DNA from: Acetobacteraceae bacterium
Lineage (GTDB): Bacteria; Pseudomonadota; Alphaproteobacteria; Acetobacterales; Acetobacteraceae
Assembly (NCBI GenBank): GCA_025354865.1
Contig: JANXMB010000143.1
Location: 5,499-69,498 of the forward strand
DNA: 64,000 nt
Direction of reading: 5' to 3'
Shown here: one piece after another, positions 1 to 64,000 of the stretch
Layout of the letters: every line of letters starts with the position of its first letter
Position numbering within the stretch: position 1 is the stretch's first letter
Position numbers and translations under genes: made by a program
Notes under the pieces: generated by a model
Told to the model about the DNA's origin: nothing
Databases searched by the model: none
Seen by the model: only the letters and a program-made list of their open reading frames with translations

Positions 1-799
1 GCAGCGCCTGCATGGAAAATGTCGTTCTGACTTCGGGCACTTTCAGCGCCATGGACGGGCCGGCATAGTTGTTCATGTGCCAAAGATCGGCCCCGACCGA
101 CATCGCCATCGTAATGCCGTCGCCCTCGTTGTAGGGGGAGCCAGAGGTATAGCAGTACGGCACACCGGGGAGGTAATTGCGGATCATCTCCTGATTGTTT
201 TCGAACCCGCCGCAGGTCAGAATCACGCCTTTGCGGGCCTTCACGAACACCGGCTTGCCATTGCGCATCGCCCGCACGCCCAGGATTTCCTTGGTCGTGT
301 CGTGCTGGATCAACGCTTTGCCGGGGGTTTCGTAAAGCACCCGGATCGGGCGTTCTTTCACCAGTCGCTCGAACAATTTCCAGGTATAGGAATAGCCGTA
401 GGTCGGGCCGTCGTGGAATTTATGCACGCAGTCCGCGCCGGGCAGGTCGGGAAATTCGATGCCGACCGGCGGATGCTGGTGTTCCTGCGGGTCGCCGCCG
501 AGCGAAGTAAGCCATTCGTTGTTGAGGCACATTTCCTCGGCCCAGACTTGCACCATCGTTTCGGGCACGGTGAAAGGGCCGCACAAAGCGGTCAGGTAGG
601 CAATCGCGCTCTCGACCGAGGCGGTGTTCAAATACCCCTGCCCGGCGACGCGGGTATTGCCGCCTTCCTCCCCCTCGGGGGCTTTTTCCAGAATAATTAC
701 GGATGCGCCCAATTCGTGCGCCGTCACCGACGCGGCCATGCCGGCGGCACCGAAACCGACTACGACGATGTCGGCTTCTTCATCCCAATGCTGTTGCAT
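1..799 (-). CDS. FAD-dependent oxidoreductase (fumarate reductase/KstD-like flavoprotein family); C-terminus lies beyond the window edge
   Basis: Not in the ORF track because it has no stop inside the window. Reverse complement of 661-799 reads MQQHWDEEADIVVVGFGAAGMAASVTAHELGASVIILEKAPEGEEGGNT, a classic GxGxxG FAD-binding N-terminus, with the ATG at 797-799. The listed + ORF 77..859 is its antisense shadow. Confidence 0.7.
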   Translation of the reverse strand, partial: MQQHWDEEADIVVVGFGAAGMAASVTAHELGASVIILEKAPEGEEGGNTRVAGQGYLNTASVESAIAYLTALCGPFTVPETMVQVWAEEMCLNNEWLTSLGGDPQEHQHPPVGIEFPDLPGADCVHKFHDGPTYGYSYTWKLFERLVKERPIRVLYETPGKALIQHDTTKEILGVRAMRNGKPVFVKARKGVILTCGGFENNQEMIRNYLPGVPYCYTSGSPYNEGDGITMAMSVGADLWHMNNYAGPSMALKVPEVRTTFSMQAL

Positions 800-864
800 A
801 TGCGGCCCCAATTGAAAAGCCGAGGGCGAACCCTCGGCTTTCGATACAATACCGGATAGAAAAA

Positions 865-1383
865 TCAGGCGGCGGCAGCGGCGCGATCCACGTCGTGGTA
901 CGGCCGGCGTTGCACTTTCGACATGTTGATCCCCTCGATCCGCATCAGCCGGGTCGCGGATTTACGTTCGGGGGAGTGCAGCACACCGATATCGTAAAGA
1001 TAGGTGTCGCCCAAATGCATCGTGTAATTATGGTTGAATTTGGCTTTCCCCGGTTCGGTCGCGGTGGGCCGAGCAACGCAATCCCAGGCCGTCATGATTG
1101 TTTCGCCAGCGGCCTGACCGTAGATCGCCCAGGAGGGGCCGTGATCGTGCGGGTTGCTGCCCTTCGGCCCGGTGTAACCGTGCGCCAGGATGGTGAAGCC
1201 GAGTTCCGCGTCCTCGTACAGAATATGCCGTTCCGGCGTGCCTTCCGGGATGTATGCCGCAATGAACGCCGGGTCGGACAGGGCCTGACGGGCGAGGTCG
1301 CGCACCTTCTCCCGCCCCGGGGTGCCGGGATGGTCCTTCAGTGCGGCATGGCAATCGGCGGCGAATTGCTCGATCGTGATCAT
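865..1383 (-). CDS. cupin-fold metalloprotein (putative)
   Basis: ORF 865..1524(-) trimmed to the ATG at 1381-1383, which is preceded by AAGGAG with an 8-nt spacer. Product MITIEQFAADCH... contains the His-rich segment NPHDHGPSWAIYGQAAGE typical of cupin-like beta-barrels. Confidence 0.6.
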   Translation of the reverse strand: MITIEQFAADCHAALKDHPGTPGREKVRDLARQALSDPAFIAAYIPEGTPERHILYEDAELGFTILAHGYTGPKGSNPHDHGPSWAIYGQAAGETIMTAWDCVARPTATEPGKAKFNHNYTMHLGDTYLYDIGVLHSPERKSATRLMRIEGINMSKVQRRPYHDVDRAAAAA

Positions 1384-1408
1384 CGGCGGCTGCTCCTTGG
1401 TTCGATTG

Positions 1409-1825
1409 TCAACGACGATAGGGAAAACAACGATGGCGGTCGAGGGTCGTGCCGAAATGCCGGCCAAGCGCCTCGATCGCATCGCCATGGTCGGGATAGG
1501 GGTCGGCATTGCCGCGGCCGACAACGATGCAGGTTCCGTCCGGCTTGCCTTGCGCCGGCAGCATCGCGGTCGCCAGCGCCAGGCCCTCCTCGTCCCGCAG
1601 GGTCAGAAAGATCGGCATCGTGCGCTGGATGTAGGATTTCTTGCCGATATCCTGCTCGATATAGACGGTGGTCGCGGGCTTGTAGCTGGCGTCCGCCTGT
1701 TCCCACTCGCGCCGGTAATGCTTCTCGACCGCGTGGTGCATCGCCAGCGACTCGGCGACCGCTTCCCCTTCGGAGATCAGGCGGAACCAAGTGCGGTTCT
1801 TCGGGGCGTCGCAGATGTATTCCAT
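1409..1825 (-). CDS. hypothetical protein (conserved-looking, no family recognised)
   Basis: ORF 1409..1906(-) trimmed to the ATG at 1823-1825 (MEYICDAPKNRTWFRLISEGE...). High GC3 and balanced amino-acid composition. Same strand and tight spacing with the cupin and FAD genes downstream. Confidence 0.5.
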   Translation of the reverse strand: MEYICDAPKNRTWFRLISEGEAVAESLAMHHAVEKHYRREWEQADASYKPATTVYIEQDIGKKSYIQRTMPIFLTLRDEEGLALATAMLPAQGKPDGTCIVVGRGNADPYPDHGDAIEALGRHFGTTLDRHRCFPYRR

Positions 1826-1904
1826 ACAATGGCACCCTGCTTGGACGTTGGTGACAGCCAAGCTTAGAATGGAATCCAGTGCACAGGCAAACGGCGGGAA
1901 ACCC

Positions 1905-3548
1905 ATGGCGGATACGTTCGACTACGTGATTGTTGGCAGCGGCGCAGCCGGGTCCGTGCTGAGCAACCGCCTGACCGAGGAACCGGGCAACACCGTCTGC
2001 ACCCTGGAATGCGGGCCGCCGGATCGGCACCCGTTCATCCACATCCCCGCCGGCTTCATCAAGATGCTGTTCAACCCTACCTACACTTGGCAATTCCAGA
2101 CCGAACCCGGCGAAGGCACCAACGGTCGCCGCATCCCCACCACCCAAGGGCGCACACTCGGCGGTTCCTCCTCCATCAACGGCATGATCTACAACCGGGG
2201 CCAGCGCGAGGATTTCGATCACTGGGCGCAGCGCGGCAATCGCGGCTGGGGCTATGTGGACATCCTCCCGTATTTCAAACGCGGGGAACGCCGGGTCGGC
2301 GTCGGCGACGATCGCATCCACGGCCGCACCGGCAGCCTGCCGGTCACCGACAACGATTTCATCCACCCCATCTGCGAAGCCTTCATCGAAGGCGCCGCCG
2401 AATTGGGGATGCCGCGCTGCCAGGATTACAATTCCGGCGATAATCAAGCCGGCGTCGGCTACTTCCAACGCCTCATCAACCGCGGTTTCCGCCACTCCGC
2501 CGCTCGGGTATTCCTCCACCCCGCCAAAGCCACCGGGCGCCTGGACGTGCGCACGGATGCCCGAGCCGCCAGGATATTGTTCGACGGCACCAAGGCGATC
2601 GGGGTGGAATATGTCGACGACCGCGACCGCACGACCCGCCACCAAGTGTTCGCCCGACGCGAGGTCATCGTGTCCGCCGGCACCGCCAACACCGCCCGGC
2701 TGCTGCAAATCTCCGGCGTCGGGCCGGCCTGGCTGCTGAACGACCTCGGCGTGCCGGTCGTCGCCGATCTGCCCGTCGGCGAAAACTTCCGCGACCACTA
2801 CAACGCCCGCATCGTGGCGCGGGTCAAAAATATCCGCACCATGAACGAAATGTCGCACGGCCTCGGCCTGATGGGACAAATCGCCCGCTGGGCCCTCGGC
2901 AAGCCATCCATCCTCGCCACCAGCCCGTCGATCGTCCACTGGTTCTGGAAAACCGAGGACACGATGCGCCAACCCGATATCCAAGGCGTGTTCAGCCCCG
3001 CCAGCTATAAGCAGGGCTTCGTCGGGCTGCTCGACGATTACCCCGGCATGACCTGCGGCGTCTGGCAGCACCGGCCGGAAAGCATCGGCTACGTGCGCGC
3101 CCGATCCACCGACGTGTTCGAGGACCCGATCATCCAACCCAACTACCTGAAAGACACCATCGACCAACGAGTCATGGCGCGCGGCATGCGCCTGGCTCGG
3201 CAGTTGCTGCATACCGGTGCATTGGCCAGCTTCTTCGACCAGGACGAACTGCCCGGCCCGAACGTCCAAACCGACGACGAGTGGCTGGATTATGCTCGGC
3301 AGTACGGCTCGACCTCCTACCACCTGATCGGCACCGCGCGGATGGGGCCGGCGACCGACAAAACCGCCGTTGTCAGCGACGAGTTAAAGGTGCACGGGTT
3401 GCAAGGGCTGCGGGTGGTGGACGCGTCGATCATGCCGAACATGCCCTCGGCGAACACGTATGCGTCCACCATGATGATCGCGGAAAAAGCGTCAGACATG
3501 ATCCGGGGCCGCACGCCGCTGGCCCCGGTGGAAGGGATCGCGGCCTAG
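1905..3548 (+). CDS. GMC-family oxidoreductase (choline/alcohol dehydrogenase-like flavoprotein)
   Basis: ORF 1791..3548 trimmed to the ATG at 1905. N-terminus MADTFDYVIVGSGAAGSVLSNRLTE is the GMC ADP-binding motif. GGSSSINGMIYNRG and the C-terminal SYHLIGTARMG active-site His region are present. Confidence 0.9.
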   Translation: MADTFDYVIVGSGAAGSVLSNRLTEEPGNTVCTLECGPPDRHPFIHIPAGFIKMLFNPTYTWQFQTEPGEGTNGRRIPTTQGRTLGGSSSINGMIYNRGQREDFDHWAQRGNRGWGYVDILPYFKRGERRVGVGDDRIHGRTGSLPVTDNDFIHPICEAFIEGAAELGMPRCQDYNSGDNQAGVGYFQRLINRGFRHSAARVFLHPAKATGRLDVRTDARAARILFDGTKAIGVEYVDDRDRTTRHQVFARREVIVSAGTANTARLLQISGVGPAWLLNDLGVPVVADLPVGENFRDHYNARIVARVKNIRTMNEMSHGLGLMGQIARWALGKPSILATSPSIVHWFWKTEDTMRQPDIQGVFSPASYKQGFVGLLDDYPGMTCGVWQHRPESIGYVRARSTDVFEDPIIQPNYLKDTIDQRVMARGMRLARQLLHTGALASFFDQDELPGPNVQTDDEWLDYARQYGSTSYHLIGTARMGPATDKTAVVSDELKVHGLQGLRVVDASIMPNMPSANTYASTMMIAEKASDMIRGRTPLAPVEGIAA

Positions 3549-3601
3549 CAGACTGCTGAAAAACTGGGCCGGTCGGCGGCTCCCAGGGAGAATGAGCGCG
3601 T

Positions 3602-4507
3602 ATGCCTATCTGGATCCCCATTGCGGTCACCGCCGCCTTGTTTCAATGCTGGCGCACGGCGATGCAGCAGAAGCTGCGCGGCCTGTTGTCGGTCAATGGC
3701 GCGGGCTTCGTGCGGTACCTCTATGGGATGCCGACCGCGTTGGTCATCCTATTGGTCGCGCTATGGATCACCGGCGCGCCGTTGCCGCAGATCAACCCGG
3801 CATTCCTGCTGTTCAGCGCTCTCGGCGGGGTCGGGCAGATCCTGGCGACCAATCTGCTGATCATGTCATTCGGCTATCGCAACTTCGCCGTCGGCACCGC
3901 CTATTCCAAAACCGAAACGGTACAGAGCGCGATCCTGGCCTATTTCCTGCTGAACGAGAGCCTGCGCCCCCTCGCCATCGGCGGCATGGGGGTTGGGCTG
4001 GTCGGCGTCATGACCCTGTCTTTGGCGGGGAAGGGCTTCAAACCGCGCGACCTGCTGATCGCGACCGTGCAGCCGGCGGCGGTATGCGGGCTGGGTGCCG
4101 GGCTGCTGTTCGCCTTCACCACGGTCTTCATCAAATTCGCCAATCAGGCGCTGCCCGATCCCAACCTGACGGTGCGCGCGCTATTCGGTTTGGTGGTGAC
4201 CAATACGATGCAGATCGGCATGCAAGGCACCTACTTGCTCTGGCGCGAACCGGCGGAGCTGAAAAAGGCCTTCACCAGCTGGCGCAGTTCGATGTGGGTC
4301 GGCACCTTGTCCGGCGCCGGTTCGGCGTGCTGGTTCACCGGCTTCGCCATCGCCCCGATCGCGATGGTGCGGGCGGTCGGGCAGGTGGAGATGGTTTTCA
4401 CCCTGCTGTTCAGCCGGTTTTATCTGAAAGAGGTGCTGAAGCCCGGCGATGTCGCCGGGCTCGCACTGGTCGTGCTGGGGGTGTTACTGGTGGTCCTCAG
4501 CCGTTGA
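3602..4507 (+). CDS. DMT-superfamily (EamA-like) membrane transporter
   Basis: 301-aa polytopic hydrophobic protein with about 10 predicted TM segments and an internally duplicated EamA-like layout. Confidence 0.75.
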   Translation: MPIWIPIAVTAALFQCWRTAMQQKLRGLLSVNGAGFVRYLYGMPTALVILLVALWITGAPLPQINPAFLLFSALGGVGQILATNLLIMSFGYRNFAVGTAYSKTETVQSAILAYFLLNESLRPLAIGGMGVGLVGVMTLSLAGKGFKPRDLLIATVQPAAVCGLGAGLLFAFTTVFIKFANQALPDPNLTVRALFGLVVTNTMQIGMQGTYLLWREPAELKKAFTSWRSSMWVGTLSGAGSACWFTGFAIAPIAMVRAVGQVEMVFTLLFSRFYLKEVLKPGDVAGLALVVLGVLLVVLSR

Positions 4508-4510
4508 GGG

Positions 4511-5476
4511 TCACTGCAACTCGGGAATGATCCATAGCGGCTTGTCGCCCCGGATCGTCCGCTGGCAATTGTCGAAAGCGTTGCGGAAGCGGGAATATTG
4601 CGTATCCCACGTCGGCCCGGCGAAATGCGCGGTCAGCACGACATTCGGCAGAGCGAACAGCGGATTGTCCGGCGGCGGCGGCTCCTGGTCGAATACGTCC
4701 AGACCGGCGCCGGCGATGGTGCCGTTCGACAGCGCCTCAATCAACGCGGGTTCGTCGACCACGGGGCCACGGCAGGTGTTGATCAGGTAGGCCGACTTCT
4801 TCATCAGCTTCAACTGTTCGGCACCGATCGTGTGCTTGGTCGCCGGCAACAACGGCACATGCAACGATACGATGTCGGAGGTTCGCAGCAATTCCTCCAG
4901 CAACGCGAAGCGGACGCCGATGTTTTCCGCGTGCTCCTCGCTCAGACGGGCAATATCGTAATACTGCACACGCATGCCGAAGGCGCGGGCGAGCTTGGCG
5001 GTTTTGCGACCGATCGTGCCCAGGCCGACAATGCCGAGGGTCTTGTTGTACATCTCGTACAGCTTGACCTCCGAGGCATTGTTGCCGCGCCAGCGACCGC
5101 CGGACACGTTGGCATGCTGCCAAACCAGACTCCGCGATACCGCCAGCATGAGCATAATCGCGTGCTCGGCGACCGCCGTGGAGTTGGCGCCGCCGTTGTT
5201 GCACACCGCCACGCCGGCTCGGCGCGCGGACTCGATGTCCACACGGTCGTATCCTGCGGATAGCAGTTGCACCAGTTTCAGCTTCGGCGCCCGTTGGTAG
5301 AAAGCGTCGTTCATGCTGCCATCGCCGAAGCCCACCAGACACACGGCGTCCGCCAGCGCGGCGTCGAATTCCGGGCTTCCTTGCTTCGCAAACACGGCAT
5401 CGAGGCTGGCGGGCAGCAATTCTCGCGCGATTGTGAGTTCGTTCAGCGGATTTTCCGCGACAACGATCTTGGCCAT
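4511..5476 (-). CDS. D-isomer-specific 2-hydroxyacid dehydrogenase (NAD-binding)
   Basis: GIVGLGTIGRKTAKLARAFGMRVQYYD NAD-binding glycine motif, NTCRGPVVDE and LTAHFAG catalytic Arg/His regions. ATG at 5474-5476. Confidence 0.9.
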   Translation of the reverse strand: MAKIVVAENPLNELTIARELLPASLDAVFAKQGSPEFDAALADAVCLVGFGDGSMNDAFYQRAPKLKLVQLLSAGYDRVDIESARRAGVAVCNNGGANSTAVAEHAIMLMLAVSRSLVWQHANVSGGRWRGNNASEVKLYEMYNKTLGIVGLGTIGRKTAKLARAFGMRVQYYDIARLSEEHAENIGVRFALLEELLRTSDIVSLHVPLLPATKHTIGAEQLKLMKKSAYLINTCRGPVVDEPALIEALSNGTIAGAGLDVFDQEPPPPDNPLFALPNVVLTAHFAGPTWDTQYSRFRNAFDNCQRTIRGDKPLWIIPELQ

Positions 5477-5674
5477 CGATTTCCCCCTACAGTATGTATC
5501 GTTGGGACAATATCGATTCTCGGCGCGTTGGCACAGACCCGGCGTTTAATTTGCTTTTCCTCATATTTAGACACAATCCTATATTTTATTGCCCCCATTG
5601 CGCATGAATGATACGGAAGGTTGTATCAATCGCGTGACTGTCCAGGCACGCGCCCAGCCGACGGAGTGCGATTT

Positions 5675-7633
5675 TTGTGCGGGTTTGTGGGGCTTTTGAA
5701 CCCGGCGGGGATCGCCTGCGCGCCAGCGGCCGCAGCGCTGATCGCTGGCATGCGCGATCGGCTCGTGCATCGGGGCCCCGACGATGCCGGTTCCTGGATC
5801 GACGCGGCGGCCGGTATTGCGCTGGGTAGCCGCCGTCTTTCGATCCTCGACCGGTCGCCGGCCGGCCATCAGCCCATGGCATCGGCCGACGGTCGCTACG
5901 TCCTCGCGCTGAACGGCGAAATCTACAACGCGCCGGACATGCGCGCCGAACTGGACGCGGCCTCGGCGGCAATCGCCTGGCGCGGCCATTCCGATACCGA
6001 AATCCTGATCGAGGCGATTGCCCGATGGGGTCTCGAACCCGCGCTCGAACGGGCGAATGGTATGTTCGCCCTTGCGGTTTGGGACCGGCAGGATCGGATT
6101 TTGTCGTTGGCGCGCGATCGGATCGGCAAAAAGCCGGTCTATTACGGATGGGCTGGGGCGGCGTTCGTTTTCGGGTCCGAGTTGAAGGCACTTTGGTGCC
6201 ATCCGGATTTCGATACGCGCATCGACCAGACGGCGCTCACCGATTTCCTCCGTCTCGGCTACGTGCTGGGCCCGCGTTCCATCTTCGGCGCGGCGCGGCA
6301 ATTGCCCGCCGGCACCGTCCTCTCGATCGGACCCGACGATACGGCCCGGCGCGCACTGCAGGAGCCGAAGTCCTACTGGCGCCTGAAGGATGCGGCGATC
6401 CAGGGCCTCGATGCCCGCGAATCCGGGCAGCACGCCACGATCGAGGAACTGGACAGCCTGCTGCGCGACGCCGTCGGCATCCGCATGCTGGCCGACGTGC
6501 CGATCGGCGGCCTGCTGTCGGGCGGCATCGATTCCAGCCTGATTGCCGCATTGATGACGGAACGATCGACCGCGCCGATCCACACCTACGCGGTCGGTTT
6601 CGGGATGGCGGAATGGGACGAAACCCAGCATGCCCGCGCGGTATCCGGCCATCTGGGGACGGTGCACAGCGAGACAACGATCTGCCCGGCCGATGTGCTG
6701 GCACTGATGCAGGATCTGCCGGCAATTTTCGACGAACCCTTTGCCGACGACTCCATGATCCCGACCACGCTGTTGAGCCGAGCGGCGCGGCGCGGGGTGA
6801 CGGTGGCTTTGTCGGGGGATGGGGGGGACGAGTTGTTCGCCGGCTACGATCGCTATGCCGACGCGGCCGGATGGCTCGCGCGACGGCGGGCCACGCCGGC
6901 ACCGCTGCGCTGGTTTACCGGTGTGGCAGCGGCGCGAATCGGGCGCCCGGCCGCCGGCTTCCTGGGTTGGAATCGGATCGAACGCCGGCTGCAACTGCTG
7001 GATACGCTGCTGTCGGACGACACGGCCGAGCACTTCAATGCCGCGATCATGTCCCGGACCCTGGATCCGGATGGGCTGTTGGCCAGCCCGGTCGGCGCGG
7101 CCAATCCGCTGCTGGGCGACGCCTATCGCCTGGGTCGCGCCAGCGATATCGACCGTATCATGTTCATGGATAGCCGGTCGTTCCTGGTCGACGACATCCT
7201 GACCAAGGTCGATCGCGCCGGCATGTCCGCATCGCTGGAAGTCCGCTGCCCGCTGCTGGACTATCGCGTGATCGAGATGTCGTGGCGCTTCCCCGACGAC
7301 GCAAAAACGCGGGGCGGGGTGGGCAAGCTGCCGTTGCGCGAAATCCTGCACCGGCATGTGCCGCAGACCCTGGTCGATCGCCCCAAAATGGGTTTCAGCG
7401 CACCGGTCCAGATCTGGCTGAAGGACACGCTGCGCGATTGGGCCGAAGCGCTCATGAGCAGGGACGCTCTGGCCAGCCACGGGCTGCTGAACGTCGAGGC
7501 CTGCCGCCGCTATTGGGACGATTTCATGCTGCGCGGGCGCGCCTGGAATCCCACGGTCTGGAGCTTGTTGATGTTCCAGGCCTGGCACCAAGCCATGCGC
7601 GCCGCCACTGCGACCCGGCTATCGCGGCATTAG
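5675..7633 (+). CDS. asnB: asparagine synthase (glutamine-hydrolysing), class II amidotransferase
   Basis: ORF 5621..7633. The family needs Cys as the first residue after Met removal. In-frame TTG at 5675 followed by TGC gives (M)CGFVGLL, with GGAG 8 nt upstream. SGGIDSS PP-loop motif in the C-terminal synthetase domain. Confidence 0.9.
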   Translation: MCGFVGLLNPAGIACAPAAAALIAGMRDRLVHRGPDDAGSWIDAAAGIALGSRRLSILDRSPAGHQPMASADGRYVLALNGEIYNAPDMRAELDAASAAIAWRGHSDTEILIEAIARWGLEPALERANGMFALAVWDRQDRILSLARDRIGKKPVYYGWAGAAFVFGSELKALWCHPDFDTRIDQTALTDFLRLGYVLGPRSIFGAARQLPAGTVLSIGPDDTARRALQEPKSYWRLKDAAIQGLDARESGQHATIEELDSLLRDAVGIRMLADVPIGGLLSGGIDSSLIAALMTERSTAPIHTYAVGFGMAEWDETQHARAVSGHLGTVHSETTICPADVLALMQDLPAIFDEPFADDSMIPTTLLSRAARRGVTVALSGDGGDELFAGYDRYADAAGWLARRRATPAPLRWFTGVAAARIGRPAAGFLGWNRIERRLQLLDTLLSDDTAEHFNAAIMSRTLDPDGLLASPVGAANPLLGDAYRLGRASDIDRIMFMDSRSFLVDDILTKVDRAGMSASLEVRCPLLDYRVIEMSWRFPDDAKTRGGVGKLPLREILHRHVPQTLVDRPKMGFSAPVQIWLKDTLRDWAEALMSRDALASHGLLNVEACRRYWDDFMLRGRAWNPTVWSLLMFQAWHQAMRAATATRLSRH

Positions 7634-7654
7634 GCCCCGGCATAAGCTGCCCTG

Positions 7655-8377
7655 GTGTGTACCGTCGCAATCCTGATCCGTCCCGACCACGACTGGCCCA
7701 TCGTGCTCGCCGCCAATCGCGACGAGCGGTTGGACCGCGCCTGGGATCCGCCGGCCGCGTGGTGGCCCGACCGGCCGGGGGTTGTCGCCGGGCGCGACCA
7801 TTCCGGCGGCGGCACCTGGATGGGTTTGAATGCGCACGGCGTTGTGGCGGCGGTGCTGAACCGCCAGGGCAGCCTGGGACCGGCCGCCGGCAAGCGCAGC
7901 CGGGGGGAATTGCCGCTGATGGCGCTCGAAAGCGCGACGGCAGCCGATGCGGCGCGGGGGATAGCCGAACAGGATGCGGGGCAGTGGCGCGGGTTCAATT
8001 TGGTGCTGGCGGATAAGATGGGCGCCGTTTTCGTGCGTGGCGGCGGGCATGGCCACCCGCGCGCCTTCCCCTTGGCGCCCGGCCTGCACATGGTCACCGC
8101 GCACGATCCGAACGATCCGGAAAGCCCCCGCGTCGCCAAACATCTGCCCCATTTTCTGGCCGCTCAACCGCCGCAACCCAACGACTGGCGCGCCTGGACC
8201 GACATACTCTCCGACCGTTCCGGGGACGCGGGGGAGCAGATCGACGTGGTGCCTCGGGCGGGGTTCGGCACGGTCTGCTCATCGCTGGTGGCGCTGCCGA
8301 ACGCGGGGCCGCCGGTGTGGCTGTTCGCCCCCGGGCCGCCGCACCGGACCGTGTTCCATTCCGCCTTTCGTACCTAG
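7655..8377 (+). CDS. NRDE-family protein (TANGO2/DUF833-like)
   Basis: GTG start giving MCTVAILIRP..., followed by the eponymous AANRDE motif (LAANRDERLDRAW). Confidence 0.8.
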   Translation: MCTVAILIRPDHDWPIVLAANRDERLDRAWDPPAAWWPDRPGVVAGRDHSGGGTWMGLNAHGVVAAVLNRQGSLGPAAGKRSRGELPLMALESATAADAARGIAEQDAGQWRGFNLVLADKMGAVFVRGGGHGHPRAFPLAPGLHMVTAHDPNDPESPRVAKHLPHFLAAQPPQPNDWRAWTDILSDRSGDAGEQIDVVPRAGFGTVCSSLVALPNAGPPVWLFAPGPPHRTVFHSAFRT

Positions 8378-8461
8378 GGCGCCGCTGCTATACGTCCGGT
8401 CTTGTTCCGTCCGGCCACGGGCTTTTCCCCTTGGCGGACGGAACCACCGAAGGATGCAACC

Positions 8462-9226
8462 ATGGCCCGCCGCCGACAACTCTACGAGGGCAAAGCCAAG
8501 ATCCTGTTCGAAGGACCGGAACCCGGTACCCTCGTGCAGTACTTCAAGGACGACGCGTCCACGGCCAACGGGACCAAGAAGGGCACGATCACCGGTAAGG
8601 GCGTGCTGAACAACCGCATCAGCGAATATCTGATGTCGCGTCTGGCCGAGATTGGCATACCCACGCATTTCGTGCGCCGGCTGAACATGCGCGAGCAACT
8701 GATCCGGGAAGTCGAAATTGTGCCGCTGTCGATGGTCGTGCGCAATGTCGCCGCCGGCAGCCTGTCCACTCGCCTGGGCATCGCCGAGGGCACCCGCCTA
8801 CCGCGATCGATCATCGAGTACTACTTCAAAAACGAGGCGCTGAACGACCCGCTGGTGTCAGAGGAGCACATCACCGCCTTCGGTTGGGCCGGCACCGCCG
8901 ACCTCGACGACATGGTCGCGCTCGCGCTGCGGATCAACGATTTCCTGATGGGCCTGCTGCTGGGCGTCGGCATCACGCTGGTCGATTTCAAGCTGGAATT
9001 CGGCCGGCTGTGGGAAAACGACGAGATGCGCATCATCCTGGCCGACGAAATCAGCCCGGACAATTGCCGTCTGTGGGACAGCAAGACCAACGAAAAAATG
9101 GACAAAGATCGGTTCCGCCGCGACCTGGGTAAGGTCGAAGAAGGCTATCAGGAGGTTGCTCGCCGCCTGGGCATTCTGCCGGAAGCCGGTACGCGCGACC
9201 TCAAAGGCCCGGAGACGATGCAATGA
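8462..9226 (+). CDS. purC: phosphoribosylaminoimidazole-succinocarboxamide (SAICAR) synthase
   Basis: ORF 8402..9226 trimmed to the ATG at 8462 (GAAGGA upstream). [18 protein letters not shown]... with SAICAR synthase similarity along the full length. Confidence 0.95.
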
Positions 9227-9465
9227 AAGCCACCGTGACCGTCATGTTGAAGAATGGCGTTCTCGACCCGCAGGGCAAGGCGATCGCCCATGCGCTGGGC
9301 ACGCTGGGCTTCGATGGCGTCAACGACGTGCGGGCCGGCAAGGTGATCGAACTCGATCTGGCCGAGAACGACGCCGACAAAGCCCGCGCCCAGGCCGAGG
9401 ACATGGCCCGCAAGCTGCTCGCGAACGGGGTGATCGAAAGCTTCCGGGTCGAAATCGCCGCCTAA
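9223..9465 (+). CDS. purS: phosphoribosylformylglycinamidine synthase subunit PurS
   Basis: 80-aa [21 protein letters not shown]...; ATGA overlap with the purC stop; canonical purC-purS order. Confidence 0.95.
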
Positions 9466-9522
9466 GCCCAGCCGCCGTTACGCCCAGCCGCCGTTATGCC
9501 CAGCCGCCGTTATGCCCAGCCG
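9466..9522. repeat. 16-bp tandem repeat, about 3.5 copies (GCCCAGCCGCCGTTAY), filling the purS/glpK convergent spacer
   Basis: Units at 9466-9481, 9482-9497 and 9498-9513, plus a partial fourth from 9514. The third unit contains the glpK stop codon (TTA at 9510-9512 on the + strand). Confidence 0.85.
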
Positions 9523-10994
9523 AACGACCGCTCCACCGCCTTCTTCCACGAACCCGCCAGCGCCGCCCGTCGATCCCCGGGCATCGACGGGGTCCAGGTC
9601 CGCGCGACCGCCCAGTTGGCGCGCAGATCGTCGAGGCCCTGCCAATAGCCCACTGCCAGCCCGGCCGCGTAGGCAGCGCCGAGCGCGGTGGTTTCAACGG
9701 TTGCCGGGCGCACGACGGGGACGTTCAGCATGTCGGCCTGGAACTGCATCGTCAGGCTGTTCGCCACCATCCCGCCGTCCACCCGCAACGTCTTGATGGC
9801 AATGCCGGAATCCTGCTCCATCGCGCGCACCACATCCATGGTTTGGTAGGCGGTCGCCTCCAGCGTCGCCCGAGCGATGTGGCCGGCCGAGGCAAATCGG
9901 GTCAGCCCGGCCAGCACACCGCGCGCATCGGCCCGCCAATACGGCGCGTACAGGCCGGAAAAGGCGGGGACGAAATAGACATCGCCGTTGTCGGGGACCG
10001 AGGCTGCCAGTGCCTCGATATCCGGACTGTGCTTTATGATCCCCAGATTGTCCCGCAGCCACTGCACCAAAGCACCGGCGATGGCGATCGAACCCTCGAG
10101 CGCATACGTCGCGGGCGCATCGCCGAGGCGCGCGGCCACCGTGGTCAGCAGGCCGTGGCGGGACGGAACCGCGACCGTGCCGGTATGCATGAGCATGAAA
10201 CAACCGGTGCCGTAGGTGTTCTTGGCCTCCCCCGGTTCGAAGCAGGCCTGCCCCATCAACGCGGCTTGCTGATCGCCCAGAATGCCCGCGACCGGCACGC
10301 CGCCCAATGGCGACCGATCCAGCGCCACCCCATACACCGCCGACGACGACACAATCCGCGGCAGCACCGCTCGGGGCACGTCGAACGCGGCCAGCAGATC
10401 GGGGTCCCAGTCCAGCGTGGCAAGGTTCATCAACTGGGTGCGGGATGCATTGGTGACGTCGGTGACGTGCAGCCCGGTCAGGTTCCACACCAGCCAAGTG
10501 TCGATCGTGCCGAACAGCAGATCGCCCGCAGCAGCAGCGGCGCGCGCGCCCGGCACGTTGTCGAGCAACCAGCGCAGTTTCAGCGCGGAGAAATAGCTGG
10601 CCAGCGGCAGGCCCGTCGCCGCCCGAAACCGGTCCTGCCCGCCGTCGCGGGCGAATGCGGCGACCAGCGGATCGACGCGGGTATCCTGCCAGACCAGCGC
10701 GTTGTGGACGGGCAACCCCGAGCGGCGATGCCATAGGACGGTTGTCTCGCGCTGGTTGGCGATGCCGATGGCGGCCAGATCGGTCGGCGCCAGATCGGCC
10801 GATTGCAACGCCTCGGCGATGACAGCGCGCACATTGTCGCGAATTTCGATCGGGTCGTGCTCCACCCAGCCGGGTTGCGGGAAGATCTGGCGATGCTCCC
10901 GCTGGGCCGAGGCAATCGTGTTGCCGGCACGATCGAAGACGATGAAGCGGCTGGATGTGGTGCCCTGGTCGATGGCGCCGATATAGCGGGTCAT
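9510..10994 (-). CDS. glpK: glycerol kinase
   Basis: ORF 9510..11429(-) trimmed to the ATG at 10992-10994 (GAGAGGGAG upstream). [21 protein letters not shown] is the canonical GlpK N-terminus. Length is 494 aa. Confidence 0.95.
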
Positions 10995-11154
10995 GCGATT
11001 CTCCCTCTCGGTCGGCAGATTACCGCAACTGGGAACGAGCGTCCTGCGCGCCCGCCACGTTTCCGGCCGGAAAATGTCCTCGCGAACCGTTCGGTCTGGA
11101 CCGATCGGGGGTGTCCGGCCCACACTCCTGCCACGCACGACAGGGAACCGCCGC

Positions 11155-11883
11155 ATGTCAGCTCGCTTCGCAGGACGAACCGCCATCGTAACCGGGGGAG
11201 TCTCCGGCATCGGCGCCGGTATAGCCCGCCGGCTGGCGGCGGAGGGCGCGACGGTCGCCCTGTGGGACCGCGATGCGGCGGGACTGGCGGCGTCCGGCGC
11301 GGCGTATACCGTCGCGCTCGACATCGCCGATTCCGCTGCCGTGCATAAAGCCGCCGCCGACACCGCCGCCGCATTGGGCAAGATCGATATCATGGTCGCC
11401 TCGGCCGGCATCACCGGTCCGAACCACACGGTTTGGGACTATCCGGTGGATGCGTGGGACCAGGTCATCGACGTCAATCTGAAGGGCGTTTTCTATTCGA
11501 ACCGCGCGGTCGTGCCGTTCATGCAGACGAACGGCTACGGCCGGATCGTGAACATCGCCTCGATTGCCGGGAAGGAGGGCAATCCGATGGCATCGGCCTA
11601 TTCCGCTTCGAAAGGCGGGGTGATTGCGTTGACGAAAGCGTTGGGCAAGGAACTCGCGGCGAGCGAAATCCGGGTCAATTGCGTCACCCCCGCCGCCGTT
11701 CGCACCCCGCTGTTTTCGCAGATGTCGCAGCAACAGATCGACTGGATGCTGTCGAAAATCCCCATCGCCCGGTTTGGCGAAATCGACGAAATCGCGTCCT
11801 TGGTGTTGTGGCTGGCGAGCGAGGAAGCCAGTTTCTCCACCGGCGCGGTCTTCGATATTTCCGGCGGTCGGGCCACGTATTAG
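11155..11883 (+). CDS. SDR-family oxidoreductase (3-oxoacyl-ACP reductase-like)
   Basis: ORF 10993..11883 trimmed to the ATG at 11155. [10 protein letters not shown] cofactor motif and YSASK catalytic motif. Confidence 0.9.
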
Positions 11884-11911
11884 TTCGCGATATATTTTGG
11901 AGAAGTAACAA

Positions 11912-13318
11912 ATGACTTCCGACGAATTGGGCTTCATGCCAGCCACCGAACTGACGGAACTGATACGGACCAAGAAGATTTCGCCGGTCGAGTATATGCG
12001 CGCGCTGCTGGAGCGGATCGAAAAATTGGAGCCGAAGATCAACGCGTTCGCGCATCTGGCGGCCGACCGCGCCATGGACGCCGCCCGAGCAGCCGAGGCC
12101 GCAACGATGTCCGGCGCTCGGATCGGACGCTTGCACGGGGTGCCGACGACCATCAAAGATCTGGTCATTACCAAGGACATGCCGACGCAAAGCGGCAGCG
12201 CGATCTTCGCCGGCCACCAACCGACCGAGGACTCGCCGGTCGTCCCCCGCCTGCAGAACGAGGGCGCGATCGTCCTGGGCAAAACCACGACGTCCGAATT
12301 CGGCTGGACCGGCGTGTCGCATTCCCCGCTGACCGGGATCACTCATAACCCCTGGAAGTTCGGCTATAACGCCGGCGCATCCAGCGCGGGGGCCGGTGCG
12401 GCGGCAGCAGCGGGCTACGGACCGTTGCACCAAGGCAGCGACGGGGCGGGATCGATCCGCATGCCGAGCCATTTTTGCGGTGTATTCGGTATCAAACCGA
12501 CATTCGGTCGGGTGCCGTATTATCCTGTCAGCGTGGGGGACATGACCTCCCACATGGGGCCGATGTCGCGCACCGTCGCCGATAGCGCCCTGATGTTGGA
12601 GGTTATGGCGGGTCCGCACCCCCTCGACTACACCACCCTGGAAGCCGGTCCCGCACATTACCTCGCGCGGCTGCACGAAGGGATAAAGGGCAAGCGCATC
12701 GCCTATAGTCCCGATCTGGGCCATGCCCGCGTCGATCCGGAGGTCGCGGCGCTGGTGCGCAAAGCCGCCGAGCGGTTCAGCGATTTGGGCGCGACGGTGG
12801 AGGAGGTGAAGACCCCGTGGGCGGCGCCGGGACCGGAATTGGTGCGGTTTTTCTGGTCGGCGCATCTGACCCGGCTGAAGCCTTATCTGGCGGAATGGCG
12901 ATCGCGCATGGATCCCGGTCTGGTGGCCTGTATCGAAGCGTCCGATAACGTATCGATTGCGGAATACCAGGCCGCCCGCGAGCGCAAGATGCCGTATATC
13001 GCCTCGATCCATGCGTGGTTCGAGAATTGGGATTTCCTGCTGACGCCGTCGGTGTCCGTTGCCGCCTTCCCGGCCGAGAAACTGATGCCCGACCATTGGC
13101 CGCAACACGCCTGGGATTGGGTGAGTTGGGCGGAATTTTCCTACCCGTTCAACATGTCCTGGAACCCTGCTGCCAGCGTGCCGTGCGGTTTCACCGCTGC
13201 GGGCCTGCCGGTCGGTCTGCAAATCGTCGGCAAGCGGTTCGACGATCTGGGGGTGCTGCAAGCCTCCGCCGCGTTCGAGCAGGCGCAGCCCTGGGCGGAC
13301 AAGCGGCCGGCCTTGTGA
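11912..13318 (+). CDS. amidase (amidase-signature family, GatA-like)
   Basis: GASSAGAGAAAAAGYGPLHQGSDGAGSIRMPS amidase-signature segment. GGAGAAG SD upstream of the ATG at 11912. Confidence 0.9.
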   Translation: MTSDELGFMPATELTELIRTKKISPVEYMRALLERIEKLEPKINAFAHLAADRAMDAARAAEAATMSGARIGRLHGVPTTIKDLVITKDMPTQSGSAIFAGHQPTEDSPVVPRLQNEGAIVLGKTTTSEFGWTGVSHSPLTGITHNPWKFGYNAGASSAGAGAAAAAGYGPLHQGSDGAGSIRMPSHFCGVFGIKPTFGRVPYYPVSVGDMTSHMGPMSRTVADSALMLEVMAGPHPLDYTTLEAGPAHYLARLHEGIKGKRIAYSPDLGHARVDPEVAALVRKAAERFSDLGATVEEVKTPWAAPGPELVRFFWSAHLTRLKPYLAEWRSRMDPGLVACIEASDNVSIAEYQAARERKMPYIASIHAWFENWDFLLTPSVSVAAFPAEKLMPDHWPQHAWDWVSWAEFSYPFNMSWNPAASVPCGFTAAGLPVGLQIVGKRFDDLGVLQASAAFEQAQPWADKRPAL

Positions 13319-13366
13319 TATCGGAATGCGGGGTTCGTGCCCCGAACCGAACGAATGGAGGAACTC

Positions 13367-13876
13367 ATGGCCTATTCCATCTACGACGCCACCGCGCCGC
13401 TCTGCGCCCAACAACTCACCGCGTTTCTGGGCGTTTGCGACAAAGCTGCCGCGCATTGCGCCGAGAAGAAAATCGACGAAGCCTGGCTGCTGTCGGACCG
13501 CCTATATGCGGACATGTTCCCGCTGGGTCGGCAGATCCGCCAACTCACGGATTTCGCGCGCAATACGGTGGGGCGTCTCGCCGGCGTTGCCGGTCCCGAT
13601 TTCCCGGCCGCCGATCCCACCAGCTTCGCCGAGGCGAAAGATCGCGTGCAGAAGTCGCTGGATTTCGTGAACAGCATCGGCCGCGCGCAACTCGACGGCA
13701 CCGAGGACAAGCAAGTGTCCTGGACCGCCGGCACGCGGGAGATGTCGTTCAAGGGCGACGCTTACGTGCGCTGGTTCGCCCTGCCGAACTTCTATTTCTT
13801 CTGCACCACCGCCTATAACATCCTGCGCCTTCGCGGCGTGGAAGTGGGCAAGCGGGACTTCCTCGGCCCGCAATAA
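13367..13876 (+). CDS. DUF1993-family protein
   Basis: ORF 13337..13876 trimmed to the ATG at 13367 (GGAGGA upstream). MAYSIYDATAPLCAQQL...LYADMFPLGRQIRQ matches my recollection of DUF1993 proteins. Confidence 0.7.
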   Translation: MAYSIYDATAPLCAQQLTAFLGVCDKAAAHCAEKKIDEAWLLSDRLYADMFPLGRQIRQLTDFARNTVGRLAGVAGPDFPAADPTSFAEAKDRVQKSLDFVNSIGRAQLDGTEDKQVSWTAGTREMSFKGDAYVRWFALPNFYFFCTTAYNILRLRGVEVGKRDFLGPQ

Positions 13877-14086
13877 TACCGATCGGCCGAACGGCCGAAC
13901 TGTATGCGCGCAGGGTTGGCGTGGCGGCTGCGCGCGAAACCAATACGACTCCGATCGGCCGAACGGCGGTCGGAGGTTCGGTTGGCTGATATAAGGCCGC
14001 CGCAATCGCCGCTTGGCGCGGGTCGGTCCGCATTGCTAAGGTGTGGACCGATTCGCGCCTCGTCCGGGCATTGGGGATTTGACACG

Positions 14087-15211
14087 ATGAAGCTGAAGGC
14101 CGACCGCGCCACGCTCCTCAAAGCGCTGGCGCATGTCCAGAGCGTGGTGGAACGGCGCAATACCATCCCCATTCTCGCCAATGTCATGATCGCGGTGCGC
14201 GACGGCAAATTGTCGTTGACCGCCACCGATATGGAAATCGCCGTGGTCGAGGACGTGGCCGCCAGCAGCAGCCGCAACGGCGCCTGCACCGCGCCGGCCG
14301 CGACGCTGTACGAAATCGTACGCAAGCTGCCCGACGGGGCAGAGGTCGAGTTGGACCATCCCGGCGGCGACGCCCAGTTGGCACTGCGGGCCGGGCGCTA
14401 CGACACCAAATTGGTGGTGCTGCCGGTCGACGATTTCCCCTCGATGACGGCCGGTGTGCTGCCGCACCGCTTCAACCTGTCGGCGCAAACGCTGCGGGCC
14501 TTGATCGATCGCACCCGCTTCGCCGTCAGCACCGAAGAAACCCGCTATTACCTCAACGGCATTTACATTCATGCCGCCGATAGCGACGGCACCAAAGTCC
14601 TGCGCGCCGTCGCCACCGACGGCCATCGCCTCGCTCGGGTCGAAGAGCCGCTGCCGGAAGGCGCCGACACCATGCCGGGCGTTATCGTGCCACGGAAAAC
14701 GGTGAACGAGTTGCGCAAGCTGCTCGACGAGGTCAACGGCAATGTCGAAATCGCGCTGTCGGATACCCGCATCCAGTTCCGCGTCGATCAGATCCTGCTG
14801 ACCAGCAAACTCATCGACGGGACCTTCCCGGAATACGAACGCGTGATTCCGCGCGGCAACGACAAGGTGCTGCGGGTCGGCAAGAAGGATTTCGCCGACG
14901 CTGTCGCCCGCGTCGCCGCGATTTCCTCCGAACGGTCCCGCCCGGTGAAGCTATCGCTAGCGCGCGATCTGCTGACGCTCTCGGCCGCCAGCCCCGATCA
15001 GGGCACTGCGACCGAGGAACTCGACGCCGATCGGGTCAAATACGACTCCGGTCCGTTGGAAATCGGCTTCCAGGCGCGGTATCTGAACGATATCACCGAC
15101 CAAATCGGCGAAATGGTGGAATTCCGCTTCTCCGACGGTTCGGCCCCCACGGTGGTGCAGGACGCCGCCGATGCCACCGCGCTTTACGTGCTGATGCCCA
15201 TGCGGGTGTGA
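14087..15211 (+). CDS. dnaN: DNA polymerase III beta sliding clamp
   Basis: ORF 13904..15211 trimmed to the ATG at 14087. MKLKADRATLLKALAHVQSVVERRNTIPILANVMI... is a canonical DnaN N-terminus. Length is 374 aa. Confidence 0.95.
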   Translation: MKLKADRATLLKALAHVQSVVERRNTIPILANVMIAVRDGKLSLTATDMEIAVVEDVAASSSRNGACTAPAATLYEIVRKLPDGAEVELDHPGGDAQLALRAGRYDTKLVVLPVDDFPSMTAGVLPHRFNLSAQTLRALIDRTRFAVSTEETRYYLNGIYIHAADSDGTKVLRAVATDGHRLARVEEPLPEGADTMPGVIVPRKTVNELRKLLDEVNGNVEIALSDTRIQFRVDQILLTSKLIDGTFPEYERVIPRGNDKVLRVGKKDFADAVARVAAISSERSRPVKLSLARDLLTLSAASPDQGTATEELDADRVKYDSGPLEIGFQARYLNDITDQIGEMVEFRFSDGSAPTVVQDAADATALYVLMPMRV

Positions 15212-15245
15212 TCCCGGCCCGCCGAAGGGTCGGTCCGTTACTGGA

Positions 15246-15671
15246 TCACCCCTTCGGCCGGACGGCTTGGGACGACAGCGGCAACGCCAAACGAGCCAAG
15301 GTGCGATAGCCGGCGTCTGTCGGATGCAAACGGTCGTCGCCGACATAGGGACTCGTATCGATTGTTCGGTCGCCAAATCGCGCAGCCACCGCGCCGATAG
15401 CCCGGCGGGCGGCTTCGTGGCCGCTCGGCAGCAACCATACGACCGATCGAGCCGTGACCGACGAACGCACGCGCACGAGATTTTCAATGGTGCGGGCCGA
15501 ATCGCCGTCGTTTACCCCCAAGCTGATCACAACCCGATCCGCGCGGGCCGGCGACAGACGTTCCACGATGAAGCGGGTAGAGGTGATCCCCACCTCCGCC
15601 TCGACCTGGCATTCCGGCAATTTTTGCCCGACACCGACGGCGAGGCTGTCGCCCAACGATAGACAAAGCAC
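15246..15671 (-). CDS. minimal SGNH/GDSL-fold hydrolase-like protein, leaderless (paralog of 19468..20040)
   Basis: ORF 15246..15704(-) trimmed to the GTG at 15669-15671 (GGAGGG 8 nt upstream). (M)LCLSLGDSLAVGVGQKLPEC... carries GDS (block I), GVND (block III) and DRLHP (block V) within about 140 aa. No signal peptide. Confidence 0.6.
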   Translation of the reverse strand: MLCLSLGDSLAVGVGQKLPECQVEAEVGITSTRFIVERLSPARADRVVISLGVNDGDSARTIENLVRVRSSVTARSVVWLLPSGHEAARRAIGAVAARFGDRTIDTSPYVGDDRLHPTDAGYRTLARLALPLSSQAVRPKG

Positions 15672-15729
15672 GTTTTGTGCCCTCCGTTTTGGAAGGCACA
15701 CCATTTAATGCAGAATGGTAAATAAAGTC

Positions 15730-15960
15730 TTAACGCGGGTCGAAAAACTTCGCGGCCTCGGTGTTTTTCACGCCCTCGTGCAGCAGCTTGTAGGGAAGAT
15801 CGAGGCCGGTTCGCGCGCCCGCCGCCTGCACGATCCCCGCCGCATCGGGAAACCCGGCGGTGTCCAGCCAGGATGCCAAGGGCACAGAGCCGAGCAGGGC
15901 TGCGACGGCGCTGCATAGCAGGAATTGGAGTGTCAGGCCGATCGGGGTCGTGCGTGCCAT
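15730..15960 (-). CDS. small (76-aa) putative membrane-anchored protein
   Basis: C-terminal part of track ORF 15730..16581(-). ATG at 15958-15960, 41 nt after the MBOAT stop. MARTTPIGLTLQFLLCSAVAALLGSVPLASWL... has one N-terminal hydrophobic helix, then a polar tail. Confidence 0.4.
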   Translation of the reverse strand: MARTTPIGLTLQFLLCSAVAALLGSVPLASWLDTAGFPDAAGIVQAAGARTGLDLPYKLLHEGVKNTEAAKFFDPR

Positions 15961-16001
15961 TGTCTTGCTCTCTCGGGCGTCGAAGCGACGCGCATCGCGG
16001 C

Positions 16002-17420
16002 CTAAAACTGGAAATAGATGAAGGGTGCCACGCCGTCCGGCCCCAACGCGTCGATCGCGACGATGCCCACGCCGGCCACAACCGCCCAGGCCCAGTTGGG
16101 CCAAGACCCGGCATAGCCCGCCAAACGCGCCGCCAATTGGCGCGGCACCGCGTGCAAAACCAGCCCCAGCACCAGCAGCCCCGCCGTAAGCGGCGCGATT
16201 TGCAGCGTCGCGTCCGCCGCCGGGGCTTGCGTCAGATAAACCACCACGGTGTCGAAACTGGCCGCGCGGAACAGCACCCAACTGAGGCAGACGATGTGGA
16301 ACACCAGCAGCAGCCGCAGCGCTCGACCCCAGCGGGATTGGGCGAATCGGCCCAGCGCCGTCCCCGACCATCGATCGAGCCAGCGCTCGACGACAAGCCC
16401 GATGCCGTGCAACGCGCCCCAGACAAGGAATTTCAACGCCGCGCCGTGCCAGATGCCCCCCAGCAGCATGGTCAGCATCAGATTGCGCGCGGTGAACAGG
16501 CGCCCACCGCGATTGCCGCCGAGCGGCCGGTAGAGATAATCGCGCAGCCAGGAGGAGAGGGAGATGTGCCAGCGCTGCCAAAATTCCCGCAAGCTACTTG
16601 CTCGGTATGGCTGATCGAAATTGAGCGGAAACCGATAGCCCAGCAACGCCGCCAGCCCGATGGCAATGTCGGTGTAGGCCGAGAAATCGCAGTAAATCTG
16701 CACCGCATACCCGTACGCCGCCAAAAGCCGATCCAGCACGCCATAGCGGCTCGGGTCGAAAAACACCGGATCGACCAGGCCGGTGGCGATGTAATTCGCG
16801 ATCGCGACCTTCTTGAACAATCCGCCCAGGATCAACAACACCGGTTCGGCGAGCGGGATCGTCGCCGGCACCGGTTGCGCCAATTGCGGCAGGAAAAACG
16901 ACGACCGCACGATGGGTCCGGCCACCAACTGCGGGAAAAACGACAGATAGAGCAGGATGTCGTCCAGCCGCCGGCACACCGCGACCTCGCCGCGATAGAT
17001 ATCCACCAGGTACGAAATGCCATGAAAGGTGAAAAAGGAAATGCCGACCGGCAGAATGACCTCGATCAACGGCAGTTCGACGCCGGTCTGGGCGGCAAGC
17101 AGGACCCGATTCGCGCCCTCGATCAGGAAATCGTCGTATTTGAAGAACGCCAGCAACAGCAGATGCGCGGCGACCGTCCCGCCCACCACCGCCCGGCGCG
17201 CCCGATCGGATGCCATCGCCGCGATGCCCAGACCGCCAAGGTATGTCAGCACCGAACTGCCGGCGAGCAGGAAGCAAAAGCGCCAGTTCCATTGCGCGTA
17301 GAACCAGTAGCTGGCGACGATCAGGACAAGGTTGCGCGCCCGCCCGTGGCCGGCCAGCGGGGCGACCAGCGCGAGGACGACGCCGAAGAAAATCAGGAAA
17401 TCGAGGGTCGGAAACAGCAT
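16002..17420 (-). CDS. MBOAT-family membrane O-acyltransferase (AlgI/PatA/DltB-like)
   Basis: ORF 16002..17696(-) trimmed to the ATG at 17418-17420 (MLFPTLDFLIFF...). Polytopic, with ISFFTFHGISYLVD and FWQRWHISLSSWLRDYLY segments containing the conserved MBOAT His. The start overlaps the upstream stop (TGATG). Confidence 0.9.
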   Translation of the reverse strand: MLFPTLDFLIFFGVVLALVAPLAGHGRARNLVLIVASYWFYAQWNWRFCFLLAGSSVLTYLGGLGIAAMASDRARRAVVGGTVAAHLLLLAFFKYDDFLIEGANRVLLAAQTGVELPLIEVILPVGISFFTFHGISYLVDIYRGEVAVCRRLDDILLYLSFFPQLVAGPIVRSSFFLPQLAQPVPATIPLAEPVLLILGGLFKKVAIANYIATGLVDPVFFDPSRYGVLDRLLAAYGYAVQIYCDFSAYTDIAIGLAALLGYRFPLNFDQPYRASSLREFWQRWHISLSSWLRDYLYRPLGGNRGGRLFTARNLMLTMLLGGIWHGAALKFLVWGALHGIGLVVERWLDRWSGTALGRFAQSRWGRALRLLLVFHIVCLSWVLFRAASFDTVVVYLTQAPAADATLQIAPLTAGLLVLGLVLHAVPRQLAARLAGYAGSWPNWAWAVVAGVGIVAIDALGPDGVAPFIYFQF

Positions 17421-18667
17421 CAGGACGTCGGCCGCAGCGCTTTGTATGCCGCGTAACCGTCCATCAGCACCTGAAACAGCGCCTCCGCCGTCGTCCGATA
17501 CCCCGACCGCAGAAGATGCACCCGGTCCGGCGCCATCGTCGGCGGGTGCTGCGATGCCCAGCGGTTCGCGCTGCACGGCCCGCCCATCGCTGCCTGCCAA
17601 TCCCAGAAAAACAGTTTCTCGCGCGCCGCGACTTCGCGCTGAACGTCGCGCACGACGGAGAGTGGCCGCGGTTCGTCCCAGCGCGGATCGCCGCACATTG
17701 TGCGTCCCTTGAAACCCCGCGCGGTGTGTTTGGCGCTGTCGGGCGGCCCCACCACGACGATCGCCGCCATCGGAGCGGCTTCCCGCAGGATGCGCACGCT
17801 TTGGGCGAACCGTTCGCGGTAATCGGCGGCGGTGGTGCCGTTGTCGAATGCCTCATTCGTGCCGAACGCCAGCAGGATCGCACTGGGCGCGATATGGGCG
17901 AGTTCCTGACGCAGCGTGGCCGGGTCCATCCGCCCGACGATATCGACGGTGGCGCCGATGGTGCCCAGATTGGCCAGGATCGTGCCCGGCCCACCGCGCG
18001 TGGCGGTCCATGACAGCATATCCACCGGGGCATCGCCGACCGCGACGATCTCGACCTCCCCGCCGCTGGCAGCGCGGGGCAGGGTCAGCCACCGCGCCTC
18101 GGTCGTCGGGGAGTCGGTGCTCAGCCGCTTCCGCCAACCGGTCGCCGTCGCGATATCGATCGAGCCACCGCCGGGTTGGTGAAGGAATTCGAGCGTGACG
18201 TCGGCCATATCGGTCGGATCGGGGGCCGAGAGTGTCATGATCGCGCCCGCGCCGCCGTGTTGGCGCACCGCAGCGATTCCAACCGGCCCTGCCGCTCGGC
18301 CCGCCCGTTCCGCGACCCAACGACCCGACGTCGCCGCGACGCGATCCGGGCGGTAGTAGCGAAACGGCACGCCGGGTTGCAGCACGCCGCGCCCGGCATC
18401 GCCGAAGCGGGCCTGAAACTGCTCCCGCAGGCGACCGCTGAAACTGTCGTTCGCCGAGTGGCTATCGCCGACTTGCAAGACGACGACCGGCGCCGTCCGT
18501 GTGCGGGATTCCAAGCCGCTTAAGGCGCGATAGAGCGGCAGCAACGGCCCGGCCGGTCCCAGGCGGGCGGCGATTTCGGCATCGGGGGCTTCACGGTGCG
18601 TCGCACAGGCCGACAAAGCGAGGCAGACGAGCAACAGCAGACGCGCCGAAAATGCAGGGGACAGCAT
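17420..18667 (-). CDS. SGNH-fold lipoprotein with inserted domain (Ape1/PatB-like O-acetyl esterase or transferase candidate)
   Basis: ORF 17420..18712(-) trimmed to the ATG at 18665-18667. Lipobox LALSAC. VGDSH (block I), LGTIG (II), FGTNE (III) and DRVHL (V). About 170 residues are inserted between blocks I and II. Confidence 0.8.
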   Translation of the reverse strand: MLSPAFSARLLLLVCLALSACATHREAPDAEIAARLGPAGPLLPLYRALSGLESRTRTAPVVVLQVGDSHSANDSFSGRLREQFQARFGDAGRGVLQPGVPFRYYRPDRVAATSGRWVAERAGRAAGPVGIAAVRQHGGAGAIMTLSAPDPTDMADVTLEFLHQPGGGSIDIATATGWRKRLSTDSPTTEARWLTLPRAASGGEVEIVAVGDAPVDMLSWTATRGGPGTILANLGTIGATVDIVGRMDPATLRQELAHIAPSAILLAFGTNEAFDNGTTAADYRERFAQSVRILREAAPMAAIVVVGPPDSAKHTARGFKGRTMCGDPRWDEPRPLSVVRDVQREVAAREKLFFWDWQAAMGGPCSANRWASQHPPTMAPDRVHLLRSGYRTTAEALFQVLMDGYAAYKALRPTS

Positions 18668-18744
18668 GGGACTTCCGATTGCTCCTGGCGCGCGATGGGT
18701 GTAGATTATCACTGGTTTTTCCCTCTGTCATCGGATGGCTTTGC

Positions 18745-19467
18745 GTGAACATCGCGCGTCGTAACGCGCTGCTGGTTGCAGCGGCATGCTCTGTGTTCGG
18801 CTTCCCCTCCGCCGACGCCGCCGAATCCCCGAAACGTGTGCTGGTCGTCGGCGACTCCCAAGCGCAAGGGCTGGCCGGCGGGTTGCAACGCCAATTGCTG
18901 CGCGATCGCAGCTGGCGGGTGATCGACCAGTCGCATATCTCGACCGGGCTGTATTCCACCACCCGCTTCGACTGGCCGGCCTCCGCGTCGGGGATTGCCG
19001 ACAAAGAACGCGGGGCCGTCGCCGTGGTGATGTTCGGCGCCAACGACCGCCCGCCCATCCGATCCAACGGTGCCGTCGATCCACGCCGGGCGGAAACCTT
19101 CGCCGCGAACTACTGTGCGCATATCCGAGCGGTGGCGGCGGGATTGAAACAGGCCTGCCCGGAGGTGGTTTGGGTCGGGCATCCAATCGTGCGGGATCCG
19201 CTCTACGCCGAAGACATGGCCTTTCTGAACCAACTCTATGAGGCCGAGGCCGTGGCCTGCGGTGCCCGCTGGTTCCCCTCCTGGCCCTTGTTCACCGACA
19301 AAGCCGGGGCCTATGTCGCGCACGGCAAGGCCGTCGGCGGCCAAACCGAGCGGCTGCGGGCAGACGATGGCGTGCATCTGACCGCCGCCGGCTACGATGT
19401 GCTGGCGAATGCGCTGCTGCCCGATCTGCGGTTTGCCCTCGCGGGTCCATTGACGCCGCCGACCTGA
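18745..19467 (+). CDS. secreted SGNH-fold protein (DUF459-like)
   Basis: ORF 18499..19467 trimmed to the in-frame GTG at 18745, giving the signal peptide (M)NIARRNALLVAAACSVFGFPSADA. VVGDSQ, FGAND and DGVHL blocks. Divergent from the MBOAT operon across a 77-bp spacer. Confidence 0.7.
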   Translation: MNIARRNALLVAAACSVFGFPSADAAESPKRVLVVGDSQAQGLAGGLQRQLLRDRSWRVIDQSHISTGLYSTTRFDWPASASGIADKERGAVAVVMFGANDRPPIRSNGAVDPRRAETFAANYCAHIRAVAAGLKQACPEVVWVGHPIVRDPLYAEDMAFLNQLYEAEAVACGARWFPSWPLFTDKAGAYVAHGKAVGGQTERLRADDGVHLTAAGYDVLANALLPDLRFALAGPLTPPT

Positions 19468-20040
19468 ATGATCCCCTGCCTGATCCTGGGCGACAGTCTT
19501 GCCGTTGGCGTCGGTCAGGCTCGGCCCGAGTGTTCGACGATCGCGGAAGTCGGCATCAACTCCACCCGCTATCTGCAAACCCTGCATGGCGCCCGTCATG
19601 CCCGGACGATCGTGATCAGCCTGGGGGTGAACGATTCGCTGGATATGGAAACCCTGGCCAACCTGCGGCAGCTTCGGCGCGGGGTGTCGGCGGATAGGGT
19701 CTATTGGCTGTTGCCCGGCATCCACCCAATCGCCCGCGATGCCGTGCGCACCGTTGCTCGGGAATATCGCGATCGCATCCTGGAGGTCGCGCCTTTGACC
19801 GGCGCGGATCGCATCCATCCGGATCGGGCCGGCTATGCGCAGTTGGCGGCGATGACCCGCGGGAGCGGCGGATCGGTCTACGGCGCCTTTGCGGAGCGGA
19901 CGCTGGCGTATCGGGATTTCCCGTTGCCGCTGCCGCCGCCTGTGCCAGGAGTACCGGGGGTCAAAGTCTGGGCTGGGCCGTATAGCTTGAACGGGCTGCC
20001 GGTGCCGCCGACGCCGCCGGCAAAACCGCCGCCGCGTTGA
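19468..20040 (+). CDS. minimal SGNH/GDSL-fold protein with Pro-rich C-terminal tail, leaderless (paralog of 15246..15671)
   Basis: The ATG at 19468 abuts the upstream TGA. MIPCLILGDSLAVGVGQARPEC...ISLGVND...DRIHP, then the tail PLPLPPPVPGVPG...PVPPTPPAKPPPR. Confidence 0.6.
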   Translation: MIPCLILGDSLAVGVGQARPECSTIAEVGINSTRYLQTLHGARHARTIVISLGVNDSLDMETLANLRQLRRGVSADRVYWLLPGIHPIARDAVRTVAREYRDRILEVAPLTGADRIHPDRAGYAQLAAMTRGSGGSVYGAFAERTLAYRDFPLPLPPPVPGVPGVKVWAGPYSLNGLPVPPTPPAKPPPR

Positions 20041-21676
20041 TCGTCAAAGTCGGGTACTGGCCGGCCGCCAATGCATCGAGGCTGGGTGCGGGCAAGCGCA
20101 GCGCCACCGCATAACGCCAGGATGCCGCCAGCGCGTCGAACAGGAAGGCGCGCAGCACCGGGCTGGGCACCGCTTCGATGAACATCAGCGGATCGCCGCC
20201 GTCGTTCACGCCCGCGACCCAACGCTTCATCGCGCCCTGCCCCTGGCCGTACGCGGCCAGCAACCGCAGCAGATCGCCGTGGATGTCGGGGTCCTTCGCC
20301 AGGACCTGGATGTAGCGCTGCCCGACGGCGAGGTTGGTGCCGGGTTCGGCCAGCCGGCCCATCCGGTCGGCACTGAGCGCCCCGATCCCGCGCGCGGTAT
20401 TCGGCATGATCTGCATCAACCCGCGCGCACCCAAACTGGATACCAAATCGGATCGGAAATTCGATTCGTGCTGAACGATACCATATACCAATGTTGGATC
20501 GATTGTGAAACCGCCATCGGGTTTCAATTTCGGCGGCATACGGCGATCTTCGGCGACGACGGCGGTGCGATATCCGACCCGCAAACTCAGCGCGAAATGC
20601 GGCATTTCGGCCGCTTCGGCAACGACAATCAACAGGTCCTTGAGCGTCTGTTCCGTTTCCACATCGAGCGCCAAAGCCCGCAGCTCGTCTTCGGCCCTTG
20701 CGTATTCGCCAACCTGCAACAGCGCGAAAACCCGGCGGGCTCGGGGGATTGCCATCAGCCGTTGAAAGTCGATCGCGCCGAGCGTTCGATCCGATGTCGG
20801 ATTGGCATCGAATGCGTGGATAAGGCCCAGGCGGCGGCGTGCGATCCGGCCGTAAAATGTATCCTGCGCGAGTGCCGTCCGACGCAACCAGAGGGAGGTT
20901 TCGGTGGGCTGCCCGGCCGCTTCGCTGACCCTCGCCATCCAAAAAGCGGCGGCAGATCGTTGCGTATCGTTTTGTGCTGTTTCGTATGCAGAATTGAATA
21001 ATATTGCTGCATCGGTCGCATTGTTTTGCCGCCACGCGGCGAGTCCGCCGGCCAGCAGATCGTCCGAAATCCGCCCATTCGCCGGCGCATGCACCAATGC
21101 TCGGCTTGCCGCAATCGCGTCGGCATCGCGATTTTGCGCGAAAAGTCCGCGCACGCCGCCGGGTGCGGCCACAATGCGCCGCTTTGCAGGCGGGGCATTT
21201 CCACTGACGGCATCATTGTTTCGCTCGGTATCGGCGGCTGGCTTTAAGCGCCGCAAGCGGGCAGCAATGGCCGCGCTGTCGGCTTGATCGCCGAAACGAC
21301 GCAGCCAGGACGACAGTTGTTCGGCCGTAGGATGGAAATTCGGATTGAGATAGCGTGCCGCCAGCACAGGTCCTGCCATCCAATCGGCCACGACATAGGT
21401 CAACTCTCGATCGGCATCGGCGATTGCGCCATTATTTTGCAGATAGAGAATATGCTTCACCAAAGCCACGTCGCTGGGCGACAATGGTCGTGGAAAATCG
21501 ATCCGATCGCTACCTGGCGCAACCATTCGAGGTATCGCCATGGCGGTTTCATCGTTCGTTTCAGCAACTCGCTGTGCAAAGGCACCGGATACGCACGCGG
21601 ATACCATAAAAACGGTACAGAATACGTATGTGCCAATGTTGGCGAGCCAGCTGTCGATGCGCTGTCTCATTCGCAT
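19961..21676 (-). CDS. slt: soluble lytic murein transglycosylase (Slt70 family)
   Basis: Signal peptide, a long superhelical N-terminal region, and a C-terminal SLT domain with QHESNFRSDLVSSLGARGLMQIMPNTA (catalytic Glu). Confidence 0.9.
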   Translation of the reverse strand: MRMRQRIDSWLANIGTYVFCTVFMVSACVSGAFAQRVAETNDETAMAIPRMVAPGSDRIDFPRPLSPSDVALVKHILYLQNNGAIADADRELTYVVADWMAGPVLAARYLNPNFHPTAEQLSSWLRRFGDQADSAAIAARLRRLKPAADTERNNDAVSGNAPPAKRRIVAAPGGVRGLFAQNRDADAIAASRALVHAPANGRISDDLLAGGLAAWRQNNATDAAILFNSAYETAQNDTQRSAAAFWMARVSEAAGQPTETSLWLRRTALAQDTFYGRIARRRLGLIHAFDANPTSDRTLGAIDFQRLMAIPRARRVFALLQVGEYARAEDELRALALDVETEQTLKDLLIVVAEAAEMPHFALSLRVGYRTAVVAEDRRMPPKLKPDGGFTIDPTLVYGIVQHESNFRSDLVSSLGARGLMQIMPNTARGIGALSADRMGRLAEPGTNLAVGQRYIQVLAKDPDIHGDLLRLLAAYGQGQGAMKRWVAGVNDGGDPLMFIEAVPSPVLRAFLFDALAASWRYAVALRLPAPSLDALAAGQYPTLTINAAAVLPAASAAPAARSSYTAQPRL

Positions 21677-22020
21677 TCAGCGTTTCTACACACCGATATT
21701 CGATATTGCAAGTGTTCCGCGAAACTCCCGGAATTCGGTACCTCCGCACGAACATTGAGGCAAATTCATGGCGACATTAAGTCGCTGCATATTCCGTTAA
21801 TTTACCGTTTATATTCAGTTCGGTAAGATAATTCGATACGGAAAAAGCGATTTCGATACGTATCCAGATGCGGAAAAATTGTTGAAGCAGTTGGCGTTAG
21901 CCGATCCGGCCCGCTTTTCGGCAACACAACGCCGGCATGCCTCGCCACCCACGCCCTCGAACGATCCGGCCGTGCCGAATGCGGCTTCCCGCCCGGACGC
22001 AACGCTGGCATCTTCCGGCG

Positions 22021-23142
22021 GTGCCACGGCTTCAGCGCCTTACCCTCACCGATTTCCGCAGCTACGCCGGCTTGACCTGGCGTCCCAACGCCGCGATCGC
22101 CGTGTTCGTGGGGCCGAATGGCAGCGGCAAGACCAATTTATTGGAAGCAGCGTCGTTTTTGGTTCCCGGTCGCGGCCTGCGAGGCGCGCGCAACGCCGAT
22201 CTGCCGCGACACGGCGGCGCGGGCGGCTGGGCGGTGGCGGGGCGCTTCGAATCGCCGGACGGGGCATACGACATCGGCACCGGCACCGCGCCCGACGGGC
22301 CGCCGGACCGCCGCATTTTCCGCCTGGACGGCGCCGCGCCGCGCAGTCAGGCCGAAATCGCCCGCCGCATCGCCGCCGTCTGGCTGACGCCGCAGATGGA
22401 TCGGCTGTTCCAGGAAGGGCTGTCCGGCCGCCGCCGGTTCCTCGACCGGCTGGTCTGGGCGCTGGAACCCGGCCACGCCCGGGAAATGGCCGCGCACGAC
22501 GCCGCGATGGGCAGCCGCAACCGCCTGCTGACCGAGGGGCGGCAAGACCGAGCCTGGCTGGCTGGGTTGGAGGATGCGATGGCGCGGCATGCGGTGGCGG
22601 CGACGGCGGCGCGATCCGCTTTGGTCGCGCGCCTCAACGCGGCCCTGGCCAGCGGCGTCGCCGGGGCGTTTCCGGTCGCCCGAATCGCGCTGGCCTGCCC
22701 GATTGCCGAACGGTTGGCGGCAGATCCGGCCCTGGCGGTGGAGGATTGGCTGCGGGCTTCGCTGGAGGCCAATCGCGGCCGCGATGCCGCTGCCCACGCT
22801 GCCGCGCTGGGGGCGCATCGCAGCGACATGGTGCTGACCGACGCGGTCGCCGGCACCCCGGCCGCGCTGGCCAGCACCGGCGAGCAAAAAGCGCTGCTGA
22901 TCGGCGTCATCCTGGGCCATGCCGTACTGATCGCCGAAACCCGCGGTTTTCCGCCAATCCTGCTGCTGGACGAGCCAGCCGTACACCTCGATCCCCGCCG
23001 GCGGGAGGCGTTGTTCGCGGCGCTGATCCGCCTGCAGGCGCAGACGCTGATGACCGGCACCGACATCGAGACCTTCGCCCCCCTGTCGGGGCGCGCCGAA
23101 ATGCTGCGGACCGGCGGGGGCGCGCTGTACCCCCTGTCCTAA
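22021..23142 (+). CDS. recF: DNA replication and repair protein RecF
   Basis: ORF 21937..23142. Walker A GPNGSGKTNLLEA. The GTG at 22021 gives the family-typical N-terminus (M)PRLQRLTLTDFRSY. The in-frame ATGs at 21937 and 21979 would add an R/P-rich extension, so the start is uncertain. Confidence 0.9.
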   Translation: MPRLQRLTLTDFRSYAGLTWRPNAAIAVFVGPNGSGKTNLLEAASFLVPGRGLRGARNADLPRHGGAGGWAVAGRFESPDGAYDIGTGTAPDGPPDRRIFRLDGAAPRSQAEIARRIAAVWLTPQMDRLFQEGLSGRRRFLDRLVWALEPGHAREMAAHDAAMGSRNRLLTEGRQDRAWLAGLEDAMARHAVAATAARSALVARLNAALASGVAGAFPVARIALACPIAERLAADPALAVEDWLRASLEANRGRDAAAHAAALGAHRSDMVLTDAVAGTPAALASTGEQKALLIGVILGHAVLIAETRGFPPILLLDEPAVHLDPRRREALFAALIRLQAQTLMTGTDIETFAPLSGRAEMLRTGGGALYPLS

Positions 23143-23165
23143 ATCGCGCGCGGATGCTAGGATAA

Positions 23166-25637
<2,472 letters not shown>

Positions 25638-25711
25638 TACTGGGCGCCCGAACTTCTAACGCTTGTGCAGTCGGCTTCCCGGCCTGTACCGCCGCTTGAA
25701 TTGAGGTTCCG

Positions 25712-26572
25712 ATGCCGACACTGGATGCGTTGAACGCCGCCCCATTGGATGTGTTCGTGGCCGCATTGGACGGCGTGTTCGAACACGCGCCGTGGGTTGC
25801 CGCCAAAGCCGCTGCCGGCCGGCCCTTCCCAACCGTGGCCGCGTTGCACGATGCGCTGATGGCGCAGGTGCGGACGGCCTCGGCAGAAACCCTGGTGGCA
25901 TTCCTGTGCGGGCACCCCGAGCTTTCGCCGAAAGTGTTGGCCGATCCGGGGTTGACGGCGGCGTCGCGCGACGAACAAGGCGGGTTGGGCCTGGATAGCC
26001 TGGGCGACGATCTGCGCCGGTTCGAGGATTGCAACGCCGAATACCGAGCGAAATTCGGCTTCCCGTTCATCGTCTGCGTCCGCCGCCTGACGCCGCCTTT
26101 CGTCCAACGCGCCATGGGCCGCCGTCTGGCGAGCACCCCGGAAACCGAACGCGAAACCGCCATCGCGGAAATCGGTTACATCTCGCGACTGCGCCTCAAG
26201 GATCGGGTCGAGGGTCCGGGCATGCCGAAAACCGACGGGCATTTATCCACCCATGTGCTGGACACCGCGCGCGGCTGCCCGGCGGCGGGGGTGCGGATCG
26301 AATTGTTCCGCGAAGGCGCGCAGATCGCGGAAGGCCGCACCAACCGCGACGGCCGCACCGAAGCCCCGCTGATCGAGGGCGAGCCCCTACGCATCGGGCG
26401 CTACGAATTGCGTTTCCACGTCGCAGATTATTTCGCCAACTGGCCGGCAGCCGCCGATCCGCCGTGGTACGATATCATCCCGATTCGTTTCGCCATCGCC
26501 GAACCGGAAGGCCACTACCACACGCCGCTGCTGCTGGGCGCATGGACATACACGACGTATCGCGGCAGTTGA
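25712..26572 (+). CDS. fused OHCU decarboxylase / 5-hydroxyisourate hydrolase
   Basis: The N-terminal half has GHPELS and FGFPFIVCV (OHCU decarboxylase-like). The C-terminal ~116 aa, from about 26222, has HLSTHVLD...HYHTPLLLGAWTYTTYRGS with the HIUase terminal YRGS. Single uninterrupted frame. Confidence 0.8.
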   Translation: MPTLDALNAAPLDVFVAALDGVFEHAPWVAAKAAAGRPFPTVAALHDALMAQVRTASAETLVAFLCGHPELSPKVLADPGLTAASRDEQGGLGLDSLGDDLRRFEDCNAEYRAKFGFPFIVCVRRLTPPFVQRAMGRRLASTPETERETAIAEIGYISRLRLKDRVEGPGMPKTDGHLSTHVLDTARGCPAAGVRIELFREGAQIAEGRTNRDGRTEAPLIEGEPLRIGRYELRFHVADYFANWPAAADPPWYDIIPIRFAIAEPEGHYHTPLLLGAWTYTTYRGS

Positions 26573-26612
26573 GCAGGAATCGCCCGTTCCACCGTCCTGC
26601 GGAGTCCGTCCC

Positions 26613-27389
26613 ATGAATCCGAACCCCATGCGCGCCGCCCTCGAACGCGGGGAACCGCAGATCGGCACCTGGCTGACCATGGCGCGCAACCCCGCCATCC
26701 TCTCGCTGATGAAAGCCGCCGGGCTCGATTTTGCTCGGGTGGACATGGAGCACACCGCGCTGACCATCGAGACCATCGCCGATATGGCGGTGTTGTCGCG
26801 CGCCCTGAACTTCCCGATCGCCGTGCGCCCGCCCAAAGCCAACCGCGAATGGATCACCCGCCTGCTCGACGTCGGGGTTTGGAACCTGCATTGCCCGCAG
26901 GTCGAAAACGCGGCGCATGCGCGGGAAATCGTCGAAGCATCGCGCTACGCGCCGATGGGTCTGCGCGGCAACGGCGGGCTGAGTGCTGCCACCGACTTCG
27001 ACGGCACCTTGTCGCAGACGGATCGGCGGGCGCATGCCAATCGCCAAGTCTATGTCACGGTCATGTTCGAAACCGCCAAGGCGTTCGACGATCTGGACGC
27101 GATCGCCGCCATGCCGGGGATCGACGCGCTGACGATCGGGCCGGCCGATCTGGGACAGGACCTCGGGGTGACCGGCACGCCGGACGCCGGACGGGTGTTG
27201 GACGAACACCGCGACCGCATCCTCGCGGCGTGCCGCAAGCACGGCAAAACCGCCGCGATGCTGGTCGGCAGCTTCGAGGAAATGCAGAAATGGAAGGAAG
27301 CCGGCGTGCTGCTGCTGGCCTATTCCTCGGACGCCGATGTGCTCTATCGCGGCTACAGCGCGGCGATGAAGCAGATCAAGGGGGCATAG
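26613..27389 (+). CDS. HpcH/HpaI-family aldolase
   Basis: MNPNPMRAALERGEPQIGTWLTMARNPAILSLMKAAGLDFARVDMEH... matches the HpcH/HpaI/citrate-lyase-beta TIM-barrel family pattern. Confidence 0.8.
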   Translation: MNPNPMRAALERGEPQIGTWLTMARNPAILSLMKAAGLDFARVDMEHTALTIETIADMAVLSRALNFPIAVRPPKANREWITRLLDVGVWNLHCPQVENAAHAREIVEASRYAPMGLRGNGGLSAATDFDGTLSQTDRRAHANRQVYVTVMFETAKAFDDLDAIAAMPGIDALTIGPADLGQDLGVTGTPDAGRVLDEHRDRILAACRKHGKTAAMLVGSFEEMQKWKEAGVLLLAYSSDADVLYRGYSAAMKQIKGA

Positions 27390-28791
27390 AGCGCGAGGAA
27401 ACAATAGGCCGGGGCGGGATGGCGATCAGCGCGGCCAGCGCCAGCGCCGCGGTCAGGGTCCATTGCGCGATGGCGAAGGCGTGGGCGTAGGCACGCTCCC
27501 CCGTTGCACCGGCCAGAACGGAAAAGAACAGGCTGCCGATCGCCGCCGCGCTGACCGACGCACCGACTTGCAGCGCCGAGTTCAAAATACCGGCCGCCAA
27601 TCCGCCTTGCTGCGGCGGCACATCGCCCAACACCGTGTTGAACAGGCGCGGGAAGGCGATGCCCTGCCCGAACCCCGCCAGGAACAGGGCCGTCGCCAGC
27701 ACCCATCCGTCGGTGCCGATCCATACCAGCGCGCCGACGGCGGCATAGAACGCGACCTGGATCGCCATCCCGATCGCCAATAGGCGCGGGCGCAGCCGTA
27801 CCAGCCGGGCCGTTGCCAGCGGCCCCAGCGACAGGCCGATCCCGTACGGCACAATGGTCAGGCCGGTCCATAACGGCGGCACCCCGCGCCCGAGTTGCTG
27901 GTAGATGCCGAACAGGAAATAGAAAGACGTGGTGAAGAAGAACAGCATCCCGACCAGCACGCCTCGGCGGAAGGTGGGGATGGCGAACAGCCGCATATCG
28001 ACCAGCGGCATGCCGCCTCGACCGGCCAACCATGCCTCGAACCGCAGGAACGCCGCGATCGACAATGGGGCGCTGGCCAGGACCAGGAAGACCCAAAGCG
28101 GCCACCCTCGATCCCGCCCGAGCGAGAGGGGCAGCACGATGGAGGCGAGGGCGGTGGACAGGAGGATGGCGCCGCCGATGTCCAGTTTCACCCTCTGGCT
28201 GCCGCTGGTTTCCGGCAGCAGGAACCAAGCGGCGACAATGGTAACGAGGCAAAATGGCAGCTTCAGCAGGAACACCGCCCGCCAGCCCCAATCGAACGGG
28301 TTCCAGGCCACCAAAGCGCCCCCGGCAAACTGCCCGACTGCGGCGGCGAGACCCACCGTCGTGCCGTACAGGCTCATGGCGCGCGCCAAGGCTCGGTCGT
28401 CGGTGTAGAGCGCGCGCATGGTAGCGAGGGTCTGCGGTTGCAGCATTGCAGCGGCGATACCGAGCGCCACCCGCCCCACCAGCAATTGGGTCGGGGTTTG
28501 GGCGACGCCGCATAGCAGATTGGCGAGGGCGAAACCGGTCATCCCCAGCATGTAGAGCAACCGCCGGCCATAGAGATCGCCCAGGCGCCCGCCGGTGATC
28601 AGAGCGACCGCGTAGCCCGCCGCGTAACCCGAAACCACGAGCTGCGTTTCGGCCGGCGAGGTATGCAGGTTTTCGCGAATCGACGGCAGGGCGACGTTGA
28701 CGATGAAGAAGTCGATCGGCGGCAGCAGCGCGCCCGCCAGCAACACGAACAAGGCTGGCCATCGCGTTGTCGCGGCTGGGATGGCCGGCAA
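27376..28791 (-). CDS. MFS transporter (DHA2/EmrB-like, about 14 TM segments)
   Basis: 471-aa polytopic protein with the GGRLGDLYGRR MFS motif A between TM2 and TM3. Its end overlaps the aldolase end by 14 nt (convergent). Confidence 0.85.
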   Translation of the reverse strand: MPAIPAATTRWPALFVLLAGALLPPIDFFIVNVALPSIRENLHTSPAETQLVVSGYAAGYAVALITGGRLGDLYGRRLLYMLGMTGFALANLLCGVAQTPTQLLVGRVALGIAAAMLQPQTLATMRALYTDDRALARAMSLYGTTVGLAAAVGQFAGGALVAWNPFDWGWRAVFLLKLPFCLVTIVAAWFLLPETSGSQRVKLDIGGAILLSTALASIVLPLSLGRDRGWPLWVFLVLASAPLSIAAFLRFEAWLAGRGGMPLVDMRLFAIPTFRRGVLVGMLFFFTTSFYFLFGIYQQLGRGVPPLWTGLTIVPYGIGLSLGPLATARLVRLRPRLLAIGMAIQVAFYAAVGALVWIGTDGWVLATALFLAGFGQGIAFPRLFNTVLGDVPPQQGGLAAGILNSALQVGASVSAAAIGSLFFSVLAGATGERAYAHAFAIAQWTLTAALALAALIAIPPRPIVSSRSMPP

Positions 28792-28897
28792 GATCGTTCC
28801 TCCGCTTCACACCGTTCTGGCGTCCTGGCCGGAAATTGAGTAGCGGGGACAGGTCTGTTCCACAAGGCAACCCGCCATCGCCGCTTTCCCCCCACCG

Positions 28898-30031
28898 CTG
28901 CGACCCCGCGACCCCGACGGCCACTATGCTCGGCTGGGGATCGAACCGACCGCGCCGGCCGAGGCGATCGCGGCTGCCTTCCGACGCCAAGCCCGTTTGC
29001 TGCATCCCGACGTGCCGGGCACCGGCAATACCGACGCATTCGTGGCAGCGAAGCGGTCGTACGACGTTCTGAACAATTCCCGCACCCGCGCCGAATACGA
29101 CCGTGCCGCTCGCCGAGCCGCGTTGGAGTCGGTGGAGCCGGGGGAGATCCCGCCGATGCGCCCGACGCACATGGCCGCTGCGCCGATTCGCAACCCGCGT
29201 GTTGCGGATGTGCCCATCGCCGTCTGGGCGGTGCTGGGCACCGTGTTGGTGGTCGGCATTTTCGAAATCGTCCGGCACTTACTAATGCTGTCGCCGTTGC
29301 CGCCCCATCGGGAAATACGGGCCAATGCCCCGATCGTGACCCCGGCCTCGCCGGAGGTGGCGCGTATACTCGCCTACGGGCCGACGCCGCTGCGCCTGCC
29401 GGGCAACCCCAATTATTACATCGTGCCCGCTGCTGGGGGGACGGTGGTTTGGCGGTACGACGAACCGCGCAAAGCCTTCGTGCCCGCCGGGCAATTGCCG
29501 CCCTTCAGCTCGGTGCAGGCCTTGCGCCTGAACCGGCAGAACGGGCTGGTGGAGGTGCGGATCGGCGACGCTGCCAACGGATTTATCGAGGCAGCGCGCC
29601 TGACCCCCGGCGACGCGGCCGCCGCGCATCGCGCCTATTGCGCCCATAATACCGGCCCGGCCCCCGGCAACGGGGAGATCCTGCACCAAAGCGGCACCGG
29701 CAAAGGACGGCTGGCGCTGGACAACCGCACCACTCAGCCGGCGGTGGTTAAACTCCGCGACAGTGCAGGGACGACCGTGCTGACGACCTATCTTGCGCCC
29801 GGCGCGCATGTCGAGGTGGAGGGGTTGCCGGAAGGCCGCTACCGGCCCGATTTCGCGATCGGGGAACTCTGGAGTCGCGCCTGCCAAAGCTTCGCGGCGG
29901 GCATGCGCGCCCAGCGATTGAGCGGTTTTTTCACCCTGGCAGCGTTGACGCCGCTGACCATTCCGCCCGACCTTCCCGGCGAGCCTTTTCCGGTGGATAT
30001 TCCCGATCAGGCCTTCGAACGGGACCAATAG
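28898..30031 (+). CDS. J-domain (DnaJ-like) single-pass membrane protein; start codon uncertain and non-canonical
   Basis: The track ORF starts at TTG 28997 (MLHPDVPG...). The same frame is open from 28844 and encodes J-domain helix I (HYARLGIEPTAPAEAIAAAFRRQARLLHPD). HPD is at 29003-29011. A TM helix (IAVWAVLGTVLVVGIF) follows, then a ~230-aa C-terminal domain. CTG 28898 is my best guess for the start. Confidence 0.6.
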   Translation: MRPRDPDGHYARLGIEPTAPAEAIAAAFRRQARLLHPDVPGTGNTDAFVAAKRSYDVLNNSRTRAEYDRAARRAALESVEPGEIPPMRPTHMAAAPIRNPRVADVPIAVWAVLGTVLVVGIFEIVRHLLMLSPLPPHREIRANAPIVTPASPEVARILAYGPTPLRLPGNPNYYIVPAAGGTVVWRYDEPRKAFVPAGQLPPFSSVQALRLNRQNGLVEVRIGDAANGFIEAARLTPGDAAAAHRAYCAHNTGPAPGNGEILHQSGTGKGRLALDNRTTQPAVVKLRDSAGTTVLTTYLAPGAHVEVEGLPEGRYRPDFAIGELWSRACQSFAAGMRAQRLSGFFTLAALTPLTIPPDLPGEPFPVDIPDQAFERDQ

Positions 30032-30033
30032 CC

Positions 30034-30975
30034 ATGGCAATCGTGTTGCAGGAATCGTTGCGCGGCTTGTTTTACGCGCCATTTTACGCGGCGCTGGCAC
30101 GTGAAGCCTATGCGCAGGAAGGCGTGGACGTCGCGTTCGTGTCGGCCCCCAGGCCGGGCGATGCTGCCACCAATGTCATGGGCGGCGCGGCGGATGTGTG
30201 TTGGGGCGGCCCGATGCGGGTGATGCAGACCTACCATCGCATGCAAGACTGCGACTTGGTCTGCTTTGGGGAGGTCGTGACCCGCGATCCCTTCGTGCTG
30301 GTCGGACGGACGCCTCGGCCCGGGTTCGCGGTGGGCGACCTCCTGGGTTTGCGGGTGGGAACGGTCAGCGAGGTGCCGACCCCCTGGATGTGCCTGCAAC
30401 ACGATCTGCGGCTGGCCGGGGTCGATCCGCAGAGCGTGACGCGGGTTTCCGATCGATCGATGGCGGAGAATTGCGCCGCCCTCGCTGCCGGCACGCTGGA
30501 TGTCGTGCAGGTCTTCGAACCCTTCGTATCGTCGTTGTGCGCGGCGGGCATCGGGCATATCTGGTACGCGGCGGCGGCGCGCGGGCCGACCAGCTACACG
30601 ACGTTTTACGCCCGGCGCGGCGTGCTGACCGAACGACACGACGAACTTCTGCGCATGGTCCGCGCGATCTACCGCACCCAACAATGGGTCGCGGGGGCGG
30701 ACGGGGCCGAGATTGCCGCGACCGTCGCATCGTATTTCCCCGACGTGCCCGGCGAAATCCTGAGCGCGGCCTGCACCCGTTACAAAGCCCTGGAAATCTG
30801 GGGCACGACCCCGCTGCTACCCCGCGCCGGTTACGATCGATTGCGCGACAGTCTGGTGTCCGGCGCCTTCGTCGATCCCGGCACCCCGTTCGAGGTCGCG
30901 GTGGACAACAGCCTTGCCGAACTTGTGCTCCAGACGACCGCACCGACGCCTATCGTTCCGCTAAACCGCCCATAA
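30034..30975 (+). CDS. NMT1/THI5/SsuA-like substrate-binding-fold protein, no signal peptide
   Basis: The ATG at 30034 is 2 nt after the upstream stop. MAIVLQESLRGLFYAPFYAALAREAYAQEGVDVAFV... is the periplasmic-binding-protein type II pattern, but it lacks an N-terminal leader. Confidence 0.65.
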   Translation: MAIVLQESLRGLFYAPFYAALAREAYAQEGVDVAFVSAPRPGDAATNVMGGAADVCWGGPMRVMQTYHRMQDCDLVCFGEVVTRDPFVLVGRTPRPGFAVGDLLGLRVGTVSEVPTPWMCLQHDLRLAGVDPQSVTRVSDRSMAENCAALAAGTLDVVQVFEPFVSSLCAAGIGHIWYAAAARGPTSYTTFYARRGVLTERHDELLRMVRAIYRTQQWVAGADGAEIAATVASYFPDVPGEILSAACTRYKALEIWGTTPLLPRAGYDRLRDSLVSGAFVDPGTPFEVAVDNSLAELVLQTTAPTPIVPLNRP

Positions 30976-31010
30976 CCCCAACAATCGCCAAACGACGAAG
31001 GGATCTTGCA

Positions 31011-31892
31011 ATGCCATATGTCACCGCCGACGACGGGGTGCGGCTCTATTACGAGGAATGCGGCAGCGGCACGCCGATTGTCTTCGTGCATGAATACGCG
31101 GGCGATCATCGCGCCTGGGAAACCCAGATGCGCCATTTCGGCCAGCGTTACCGAGCGATTACGTTTGCCGCGCGCGGCTATCCGCCGTCGGATGTGCCCA
31201 ACGACGTTTCCTTCTACTCCCAGGCGCGGGCTGCCGACGATATTGCGGCGGTGTTGACCGGGATGGGCATTGCCAAGGCGCATGTCGTCGGGCTGTCGAT
31301 GGGCGGGTTCGCGACGCTGCATTTCGGCTTCCGGCATGCGGACAAGGCGCTCTCGTTGGTGGTGGCCGGCTGCGGTTACGGGGCCGAGAAGGGCGCGCAG
31401 GATAAATTCCGCGCCGAAGTCGATGCGGTGGCGGCGTTCATCGATAACGAGGGGATCCGGGTTTTTGCCGAGAAATACGCCTACGGCCCGACCCGCGTGC
31501 AATTCGAAAACAAGGACCCGCGCGGCTTCGCTGAGTTCAAGCAGCAATTGTCGGAACACTCCGCCGTCGGCGCGCGCAACACCCAGTTGGGTGTGCAGAA
31601 GGAGCGGCCGTCGTTGTACGATCTGGTCGATCGGATGAAGACGCTGACCGTGCCGACCCTGATATTGACCGGGGACGAGGATTGGCCCTGCCTGCAACCG
31701 GCGTTGTTGATGAAGCAGACCATTCCGACTGCGGCGCTATCGGTGATGCCCAATTGCGGCCACACGATCAATATCGAGGACCCCGACCAGTTCAACCGCC
31801 TTGTCGGCGATTTCGTTGTCCAGGTGGATTGCGGCCGCTGGCCGGCGCGCGACCCCCGCGCGATGGTGGCATCAATTACCGGGATGAAATAG
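31011..31892 (+). CDS. alpha/beta-fold hydrolase
   Basis: ORF 30198..31892 trimmed to the ATG at 31011 (GAAGGG upstream). Oxyanion-region segment VFVHEYAG, nucleophile elbow GLSMGG, and C-terminal His (NCGHTINIEDP). Confidence 0.85.
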   Translation: MPYVTADDGVRLYYEECGSGTPIVFVHEYAGDHRAWETQMRHFGQRYRAITFAARGYPPSDVPNDVSFYSQARAADDIAAVLTGMGIAKAHVVGLSMGGFATLHFGFRHADKALSLVVAGCGYGAEKGAQDKFRAEVDAVAAFIDNEGIRVFAEKYAYGPTRVQFENKDPRGFAEFKQQLSEHSAVGARNTQLGVQKERPSLYDLVDRMKTLTVPTLILTGDEDWPCLQPALLMKQTIPTAALSVMPNCGHTINIEDPDQFNRLVGDFVVQVDCGRWPARDPRAMVASITGMK

Positions 31893-31947
31893 CCGACACG
31901 AACGTCCTATTACCGGCGCCACCACGGCGTCGGCGGAGGACTGAGCC

Positions 31948-32559
31948 ATGCAAGCGAAAAACCACCGACGCGACATGTGGGCCAAAAGGCTTTTGGCGGG
32001 CGTTGTGCTGGCGGGGCTCGCGGCCGTGCCGACGCTGGCGCAGAGCACCGGCAATTTCAACCTGTTCGGCACGATCGAAAAGGCCGACGCCACCGCCATC
32101 GCGCTCAAGAACGACACCGACGGTGCGGTCGAGACATTCAAGCGCAGCCCCACCCTGCTGACGTTGCGCAACAAGCCGGCGACCCTGGCCGACATCGCGC
32201 CGGGGGATTTCGTCGCCTCGGCGGCTCGGCGCGGCACCGACGGCAAGCTGCACTCGACGGAACTGCGCATCTTCCCGCCGGCCATGCGGGGTGTGGGCGA
32301 GGGCCAGCGGCCGATGAACGATCCGGGGAACCAGACCATGACCAACGCCACGGTGACCGGCGCGGTGGTCGTCGATGGCAGCAACAATCTGAAAGTCCGG
32401 TTCGAGGGCGGCGAGTCCGAACTGATCCTCGATCCCGGGGTGCCGGTCACTCGCATCGATACCGCCGACGCCAGCCTGGTAACGGCCGGCGCGAAAGTGC
32501 GGATGCAGGGCGTGCGCAACGCGGACGGCGCAACGGTCACCCGTATCACGGTGCAATAG
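31948..32559 (+). CDS. exported hypothetical protein (beta-rich)
   Basis: GGAGGA SD. Signal peptide KRLLAGVVLAGLAAVPTLAQS. The mature part is Thr/Gly/Val-rich with no recognised motif. Confidence 0.55.
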   Translation: MQAKNHRRDMWAKRLLAGVVLAGLAAVPTLAQSTGNFNLFGTIEKADATAIALKNDTDGAVETFKRSPTLLTLRNKPATLADIAPGDFVASAARRGTDGKLHSTELRIFPPAMRGVGEGQRPMNDPGNQTMTNATVTGAVVVDGSNNLKVRFEGGESELILDPGVPVTRIDTADASLVTAGAKVRMQGVRNADGATVTRITVQ

Positions 32560-32596
32560 CCCGCACCGCCGCTGCCGGTCGCAGATGCGGTCGCCG

Positions 32597-33766
32597 CTAC
32601 CAGGCGGCGTCCAGCAGCATGCGCACCGTCGCCGGGCCGTCGATCTTGCGCGGATTGGTATGAATCCACCGATCGTGCATCGACCCCACCGCCACCGCAT
32701 CCATCTGCTCGGCTTTCATCCCGACCGCCCGCAAGGTTGCCGGCAGGCCCAGCGACGCGATCAACGCCGCCACGGCATCCCCGGCACCGAGGTCGGGGCG
32801 GCCCAGCGCCTCGCTTACCCAGGTCTGCCGTTCGCCGTTGACCGGCGCGTTGAAGCGCAGGACGTGCGGCAGCATGATGCAGGATGTGTAGCCGTGCGGG
32901 ACATGCGCCGTGCCGCCCAGTACATGGCCGATGCCGTGGCTGGCCCCCTTCGACACCCCGTTCTGCGATCCCATGATCGACATCCACGCGCCCAGTTGGC
33001 AGTCGAGCCGAGCGGCGAGGTCGGATGGGTCTTTTTTGACGGCGGGCAGTCCGCGCGCGAGCAGCCGCAGGGCCTGCATCGACATGCCGTCGGAGAACGG
33101 CGTCGGATTGACCGAGCAGATGTCCTCGACCGCATGATCGACGGCGCGGATGCCGGTGGACAGGAACAGCCATTCGGGCGTGTGAACGGTGACGGCGGGA
33201 TCCAGAATGACGGTGCGCGGCATCATGAGCGCGTGGCCGTAGCTCTGTTTCCGATGCCGCTCGGTGTCGGTGCAACCGGCAAACGCCGTGAACTCCCCGG
33301 CGGACAGCGTGGTTGGCACCGCAATGGATCGCACGCCCGGCGGTTTGGTCGGCGGGCGCAGCGTGCGCCCATCCGGCGCGATCGTCGCGGCGAAGGCTTC
33401 CAGCGCATCCGGGTCGGAAATATCGTTGCCCAGGCACAGACCCACCATCTTCGCCGCGTCGGTCACCGAACCGCCGCCGACGGTGACGATCGTATCGGCC
33501 TTGGCGGCGCGGGCTTCGTTCGCTGCCGCCACCACGTCGATGCGCGGGGTATGCGCGCCGATGCGGGTGCAGACCCCGGCCAGACGATTGCCCAGGACCG
33601 CCCGCACCTCGTCCACGACGCCGGTTTCCCGGCTGAGCGTACCGCTCGCCATGACGTAGACCGCCCCGGCGTCCAGGCGCGCGACCTCGTTTGCCAGCGC
33701 CTCGGCCAGGGGGATGCCGTAGACGACGCCGTCGACGGGGGGATAGCGATGGATACCGCGCATCAT
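32597..33766 (-). CDS. iron-containing alcohol dehydrogenase family (maleylacetate reductase-like)
   Basis: VGGGSVTDAAKMV nucleotide-binding motif and His-rich metal site (HGIGHVLGG, HG). 389 aa. Confidence 0.85.
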   Translation of the reverse strand: MMRGIHRYPPVDGVVYGIPLAEALANEVARLDAGAVYVMASGTLSRETGVVDEVRAVLGNRLAGVCTRIGAHTPRIDVVAAANEARAAKADTIVTVGGGSVTDAAKMVGLCLGNDISDPDALEAFAATIAPDGRTLRPPTKPPGVRSIAVPTTLSAGEFTAFAGCTDTERHRKQSYGHALMMPRTVILDPAVTVHTPEWLFLSTGIRAVDHAVEDICSVNPTPFSDGMSMQALRLLARGLPAVKKDPSDLAARLDCQLGAWMSIMGSQNGVSKGASHGIGHVLGGTAHVPHGYTSCIMLPHVLRFNAPVNGERQTWVSEALGRPDLGAGDAVAALIASLGLPATLRAVGMKAEQMDAVAVGSMHDRWIHTNPRKIDGPATVRMLLDAAW

Positions 33767-33770
33767 GTTC

Positions 33771-34616
33771 TCAACCCTTCTTGGCGCAGAATGCGTTGAG
33801 CGCGTCGGTTTCCGTCTGCGCCCCTTCCAGATCCGCCGCGATTCGCGCGTAGAACCGCGCGGCTGCCTGGAAGAACTGCTGGGCTTCCGGGTCTTCGCCG
33901 ACGAAGGTGGCGATTTCGTCCATTTCGGCGACCCAGCGATAGGCCTTGTCCGGCATTTTCGGCATTTGCCTTGTGAGCCAACCGAGCAAAGCGGGTTGGC
34001 TGAGGGTCATTTCGGCAACGAGGGCGTCGGCGGTGCCGGCGCGGGTGGCGGCCAGCATCATGCCGGCGCCGAGGGCGGTGAAACCCTTGGTAAACCCGGC
34101 GTAGGACAGTTTCATCGCCGAGGCCGCCCCGATCGGCCCGGGTTGCACCGGCACATTCAAACCGAGGTCGCGCAGGACCGTCACCCGAACCGCCGCCTCG
34201 CCGGAGACGTAGATTTTGGTGTTTTTGGAATCCGGGATCGGCGGCGGCCCGACGATCCCGCCATCGACGAAGGTCGCCCCAGTTTCGCCCACAATCCCGG
34301 CGATGCGCAGCACGGTGGACGGCGCGATGGCGTTGCAATCCACGTAAACCGGCTTTGTGACGGACGCGCGCAAGGCCGGTGCCAAGCGTTCCGCGAGGCC
34401 CACAGCCTCCCCCGGTGGGACGATGGAGAGGATGAAATCGCAGGCAGCGATTCCGGCCTCGTTGGCGTCGATCATGCCGGCGGCTTTTGCTCTGGCCTGG
34501 GTGGCGGCGCTGCGGCCGGTGAGCAGGCTGCGGACTTCCACCCCGTTATCGGTCAGGCGGTTGGCGACGGCGCTGCCCATTGCACCGGGCGCGATCACGG
34601 CGACGATCAGTTTCAT
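33771..34616 (-). CDS. NAD(P)-binding 6-phosphogluconate/beta-hydroxyacid dehydrogenase-like oxidoreductase
   Basis: ORF 33771..34694(-) trimmed to the ATG at 34614-34616. MKLIVAVIAPGAMGSAVANRL Rossmann N-terminus. 4-nt gap to the downstream Fe-ADH gene. Confidence 0.7.
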   Translation of the reverse strand: MKLIVAVIAPGAMGSAVANRLTDNGVEVRSLLTGRSAATQARAKAAGMIDANEAGIAACDFILSIVPPGEAVGLAERLAPALRASVTKPVYVDCNAIAPSTVLRIAGIVGETGATFVDGGIVGPPPIPDSKNTKIYVSGEAAVRVTVLRDLGLNVPVQPGPIGAASAMKLSYAGFTKGFTALGAGMMLAATRAGTADALVAEMTLSQPALLGWLTRQMPKMPDKAYRWVAEMDEIATFVGEDPEAQQFFQAAARFYARIAADLEGAQTETDALNAFCAKKG

Positions 34617-34685
34617 GGTCTTTTTTCCCCTGGGGTGAATGGGCGGCAGTTTGCCACCTTCGGGTGCGGGGTTCCAGCGGCGGAG

Positions 34686-34699
34686 TTGATCCATGTCAA
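34686..34699 (+). promoter_or_regulatory. FNR/CRP-family (NnrR/Dnr-type) binding box TTGATCCATGTCAA upstream of nirK
   Basis: Matches TTGAT-N4-ATCAA at 9 of 10 positions. It is centred 64 nt upstream of the nirK ATG. AT-rich -10-like hexamers (TATATT at 34714-19, TATTCT at 34721-26) lie at class II spacing. Confidence 0.5.
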
Positions 34700-34756
34700 A
34701 GGATTATTTTGAATATATTTTATTCTGCCGGTCGAACCAACACGGAAGGGACGACC

Positions 34757-36214
34757 ATGATTTCGACCTCGACACGGGCGATGCTGCTGGCCTCGGCGCT
34801 GTCCATCGTATCGGCGGGCAGTTACGCGGCCGGTCCGACTGCGGCCCCCTCAGCACCGGCGCCTGTAGCTAAAGCCCCTACGGCTGCGACGATGGCGGCG
34901 AATTCGGCCATGTCGCATGCGATGCCGAATGCGATGTTCACCCTCCGCACCGGGATTGCCCAGGGCAAAATGGTCTACATCGGCAAGGGCGGCAGCATCG
35001 ACGGTCAGGTCAACCCAACGCTGACGGTGCACGAAGGCGATATCGTGCAGATCACGCTGATCAATGGCGAGGGCGCCGAGCACGATATTGCGCTGCCGGA
35101 ATTGCGGGCGAGTTCGCAGCGAGTGATCGGTCCGGGCGCCAGCAGCACGCTGGTGTTCCATGCCAACGACATCGGCACCTTCGCGTATTTCTGCACCATC
35201 GGCGGGCACCGCGAGGCGGGGATGTACGGCACAATCAAGGTCGAAGCCGCCGTGGCCAGGGAACCCGACAAGGGCGTCAGCATTTCCCGCGATCCCGCCG
35301 ATCTGCCGCCGCCGGTCGGGGAGCGTGGGCCGACCACCGTTCGCTACGCGCTGGAAGCGATCGAGCGGGTGGGCCGGTTGGACGACAACACGACCTACGA
35401 TTTCTGGACATTCAACGGCAAAGTGCCCGGCCCGATGATGCGGGTGCGGGTCGGCGATACCGTCGTCCTCAGTCTGAAGAACGCGCCGGACAGTGTGATG
35501 CTGCACAATATCGACCTGCACGCCGTGGCCGGGCCGGGCGGTGGGGCGGTGCTGACCGAGGTCGGACCAGGTGAAACCAAATCCTTCACCTTCAAGGCCA
35601 CGCAAGCCGGCTTGTATGTCTATCATTGCGCCACGCCGATGGTGTCGAACCATATCTCCAACGGCATGTACGGCATGATATTGGTCGAACCGGTGTCCGG
35701 CCTGCCGAAGGTCGATCGCGAGTTTTATGTCATGCAGGGGGAGATTTACACGGCGGAGGCATTCGGCCGGACCGGGTTGCAGGAATTCTCGGTCGAGAAA
35801 CTATTGAACGAGCGTCCGGAATATTTCGTTTTCAACGGCGCAGTTGGTGCGCTGACGAAGGAACATCCGCTGCACGCGAAAACCGGCGAAACCGTGCGCA
35901 TTTATTTCGGCGTCGGCGGGCCGAATTTCACATCGTCCTTCCATGCGATCGGGACGATCTTCGACCGCGTCTACACCGCCGGCAGCCTGACCAGCCCGCC
36001 GGCAACCAGCGTGCAGACCACCACGGTCGCACCCGGCGGCGCCACGGTTGTCGATATCAGCCTGCCGGTGCCCGGCCGCTTCGTGCTGGTGGATCACGCC
36101 TTGTCGCGGATGGAGCGCGGCCTGGTCGGCGCCCTGATTGTCGAGGGCCCGCCCAATCCGGAGATTTTCCGCGACGGCGACGGCACTGCGCCAGCCGCGC
36201 CGATGAAGCACTGA
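34757..36214 (+). CDS. nirK: copper-containing nitrite reductase with extra N-terminal cupredoxin domain
   Basis: ORF 34580..36214 trimmed to the ATG at 34757 (GGAAGGG upstream). Signal peptide. The N-terminal domain has type-1 Cu ligands (EHD..., FCTIGGHREAGM). The NirK core has HNIDLHA, YVYHCATPMVSNHISNGMYG and VDHAL Cu-ligand motifs. Confidence 0.9.
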   Translation: MISTSTRAMLLASALSIVSAGSYAAGPTAAPSAPAPVAKAPTAATMAANSAMSHAMPNAMFTLRTGIAQGKMVYIGKGGSIDGQVNPTLTVHEGDIVQITLINGEGAEHDIALPELRASSQRVIGPGASSTLVFHANDIGTFAYFCTIGGHREAGMYGTIKVEAAVAREPDKGVSISRDPADLPPPVGERGPTTVRYALEAIERVGRLDDNTTYDFWTFNGKVPGPMMRVRVGDTVVLSLKNAPDSVMLHNIDLHAVAGPGGGAVLTEVGPGETKSFTFKATQAGLYVYHCATPMVSNHISNGMYGMILVEPVSGLPKVDREFYVMQGEIYTAEAFGRTGLQEFSVEKLLNERPEYFVFNGAVGALTKEHPLHAKTGETVRIYFGVGGPNFTSSFHAIGTIFDRVYTAGSLTSPPATSVQTTTVAPGGATVVDISLPVPGRFVLVDHALSRMERGLVGALIVEGPPNPEIFRDGDGTAPAAPMKH

Positions 36215-36216
36215 CC

Positions 36217-37098
36217 TCAACCCCGACCGGCTTGGGTCCTGCGTTCTGCAATTGCCAGCAGGATCCCCGCCGCCGCGATCGCACCGGCCCCGACCAATAC
36301 CGTCGGGGTCGGCACGTCGCCCCAGATCGCGAAACCGGCCAGAAACGCCCAGAGCAACCCGGAATATTCCACCGTCGCCAGCACCGAGGCCGGCACCCGG
36401 CGCGCGGCCTCGAACACAGAATACTGCGCCAGACCGCCGAACACGCCGACTGTCAGCAGCAAAGGCCACTCCCCCGCTGTCGGCACATGCCAAGTGGCGA
36501 TCGACGCCGCGCCAGAAACGACCAGGAAAATCGCGTTGCCAAACAGCATTTGCAGCAACGACGTTTCCTGCCGGGCGATCCGGCGCATCAGGATAATGCC
36601 GTAAGCCCACATCGTCGCGGCGGCCAACACCAACGCCGTCGGCCAGGAGAGGGTGACCCCGAACGGATCGGACGCCAGCATGGTCCCGACGAACCCGATA
36701 CTCACGCCAGCCCAACGCGCTCGGGTGACCTGTTCCCCCAAAAGCCGAGCGGCCAGCAGCACGACAACCACCGGCGCGACGAAATACAGCGTTGTGAGCT
36801 GCCCGAGCGGCAGACTGCGGGAGGCGGTGTAGTAGCACAGCCACGCGGTCATCATCAGCAGCGCACGCGCCGCCAAAGGGCGCTTCAGCGGCGTCGTCAG
36901 CACTCGGCGCAGCACCGGCCGCCCGCCGATCACCAGCGTGCCGACAAAAACTGTCAGGCTGCGGAAGAACATGATCTGCCAGACAGGCGTATCGACCGTC
37001 AGCCATTTCACCGCCGCGTCGTGGACGGTGAACAGCCCATATGCCAACAGGCCAAGCACGATGCCGAGTGTGGATGTCCGCCCCATGCGCGGGGGCAT
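36217..37098 (-). CDS. DMT-superfamily (EamA-like) membrane transporter
   Basis: ORF 36217..37230(-) trimmed to the ATG at 37096-37098 (MPPRMGRTSTLGIVLGLLAYGLF...). About 10 TM segments. Its stop is 2 nt from the nirK stop (convergent). Confidence 0.75.
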   Translation of the reverse strand: MPPRMGRTSTLGIVLGLLAYGLFTVHDAAVKWLTVDTPVWQIMFFRSLTVFVGTLVIGGRPVLRRVLTTPLKRPLAARALLMMTAWLCYYTASRSLPLGQLTTLYFVAPVVVVLLAARLLGEQVTRARWAGVSIGFVGTMLASDPFGVTLSWPTALVLAAATMWAYGIILMRRIARQETSLLQMLFGNAIFLVVSGAASIATWHVPTAGEWPLLLTVGVFGGLAQYSVFEAARRVPASVLATVEYSGLLWAFLAGFAIWGDVPTPTVLVGAGAIAAAGILLAIAERRTQAGRG

Positions 37099-37193
37099 AG
37101 CACATCCCGGTTCGGACCGCCGGAACGCGCCGACGCCTCCCGCGATCGCGCGACACACTCGGTCGGGCGATTCACGCCTCCGGCGATCGCGCT

Positions 37194-39170
37194 CTATGCC
37201 GCCCCTCGCCGCGCCTCCCCCTCCCGGCATTCCGCCAGTCGATCGAACCGGCAGCGATACGTGCCCAAGCCCTGCGTCAGGGAACGCAACTCCACAATCA
37301 GATCGTGCATCTCAGCCTCCGGCAGCAGGGCTTCGACATCGTCCCAGCCCGGCCAATCCGTCCGCTCCGCATACCCCAAAATCTGACCTCGCCTGCCCGT
37401 CAACAACCGTTGCGCTCGGGCCGTAAACGCATTCGGCACACTGACGGTGACCCGATCGATCGGCTCCAACAGGATCGGATCGGCCTTCGCCAGCGCCTCC
37501 TTCATCGCCTGATGGGTCGCGGTTTTGAACGCCATGTCGGAGCTATCGACGGCGTGAAACCCGCCATCCATCAACGTCACCGCGATATCCACGACCGGGT
37601 AGCCGAACGGACCCTTCCGGGTTGCCTCCGCCGCAGCCTCCCCCACCGCAGGAATGAAACTGCGCGGCACCGCGCCGCCGACCACTTTGTCGACGAATTC
37701 GAACCCCGCCCCGCGCGGACGCGGCGCAACCCCGATCTTCACATCGGCGAACTGGCCATGCCCGCCGGTCTGACGCTTCAGCCTGCCATGTTCGAGCACC
37801 GCCGTGCGGATCGTTTCTTTATACGCGATTTTCGGCGTGTCGGTGCGCAGCTTCAGGCCGAAATTCTTCGCCATGCGCGCAACCGTGGTCAGCAGATGGA
37901 TCTCGCCCTGCCCGCACAACACCGTCTCCCCGGTATCGGCGTCGTGTTGCACGGTCAGGGTGGCATCTTCCTCGGTCGATTTCTGCAGCGCACCGAACAG
38001 CTTCACGTCGTCGCCGCGATCCGTCGTGTGCACCGCCATCGCGTAGACCGGGGGCGGGGGCGGCGGGAACGCCAGCGCCGCCGGCACACCGCCCGTCGAA
38101 ATCGCCGCGCCGGTCGCAACCCCATCCAGCCGCCCGAGCGCCACGACATCGCCCGCGACGGCTTGCGGCATTTTGGTCAAGTCGGCGCCGTTGCCCATGC
38201 GATAAATGCCGCCGAGGCGGGTTCCGTTCAGCATCGCGCCGTCCTCGATCCCGCCGCGCCAGATGCGGGCGTAGGACAGCTTGCCGGTGTGGCCGGCGTA
38301 AACCGTCTTGAACACCTGCGCCAATGGCGGCCCTGCGGGATCGATGCCCTTGCGCGCCGCCGTCTCCACCGCCCCCGGCGTGTCGTGCCGCAACGCCTTC
38401 CACAGCCGCTGCACGCCATTGAGGTTTTCCGCCGAACCGATCAGAACCTCGATGGCATTGCCGGCGAGGAGGTCTTTGCGCATGTCGCGATAGAGTTCCT
38501 CCGGTGTCGGCTTCATATCCTCCAGCACTTTTTCCAGCAGCGCATCGTCGTGGTCCGCCAGCGTTTCGACCAGTTTGCCGAGCGCGGCTTGTTCCTCCTC
38601 CAGCATCGCGGCGGGGATTTGCATGAGTTCGGATGGCTGGCCTTTGCGATAGCGGTAGGCCCGCTCGCTCATGAGATCGACGTAGCCGCCGACCCGATTG
38701 TTCTCGACGATCGGCACCTGTCGCAGCACCAGCGGCGATTTCGCATGGGCTTGCAGCGCGGCGATCGTATCGGCGACGCTGCCTTCCAGCGTGTCGATCT
38801 TGTTGACGAACACCATGTGCGGCACGCCGGCATCGGCCAGCTTCTTCAGCAGCGGGGCGACGGTCAGCGCCTTGCCGGGCACGGGTTCGCAGACCACGAC
38901 CGCCAGATCGACCATGGCCAACGCGGCATCGGTTTCGTGCGCGAACTCGATGGACCCCGGGCAATCCAAAATCGACCACGCATCGCCCAGAAAACTGCAA
39001 TGCCCCAGACGGATTTCGGCGGTTGCCGGTCGGTTGCGCGGATCGGCCGGGCGCTTCGGGGGCGATCCCGCCGCGTCCATCAAAGCGTCGAACAAGGTCG
39101 ATTTGCCGCTGCTATAAGGTCCGACAAGAGCCACCGAGCGGGGAGTTCTGCCGTTTGGATTTCCTGACAT
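37194..39170 (-). CDS. elongation factor G-like GTPase (EF-G paralog)
   Basis: ORF 37194..39203(-) trimmed to the ATG at 39168-39170 (GAAGGAGG upstream). G1 GPYSSGKS, G3 DCPG, G4 NKID. EF-G domain IV/V motifs (GGHGQFADV, HAVDSSDMAFK). The switch-I ERGITI motif is absent. Confidence 0.85.
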   Translation of the reverse strand: MSGNPNGRTPRSVALVGPYSSGKSTLFDALMDAAGSPPKRPADPRNRPATAEIRLGHCSFLGDAWSILDCPGSIEFAHETDAALAMVDLAVVVCEPVPGKALTVAPLLKKLADAGVPHMVFVNKIDTLEGSVADTIAALQAHAKSPLVLRQVPIVENNRVGGYVDLMSERAYRYRKGQPSELMQIPAAMLEEEQAALGKLVETLADHDDALLEKVLEDMKPTPEELYRDMRKDLLAGNAIEVLIGSAENLNGVQRLWKALRHDTPGAVETAARKGIDPAGPPLAQVFKTVYAGHTGKLSYARIWRGGIEDGAMLNGTRLGGIYRMGNGADLTKMPQAVAGDVVALGRLDGVATGAAISTGGVPAALAFPPPPPPVYAMAVHTTDRGDDVKLFGALQKSTEEDATLTVQHDADTGETVLCGQGEIHLLTTVARMAKNFGLKLRTDTPKIAYKETIRTAVLEHGRLKRQTGGHGQFADVKIGVAPRPRGAGFEFVDKVVGGAVPRSFIPAVGEAAAEATRKGPFGYPVVDIAVTLMDGGFHAVDSSDMAFKTATHQAMKEALAKADPILLEPIDRVTVSVPNAFTARAQRLLTGRRGQILGYAERTDWPGWDDVEALLPEAEMHDLIVELRSLTQGLGTYRCRFDRLAECREGEARRGAA

Positions 39171-39320
39171 GGCCGCGCCTCCTTCGTTGTTCCGAAGGCG
39201 CATAACCGGGCACGGACCCAGCGTTGGGGCGCCCGGTGCGCCCTCTGGATTTGGATTTTACGCGGGTTCGCAGGACAAGCGAGTCCTGAATCAACCCCAG
39301 CAGTCGGAATCGTCGCACGC

Positions 39321-40706
39321 ATGCTCAGCGCCTGCTTCTACATTTTCGCATGGGCCGCGACGTTGGTGGACCAGTTCGCCGGTTTGCCTGCGGTCGGCAA
39401 CGCCGCCGGGTTGGCGATCCTGGCCTTTCTGGTGCGGGAATTCCCCAACCAACGGCGCTACGCCCAGGTGTTGTTCCTGGTCATGGTCGGGGCCGGCATC
39501 GCCGGGGTGGCTGCAGCGGCCGACCCGCTCGGGGCGTTCCTGGGCGGTTGGCGACGCGGCGCTGCCTATGCCGCGTTCTTCCTGGCGCTGACCGCCTTGC
39601 GCGACGCGGCCGAAACCAGCCGGCTGGTGCGCCGCTGCGGCCAGCATCTGGTCGGCCAACCCGCCGGCCGCCGCTACGCCGCGCTGACCGGCGGCGGACA
39701 CGTGTTCGGCATCATCCTCTCCTATGGCGCGATCGACCTGCTCGCCGCGATGGTAGGCCGAGCGAATCGGGGCGGGTCGGTGGAAGATCGAGCGCAGCGG
39801 GGGCGGCGCATGTTGATGGCGATCAATCGCGGTTTCTGTGTGATGAACTGCTGGAGCCCGCTGAACATCATGACCGCCGTCGTCTCCACCGCCGTACCGG
39901 CCGCACCGATGGGCCTGCTGCTGCCGGTCGCCTTCGTCGCGTCCCTGGCCTTCATGGGCCTGGGTTGGCTGGAGGATTTCCTGTCCGCACCGCGCGGCAG
40001 CGGCGCGCCGCCGGCAACGACCGAGGGCTGGTCGATCCACCTGCGCATCGTCGCCCTGGTGGCGCTGGTGATGCTGCTGGCCGAGGCCGGCAGCGCCGCG
40101 CTACGGGTGTCGCTGGTCGCCGCCGTGACAGCATGCGTGCCGCTGGTCGGCCTTGTCTGGACCGTCCTGCAAGCCTGGGGCTTCATCGCTCGGCCCGGCA
40201 CCCCGCTGCGCGTCGTCGCCGTTCTACGCCGCCGCGCTGCACGCTACTGGCCGAAAGTGCCGGGTTTCCGGGGGGAGGCAGCGGTCCTCGCCAGTTCGGG
40301 ATTCATCGGCGCGACGATCGGCGGCATCCTGCCCGCCGACGCGTTGGCGCCCGTGCTGGCACACCTGCCGCCGATCGCGATCCCGATGCTGGTGCCGGTG
40401 CTGCTGATCGCCACCGGGCAGATCGGGCTGAACCCCATCGCCGTCGTCGCCCTTCTCGGCGCCGCGCTGCCCGACCCCGCGCGGCTGGGTGTCCCGCCGG
40501 CCGCGTTGGCGTTCGCTTGCATGCTGGGTTGGGGGTTGGGCGTGGGCATGACGCCGATGTCGGCCTCGGCCATCGTCACCGCGCGCTGGGCCGGGGTATC
40601 GCCCTTCACCATCTGCACCCGCTGGAACGGACCGTACACGCTCGTGGCCCTGCTGGTGGGATGGACAGCGATCGCGGCGATGCATCGATTTTTTCTGCCG
40701 GTGTAA
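39321..40706 (+). CDS. polytopic membrane protein, possible ion-transporter-superfamily permease
   Basis: 461 aa with at least 10 hydrophobic segments. Two candidate re-entrant loop motifs (NCWSPLNIM and GMTPMSASA) lie in the two halves. Family assignment is inference only. Confidence 0.55.
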   Translation: MLSACFYIFAWAATLVDQFAGLPAVGNAAGLAILAFLVREFPNQRRYAQVLFLVMVGAGIAGVAAAADPLGAFLGGWRRGAAYAAFFLALTALRDAAETSRLVRRCGQHLVGQPAGRRYAALTGGGHVFGIILSYGAIDLLAAMVGRANRGGSVEDRAQRGRRMLMAINRGFCVMNCWSPLNIMTAVVSTAVPAAPMGLLLPVAFVASLAFMGLGWLEDFLSAPRGSGAPPATTEGWSIHLRIVALVALVMLLAEAGSAALRVSLVAAVTACVPLVGLVWTVLQAWGFIARPGTPLRVVAVLRRRAARYWPKVPGFRGEAAVLASSGFIGATIGGILPADALAPVLAHLPPIAIPMLVPVLLIATGQIGLNPIAVVALLGAALPDPARLGVPPAALAFACMLGWGLGVGMTPMSASAIVTARWAGVSPFTICTRWNGPYTLVALLVGWTAIAAMHRFFLPV

Positions 40707-40763
40707 ACGATTCGTTAACTTTTCTGCGCCAATCTGCGCCGATCCGTCGGAAAGCAGATCGTT

Positions 40764-43154
40764 ATGCAGCGTGTCGTCCCAAGCCTCGCGATCTTTCGCA
40801 ACCTACCCATCGCCTGGAAACTGGCCTTCATGCTGGTATCCGGCCTAGCGATGCTGGCAGGCTTGTCCTGGTTCGCACTCGACCGGCTGATCGTCGTCGG
40901 CGGATTGCAGGATACCGTGGTCGCGCAGGCGGCATTGGGGCGGCAAATGCAGCAGGGCCTGCTGGCAGCCACGGATCTGCGGGTGGTGAGCCGGGAATTG
41001 CCGCTGCAACAAACCATCGGCATGGTGAATCGGGTCGCGGAAGGCGCCGAGAAATCCGCTGCCGTAGCACGAGAAACCATCGAGCAAGCGCGTAAAGCCG
41101 CGACGACCGACGCGGATAGGCAGGGTTTGACCCAGGCCCTTGCTCAACTCGATGCAACGGCCGCCGCCGTGCGGCACGAAGCCACCCTACGCAGCGAAAT
41201 GCTGACTGTACGGCAAAAACGGCTGTTCCAGAACCGGTCTTTGTTTGAATCGGCGACGAAATCGTTCGCCCAGGAACTGAGCAGCGGCAGCGTCTTGTTG
41301 GGCGGCGCCGATGCCGTGCGATCCGACGGCGTGCAGGCCGTCGCCGCGCGTGGCGACCCGGTCTATCAGGCATTCGAAACCTACCGACTGGCGACCGCGC
41401 GGATGCAAGCGGCGGCGGTGATGTTCATGGCGACCGGCAATGGCGCGGCCGCCAACGAGGTCCGCGACAGCGCCGACGAAGCCGAAAAAGCCATGGCGCG
41501 CATTCTGTCCAGCGACACGCCGGAGGCGTTGAAAGCCAGCGCCGGCACCGTCCGCACCATCGGCACCGGGATCGCCCAGGCCGCGCTGGACCTGATCGAT
41601 CGATCCAAGCAACTGGACGCCGTCGCCCGCGACGAGGTCGAGCCCGCCAACCTCGCCATGCAGAAAACGATCGGCGATCTGGTGCGCACGACGACGGAAC
41701 GCGACCAACGGGTCACCACCACCGCCAACGCGGCCAGAGCCGACGCCATCCAGGACATGATCCTGCTGATCGGCGCAATCGGCGCGCTGACGCTGATTGG
41801 GGGCATCCTGTTCGCCCATGCCATTGCCTCCCCCCTGCGCGGGCTGACCCGGGTGCTGCGCGCCATTGCCGAGGGCGACACCGCGACCGAGGTGCCCAAT
41901 CGCGATCGCCGCGACGAACTCGGGCAGATGGCCGTGGCGGTGGAGACGCTGCGCGGCGTCATGCGGCAGGCCTTCGTGCAGGGCCAGATGATCGAGCAGA
42001 TTCCGGTGCCGGTGATCACGGCCTCGGCCGGCGGGAATTGCCCGATCGGCTACATGAACGCCGAGGCAAAGCGCATGCTGACGCTGATCGCCGACCATTT
42101 GCCGGTTCCGCCGGATCGCATCGCCGGACAGTCGCTGGGCATTTTCTACCCCGATCCCGACGCCGAGCGGGCAATGTTGGCGGACCCCGCGCGCCTGCCG
42201 CATCGGCGGCGGATCGCGATCGGGGCGGAAACGCTGGAGTGCACTGCGTCCGCCATTCTGGACCGGCACGGTGCCTATGTCGGGCCGATGGTCGTCTGGC
42301 AGATCCTGACCGCCCAAACCCGTTTGGCCGCGCGGTTCGAAGACAGTGTCGGCGCCATCGCAACGGCGGTGGGCGATTCAGCCGACGCCATGAAACACGC
42401 CGCCGTCACCATGACCGAAGCCGTCGAGGAATCCGGCCATCGGCTCGGCGCTGTCTCCGGCGCATCCGATCGGGCATCGGGCAATGTCAGCGCCGCCGCC
42501 GCCGGGGCCGAGGAACTGGCCATGTCGGTCGCCGAAATTGGCCGACAAGTGGGAGAATCGACCCGCATCGCCAATCAGGCGGTGCGCGAAGCCGATGCCA
42601 CCGACCGCTGCGTCAGCGGCCTGAGCGAGGCGGCCGAACGCATCGGCGATGTCGTCCGCCTGATCGGCGATATCGCTGCCCGCACCAACCTGCTCGCGCT
42701 GAACGCCACAATCGAAGCCGCCCGCGCCGGAGCGGCCGGGAAGGGCTTCGCCGTCGTGGCCAGCGAGGTCAAAACCCTGGCGACGCAAACCGCGAAAGCC
42801 ACCCAGGAGATCGCCGCGCAGATCGACGGTATGCGGCAAAGCACCGGGCAGGCGGTGGAGGCCCTGCGCGGCATCGGCACGACGATCCAACGCATGAACG
42901 AAATCGCCACCACCATTGCCGGCGCGGTGGAAGAACAGGGCAGCGCGACCAAGGAGATCGCCCGCGCAGTGCAACAGGCTGCGGACGGGACGCGCGAGGT
43001 GAACGAAAACATCGCCGTGGTCGGTACGGCCGTCGGCAACACCGGCACCCAGTCGTCCCTGGTCCTGGGGGCCGCGACACATCTGAGCGAACAATCCGCG
43101 ACCCTGAAAGTCGAGGTGCGGGACTTCCTGGCCTCGATGCGGGAAGCGGCGTAA
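40764..43154 (+). CDS. methyl-accepting chemotaxis protein (periplasmic sensor, HAMP, PAS-like, MCP signalling domain)
   Basis: Two TM segments flank a ~290-aa helical sensor. HAMP ([16 protein letters not shown]). PAS-like segment. Highly conserved hairpin tip [31 protein letters not shown]. Confidence 0.9.
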
Positions 43155-43173
43155 CGCGCAGCCGAACCGTTGG

Positions 43174-46782
<3,609 letters not shown>

Positions 46783-46868
46783 TGGGGGCTCCGCATTGCC
46801 GGCGCATCTGGACAGCGGGTTGCGGTCGGGCGCAAGCCCCGGGGCGACGGCTATTTGGCGACGACTGT

Positions 46869-48125
46869 TTAACGCCCGAAGGCGAAATCCGCCGCGCGGA
46901 CCGACGGTTCCTGCCCCAGCAGCAGTTCCGTTGTCAGTCGCGCGGTGCCGCAGGCGAGGGTCCAACCCAGGGCGCCGTGGCCGGTGTTGAGGAACAACGC
47001 GGGGATCGGCGATGGACCGACGATCGGCCGGCTATCGGGCGTCGCCGGCCGCAGCCCCGCCCAGCCTGTCGGATCGGAATCGAGATCGACGTCCAGCGCA
47101 TCGGCCGTGCCTCGGCGCACCGCGTCCAACCGCTTGGGATCGATCCGGCGATCGTCGCCCACCAGATCGGCCACGCCGGCGGCGCGGATGACCGGACCGT
47201 CCGGCCGATCGAGCGGGGCGAAAACGATCTTGCGGTCGGCGTCGGTGACCGAGTGCCGCAGGGCAGCCGAGCGGTCGCGCGGGCGAAAGGTGAAGCTGTA
47301 GCCTTTCATCGATTGGATCGGCAGGCGAAATCCGCAGGCGCGGGCGAAGGCGGCCGACCCGCTGCCCAGGCATAGCACGAAGCAATCGGCCGCAATCTCG
47401 GTGTCGTTCGCGCGCACCGCCACCAGTTTTCCGCCGCGCAAGACCGGCTCGACCCGGCTGCCGAGCGCGAAGGATATGCTGTTGCGCTGCGCCAACTTCG
47501 CCGCCAACCCCTCGCAAAAAGCCGCACTATCGCCCAGTTCCTCGCTCGGTGTGTAGACACCGCCGTGCAACACGCCGGGTGCGATGCGCAACCCCGGCTC
47601 CTGCTGCAAGCACGCCGCGCCATCCAGCACGATCTGCTCGGCGCCCACCTTGCGCTGGCGTTCGGCCTGCCGGCGGGCGGCGGCGAAACTATTCGCCTCC
47701 CGGTAGACGACCAGCTTGCCCGCGACGCGGCGATAGAAATGCAAGCCCGCTGCGGCTTCGAGGCGATCGAGTTCGGTCCGGCTCAAGGCCGCGAGGGCCA
47801 ATTGCGCCACCGTCGTTTCCCGTTCCATCCGCCCGGTGCAGGCACGCAGGAACGCAAGGTTCCAGCGCAGGAAATCCAGATCGAAACGCGGTGCGATGCG
47901 GATCGGGGCGGCGGGATCGAGCAGCAACGCGGGCAAATGGCGCAGCGTATCGGGGGATGCGAAGGGTGCAACGAAATTGTAGCTGAGCTGGGCGCCGTTG
48001 CCGGCCGAGGCACCCTGTCCCGGTTTTGTTTCGGCATCGGCGATAACCACCTCGCACCCAGCCTCACCGAGGGCCCAGGCGGTCGCAAGTCCGACCACGC
48101 CGGCGCCCAATACACAAACGCGCAT
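46869..48125 (-). CDS. FAD-dependent oxidoreductase (D-amino-acid dehydrogenase DadA-like)
   Basis: ORF trimmed to the ATG at 48123-48125. [30 protein letters not shown] is a GxGxxG Rossmann N-terminus. DAO-family length. Confidence 0.85.
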
Positions 48126-48240
48126 TTTGCGTTCCACTTGTTGCTATCGGGCATTTCGTCATCGCCGCACATTGCGTGTCAATCCGAATAAAGCGTTGAC
48201 CCCTGTTGGGCAGGGCGGTATGCGCGTTGTTCGACCCTGA

Positions 48241-49161
48241 ATGGAGAATTCCGTGCGCATATTTTCGCGGTTGGCATTGCTGAGCCTTGCTCTCGTCGTG
48301 CCCGGCATCGCCCAGGCACAAAGCGGCGGGACGCTCCAGAAAATCAAGGAAACCGGCACGGTCGCCATCGGCTACCGGGAAAGCTCGGCACCGTTCTCGT
48401 ATCTGGACGACCATCAGAAGCCGGTCGGCTACGCGATGGATATCTGCATGAAGGTGGTCGAAGCGGTGAAAGCCGAACTGAAGCTGCCGAACCTGAAGGT
48501 GGAGCTGACGGCGGTGACGTCGTCGAACCGTATTCCGCTGATGGCGAACGGCACGATCGATCTGGAATGCGGCTCGACCACCAACAACGTCGATCGGCAG
48601 AAGCAGGTCGCCTTCACCAACACCCACTTCCTGACCGCATCGATCTTCGTCGCGAAGAAAAGCGCCGGTGTGCACAAGATCGCCGATCTGAAGGGCAAGA
48701 CGGTCGTATCCACCGCCGGCTCGACCAATATCGGCCAGCTCAACAAGGCGAACGCCGAGCAGAATCTGGGGATCAACATTGTGCCGGGTAAAGACCATGC
48801 AGAAGGGCTGCTGATGGTCGAAACCGGGCGCGCGGCGGCGTTTGTCATGGACGACGTGATCGTCGCCGGGCTGGTGGCGGCCGCCAAAGACCCGGCCGTG
48901 TTCGCCGTCGGGGACGAAGCCTTCTCCAAGCCCGAACCCTACGCGATCATGCTGCGCAAGGACGATCCGTCGTTCAAAGCGCTGGTCGATGCGACAACGG
49001 CTCGGGTCTACAAGACCGAGGGTGAGGCGCTTTACGCCAAATGGTTCACCAAGCCGATCCCGCCCAAGGGCATCGTCATGAACCTGCCGCTGAGCGCGGC
49101 GATGAAGAAAGCGCTGCAAAACCCGTCCGACAACGCCGATCCGGCCAGCTACGGCAACTGA
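48241..49161 (+). CDS. gltI: glutamate/aspartate ABC transporter substrate-binding protein
   Basis: Signal peptide. Close resemblance to E. coli GltI as I remember it (GYRESSAPFSY, NRIPLMANGTIDLECGSTTNNVDRQKQVAF). Confidence 0.9.
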   Translation: MENSVRIFSRLALLSLALVVPGIAQAQSGGTLQKIKETGTVAIGYRESSAPFSYLDDHQKPVGYAMDICMKVVEAVKAELKLPNLKVELTAVTSSNRIPLMANGTIDLECGSTTNNVDRQKQVAFTNTHFLTASIFVAKKSAGVHKIADLKGKTVVSTAGSTNIGQLNKANAEQNLGINIVPGKDHAEGLLMVETGRAAAFVMDDVIVAGLVAAAKDPAVFAVGDEAFSKPEPYAIMLRKDDPSFKALVDATTARVYKTEGEALYAKWFTKPIPPKGIVMNLPLSAAMKKALQNPSDNADPASYGN

Positions 49162-49179
49162 CCAGCCCCGTCCAGCCGG

Positions 49180-49908
49180 ATGAACTATCACTGGAATTGG
49201 GGGATTTTCTGGGACGCATCGCCGGAAGGCGGCGGCACCTACGCGGATATGTTGGTCAGCGGGCTTCGGATCACCCTCGCGGTCTCCGTCCTGGCATGGG
49301 TCATCGCCCTCGGTATGGGCTCGGCGGTCGGCGTGCTGCGGTCCCTGCCCAATCCCTGGCTGAGGCGGCTGGCCAACACGTATATCGAGCTGCTGCGTAA
49401 CGTCCCGCTGCTGGTGCAGCTTTTCCTCTGGTATTTCGTCCTGCCGGAGGTGGTGCCCGAAGCCTGGGGCGACTGGCTCAAGTCCCTGCGCGACGCCCCA
49501 TTCTACACCGCCGTCATCGGCCTGGGCTTGTTCATGTCCGCCCGCGTGGCGGTGCAGATCGCGACCGGCATCGCCGCCTTGCCGCGCGGCCAGATGGCGG
49601 CGGGTCTGGCGCTGGGCTTCACCCTGCCGCAAACCTATCGTTACGTTATCCTGCCGAATGCCTTCCGGGTCGTGCTGCCGCCGCTAACCAGCGAAACGAT
49701 CAATACGATCAAGAATTCCTCGGTCGCACTGACCATCGGCCTTGCGGAACTCACGGCGCGGGCACGGGCGATTCAGGAATTCTCGTTCCAGGTTTTTGAG
49801 GCTTTTACCGCCGCGACGCTGATCTATCTGGCGATCAACACGATCGCGACAGTGCTGATGCGTCTGCTCGAACGGCGGATGCGCGTGCCCGGCTACGGGG
49901 CGAAATAG
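49180..49908 (+). CDS. gltJ: glutamate/aspartate ABC transporter permease
   Basis: HisM/GltJ-type polar amino-acid permease with an EAA-like loop. Follows gltI. Confidence 0.85.
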   Translation: MNYHWNWGIFWDASPEGGGTYADMLVSGLRITLAVSVLAWVIALGMGSAVGVLRSLPNPWLRRLANTYIELLRNVPLLVQLFLWYFVLPEVVPEAWGDWLKSLRDAPFYTAVIGLGLFMSARVAVQIATGIAALPRGQMAAGLALGFTLPQTYRYVILPNAFRVVLPPLTSETINTIKNSSVALTIGLAELTARARAIQEFSFQVFEAFTAATLIYLAINTIATVLMRLLERRMRVPGYGAK

Positions 49909-49909
49909 C

Positions 49910-50602
49910 ATGTTCGCGCATTTCGACTTCCAGGCGATCGTCCATGCCCTGCCCTATTTGTTCGAACAGGGCCTGGTCTTCACCCTCACGCTCACGATCC
50001 TATCGGCGATCGGCGGGCTGATCCTGGGCACGGCACTCGCGCTGGTGCGGATCGGCGGCGGACCGGTGCTCGCGACGATCGCCACCGGCTACGTGAACCT
50101 GATGCGCACCCTGCCGCTCGTGCTGGTGATCTTCTGGTTCTATTTCATGGTGCCCTATATCGGGCAGTGGCTGCTGCACGCGCCGCGACCGATCAAGGTC
50201 GGTGGATTTTCCTCCGCCCTGCTGACATTCGTCATGTTCGAGGCCGCCTATTTCAGCGAAATCATGCGCGGCGGCATCCAATCCGTCGCCCGCGGCCAAT
50301 ATGCCGCCGGCCTCGCGCTCGGCATGACCGGCGCACAGGCGATGCGCTACATCGTCCTGCCGCAGGTGCTGCGCACGATGCTGCCGGTTCTGCTGACCCA
50401 GACCATCGTGCTGTTTCAGGACACATCCCTGGTCTACGTGCTGTCGCTGACGGATTTCCTCGGCGCCGCGTCGAAGATCGCCCAACGCGACGGGCGGCTG
50501 GTCGAGATGTATTGCTTCGCCGCCCTGGTCTATTTCGCCATTTGCTTCCTGGCTTCGCTGGCCGTGCGGCGCCTGCAAAGCCGCGTGGCCATCATACGGT
50601 GA
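49910..50602 (+). CDS. gltK: glutamate/aspartate ABC transporter permease
   Basis: Second polar amino-acid permease ([17 protein letters not shown]). The ATG is 2 nt after the gltJ stop. Confidence 0.85.
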
Positions 50603-50610
50603 CCTTTGCC

Positions 50611-51354
50611 ATGACCGACACGATCATCGCGCTCGAACACGTCGATAAATGGTACGGACCCAGCTTCCAGGTGCTGAAAGATTGCACCCTGGCCGTCCCC
50701 AAGGGGGAGGTCGTGGTGGTTTGCGGCCCATCCGGTTCCGGCAAATCCACGCTGATCAAATGCGTCAACGCGCTGGAGCCGTTCCAGAAAGGCGAAATCG
50801 TCGTCGATGGCATCCGGCTGCACGAAAAAGGCGTCAATCTGCCGAAGTTGCGTGCCCGGGTCGGCATGGTGTTCCAGCATTTCGAGCTGTTCCCGCATCT
50901 GTCGGTGCTGGAAAACCTCGATCTCGCGCAGATCAAGGTCCTCGGCCGCGGCAAGCAGGCGGCCCGCGCGAAGTCGGTCGCCTTGTTGCAGCGGGTGGAG
51001 CTTTCGGCCCATGCCGACAAATTCCCCGGCCAGTTGTCCGGCGGTCAGCAGCAGCGGGTGGCGATTGCCCGAGCACTGGCGATGGATCCGGTGGTGATGC
51101 TGTTCGATGAGCCGACGAGTGCGCTCGATCCGGAAATGGTCAGCGAGGTGCTGGACGTTATGGTGCAGCTTGCGCAGGAGGGCATGACGATGATGGTCGT
51201 CACCCACGAAATGGGCTTCGCCCGCAAAGTCGCGCACCGCGTGGTGTTCATGGATCGGGGGGAGATCGTGGTGGACGCCCGGAAAGACGCCTTTTTCGGC
51301 GATGTGGGCAACGAGCGCGCCAAGCAGTTCCTGTCGAAAATTTTGCAACATTAG
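50611..51354 (+). CDS. gltL: glutamate/aspartate ABC transporter ATP-binding protein
   Basis: ORF 50167..51354 trimmed to the ATG at 50611. Walker [10 protein letters not shown], signature [15 protein letters not shown], Walker [12 protein letters not shown]. Confidence 0.9.
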
Positions 51355-51445
51355 CGCGACGCAGGCGGCGGGGGATTGGATCAACGCTGGCGTCGGGGGC
51401 GGCAGAGGATTAAACCGCCGACACATGATCGAAGGTGTTGGCACG

Positions 51446-53029
51446 ATGCGATTTGCGAAACTCCTCCTGGCGGCGTGCGTCGCCGCTGTCCCCGCTTACG
51501 CGCAGCAACCGAAAAGCGGCGGCACATTCCACACCTATCAGCGGGACAACCCAGCGTCCGCTTCCATTCACGAGGAAGCGACCTACTCCACCAACATCCC
51601 CTTCATGGCGATCTTCAACAACCTGATCGTCTACAAACAGGACGAACCGCGGAACACCGATGCGTCCATCGTGCCGGAATTGGCGACGTCCTGGAGCTGG
51701 AGCGCCGATCGCACCGCACTGACCTTCAAGCTGCGCGAAGGTGTGCAGTGGCACGACGGCAAGCCGTTCACCGCCGCCGACGTGAAGTGCACCTTCGACC
51801 TGATTCAGGAGAAGGGCACTCAGAAATTCCGGAAAAACCCGCGCAAGCTGTGGTACCAAAACGTCGAATCCGTCACCGCCACCAGCCCGCAGGAAGTCGT
51901 GTTCAAGCTTGCTCGGCCGCAGCCCTCGCTGCTGGCGCTGCTCGCGTCCGGCTATACCCCGATGTATCCGTGCCATGTCGCCCCGGCGCAAATGCGCACC
52001 AACCCGGTGGGAACCGGCCCGTTCATGCTGGCCGAGTTCAAGACGAACGAGTTGATCCGGCTGGTGAAGAACCCGCATTACTGGAAGCCGGGTCGGCCCT
52101 ACCTCGACGCGATCGAGATGCCAATCATCGCCAACCGTTCCACCGCCATGCTGGCGTTTCAGGCGGGCAAGCTGGACATGACCTTCCCGACCGAGGTCAC
52201 GGTGCCGCTGATGCGCGATATCAAAGCGCAACTGCCCAAGGCCGTGTGCCATTTCGGCCCGATGAACGTGAATGAAAACCTGATCGTGAACCGGGAGAAG
52301 CCGCCGTTCGACAACGCGGATATCCGGCGGGCGATGGCGCTGTCGATGGATCGCAAGGCTTTCATCGATATCCTGTTCGAAGGACAGGCCGATATCGGTG
52401 GGTCCCTGCTGCCAGCGCCGCAGGGCGTTTGGGGCATGCCGGAAGCGGCCATGCGCGACATGGTCGGCTACAATCCCGACATCGCCAAAAACCGCGCCGA
52501 GGCCCGGGCGATCATGGAAAAACTGGGCTACGGGCCGTCCAATCGCCTGAAGGTGAAGGTTTCGACCCGCAACATCCCCGCCTATCGCGATCCCGCCGTG
52601 ATCCTGATCGACCACCTGAAGGAAATCTACATCGACGGCGAGCTCGATCCGGTGGACACCAGCCTCTGGTTCTCGAAGGTCGCGCGCAAGGACTATGCCG
52701 TCGGCCTCAATCTGACCGGCAACGCGGTGGACGATCCCGATCAGGCGTTCTACGAGAATTACGCCTGCAAGTCGGAGCGCAACTACTCCGAATACTGCAA
52801 TCCGGAACTGGAAAAGCTGTTCGACCAGCAATCGGCCGAAGTGGATGTCGAAAAGCGCAAGCAGCTGGTCTGGGACATCGATCGCCGCATCCAGAACGAC
52901 GTGGCCCGCCCGATCATCCTGCATATGCGCGGCGGCACCTGCTGGGCGCCGGAAGTACACGGGTTCACGCCGATGGTGAATTCTTCGTACAATGGCTACC
53001 GGTACGAGGATCTCTGGCTGGATCGGTAA
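51446..53029 (+). CDS. ABC transporter substrate-binding protein, family 5 (peptide/nickel type), orphan
   Basis: ORF 51302..53029 trimmed to the ATG at 51446. Signal peptide MRFAKLLLAACVAAVPAYAQ. Family-5 SBP size and pattern. No cognate permease or ATPase genes adjacent. Confidence 0.8.
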   Translation: MRFAKLLLAACVAAVPAYAQQPKSGGTFHTYQRDNPASASIHEEATYSTNIPFMAIFNNLIVYKQDEPRNTDASIVPELATSWSWSADRTALTFKLREGVQWHDGKPFTAADVKCTFDLIQEKGTQKFRKNPRKLWYQNVESVTATSPQEVVFKLARPQPSLLALLASGYTPMYPCHVAPAQMRTNPVGTGPFMLAEFKTNELIRLVKNPHYWKPGRPYLDAIEMPIIANRSTAMLAFQAGKLDMTFPTEVTVPLMRDIKAQLPKAVCHFGPMNVNENLIVNREKPPFDNADIRRAMALSMDRKAFIDILFEGQADIGGSLLPAPQGVWGMPEAAMRDMVGYNPDIAKNRAEARAIMEKLGYGPSNRLKVKVSTRNIPAYRDPAVILIDHLKEIYIDGELDPVDTSLWFSKVARKDYAVGLNLTGNAVDDPDQAFYENYACKSERNYSEYCNPELEKLFDQQSAEVDVEKRKQLVWDIDRRIQNDVARPIILHMRGGTCWAPEVHGFTPMVNSSYNGYRYEDLWLDR

Positions 53030-53108
53030 CACCCTGGGGCGGGGGGCGAACATCCCCCGTTCCATCCTCGCGCGGGAAGCCGTAAACTCCCCGCAGGAGG
53101 ACCCACCG

Positions 53109-53678
53109 ATGAACCCTGATAGCATCGCCGCCTTGAAGCGCCCGACCGGCCTACCGTTCCGGATCGGCAAAATCGGCCATATCGGCATCTATGCCCAGGA
53201 CCTCGAACGATCCGCGCGGTTCTATACCGAGGTATTGGGCTTCCAGGTGACCGACATCATCGCACCCGGCGGGCCGCTGCCGGGGGGCGCCGTGTTCCTG
53301 CGCTGTGCCACCGACCATCATGCCATCGCATTGTTCCAGGCGACCGAGGCCAACAAGGCCGGCGGCAGCCTGCACCATATCGCGATGGAAGTCGCGACCC
53401 TCGACGAACTGATGCGGGTGCGCACCCATCTGCGGGACCACCAGGTGCCGATCGACCTGGACGGGCGGCGCGGTGCAGGGGTGCAGTTGGTGGTCGAATT
53501 CCGCGATCCCGACGGACACCGGTTGGAGATTTACTGGAATATCGACCAAATCGGCTCCGATGGACTCGCTCGGCCGGCCGAGCAGTGGAAATCGGTCGAT
53601 AGCCTGGAGGCGGCGATCGCCGATCCCGTTCTCGGGCAGGACACCACGCTGCACGACCTTGCGTCGGCGCAGCACTGA
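53109..53678 (+). CDS. VOC-superfamily protein (glyoxalase/extradiol dioxygenase fold), paralog 1
   Basis: ORF 52992..53678 trimmed to the ATG at 53109 (AGGAGG upstream). Metal-ligand pattern GHIG...HHIAMEV...EFRDPDGHRLE. Confidence 0.8.
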   Translation: MNPDSIAALKRPTGLPFRIGKIGHIGIYAQDLERSARFYTEVLGFQVTDIIAPGGPLPGGAVFLRCATDHHAIALFQATEANKAGGSLHHIAMEVATLDELMRVRTHLRDHQVPIDLDGRRGAGVQLVVEFRDPDGHRLEIYWNIDQIGSDGLARPAEQWKSVDSLEAAIADPVLGQDTTLHDLASAQH

Positions 53679-53692
53679 AAAGGACCGCCGCC

Positions 53693-54259
53693 ATGGACAT
53701 CGAGGCCGTTGCCGCCATCGCCCCGCCGCAAGGCTTGCCGTTCCAGATCCGCAAGATCGGCCATGTCGTGCTACATGTCGCCGACATCCCCACCTCCACC
53801 AAATTCTACGCCGATGTCATGGGCTTCAAGGTCTCCGACGTTTACGGACCCGAGACGATGCCCGGCGGTGCGGTGTTCATGCGGCTGAACACCGACCATC
53901 ACGGCGTCGCATTGTTTCAGGCCAGCCGCGGCAAGGTGGTCGGCACCGGCATGAACCACATGGCGTTCGAGGTCGGCACCCTGGACGAGGTGGTGCAGTT
54001 CCGAAACCACCTCCGCCGCCTGGAGATCGAGATCGATTTCGCCGGCCGTCGTCGCGCCGGTGTGCAGATCGCAGTCGAATTCCGCGATCCCGATGGGCAT
54101 CGGCTGGAAGTCTACTGGGGCATCGATCAAGTCGGCTCCGAAGGCCGGGTACGGCCGCCGCACGAATGGAAAGGCGCCCCGAGTATCGAGGCGGCGATCG
54201 CCGATCCCGTCGTCGGCCAGGACACGACGTTGCGCGATCCATCCATTCTGGACGGATGA
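53693..54259 (+). CDS. VOC-superfamily protein, paralog 2
   Basis: Collinear with paralog 1 over its full length (GHVV...NHMAFEV...EFRDPDGHRLE, shared C-terminal IEAAIADPVVGQDTTL). 14-nt spacer after paralog 1. Confidence 0.8.
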   Translation: MDIEAVAAIAPPQGLPFQIRKIGHVVLHVADIPTSTKFYADVMGFKVSDVYGPETMPGGAVFMRLNTDHHGVALFQASRGKVVGTGMNHMAFEVGTLDEVVQFRNHLRRLEIEIDFAGRRRAGVQIAVEFRDPDGHRLEVYWGIDQVGSEGRVRPPHEWKGAPSIEAAIADPVVGQDTTLRDPSILDG

Positions 54260-54271
54260 CCATCTAACCCC

Positions 54272-55039
54272 ATGGGCTTCTGGGGCAAGATCGTCGGCGG
54301 CGTGGCAGGCTTTGCCCTGGGTGGCCCCCCCGGTGCCGTGATCGGCGCCGCGCTGGGACATGCGGCAGACTCCGGCGGCATAAAGCTGCCCTTCGGCCAG
54401 AGCACCGTCGCCGGTCCCGCGAAAGTCGCCGCCATGTTCGGCCGGCGCGACCAGCTTTTCGCGATCGATGTCGTGGTCCTCGCCGCCAAACTCGCTCGCT
54501 GCGACGGTCCGGTCAATCGGGAGGAAATCGACGCGTTCAAACGCCAGTTCCGCTTCCCCCCGGAATCGGCGCGCGACATCGGCCGCCTGTTCGACCAGGC
54601 CCGCGACAAGCCAGAGCTATTCCTGCCGTACGCCGAGCAACTGGGGGAGGCGTTTGCGGATAGCCAGACGACGTTGGAGTCGGCTTTGCGTGGCCTGTTC
54701 GCCATCGCGCAGGCGGACGGGCCGATCGTCAAAGCCGAGCTGGCCTATTTGCAGGCGGTTCACCGCGCATTCCGATTGGATCGGCCGGCCTGGGACCGCG
54801 CGAGCGGCACGACCCCGCAAGTCGATCCCGCCGAACCCGACCCCTACACCGTGCTCGGCGTCGGCCCCGATGCCGACAACAAGCAACTGCGCGACACCTG
54901 GCGCCAACTGATGCGGGAAAACCATCCCGACAGCCTCGCCGGCCGGGGTGTCCCGCAAGCCTTCATCGATGGCGCCAGCGAGAAGGTTGCCCGCATCAAC
55001 GCCGCCTGGGACCGCATCAAACGGGAGCGTGGATTGTGA
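54272..55039 (+). CDS. djlA: DjlA-like co-chaperone (Gly-rich N-terminal anchor, TerB-like domain, C-terminal J domain)
   Basis: N-terminus MGFWGKIVGGVAGFALGGPPGAVIGAALG. Central TerB-like repeat (LAAKLARCDGPVNREEIDAF...). C-terminal J domain DPYTVLGVGPDADNKQLRDTWRQLMRENHPD. Confidence 0.75.
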   Translation: MGFWGKIVGGVAGFALGGPPGAVIGAALGHAADSGGIKLPFGQSTVAGPAKVAAMFGRRDQLFAIDVVVLAAKLARCDGPVNREEIDAFKRQFRFPPESARDIGRLFDQARDKPELFLPYAEQLGEAFADSQTTLESALRGLFAIAQADGPIVKAELAYLQAVHRAFRLDRPAWDRASGTTPQVDPAEPDPYTVLGVGPDADNKQLRDTWRQLMRENHPDSLAGRGVPQAFIDGASEKVARINAAWDRIKRERGL

Positions 55040-55749
55040 TTTACGACCGCCCCAGCCCCAACCACGACGCGCGCGGCATGCCGGTCGATATGCTGATGCT
55101 GCATTATACCGGCATGAAAACGGCCAAAGAGGCCATCGATCGGCTGCGCGATCCCGCAGCCGAGGTATCGTCGCATTACGTCGTGGACGAGGACGGCGCC
55201 GTTTTCGCGTTGGTGCCCGAAGATCGCCGCGCCTGGCATGCCGGCATTTCCATCTGGCGGGGGCACAAAGCCCTCAATGCTCGGTCGATCGGGGTCGAAA
55301 TCGTCAACCCCGGTCACGAATGGGGCTATCGGGATTTCCCGGTCCTGCAAATGGCCGCCGTCTGCGATCTAAGCCTGAACATCCTCGCCCGCCATGCCAT
55401 CCCGGCCCGCAACGTGGTCGGCCACAGCGATGTCGCCCCGGATCGCAAACAAGACCCGGGCGAGCGCTTCGGCTGGGCGGATCTCGCCCGCAATGGCGTG
55501 GGACTATGGCCGGACGGGGTGCCCGACCTCGGCACGGGCGCGCCGGTGCGGGATGCTGCCAGCTTGCGGGATGTCCGCCTCGCGCTGACCGAAATCGGCT
55601 ACGATGTCGCGCCGGAGGGGCCGTTGGACCCTGCTTTGGCAATCGTGCTGCGCGCCTTTCAACGCCATTGGCGGCAAGAGGCCATCACCGGCCAAGCCGA
55701 TTCCGGCACCCTCGGCAGGCTGCTCGGCGTACGTCGCCTGTTTACCTGA
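55036..55749 (+). CDS. N-acetylmuramoyl-L-alanine amidase (Amidase_2, AmpD/AmiD-like) with C-terminal peptidoglycan-binding domain
   Basis: The GTG start overlaps the djlA stop (GTGA). HYTG, SSHYVVDEDG, RAWHAG, GVEIVN and GHSDVAPDRKQDPG motifs. C-terminal LRAFQRHW-type PG_binding_1 segment. Confidence 0.85.
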   Translation: MIYDRPSPNHDARGMPVDMLMLHYTGMKTAKEAIDRLRDPAAEVSSHYVVDEDGAVFALVPEDRRAWHAGISIWRGHKALNARSIGVEIVNPGHEWGYRDFPVLQMAAVCDLSLNILARHAIPARNVVGHSDVAPDRKQDPGERFGWADLARNGVGLWPDGVPDLGTGAPVRDAASLRDVRLALTEIGYDVAPEGPLDPALAIVLRAFQRHWRQEAITGQADSGTLGRLLGVRRLFT

Positions 55750-56890
55750 CCAGGGCGCCCAGCAAGGAGTCCAGACGCAGCCGCCCCTCCGCCGTGGCGA
55801 TCAGGCGACCGCTTTCCATAACGATATAGTCGGCGTCAATCGCTTGACGCAGTACGTCGCCGTCGATGGCATCGGCCAAAGCAACCGCAGTGCGGGCTTC
55901 GAAGCGGGCGATGTCGATGCCCTCGGCCAGCCGCAGCCCCATCAACAGCATTTCCTGCGCTTTCTCCTCGGCCCGCAAAACCGTTTCGGTGGTGGAGCCA
56001 TGGCCATCGCGCTCGACCCGTTCCGCCCAGGGTTCCGGCGCGCGATGGCGGCGAGTCGCCCGCAACTGCCCATCGACGGTCACCCGCCCGTGCGCGCCCG
56101 GCCCGATGCCGGCATAATCGGCATAGCGCCAATACGCGAGATTATGCCGGCTCTCGGCGCCCGGTCGGGCATAGTTGGAGATTTCGTACGGCCGCAGGCC
56201 GAACGCGGCGGCTTCCTCGGCGGTGGCCTCGTACATGCGGGCGGCATCGTCGTCGTCCGGCAGGATCAGTTCGCCCTTGCGGTGCAACGCCTCGAACGCG
56301 GTGCCGGGCTCGATGGTCAATTGATACAGCGACAGATGATCCGCCGCCAACGCCAGCGCCGTCCGCAACTCGGCACGCCAGGATGCCTCGGTCTGGTTCG
56401 GCCGAGCATAGATCAGATCGAACGACAGCCGGGGGAAGATGGCGCGGGCGGTTTCCAGCGCGGCGATGGCCTGCGTCGTCGAGTGTTGGCGCCCGAGCGC
56501 CTGGAGTGCGGCGGGATCCAGGCTTTGAACGCCGAGGGAGGCGCGATTGACCCCCGCCTGCCGGAACGCAGCGAGGCGGCCAGATTCGACGCTGGTGGGA
56601 TTGGCTTCCAGGGTGATTTCGATGTCGGGCGTCGGATCGAACAGGCGGAAGGCGTCGTCCAACAAGGCGGCGACGGTTTCAGGCTCCATCAGGCTCGGGG
56701 TGCCGCCGCCGAAGAACACCGATGTCAGCGGCCGACGCCCCAGGCGGGCGGCTTCCCATGCCAGTTCCCGCCGCAACCCGTCGCGAAACCGCGCCTGCGG
56801 AATGCGGTCGCGCACATGCGAGTTGAAATCGCAGTAGGGGCACTTGGACAGGCAAAACGGCCAATGGATATAAAGGGCGAGAGGTTCCAT
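55742..56890 (-). CDS. hemW: radical SAM heme chaperone HemW (oxygen-independent coproporphyrinogen oxidase-like)
   Basis: MEPLALYIHWPFCLSKCPYCDFNS with the CxxxCxxC radical-SAM cluster. 382 aa. 8-nt convergent overlap with the amidase gene. Confidence 0.9.
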   Translation of the reverse strand: MEPLALYIHWPFCLSKCPYCDFNSHVRDRIPQARFRDGLRRELAWEAARLGRRPLTSVFFGGGTPSLMEPETVAALLDDAFRLFDPTPDIEITLEANPTSVESGRLAAFRQAGVNRASLGVQSLDPAALQALGRQHSTTQAIAALETARAIFPRLSFDLIYARPNQTEASWRAELRTALALAADHLSLYQLTIEPGTAFEALHRKGELILPDDDDAARMYEATAEEAAAFGLRPYEISNYARPGAESRHNLAYWRYADYAGIGPGAHGRVTVDGQLRATRRHRAPEPWAERVERDGHGSTTETVLRAEEKAQEMLLMGLRLAEGIDIARFEARTAVALADAIDGDVLRQAIDADYIVMESGRLIATAEGRLRLDSLLGALVR

Positions 56891-57001
56891 GGACGAGATA
56901 TAGGCGATGTCGGGCAGCGGTGGACAAGGAAGTGTGGAGCGCGTGCGGGAGGCGACCGGGGCGCTAATGGTCCGAAGGTGAATCGGCCCACCAAATCAAA
57001 G

Positions 57002-57051
57002 CCTAGCGGTCAGAATCCGACGGTTCTTTTCGTCGGATTCTGACCGCTAGG
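57002..57051 (-). terminator. perfect 21-bp stem / 8-nt loop hairpin; probable intrinsic terminator of the GNAT gene
   Basis: Arms CCTAGCGGTCAGAATCCGACG (57002-57022) and CGTCGGATTCTGACCGCTAGG (57031-57051), loop GTTCTTTT. The stem contains the GNAT stop codon (57047-57049). On the minus strand the stem is followed by CTTTGATTT. Confidence 0.55.
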
Positions 57052-57619
57052 TGCGGACGTGCGCGGGGATACGTAACCCCAGCCGGGTCGGCACATTCCA
57101 TTGTTCCCGCGCCTGTCGCACGGGGCGGAAGCCGGAGCGGATATAGGTCGGCAGCGCGCGCGGATGGTCGGCGGTGCAAGTATTGACCGTCATCCCCTTG
57201 GCTCCGGCCGCCCAGGCGGCGTCGATCGCATGACGCAGAAAACGGTAACCGACGCCGGTGCCGACGACGCGCGGCATCAGGCCGAAATAGCTCAGGTTCA
57301 TATCGGGCCAATGGCGGCCGTCCAGCTCGAAAAATCCGGCAGGCTCGCCGCCTTCGTACAGCGTGTGGATCGACACGTCCGGATCGGCCAGGAGATCGGC
57401 GAGTTCGTGGTCGGACAGGGTGCGCCGCAACCACCAGACATAGTCGGCGCCGACGGTATCGTAGAGATACCGATAGAACGGCACGCTCGCCTGTGCCGCC
57501 CGAACGATCTGGTAGCCCGGGGGAAGGGCCGGCGCCCGCTCGGCTGGCGGCCGATCCATTCGCAAAAAAGTGACCGTGACAGTCACCCTCGTCACCGCTT
57601 CCATCCTGCCCGTCCGCAT
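57047..57619 (-). CDS. GNAT-family N-acetyltransferase
   Basis: ORF 57047..57931(-) trimmed to the ATG at 57617-57619 (alternative ATG at 57604). Acetyl-CoA-binding segment RVVGTGVGYRFLRHAI (Q/RxxGxG/A type). Confidence 0.7.
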   Translation of the reverse strand: MRTGRMEAVTRVTVTVTFLRMDRPPAERAPALPPGYQIVRAAQASVPFYRYLYDTVGADYVWWLRRTLSDHELADLLADPDVSIHTLYEGGEPAGFFELDGRHWPDMNLSYFGLMPRVVGTGVGYRFLRHAIDAAWAAGAKGMTVNTCTADHPRALPTYIRSGFRPVRQAREQWNVPTRLGLRIPAHVRT

Positions 57620-57787
57620 TGCTTGAGCGCCTTGTTTAATCGCATTCCGCCGATGGAGCGAGATGGCATGCCCGCATCGGTGCGCCAGTTCGTTGTTGCG
57701 CGTACGATATCTCGATGCTAGGTTTTTTCTGGGTACTAACGATCCAGCGCCGTACAAGCTGAATCGAACGATAAGGGGAATGTCGCG

Positions 57788-59647
57788 ATGACTCTCAGCC
57801 GTTTGTCGATTGTCACGGCCATCGCGGTCATGGCGTTGATGGGATCGGGCCGAGCGGAAACCGCCGGTTGGACGGATGTGCCGCAGGGTTGGTCGGATGC
57901 GCAACGTGTTGCGTGGTGGACCGCGAGCCAAGGGTCTCGGCTGATTCCTCAGGCCTGGCTGGATGCGCTGGAACAGCCCGACAGCACAGCGATGTTCCTG
58001 GATCCCGCTTACATCGCGTCCTTCCGCTATCTGCCGAACCCGACTTCCGGCTGGACCAGCCCTGATCGAAATTGCCCGTACGACCCGGCGATCCCCCTCG
58101 GGTTTACCGTCGATTGCCAGTCGGACGCCAATCTCAGCAATTCAAAGTTGCGCTGGAAAGCAAAGCAGGGGGAGAACGAACCCTGGGTCGGGATGAATTG
58201 TTCCGCCTGCCATACCGCCGAATTGACTTATAAATCGACCCGCCTGCGGGTGGACGGCGCCCCCACGTTGGCCGATTTCCAGTCGTTCATGGAAGCGCTG
58301 AACAAAGCGCTGGGACAGATCGCCGATCCCAGAGATCCCGGTAAATTCAATCGTTTCGCCAACCGGGTGCTGGGACTCAGTGCGTCCGCCGAGGACACGG
58401 GGCTGCTGATCACCGCTCTGGCGCAACTGAACAAGTGGAACAGCGATCTCGCGAAATTGAACAATCCGGGCGGCCTGCGGTACGGCTTCGGGCGTTTGGA
58501 TGCAATTGGCAACATCTTCAACAAAGTCGCCCTGATCGCGAACCCGGCCGACGTGGCGCATCAGAATGCCAATCCGTCCGATGCGCCGGTCAGCTATCCG
58601 TTCCTTTGGAACGTGCCGCAGTTGAACAAGGTGGAGTGGAACGGTAGCGCACCGAATATCGATCTGAACGACATCCGAGCGGGCGCCATGGTTCGCAACA
58701 CCGGGGAGGTGGTGGGCGTGTTCGCCGATATCGCCATCCGCAACAAACCCGGTTTCGCGCAGGGCTATACATCCAGCATCGACCTGCCCAATCTGGTGAA
58801 AATGGAAACGCAGCTGACCTCGCTGCAACCGCCGGCATGGCCTGCGGTCCTTCCGGCCATCGACAAAGGACTGGCCGACACCGGTAGCGGGCTGTTCAAA
58901 TCCCAATGCGCATCCTGCCACAGCGTGCCATCGTCACGCGCCAATCTGGCCGAAAAATATACTGTGACCCTGCAACCGGTCATGGCCGGACCCGATCCGG
59001 CGAATACCGACATGTGGATGGCCTGCAATGCCATTCTGGATTGGGCGAATACCGGGCTGTTCAAGGGCAACGCGACGCAGTTCGTCAATCAGACCACCTT
59101 CGGCGCCACCTCCAACAGCTTCACCCTGACCGGCAATGCGGCGTTGGGCGCGCTGCTGGACCGAAAGCTCGACCTTGCGAGCGCCGCGTTCCAGGGCCTG
59201 TTCGGCTTCTCCCAGGGGTTGCCGCTGCCGAGCAAAAAGATCTTCCAGGCCGGGTTGTCGCCGAAACAGGTCCGCGCGGCCGCTTGCAAGGCCTATAAGG
59301 AAGACGATCCTGCCAATCCCAAAATGGTCTACAAAGGCCGGCCGTTGCAGGGCATCTGGGCGACGGCCCCCTATCTGCACAACGGCTCCGTCGCCAACCT
59401 GCGAGAATTGTTGCTGCCACCGGCCCAACGCAAAACCGCGTTCGCGCTTGGCACGCGGGAGTTCGATCCGGTGGATGTTGGGTTCTCGACCGATCCCGCA
59501 GCGCCGGGGAACACCTTCCAGTTCCGCACCAAGGACGCCAATGGCGTTGCGATCGACGGCAATTCCAACGCCGGGCACGACTACAACAACGCCGGCCTGA
59601 AGGAAGCCGATATTCGGGCGCTGATCGAATACATGAAGACGCTGTAA
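57788..59647 (+). CDS. secreted di-heme cytochrome c peroxidase/MauG-like protein
   Basis: AAGGGGA SD. Signal peptide. Two CxxCH heme motifs (CSACH, CASCH). CCP/MauG-type segment WATAPYLHNGSVANLRELL. 619 aa with a ~130-aa extension before heme 1. Confidence 0.75.
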   Translation: MTLSRLSIVTAIAVMALMGSGRAETAGWTDVPQGWSDAQRVAWWTASQGSRLIPQAWLDALEQPDSTAMFLDPAYIASFRYLPNPTSGWTSPDRNCPYDPAIPLGFTVDCQSDANLSNSKLRWKAKQGENEPWVGMNCSACHTAELTYKSTRLRVDGAPTLADFQSFMEALNKALGQIADPRDPGKFNRFANRVLGLSASAEDTGLLITALAQLNKWNSDLAKLNNPGGLRYGFGRLDAIGNIFNKVALIANPADVAHQNANPSDAPVSYPFLWNVPQLNKVEWNGSAPNIDLNDIRAGAMVRNTGEVVGVFADIAIRNKPGFAQGYTSSIDLPNLVKMETQLTSLQPPAWPAVLPAIDKGLADTGSGLFKSQCASCHSVPSSRANLAEKYTVTLQPVMAGPDPANTDMWMACNAILDWANTGLFKGNATQFVNQTTFGATSNSFTLTGNAALGALLDRKLDLASAAFQGLFGFSQGLPLPSKKIFQAGLSPKQVRAAACKAYKEDDPANPKMVYKGRPLQGIWATAPYLHNGSVANLRELLLPPAQRKTAFALGTREFDPVDVGFSTDPAAPGNTFQFRTKDANGVAIDGNSNAGHDYNNAGLKEADIRALIEYMKTL

Positions 59648-59661
59648 CGTGATCGATCCTG

Positions 59662-60867
59662 TTACGCGATCGCAGGGTTCTCCGCCCGATCCGCGAAACC
59701 GATCGTGCCGGTGCCAGCCGTGCCGGTGCCAGCCGCGCCGGTGCGATCGAAAACGACGAACCGGTTGGCAAAAAGGGGCAGACCGAGGTTCGACTGCCCG
59801 TTGAGCGTGCCGTTGTCGCTCACGATCGCCAACATGGCCGCGCCCGCCGCCCCGACGTCGAACTGCCAGTAATCCTTGGGCGCGACATCGATCACGACCG
59901 CCGCGCCGTCGCTACCTCGCAGGATAAAACCGAGCACCGGCCACTGGGTCAGATCGATCCGGGTCTGGTCGAAATTGGCGCCGGCGGATTGCAGGTAGGC
60001 CTGCAACGTCTGCGATACCTGCGGATCGAACGCGCGCAACGCATCGAGCAGCCGATCGAACAGCGCGCGATCCAACATCAGATAGGGCGACCCGCTATCC
60101 ACGATCGCGGTGGAGGCGACCGCGCCGCCGGGTGCAACTGGGGACACCGCGATCGAACGGTCGCCAACCCGCAACGACATCAAATCGACGCTGTAATAAC
60201 GCTCGTGCACGACGGCGATTTTGGCGATTGGGCCGACGTATAAATCGGTGCAATCGGCCCCGCCGCCCAGCACAAAAAGCCCCTGGTTTGCGGGATCGGC
60301 GGCCGGATCGTCCAAAACCTCCCGCGTCATGGACCGCTGCACGGCGAAGGCGAATGTGTCGGCGACCAGACCGGCGGCGACCAATCGATCCGAAAACGGC
60401 ACGATAGCGGCGGGCTGCCCCAAGGGGAGTAGGTCCGCCGTGTATTTGGTCTCCCAGGTATTGGCCGGCATCCGGTAGCCGGTGTTGAGCGCGGCGAACG
60501 CCAGACCGAAAATGCCATCGGCCCGATCGAAGGTGCCCGGTGGATTATCGTAGGCGACGGCAAGATCGGTGCCGGCCAGCTTTGCCACGGGGGCGCCGGG
60601 ACCGGCGACCAATCCGACCGACGCCTGCACGATGGCGGCATGAAATTCGCCGGACCCGAACGATTCTTTTGCCAGAATTTGGGTTGTGGTCACGCCCGCG
60701 TCGCCAGTGGGGTCGTAGATCGCGCCATCGACCACCAACACACCGCTACCGGTGTCGAGGATGACGTTGACCCGCTGCTGCTGGCTCCCCACTGCGATCG
60801 GCATCGCAAACTGTCCGCCGGTGAGCGTGTTGGTTATGGGCACGCGGACAATTTCGGGCACGATCAT
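59662..60867 (-). CDS. pepsin-like (family A1) aspartic protease homolog, leaderless
   Basis: ILDTGSG (60742-60762) and IVDSGSP (60085-60105) catalytic-type motifs in the two halves. Flap-like SFGSGE, GIFGLAFAAL and C-terminal FVVFDR match pepsin landmarks. GGAGG SD sits 6 nt before the ATG at 60865-60867. An in-frame stop lies at 60925-60927. Confidence 0.75.
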   Translation of the reverse strand: MIVPEIVRVPITNTLTGGQFAMPIAVGSQQQRVNVILDTGSGVLVVDGAIYDPTGDAGVTTTQILAKESFGSGEFHAAIVQASVGLVAGPGAPVAKLAGTDLAVAYDNPPGTFDRADGIFGLAFAALNTGYRMPANTWETKYTADLLPLGQPAAIVPFSDRLVAAGLVADTFAFAVQRSMTREVLDDPAADPANQGLFVLGGGADCTDLYVGPIAKIAVVHERYYSVDLMSLRVGDRSIAVSPVAPGGAVASTAIVDSGSPYLMLDRALFDRLLDALRAFDPQVSQTLQAYLQSAGANFDQTRIDLTQWPVLGFILRGSDGAAVVIDVAPKDYWQFDVGAAGAAMLAIVSDNGTLNGQSNLGLPLFANRFVVFDRTGAAGTGTAGTGTIGFADRAENPAIA

Positions 60868-60951
60868 TCCCTCCTCCTGAGAGGGGGAACGATATCGGCC
60901 CTCGGCACAGATGCGCCACCGAAATTATCGGTGAGGCGGCGGCGGAGTGTA

Positions 60952-62907
<1,956 letters not shown>

Positions 62908-62954
62908 CGCTCAAGACACTCCTACATCGTTCGGAGGCATCCGCCCCCTGTCCA

Positions 62955-64000
62955 TTACGCAGCGGCGAGGTCCACGCCGTCCGGTTCGCCGCGCAGTACT
63001 TTCTGCAACGCTTCCGCCAGAGCCACAGCCCGCCGTTCGGTCTCGCCGGTCAGGTTCCGCGCTGCGGCGACTTGCGCCAAATTCAACTCTTCCCGCAACC
63101 GGTGCACATTCAGGAAGCCAAAAATGTGCCACCAACCCGTCGCGGCTTCCGCCGGCATCGCAGCGGCGGCGGCACATTCCGGCAGAGGGACGGGAACCGC
63201 TGCCATAACCTGCCCAACATCCACCGATAGTCCAGCCGACGACAGGTGGTCCATCAGGTCGCCAGAGTCAAGGTTCTCTGCATGCGAAGCCCATTCCCGC
63301 AACGCATCCCGCACCCGCGCCAGGAATCCGGTCAGGTCCAGATCGGCGTATGCATGGTCCACATCGGGCAGCAGCTTCGGATGGCGGATCAAGATGGCGG
63401 TCAGAATGCGACGGCGTTCTTGCGCGGTGGTATCCATGGCGGGGAGGGGCCGGGGCGCCGTGCGCACGGGGGGCAGCGGCGCGAAGCCTTTGCCCGAACG
63501 CCCGACCGGCGGGCGCTTGCGACTGGCGAAGAACCGGTCGAGCAGCGCGCCCCGATATTCGCTGGCCAGCGCTTTGTCGGGAATCCGTCTCGCCGCCTCT
63601 TCCAATCGGGTGCGAAACGCCGCGCGCAATTCCGGGGTCGCATCGCCGCCGGCCTGCCGCAACAAATCGTACAGCGCGTCCACCAGCGGCGCGGCCGCTT
63701 GCAGCACCGCATCGAATCCAGCCTTCCCCTGGCGGCGGACCAGACTGTCCGGATCTTCGCCCGCCGGCAGGGTCGCCAGCTTCAATGTCTTGTCCGGCGC
63801 CAGCATCGGCAATGCCAGTTCGGCTGCCCGAGCGGCGGCTCTGGCCCCGGCGGCGTCGCCATCGAAACAGAGGATCGGCATGGGCGAGAGGTGCCACAAC
63901 TCCCCCATCTGTTCTTCGGTGAGGGCGGTACCGAGCGGCGCGACGGCGCCGGCGAAGCCGGCTTGGGCGAGGGCGATGACGTCCATATAGCCCTCGACCA
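62955..64000 (-). CDS. dnaG: DNA primase DnaG (C-terminal part; N-terminus beyond the window edge)
   Basis: TOPRIM segment PILCFDGDAAGARAA and the C-terminal helicase-interaction region. The frame stays open to position 64000. Canonical dnaG-rpoD order. Confidence 0.9.
   Translation of the reverse strand, partial: VEGYMDVIALAQAGFAGAVAPLGTALTEEQMGELWHLSPMPILCFDGDAAGARAAARAAELALPMLAPDKTLKLATLPAGEDPDSLVRRQGKAGFDAVLQAAAPLVDALYDLLRQAGGDATPELRAAFRTRLEEAARRIPDKALASEYRGALLDRFFASRKRPPVGRSGKGFAPLPPVRTAPRPLPAMDTTAQERRRILTAILIRHPKLLPDVDHAYADLDLTGFLARVRDALREWASHAENLDSGDLMDHLSSAGLSVDVGQVMAAVPVPLPECAAAAAMPAEAATGWWHIFGFLNVHRLREELNLAQVAAARNLTGETERRAVALAEALQKVLRGEPDGVDLAAA

Follow-up and report, generated by a model that had tools for sequence, protein, structure and literature searches.

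A probable peptidoglycan O-acetylation cluster conserved between dnaN and recF in Acetobacteraceae

The adjacency of dnaN and recF is widely conserved. In the window (the whole 64,000-nucleotide stretch of Acetobacteraceae DNA analysed here) seven genes lie between them, which raises the question of what these genes encode and how they came to occupy this position.

Layout and age of the interval

An ORF check of the window confirmed all reading frames at the following coordinates, in agreement with the initial annotation, which had counted seven genes between the end of dnaN at 15211 and recF.

14087..15211, plus strand: the sliding-clamp gene dnaN on the left flank; its reading frame is open from 13904, with translation likely to begin at 14087 (MKLKADR)
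15246..15704, minus strand: miniA, a mini-SGNH protein of 152 aa without a signal peptide
15730..15960, minus strand: membrane microprotein, a 76-aa transmembrane (TM) ORF
16002..17420, minus strand: PatA-type MBOAT, 472 aa
17420..18667, minus strand: SGNH lipoprotein, Ape1-type esterase, 415 aa, lipobox LSAC
18668..18744, no strand: divergent ape1/patB intergenic region with the conserved non-coding blocks CGATTGCTCCT and TGGTTTTTYCCTCTGTCATYGGRTGG
18745..19467, plus strand: PatB-type DUF459 protein, 240 aa, GTG start
19468..20040, plus strand: miniB, a mini-SGNH paralogue of 190 aa
19961..21676, minus strand: Slt, an LtgA/Slt70-type lytic transglycosylase, 571 aa
21937..23142, plus strand: recF on the right flank; its reading frame is open from 21937, with the actual start probably at 21979-22021
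23202..25637: gyrB, the next gene after recF

The ATG of the MBOAT gene overlaps the TGA of the upstream Ape1-type gene (TGATG at 17418-17422, as first annotated), and the ATG of miniB immediately follows the TGA of the DUF459 gene. Slt is convergent with miniB, their 3' ends overlapping by 80 nt. The two intergenic blocks between ape1 and patB are invariant in four genomes and lack a 3-nt periodicity. The families assigned earlier were recovered by Pfam: MBOAT (E 5e-28), DUF459 (E 3e-55), SLT (E 1e-19) and, for all four SGNH genes, Lipase_GDSL_2, with miniB below the gathering score. The seven ORFs are considered real rather than chance frames because their order and orientation are conserved in related genomes. 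What was observed directly is the order of the genes, their homologies and motifs, and the conserved synteny.

Among the loci compared, the same layout, with the cluster enclosed by dnaN and recF, is found in four related Acetobacteraceae (L002, L005, L035 and L088). The left-flank gene dnaN is 95-96% identical to that of L002 and L005, and the dnaN orthologue of L088 matches the Pfam family DNA_pol3_beta. The Ape1 proteins of these four genomes are only 50-78% identical, and derived variants (L006-L009, L087) retain a single flank, suggesting that the arrangement is old and was rearranged later.

The initial annotation had described an island inserted at a replication locus. A recently acquired mobile island, placed between dnaN and recF by chance, would be compatible with the broad conservation of the dnaN-recF adjacency elsewhere, with the otherwise common occurrence of the mini-SGNH family on phages and plasmid-like contigs, and with the somewhat lower GC3 of Slt (0.67) and miniA (0.71) relative to the flanks (0.83). 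However, the GC content of the interval is 0.61-0.69 overall against 0.65 for the window, its codon composition resembles that of the host, and GC3 is generally near that of the flanking genes. The interval showed no integrase or transposase gene, no tRNA and no repeats at its borders. Neither the mobility genes, repeats or tRNA, nor the deviant composition or patchy presence of a mobile island is found, and the site is conserved in relatives. A recent insertion is therefore exceedingly improbable: the cluster is chromosomal and conserved across the clade, and the island was not borne out as a recent one.

The PatA-, PatB- and Ape1-type core

The MBOAT has its catalytic residue His285 within WHISLSSWLRDYLY, in the His motif WHISL; an invariant catalytic His is a mark of the MBOAT fold. 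It ends in FIYFQF, which conforms to the PatA hexapeptide FXYXXF and contains the putative acyl-shuttle residue Tyr469. An acetyl-Tyr shuttle in FXYXXF has been shown for Campylobacter jejuni PatA (PMC12148441). The C-terminus reads FIYFQF, FIYFRF or FIYYQF in 61 of 63 MBOAT orthologues.

The Ape1-type lipoprotein (lipidation residue Cys21 in the lipobox, GDSH at 67-70, DRVH at 381-384) aligns end to end with Neisseria meningitidis Ape1 (PDB 4K3U), residues 62-401 against 55-368, with an E value of 1e-33. This single alignment covers both Ape1 modules, the SGNH domain with its GDSH...DxxH motifs and the inserted CBM35-like domain. GDSH and DxxH are invariant across 32 orthologues. The gene has at least 449 relatives, and PatB-Ape1-MBOAT triads occur in nearly all of the 79 loci examined, which are almost all alphaproteobacterial and do not include Zymomonas.

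The DUF459 protein matches the PatB structures 8TLB, 7TRR and 7TJB with E values of 1e-12 to 1e-14. Its SGNH domain has the Ser-His-Asp triad of PatB, in the motifs GDS (36-38) and DGVH (208-211), as well as Asn100, with Ser66 in block II. This serine pairs with Asn165 of C. jejuni PatB and gives the block II of a transferase, in which the glycine of the oxyanion hole is replaced by Ser or Asn. The N-terminus is different. A 25-aa signal peptide of the twin-arginine (Tat-like) type, ARRNALL...ADA, is followed about 10 residues later by the SGNH domain. The match to the NCBIfam PatB equivalog scores 72 bits, where 580 would be required, and covers only positions 135-336 of the 347-position profile; the canonical N-terminal TM helix and two amphipathic helices (about 100-113 aa, contacting PatA) are absent. 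A PatB lacking this membrane region and having a Tat-like signal peptide was previously undescribed.

By homology to characterised enzymes, the MBOAT (PatA) would take acetyl groups from cytoplasmic acetyl-CoA via His285 to Tyr469 of the periplasmic C-terminal FIYFQF shuttle. The exported DUF459 protein (PatB) would accept the acetyl group on Ser38 and pass it to the C6-OH of MurNAc, and the Ape1 lipoprotein would take it off again. After de-acetylation, the glycan could be cleaved by lytic transglycosylases, among them the LtgA/Slt70-type enzyme encoded alongside. The reactions, their substrate and what the accessory genes do are inferred rather than observed.

The closest known arrangement is the patA-patB-ape1 OAP cluster of Neisseria gonorrhoeae, N. 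meningitidis and C. jejuni (PMC12148441, PMC5077204, PMC6174289). It likewise has an MBOAT bearing FXYXXF and the catalytic His, a DUF459/PatB transferase with a non-Gly block II, an Ape1 that aligns over its full length and tight gene coupling. It has three genes, whereas there are seven here. The present PatB is a 240-aa protein with a cleavable twin-arginine-type signal peptide in place of the N-terminal region of about 100 aa, ape1 lies upstream of patA, patB is divergently transcribed, and a membrane microprotein after patA and two mini-SGNH paralogues without signal peptides are added. In the alphaproteobacterium Zymomonas mobilis, deletion of patA was reported to abolish peptidoglycan O-acetylation, and the modification is experimentally shown there (PMC13101528; bioRxiv 10.64898/2026.07.21.739787); the operon is also listed in PMC1199599. 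As here, a lytic transglycosylase gene adjoins the pat operon, but it is annotated as sleB and is set apart by annotation from the LtgA/Slt70 type; mini-SGNH genes and a microprotein were not reported. Published work already covers the core system, its occurrence in Alphaproteobacteria and its link to a transglycosylase gene (PMC1199599; PMC13101528; bioRxiv 10.64898/2026.07.21.739787). The core is ordinary, and the novelty is confined to the microprotein, the two mini-SGNH proteins and the altered N-terminus of PatB.

Acceptor polymer and the adjacent transglycosylase

Sequence alone does not reveal which polymer an MBOAT and its SGNH partners acetylate, and such pairs serve several polymers. 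The module might therefore acetylate exopolysaccharide, cellulose or LPS, in the manner of AlgI/J/F/X or WssFGHI. The score of the PatB homologue below the equivalog cut-off and the presence of cellulose producers among the relatives bearing the cluster (Komagataeibacter, L012-L016) would be consistent with this. The esterase, however, is a full-length Ape1 homologue, the transferase matches PatB/DUF459, with no AlgX/AlgJ-type family found, and the cluster is accompanied by a lytic transglycosylase gene both here and in Komagataeibacter. The original statement that no polysaccharide synthase is nearby holds: none of the 20 neighbouring genes examined, which lie between 1.8 and 40.7 kb, is for a glycosyltransferase or polysaccharide export, and the cluster is free of synthase, glycosyltransferase and export genes for about 13 kb on its upstream side and about 19 kb on its downstream side. 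Nor were such genes found near the module in L081, L083, L087 or L088. The initial annotation had named, as jointly speaking against its reading, the same genes between dnaN and recF in relatives and a polysaccharide pathway accompanying them; the genes are there and the pathway is absent. Another acceptor polymer is accordingly very improbable. Every homology test run (Ape1, PatB, the PatA motif, LtgA) agrees with the originally proposed peptidoglycan O-acetylation and de-O-acetylation module with extra SGNH paralogues, and the interval is in all likelihood a clade-conserved OAP cluster of the PatA/PatB/Ape1 kind.

Slt has a signal peptide with the lipobox-like sequence VSAC, an SLT domain at 390-492 and the catalytic residue Glu404 in HESN (starting at 403). 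Among proteins of known structure it comes closest to Neisseria LtgA and Slt70. The alignments to LtgA and to Pseudomonas aeruginosa Slt run from residue 241 to 534, past the catalytic domain. The SLT domain, the catalytic Glu and the long helical N-terminal region place the protein in family 1A, although the NCBIfam Slt70 equivalog cut-off is not reached. In N. meningitidis, Ape1 needs LtgA for optimal de-O-acetylation activity (PMC7083599). LtgA is the solved structure that Slt resembles most, and the Slt gene lies beside ape1, but here only gene linkage points to a partnership, and some modules that are the same in all other respects lack the gene (L083, L088).

The membrane microprotein and the mini-SGNH pair

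The 76-aa ORF proved to be real but not peculiar to this locus, as it generally accompanies patA in Alphaproteobacteria: of 60 loci, 41 have a homologue immediately after the MBOAT gene. The protein consists of a TM helix, the motif PLAxW, further helices and a GLDxPY motif. It carries no family annotation, and its predicted model is of low confidence (pLDDT 64). Its occurrence after patA, widespread in Alphaproteobacteria, was previously undescribed. The microprotein probably serves the PatA-PatB machine from within the membrane, as a subunit or an adaptor. In the DltB-DltX-DltD system of teichoic acid D-alanylation, an MBOAT is likewise encoded together with an SGNH-type transferase and a small protein that crosses the membrane once; there, however, the FXYXXF shuttle is on DltX, while here it is on the MBOAT itself. 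The microprotein has a single near-invariant Tyr, the one in its PY motif, and distant orthologues no longer have this residue, so the microprotein is not a DltX analogue.

MiniA and miniB are paralogues with 52% identity. MiniA has an SGNH core of about 130 aa (GDS 18-20, block II Gly39, block III Asn65, DxxH 124-127), and its AF2 model is a minimal SGNH fold (pLDDT 92.5). As in the SGNH superfamily, the fold is flavodoxin-like, and all 29 sequences compared keep block I (GDS), block II (Gly), block III (GxND) and block V (DxxH) unchanged. MiniB has in addition a conserved C-terminal tail, AYRDF...(V/I)W(A/R/S)GPxxLNG. A Foldseek search with the mini-SGNH model returned only SGNH enzymes (TM 0.5-0.67), the resemblance being to generic SGNH esterases. 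Membership of the Ape or PatB families was rejected: NCBIfam and PDB sequence searches gave no hits, Pfam gives only Lipase_GDSL_2, at or below the gathering score, and neither protein has a signal peptide.

The mini-SGNH family, whose members are about 130 aa long, is carried mainly by phages and plasmids. The two proteins, and possibly the microprotein, might thus be unrelated passengers, such as phage-derived cytoplasmic esterases with no part in peptidoglycan acetylation. The missing signal peptides favour this, and a periplasmic role would need an unproven export route. Most family members occur in phage or plasmid surroundings that have no connection with OAP (of 80 viral loci, 37 have AhpC and 33 have AhpD as a neighbour), and most alphaproteobacterial OAP clusters lack mini-SGNH genes. 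However, both paralogues are kept wherever the six-gene module occurs (L002-L009, L018, L035, L081, L083, L088). One copy always lies directly 3' of patB, with stop and start codons abutting or overlapping, and in L018 both copies follow patB. At 12 of the 80 phage loci the partner is a SleB/CwlJ cell-wall hydrolase. Some family members have their own signal peptide and others are AT3-TM-miniSGNH fusions (P0260, P0279), placing the domain outside the cytoplasm in those proteins. The passenger reading is possible but rather unlikely, and miniA and miniB are probably auxiliary O-acetyl esterases recruited from the phage- and plasmid-borne family. The mini-SGNH pair was previously undescribed. 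The fusions, in which AT3 is followed by a TM helix, resemble the AT3-SGNH acyltransferases OatA and OafA/B, whereas miniA and miniB are free-standing and have the block II Gly of hydrolases.

Gene order and core enzymes

The main value of the locus lies in an unannotated microprotein found alongside alphaproteobacterial patA and in a phage-related family of mini-SGNH proteins, represented here by miniA and miniB. The gene list and coordinates of the initial annotation were all recovered in an ORF map and family scans.

Genes of the dnaN-recF interval (window positions)
ends at 15211: dnaN, left flank
15246-15704, minus: miniA, mini-SGNH protein
15730-15960, minus: membrane microprotein (TM ORF), 76 aa
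16002-17420, minus: MBOAT (PatA)
17420-18667, minus: SGNH lipoprotein (Ape1), 415 aa
18745-19467, plus: DUF459 protein (PatB), GTG start
19468-20040, plus: miniB, mini-SGNH protein, directly after the DUF459 gene
19961-21676, minus: SLT-domain protein (Slt), 571 aa, convergent with miniB
opens at 21937: recF ORF, right flank
from 23202: gyrB, after recF

The TGA of the lipoprotein gene overlaps the MBOAT ATG (TGATG at 17418-17422), and the DUF459/miniB junction reads ...ACC TGA ATG ATC... In both GC and GC3 the seven genes come near the flank values (GC3 of 0.67-0.82 versus 0.83).

Residues 62-401 of the Ape1-type lipoprotein align in a single stretch with N. meningitidis Ape1 (PDB 4K3U, E 1e-33), and its GDSH and DxxH motifs are invariant in the 32 orthologues compared. 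The DUF459 protein matches Pfam DUF459 (E 3e-55) and, among solved structures, PatB from C. jejuni and N. gonorrhoeae (E 1e-12 to 1e-14). Alignment to C. jejuni PatB places its Ser66 at the block II position, where Gly is replaced by Ser or Asn in PatB and OatA transferases. The MBOAT carries its catalytic His in WHISL and terminates in FIYFQF. This fits the acyl-shuttle motif FXYXXF, on whose Tyr PatA auto-acetylates from acetyl-CoA and whose acetylated Tyr then serves PatB (PMC12148441); the motif is found in 61 of 63 orthologous MBOATs. The nearest solved structure to Slt is Neisseria LtgA, followed by P. aeruginosa Slt and E. coli Slt70. LtgA is the transglycosylase required by Ape1 for optimal activity (PMC7083599). 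These matches identify the locus as a PatA/PatB/Ape1 peptidoglycan O-acetylation (OAP) cluster with a linked transglycosylase. By the homologies and motifs tested it belongs to that system and would be expected to work alike, in agreement with the O-acetylation/de-acetylation module proposed initially; we infer the OAP chemistry and substrate from homology. The N-terminus of Slt (window 21578-21676) has a lipobox-like VSAC within its signal peptide, and Slt may be a lipoprotein, like Neisseria LtgA.

A scan with an Ape1 profile, one genome per species, gave at least 449 relatives, and the best 79 loci come almost entirely from Alphaproteobacteria (Acetobacteraceae, Komagataeibacter, Stellaceae, Caulobacteraceae, Tagaea, Reyranella and others). 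The PatB-Ape1-MBOAT triad is present in nearly every one of the 79, as judged by tblastn with the window proteins, showing that the OAP core is routine in Alphaproteobacteria. Clusters of Zymomonas, Bradyrhizobium and Agrobacterium were already listed in 2005 (PMC1199599). Zymomonas peptidoglycan is O-acetylated, and a patA mutant was treated by its authors as O-acetylation-deficient (PMC13101528); the Zymomonas pat operon is adjoined by a transglycosylase gene (bioRxiv 10.64898/2026.07.21.739787).

The order dnaN-[miniA-TM-MBOAT-Ape1 / PatB-miniB]-Slt-recF-gyrB recurs identically in three related loci (L002, L005 and L035). Identity to the window is 95-96% for dnaN in L002 and L005, and 61-78% for Ape1 in the loci with identical layout. 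In L088, which is more distantly related, the module sits between recF and dnaN, lacks Slt and contains an additional PEP-CTERM-domain gene (13248-13907) between the microprotein and miniA. The recF side of the arrangement is kept in L006-L008 and the dnaN side in L009. Only recF-Slt-Ape1 is left in L087 (8313-11227), where patA, patB and both mini-SGNH genes are lost, and the six-gene module occupies other genomic sites in L003, L004 and L083. The shared layout and its partial variants suggest that the arrangement is old, clade-typical and later rearranged, rather than freshly inserted. The 'inserted island' of the initial annotation is therefore not borne out, given the equal layout in the three relatives and the host-like GC and GC3, and a recent mobile island is poorly supported as an explanation of the interval. 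The dnaN-recF position is a clade marker without evident functional meaning.

That the MBOAT-SGNH module acetylates another polymer is also poorly supported, because glycosyltransferase and polysaccharide-export genes were found neither among the 20 neighbouring window genes scanned nor near the module in the other genomes examined. The comparison of relatives put forward as a check in the initial annotation yielded the shared gene layout and no accompanying polysaccharide pathway.

PatB and the membrane microprotein

Canonical PatB docks onto PatA through an N-terminal transmembrane and amphipathic region of roughly 100 aa, which is absent from the window PatB. The locus departs from the canonical PatA/PatB/Ape1 system in its truncated, secreted PatB, its separate microprotein, its two additional putative esterase paralogues that lack signal peptides, and its clade-specific site between dnaN and recF. 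A twin-arginine-type signal, RR[DNKR][AL]L[LF], is found in all ten PatB proteins of mini-SGNH modules. RR signals also occur in several PatB proteins of Acetobacteraceae that have no mini-SGNH neighbour, and the signal was rejected as a marker of these modules for being non-specific.

The microprotein ORF is a genuine gene, with orthologues of 73-106 aa at the equivalent position of all mini-SGNH modules. Common to them are a TM helix, PLAxW and a helical stretch containing GLDxPY. With an HMM of ten orthologues, applied to ORFs on the same strand starting at most 450 nt downstream of the MBOAT gene, a homologue was detected in 41 of the 60 loci whose sequence extended far enough. These are mostly alphaproteobacterial OAP loci (window 15730-15960; L012, L015-L017, L019-L027, L032-L034, L036-L039, L044, L049, L061, L064, L068, L069, L077 and others), with Komagataeibacter, Stellaceae, Tagaea, Brevundimonas, the betaproteobacterial Azonexus and a Chromatiaceae genome among the taxa. 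The family reaches far beyond the locus in the window. No Pfam or NCBIfam model covers it, and its database matches are all 'hypothetical'. The AF2 model is all-helical and of low confidence.

As the window PatB lacks the docking region, the microprotein is proposed to stand in for it with a membrane module of similar kind. Sequence comparison lends such a split PatB no support: all 28 microprotein sequences, searched against NCBIfam with E up to 10, left the PatB model unmatched. The microprotein was also considered as an analogue of DltX. This was rejected, since the shuttle motif here lies on the MBOAT itself and not on the microprotein, whose Tyr is lost in distant orthologues. MBOAT-SGNH pathways were described in mechanistic work as lacking a DltX-like microprotein (PMC12148441).

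Mini-SGNH proteins and their possible export

MiniA and miniB are 52% identical, and all four SGNH blocks, including the hydrolase-type Gly of block II, are intact in both. AF2 predicts a confident minimal SGNH fold (pLDDT 92.5). An assignment of this fold to PatB or Ape1 was rejected, as Foldseek against PDB and BFVD returned generic SGNH esterases alone. None of 29 mini-SGNH orthologues has a signal peptide. Within OAP modules one copy always lies directly 3' of patB, with stop and start abutting or overlapping; in L018 both copies follow patB. A C-terminal tail, AYRDF...(V/I)W(A/R/S)GPxxLNG, is conserved among miniB orthologues. It is kept also in genomes without an adjacent Slt, so that the Slt-overlapping part of miniB is real coding sequence, and both reading frames in the overlap appear to be real. 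The overlap is 80 nt (window 19961-20040); L002, L005 and L081 have comparable ones of about 32-68 nt.

An exhaustive profile search found 1161 cluster representatives of the family, 789 of them at E<=1e-10. A signal peptide is absent in 170 of the 195 members inspected. Sixteen of the 195 have an N-terminal extension with a hydrophobic segment, in most cases a signal peptide, a TM anchor, or an AT3 domain and TM helix preceding the mini-SGNH domain. For some relatives at least, the domain therefore has an extracytoplasmic place of action. Two Acetobacteraceae members, P0260 and P0279 (Teichococcus oryzae WP_149812611.1), are AT3 acyltransferase-TM helix-mini-SGNH fusions; from a basic loop ahead of the final TM helix, their mini-SGNH domain is predicted to be periplasmic. 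The N-terminal parts of P0225 and P0302 looked lysozyme-like or PG-binding-like by eye, but neither Pfam nor PDB searches bore this out.

Mini-SGNH proteins of about 130 aa, without signal peptide, are encoded on at least 176 IMG/VR viral contigs (also L089 and L090). Their neighbours in 80 viral loci (L092-L171) include AhpC (37/80), an AhpD/CMD protein (33/80) and a SleB/CwlJ-type cell-wall hydrolase (12/80). A search of annotated phage genomes with miniA gave two weak protein matches only. Members without signal peptide also lie on plasmid- or ICE-like contigs (P0210 on L084, P0167 on L085) beside an RP-C replication protein, a RES toxin and a DsbC_N-like protein; a second protein of 134 aa is encoded close by on L085.

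Our best guess is that miniA and miniB were recruited from mobile elements and serve as auxiliary O-acetyl esterases. They may act either in the cytoplasm or in the periplasm, for instance by Tat hitchhiking with PatB. In such hitchhiking the soluble twin-arginine PatB would carry the phage-derived, signal-less, translationally coupled miniB across the membrane, possibly with participation of the conserved tail (AYRDF...NIWxGPxNLNG), and might carry miniA too. The acetylation cycle would thereby gain a second de-O-acetylase, tethered to PatB. The full combination, in which alphaproteobacterial PatAB is a three-part machine whose microprotein replaces the PatB docking region, with a Tat-hitchhiking mini-esterase in this lineage, is a speculative and rather improbable reading.

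Peptidoglycan O-acetylation controls autolysins and lysozyme resistance, and PatA and PatB are under study as drug targets, almost entirely in Neisseria and Campylobacter. Judging by this locus, the widespread alphaproteobacterial form of PatAB is built differently, with a shortened, secreted PatB and a conserved unannotated membrane microprotein beside patA, and one lineage has gained two small putative esterases from a family that is otherwise found on phages and plasmids. Should the microprotein prove to be a true subunit, the current two-protein view of MBOAT-SGNH acetylation would be incomplete for a large bacterial class.

Non-coding and flanking features

An Rfam scan of the whole window gave zero matches, promoter and terminator counts in 15000-22200 were not above those of shuffled sequence, and the window proteins gave nothing significant against PADLOC (defence systems) or PHROGs (phage families). 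The divergent ape1/patB intergenic region (18668-18744) contains non-coding blocks that do not vary between four genomes (CGATTGCTCCT; TGGTTTTTYCCTCTGTCATYGGRTGG) and probably serve as a common promoter or operator. An inverted repeat, GCCGAAGGG ... CCCTTCGGC (window 15221-15258), lies between the convergent dnaN and miniA and covers the miniA stop codon; though it lacks a T-run, it is a possible bidirectional terminator. The AT-rich region upstream of recF (GC about 0.45) has a direct repeat, AAGATAATTCGATACG / AAGCGATTTCGATACG, with 20 nt spacing (window 21825-21860), which may be an operator; a third TTCGATA copy lies near ~21698.

Upstream of dnaN (window 11912-13876) are genes for an amidase (PF01425) and a DUF1993 protein, not dnaA. 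Right after gyrB, window 25712-26572 encodes an OHCU decarboxylase-HIUase (transthyretin-like) fusion of the urate degradation pathway.

Follow-up and report, generated by a model that had tools for sequence, protein, structure and literature searches.

A leaderless bacterial pepsin homologue encoded tail to tail with a RoxA-like di-haem cytochrome c

We analysed a 64,000-nt stretch of Acetobacteraceae DNA, referred to here as the window. In it, an open reading frame for a pepsin-family (A1) protein without a leader lies on the reverse strand, downstream of rpoD, and converges on a gene for a RoxA-like di-haem cytochrome c. The earlier note on this DNA had described the protease gene and its coordinates correctly but had missed the convergent cytochrome gene. 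The features of the locus are as follows.

57788..59647, forward strand: gene for a 619-aa RoxA-like di-haem cytochrome c, the convergent partner (NF040606, PF21419, RoxA structure 4b2n)
59648..59661, no strand: spacer of 14 nt between the convergent stop codons
59662..60867, reverse strand: pepsin-family (A1) open reading frame without a leader (PF00026 profile match, predicted fold)
59704..59733, reverse strand: perfect tandem duplication of 15 nt, read as AGTGT AGTGT, within the A1 C-terminal tail, where relatives are 5 residues shorter
60097..60099, reverse strand: codon of catalytic Asp257 in the C-lobe D-S-G-S motif (TAIVDSGSPYLML)
60658..60660, reverse strand: codon of flap Phe70, at the position of pepsin Tyr75 (homologue alignment)
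60754..60756, reverse strand: codon of catalytic Asp38 in the N-lobe D-T-G-S motif (VNVILDTGSGVLVV)
60859..60861, reverse strand: alternative GTG start at codon 3 (DNA alignment of the rpoD-A1 spacer and protein alignment)
60863..60893, reverse strand: stem-loop occluding the Shine-Dalgarno (SD) sequence and ATG (AGGAGGGAAUG), which pair with an upstream anti-SD (UUCCCCCUCU) (RNA fold)
60868..60951, reverse strand: spacer of 84 nt from the rpoD stop to the A1 ATG
60952..62907, reverse strand: rpoD, the same-strand upstream neighbour, given for context only and not conserved as a partner

The product of the A1 gene was confirmed to be a genuine two-lobed pepsin-family homologue, with a similarity far beyond chance. 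A Pfam search matched the protein to PF00026 (Asp; E=1.3e-10, 41.7 bits against a cut-off of 19.9) and also to TAXi_C (26.5 bits, cut-off 23.9), and a phmmer search of the PDB returned BACE2 as the top sequence match (E=4.8e-8); none of the NCBIfam models matched the protease. The AF2 model had a pLDDT of 94.9 and a pTM of 0.93, with low pLDDT in the C-terminal tail at the tandem duplication. When this model was compared with the PDB by Foldseek, 555 matches were obtained at E<=0.001, and the best 50 were BACE1 entries and yeast proteinase A (TM 0.63 to 0.79; for the top hits, E about 1e-21 and TM 0.65 to 0.79). By these measures the predicted structure has the bilobal beta-barrel fold of pepsin that the earlier note had proposed. 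So close an overall agreement with A1 structures would also imply that the carboxylates of the two catalytic Asp residues face a common cleft. BACE1 and BACE2 (memapsins), the closest solved structures, share this fold and the DTGS/DSG motifs at 17 to 18% identity; however, BACE is a glycoprotein that is secreted, anchored in the membrane and equipped with a pro-segment and disulfides, none of which applies to the window protein, for which a cytoplasmic location is predicted. Only 276 relatives at E<=0.001, 81 of them at E<=1e-30, emerged from an exhaustive phmmer search of 1.84 billion representative proteins. Recent acquisition from a eukaryote was considered and rejected: the composition of the gene is normal, its SD is bacterial, and it belongs to a deep bacterial clade with conserved bacterial synteny.

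The N terminus had been described as fixed, with neither a signal peptide nor a propeptide. The second part of this claim held, as an in-frame TAA (60927-60925) is the 20th codon upstream of the A1 ATG, with no ATG, GTG, TTG or CTG in between. The first part is less secure, because the GTG at 60861 may be the start. In both DNA and protein alignments the start codons of all relatives align with this GTG, which is probably the homologous start; the protein would then begin M-P-E and comprise 399 aa instead of the 401 aa counted from the ATG. Neither candidate start leaves space for a leader, and the N-terminal sequence shared by all A1 homologues, MxxxxRxPITN, aligns with the first strand of mature pepsin and BACE. 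The protein contains a single Cys (C206), as had been noted. Since signal peptide, propeptide and disulfide cysteines are all absent, the protein is most simply read as a cytoplasmic enzyme with a pepsin fold, in line with the earlier interpretation and with published work (PMC2761423, PMC4814920). Sequence comparison showed the open reading frame to be a real gene under purifying selection, which evolves faster than its neighbours: at the same loci, dN/dS was 0.18 to 0.33 for the A1 gene, 0.07 to 0.11 for the cytochrome gene and 0.02 for rpoD.

The two-lobe active-site signature was likewise borne out. All 102 aligned A1 homologues keep D38, G40, D257 and G259 as well as the psi-loop glycines G121 and G362, and within the cytochrome-linked clade T39 is found in 23 of 23 sequences and S258 in 22 of 23. 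A hydrophobic-hydrophobic-Gly psi-loop is present in both lobes, as I119-F120-G121 within GIFGLA in the N-lobe and as N360-L361-G362 in the C-lobe, where most relatives have I-L-G; Asn at this first position is a mild deviation typical of the sub-clade to which the window belongs. The C-terminal NRFVVFDR was also confirmed. At the flap, the replacement of Tyr75 by Phe had been recognized correctly but assigned to the wrong residue: the Phe in question is F70 of S-F-G-S-G rather than that of 'GEF'. Phe occupies this position in 21 of 23 cytochrome-linked homologues and Tyr in 20 of 20 others; the window protein does not carry the flap Tyr75 taken as a mark of catalytic competence. Members of family A1 commonly have Phe in place of this Tyr, yet the exchange made rhizopuspepsin weaker, and at the time of that study activity had not been demonstrated for any natural homologue with Phe75 (PMC2761423). 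The residue after the second DSG is Ser260 in the window protein, A, S, T, N or C across the clade, and Ala in two Shewanella sequences.

Together with the raised dN/dS, these features (Phe70, the free residue after DSG and N-L-G) could indicate a weakened or altered function. Taken further, they might mean that a catalytically weakened or dead pepsin fold has been reused for binding or regulation, as in the plant TAXI-type xylanase inhibitors; the TAXi_C score above its cut-off, the exchange of I-L-G for N-L-G and a dN/dS two to three times that of the neighbouring genes would fit such a fate. We consider it highly improbable, as the invariance of both Asp residues, the glycines of the DTG/DSG motifs and those of the psi-loops in 102 sequences is hard to explain without catalysis, and the Phe itself is common in the family. 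A bacterial group with the same flap residue, comprising Sinorhizobium medicae Smed_3492 and Marinomonas Mmwyl1_1642, is also leaderless and has one alphaproteobacterial member, and was judged probably inactive (Rawlings & Bateman 2009). That group, however, lacks the hydrophobic-hydrophobic-Gly psi-loop motifs, whereas the psi-loop glycines are invariant in the window clade, and its published description (D53/F97/D243 in 368 aa) sets it apart from the D38/F70/D257 spacing observed here.

Leaderless bacterial A1 homologues have been described before (Rawlings & Bateman 2009; shewasins A and D), and pepstatin-sensitive, Asp-dependent proteolysis has been demonstrated for shewasins A and D only. 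Shewasin D is cytoplasmic, pepstatin sensitive and dependent on its Asp dyad, and its authors proposed activation by transient cytoplasmic acidification (PMC4814920). The statement in the earlier note that the physiological roles of such proteins are unknown is outdated, since a 2024 preprint reports a specific RiPP substrate for shewasin A (SamP), a peptidase that works near neutral pH and cleaves an N-methylated borosin precursor (bioRxiv 10.1101/2024.01.09.574750). The shewasins resemble the window protein in family and fold, in lacking signal peptide, propeptide and disulfides, and in having BACE-like proteins among their eukaryotic relatives, and the N-terminal layout is nearly identical (D37/Y69 in shewasin, D38/F70 in the window protein). 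Shewanella homologues were retrieved directly (E=1e-46 and 3e-31; BLASTP 2e-39), with about 25% identity over the BLASTP alignment. The differences are nevertheless considerable. The window protein has 401 aa without large inserts, compared with 429 to 587 aa in the shewasins, and it carries a flap Phe and, after the second DxG, a Ser at a position variable in its clade, where the shewasins have Tyr and Ala; a Thr218Ala change has been described for marine bacterial A1 homologues. Unlike the shewasin genes, its gene faces a convergent RoxA-like cytochrome gene outside any borosin cluster, and the hosts of its clade are Acetobacteraceae/Rhodospirillales and a Nitrosovibrio MAG, not marine Gammaproteobacteria.

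The precedent of shewasin A raises the alternative that the window protease is a RiPP maturase of the SamP type, whose borosin or other RiPP cluster lies elsewhere in the genome and for which the cytochrome is irrelevant. Among 441 A1 peptidases surveyed, 267 were in borosin clusters and 56 more were in organisms with a borosin cluster elsewhere (bioRxiv 10.1101/2024.01.09.574750), and a distant Lysobacter member of our own collection (L018) sits in a cluster with a PF13302 acetyltransferase, a TP_methylase and three small peptides. Like SamP, the window protein has no leader, propeptide or disulfides. However, no adjacent borosin cluster was found in the 64-kb window or the cytochrome-linked loci, with L018 as the positive control: when the Lysobacter methyltransferase, acetyltransferase and precursor peptides served as tblastn queries, L018 itself was the only match among the window and all loci, the methyltransferase having no homologue in the window or in 60 related loci, and TP_methylase was absent from the precomputed Pfam matches of the cytochrome-linked loci. 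Moreover, the cytochrome-linked A1 proteins form a separate clade, only about a quarter identical to the Shewanella homologue as given above, in which the shewasin-type Ala after the second Asp-Ser/Thr-Gly is not conserved (Ser260 in the window), and the preprint itself saw no RiPP signature around the non-borosin A1 peptidases. A role in RiPP maturation is therefore distinctly unlikely.

The earlier note had instead suggested a coupling of the protease to dnaG-rpoD, which would make it the third cistron of that unit, with a housekeeping role tied to core gene expression. The A1 gene is on the same strand as rpoD, the 84-nt gap was confirmed, and a consensus scan, which is a poor guide in Alphaproteobacteria, found neither a canonical terminator nor a sigma-70 promoter in the spacer; the counts from this promoter and terminator scan were at chance level. 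The gene order is also retained in the closest relatives (L005, L006, L011, L013 and L020; A1 identity at least 53%). However, the adjacency is confined to this sub-clade, whose members are syntenic throughout the region and have rpoD genes 97 to 100% identical, and it is absent from five other contexts in which the A1/cytochrome pair occurs. In L012 a gene for a 553-aa AriA/GajA-like (defence-type) ATPase separates rpoD from the A1 gene, and L013 has an additional perfect GC-rich hairpin after rpoD. The spacer itself holds two stems and a conserved block, and the description of it as containing only a weak hairpin does not stand, since a strong stem occludes the SD and start codon. L005, L011 and L013 preserve this stem while both of its arms have changed, and it was not seen in distant loci; Rfam at gathering thresholds gave zero matches across the whole window, and the stem is thus not a described RNA family. 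The conserved block and the gene's own SD-occluding stem suggest separate control. These observations make a dnaG-rpoD housekeeping unit very unlikely, although read-through from rpoD into the A1 gene may occur in the window organism.

The protein encoded by the convergent gene has a Sec-type signal peptide and two haem motifs, C138xxC141H142 and C374xxC377H378, the Cys and His residues of which are invariant in 53 cytochrome homologues. It matched PF21419 in the Pfam search and, over profile positions 1-524, NF040606, 'di-heme cytochrome c peroxidase' (E=4.9e-160, 534 bits against a cut-off of 150); this full-length match and the two CxxCH sites place it in the NF040606 family, which has at least 1269 members. 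The latex oxygenase RoxA (4b2n) was the sole significant PDB match by sequence and by fold. The two proteins have in common two CxxCH sites, a signal peptide, the RoxA-like_Cyt-c motif (WATAPYLHNGSV) and a length of about 620 aa, but they are distant (16% identity, TM 0.45), and the partner cytochrome falls far under the RoxA/RoxB equivalog cut-offs. The superfamily with which it is to be compared is that of MauG and the bacterial di-haem peroxidases.

Loci related to the window were collected from a tight A1 alignment; a scan of the genome collection with the single protein had given no match. The A1 gene and a convergent cytochrome gene were paired at 27 distinct loci, comprising every assessable locus of one clade. 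The orientation was tail to tail in all of them, with stop-to-stop distances of -17 to +265 nt, and the paired A1 proteins were monophyletic (196 of 200 neighbour-joining bootstrap replicates). The pair sits in at least six flanking contexts, which besides rpoD include rpsD, a gene for a PG-binding protein, gatCAB and TetR/SDR genes. Named hosts are mostly Acetobacteraceae/Rhodospirillales, and one locus comes from a betaproteobacterium, the Nitrosovibrio MAG. Acidisphaera sp. S103, listed as a named strain and not as a MAG, has the pair (L014), and GCA_964263745.1 and NZ_LMUJ01 are further examples of sequences with it. Pairing holds down to about 40% identity for the A1 protein and 51% for the cytochrome, with synonymous sites saturated. 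In a reciprocal test on cytochrome homologues chosen solely for long contigs, those at 59% and 51% identity had a convergent A1 gene and that at 45% did not; in the cases sampled, the A1 neighbour is thus restricted to the cytochrome branch at least 51% identical to the window protein. The distance matrices of the two proteins were strongly correlated (Mantel r=0.87; 0 of 2000 permutations as high), and the Tyr-to-Phe swap in the flap falls at the same node as the pairing. The conserved partner of the A1 gene looks to be the RoxA-like cytochrome gene and not rpoD. This partnership looks new: a literature search found no report of a RoxA-like protein paired with a protease. PADLOC matched neither gene, so that the pair is not a catalogued defence system.

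Two further candidate elements were examined at these loci and set aside. GATATC-like words, which recur upstream of the A1 and cytochrome genes in some loci, were considered as a regulatory motif, but such enrichment is expected for AT-richer spacers against a coding background. The second candidate, for a partner or a precursor, was an ORF of 66 to 68 aa with two predicted TM segments, upstream of the A1 gene. It is present at many loci with 77 to 98% identity, but all of these share the rpsD context and the window lacks the ORF; we read the pattern as synteny.

Does the pairing reflect function, or only inherited gene order beside a protease with an independent role, such as that of a cytoplasmic enzyme activated by stress or by acid, the latter as proposed for shewasin D? 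The genes are convergent and hence not co-transcribed, their products are predicted in different compartments, and the upstream regions of the two genes, compared across contexts, yielded no shared motif; the narrow range of named hosts also means that common ancestry contributes. Against this, the pair has survived at least six changes of flank and divergence to the limits given above, is found in a betaproteobacterial MAG, and has invariably retained its orientation and tight spacing. In addition, the pairing coincides with a clade-specific change in the flap, and within the large cytochrome family only the A1-linked branch, in the sampled cases, has this neighbour. We therefore regard inherited order without function as rather unlikely.

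The reading that we favour, and hold to be probable though well short of certain, is that the gene encodes a cytoplasmic, substrate-specific pepsin-family endopeptidase that belongs to one module with the di-haem cytochrome and is not tied to dnaG-rpoD. The protein would be a monomeric two-lobed aspartic endopeptidase (MEROPS A1) of the rare leaderless bacterial branch that includes the shewasins. From established A1 chemistry, the carboxylates of Asp38 and Asp257 would activate a water molecule for attack on the scissile bond of a substrate lying beneath the Phe70-bearing flap. The missing export signal and the example of shewasin D suggest that the enzyme works in the cytoplasm, while the example of SamP/shewasin A and the lack of zymogen control point to a narrow, substrate-specific processing protease rather than one for bulk degradation. 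The two genes would form a module of single origin, inherited as a unit and moving between genomic contexts, and they might be coupled by a shared pathway or substrate, by control of a haem protein precursor by the protease, or by antisense cross-regulation.

Whether the protease and the secreted cytochrome form a previously unrecognised functional module is a more tentative matter, to which we would give appreciable weight but less than an even chance. In one form, the protease would control or process either the precursor of the haem enzyme or a protein or peptide substrate common to both, which the haem enzyme would afterwards oxidise in the way that proteins are modified by di-haem enzymes of the MauG type. 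Topology poses a problem for any direct link as enzyme and substrate or as a complex, because a partner with a Sec signal and c-type haem motifs matures in the periplasm and the A1 protein has no export signal. In the other form, an obligatory 3' overlap of the mRNAs would make expression of the protease and the cytochrome mutually exclusive. Convergent genes do not constitute an operon. The 14-nt spacer has no space for a terminator, and the two transcripts must therefore overlap at their 3' ends.

Bacterial pepsins are rare, and they bear on the debate over the origin of the eukaryotic pepsin/BACE family. Leaderless bacterial A1 proteins were a known kind; apparently new is their tail-to-tail partnership with a cytochrome, and the tempting but unsupported account of a pepsin in an rpoD operon is removed. 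Until recently no bacterial pepsin had an assigned role, and the sole one assigned since, borosin maturation by shewasin A, does not fit the cytochrome-linked clade. As the only constant neighbour of the whole A1 clade, the cytochrome gives a concrete starting point for testing what both orphan families do. If true, the module would be the first functional handle on the non-borosin bacterial pepsins and on the NF040606 'peroxidases', a family of more than 1200 members.

The gene under study, A1, occupies one reading frame in the window.

59662-60867, minus strand: A1, open reading frame of 401 amino acids

This reading frame, claimed in the earlier note, is real, and the motifs listed for its product (VNVILD38TGSGVLVV, TAIVD257SGSPYLML, GIFGLA, and NRFVVFDR) all lie where they had been placed; its single cysteine is C206. 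With Pfam PF00026 (Asp), for which the curated cut-off is 19.9, the product scores 41.7 bits, and it exceeds the cut-off of the TAXi_C profile as well. By sequence, the nearest solved structures are BACE2 (E = 4.8e-8) and BACE1. An AlphaFold2 model, for which 102 homologues served as input (mean pLDDT of 94.9, pTM of 0.93), has BACE1 and yeast proteinase A as its best PDB neighbors (E values of about 1e-21, TM scores of 0.65 to 0.79). Assignment of the product to the A1 family is not a chance resemblance. At 59704-59733 on the minus strand, an exact 15-nt tandem duplication (gctggcaccggcacg twice) gives the flexible C-terminal tail of the protease an extra AGTGT; these five residues are missing from relatives.

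The ATG start proved less fixed than had been proposed. In every relative, the start codon corresponds in the alignment to the GTG at 60861 (codon 3), and the homologous N terminus is thus predicted to be M-P-E-I-V-R, although translation could also begin at the ATG two codons upstream. An in-frame stop is first met 20 codons upstream, and none of the intervening codons could serve as a start. With either start codon, the chain starts where mature pepsin or BACE starts, and a signal peptide or propeptide is therefore excluded, in agreement with the leaderless reading. In the flap, Phe does replace Tyr75 of pepsin, the equivalent residue being placed at F70 in S-F-G-S-G. Residues D38, G40, D257, G259, the psi-loop glycines G121 and G362, and W309-P310 are invariant in 102 A1 sequences. 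A1 is thereby shown, together with the substitution ratios given below, to be a true pepsin homologue of its family, leaderless and under selection, in which the dyad and psi loops are intact. The catalytic dyad is never altered, and it is highly improbable that A1 is an inactive fold that has been repurposed. The protein would instead be an active aspartic endopeptidase, using the standard two-Asp activated-water mechanism, and would act in the cytoplasm.

In a word-indexed search of 5.8 billion proteins, 111 relatives were retrieved, nearly all of 380 to 400 amino acids, PF00026 bearing, and named "hypothetical"; the most distant, from Shewanella and Lysobacter, carry the NCBI name "pepsin-like aspartic protease." Exhaustive phmmer comparison with 1.84 billion 50%-identity representatives gave only 276 matches at E ≤ 0.001 and 81 at E ≤ 1e-30. 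Close relatives in named genomes come from Rhodospirillales and Acetobacteraceae MAGs, Acidisphaera sp. S103, Rhodopila MAGs, and a Nitrosovibrio MAG; the window rpoD is 97 to 100% identical to that of the Rhodospirillales/Acetobacteraceae MAGs, which makes this group the most probable source of the window.

The seven bacterial pepsin homologues in the 2009 study of Rawlings and Bateman all lacked a signal peptide, were predicted to be cytoplasmic, and were nearest to memapsins (BACE) (PMC2761423). The predicted active site of the shewasins, D37/Y69 (PMC2761423), matches the layout of D38/F70 in A1. Shewasins A and D are monomeric, pepstatin sensitive, and dependent on the Asp dyad, and native shewasin D is mainly cytoplasmic (PMC4814920). 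According to a 2024 preprint, shewasin A (SamP) is a borosin RiPP peptidase that cuts its N-methylated precursor at near-neutral pH (10.1101/2024.01.09.574750). In view of these reports, a leaderless cytoplasmic bacterial pepsin is a rare but already known kind of protein, and the statement that the roles of such enzymes are unknown is no longer accurate, since one in borosin maturation has been reported for shewasin A (10.1101/2024.01.09.574750). Most bacterial A1 peptidases are encoded within or alongside borosin clusters, and the neighborhoods of the minority that are not showed no RiPP signature (10.1101/2024.01.09.574750); that A1 serves a RiPP cluster located distally is improbable. In agreement with the published SamP context, a distant family member of Lysobacter tyrosinilyticus lies inside a borosin-type cluster (locus L018, 5001-8516), where this A1 peptidase is accompanied by a PF13302 acetyltransferase, a TP_methylase, and three small peptides of 65 to 91 amino acids starting MSxVVQFLE. 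Two further leaderless A1 clades, 33 to 44% identical (loci L010, L043, and L045-L053; L027, L035, L039, and L044), have neither a cytochrome nor a borosin neighbor. A 275-amino-acid downstream reading frame with no Pfam match is common to L035, L041, and L044.

In 60 related loci that we collected, tblastn was used to place the homologues of A1, the cytochrome, rpoD, and GNAT. In the window, A1 faces a cytochrome gene.

57788-59647, plus strand: cytochrome gene, 619 amino acids, tail to tail with A1

The cytochrome product has a RoxA-like_Cyt-c domain, a pair of CxxCH haem sites, and a Sec-type signal peptide; it matches NCBIfam NF040606 ("di-heme cytochrome C peroxidase," E = 4.9e-160) over the full length, and latex oxygenase RoxA is its sole significant relative in the PDB, whether the comparison is by sequence or by fold. 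The gene is convergent with and immediately downstream of A1 in 27 distinct loci; the two stops are separated by -17 to +265 nt, and in the window by 14 nt. A neighbor-joining tree unites all 23 distinct cytochrome-linked A1 proteins in a single clade (bootstrap, 196/200), and the 12 A1 sequences with enough downstream DNA but no cytochrome gene, that of the Lysobacter borosin-type cluster included, all fall outside it. In a reverse test, with cytochrome homologues selected only for long contigs, a convergent A1 neighbor was found at 59% and 51% cytochrome identity, in new contexts, and none at 45%. The cytochrome family, about 10 times larger overall, numbers at least 1,269 proteins at E ≤ 1e-20. 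The distance matrix of A1 is congruent with that of the cytochrome (Mantel r = 0.87, reached in 0 of 2,000 permutations). From the monophyly of the linked clade, the reverse test, the matrix congruence, and the 27 convergent loci, we infer that the pair arose once and was inherited as a unit; it appears to have persisted while its flanks changed at least six times, and is also retained in a betaproteobacterial MAG. The alternative, that the adjacency is neutral synteny, is unlikely. As the short spacers leave no room for terminators, the predicted 3' ends of the two mRNAs must overlap and thus be complementary; the same follows from the reading frames themselves, which overlap by 4 nt in five close relatives (L005 at 7182-7185, L006, L011, L020, and L037) and by 17 nt in L021. 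No report of an A1/RoxA-like cytochrome pairing was found in the searchable literature.

The gap between the rpoD stop and A1 is 84 nt, as noted earlier, and co-transcription with dnaG-rpoD had been proposed. The adjacency did not extend across the family: rpoD lies upstream only in the closest subclade (A1 53 to 70% identical), where the whole region is syntenic. In an Acetobacteraceae MAG (L012), a gene for a 553-amino-acid ABC-type ATPase resembling the defense proteins AriA/NsnB/GajA (410-2071, plus strand) separates rpoD from A1, and L013 has an additional perfect GC-rich hairpin 3' of rpoD. Outside the subclade, A1 follows rpsD and a small two-TM reading frame, a PG-binding protein gene, a 136-amino-acid reading frame beside ruvX, or an FAA-hydrolase gene. 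A scan of the 84-nt spacer found neither a consensus terminator nor a consensus promoter; the spacer contains a conserved block. Read-through from rpoD may occur in the window organism, nothing points to a conserved functional tie, and membership of A1 in an rpoD operon is very improbable. The predicted two-TM protein between rpsD and A1 (66 to 68 amino acids, MITRGDIxWLG...GQPWGW...; L001 at 7729-7935, L009 at 5649-5849, and also L014, L016, L017, L021-23, L028, L032, L036, and L038) is 77 to 98% identical across loci, far above A1 conservation; it matches no Pfam family, and the window lacks it. Other features of the region are as follows, the last four from the Pfam list of the syntenic locus L005.

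60863-60893, minus strand: stem-loop pairing the A1 SD and ATG with an upstream anti-SD (UUCCCCCUCU / AGGAGGGAAUG)
57047-57604, minus strand: GNAT acetyltransferase, 185 amino acids, delimited from homologues and Pfam; divergent from the cytochrome gene
53693-54259: glyoxalase-fold protein
54272-55039: DjlA-like TerB/DnaJ protein
55036-55749: Amidase_2 protein
55742-56890, minus strand: HemN/HemW-like radical SAM protein

The SD-occluding stem is kept in L005, L011, and L013, with changes on both arms, and matched no Rfam family; it is a possible translational control element for A1. The GNAT gene is kept only in the rpoD-context subclade; a mechanical reading frame there (57047-57931, minus strand) has 294 amino acids from a TTG. 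The genes at 53693-56890 have the look of ordinary housekeeping genes.

Of the 23 cytochrome-linked A1 proteins, 21 have Phe as the flap residue; all 20 others, including those of Lysobacter and Shewanella, have Tyr. The residue after the second D-S-G, an invariant Thr in unlinked clades, is A, S, T, N, or C in the linked clade. Between loci with rpoD 97 to 98% identical, the cytochrome is 80 to 88%, GNAT 84 to 90%, and A1 only 54 to 71% identical. Nei-Gojobori dN/dS ratios, which are rough because synonymous sites are near saturation, were 0.18 to 0.33 for A1, 0.07 to 0.11 for the cytochrome, 0.06 to 0.09 for GNAT, and 0.02 to 0.03 for rpoD. These figures indicate that A1 is under purifying selection yet evolves fast, as Rawlings and Bateman likewise noted for the Shewanella proteins (PMC2761423).

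Of the earlier interpretation, the leaderless cytoplasmic pepsin fold is retained, and the dnaG-rpoD link and the claim of unknown roles are not. By analogy with SamP and given the absence of zymogen control, the substrate range of A1 would be narrow. What points best to its role is the conserved module with a RoxA-like di-haem protein; as the two products are predicted to occupy different compartments, any coupling would have to bridge these. A1 is set apart by its pairing with a di-haem cytochrome throughout the clade, by the Tyr-to-Phe change in the flap, and by the lack of a borosin context, and for these reasons it merits experiment.
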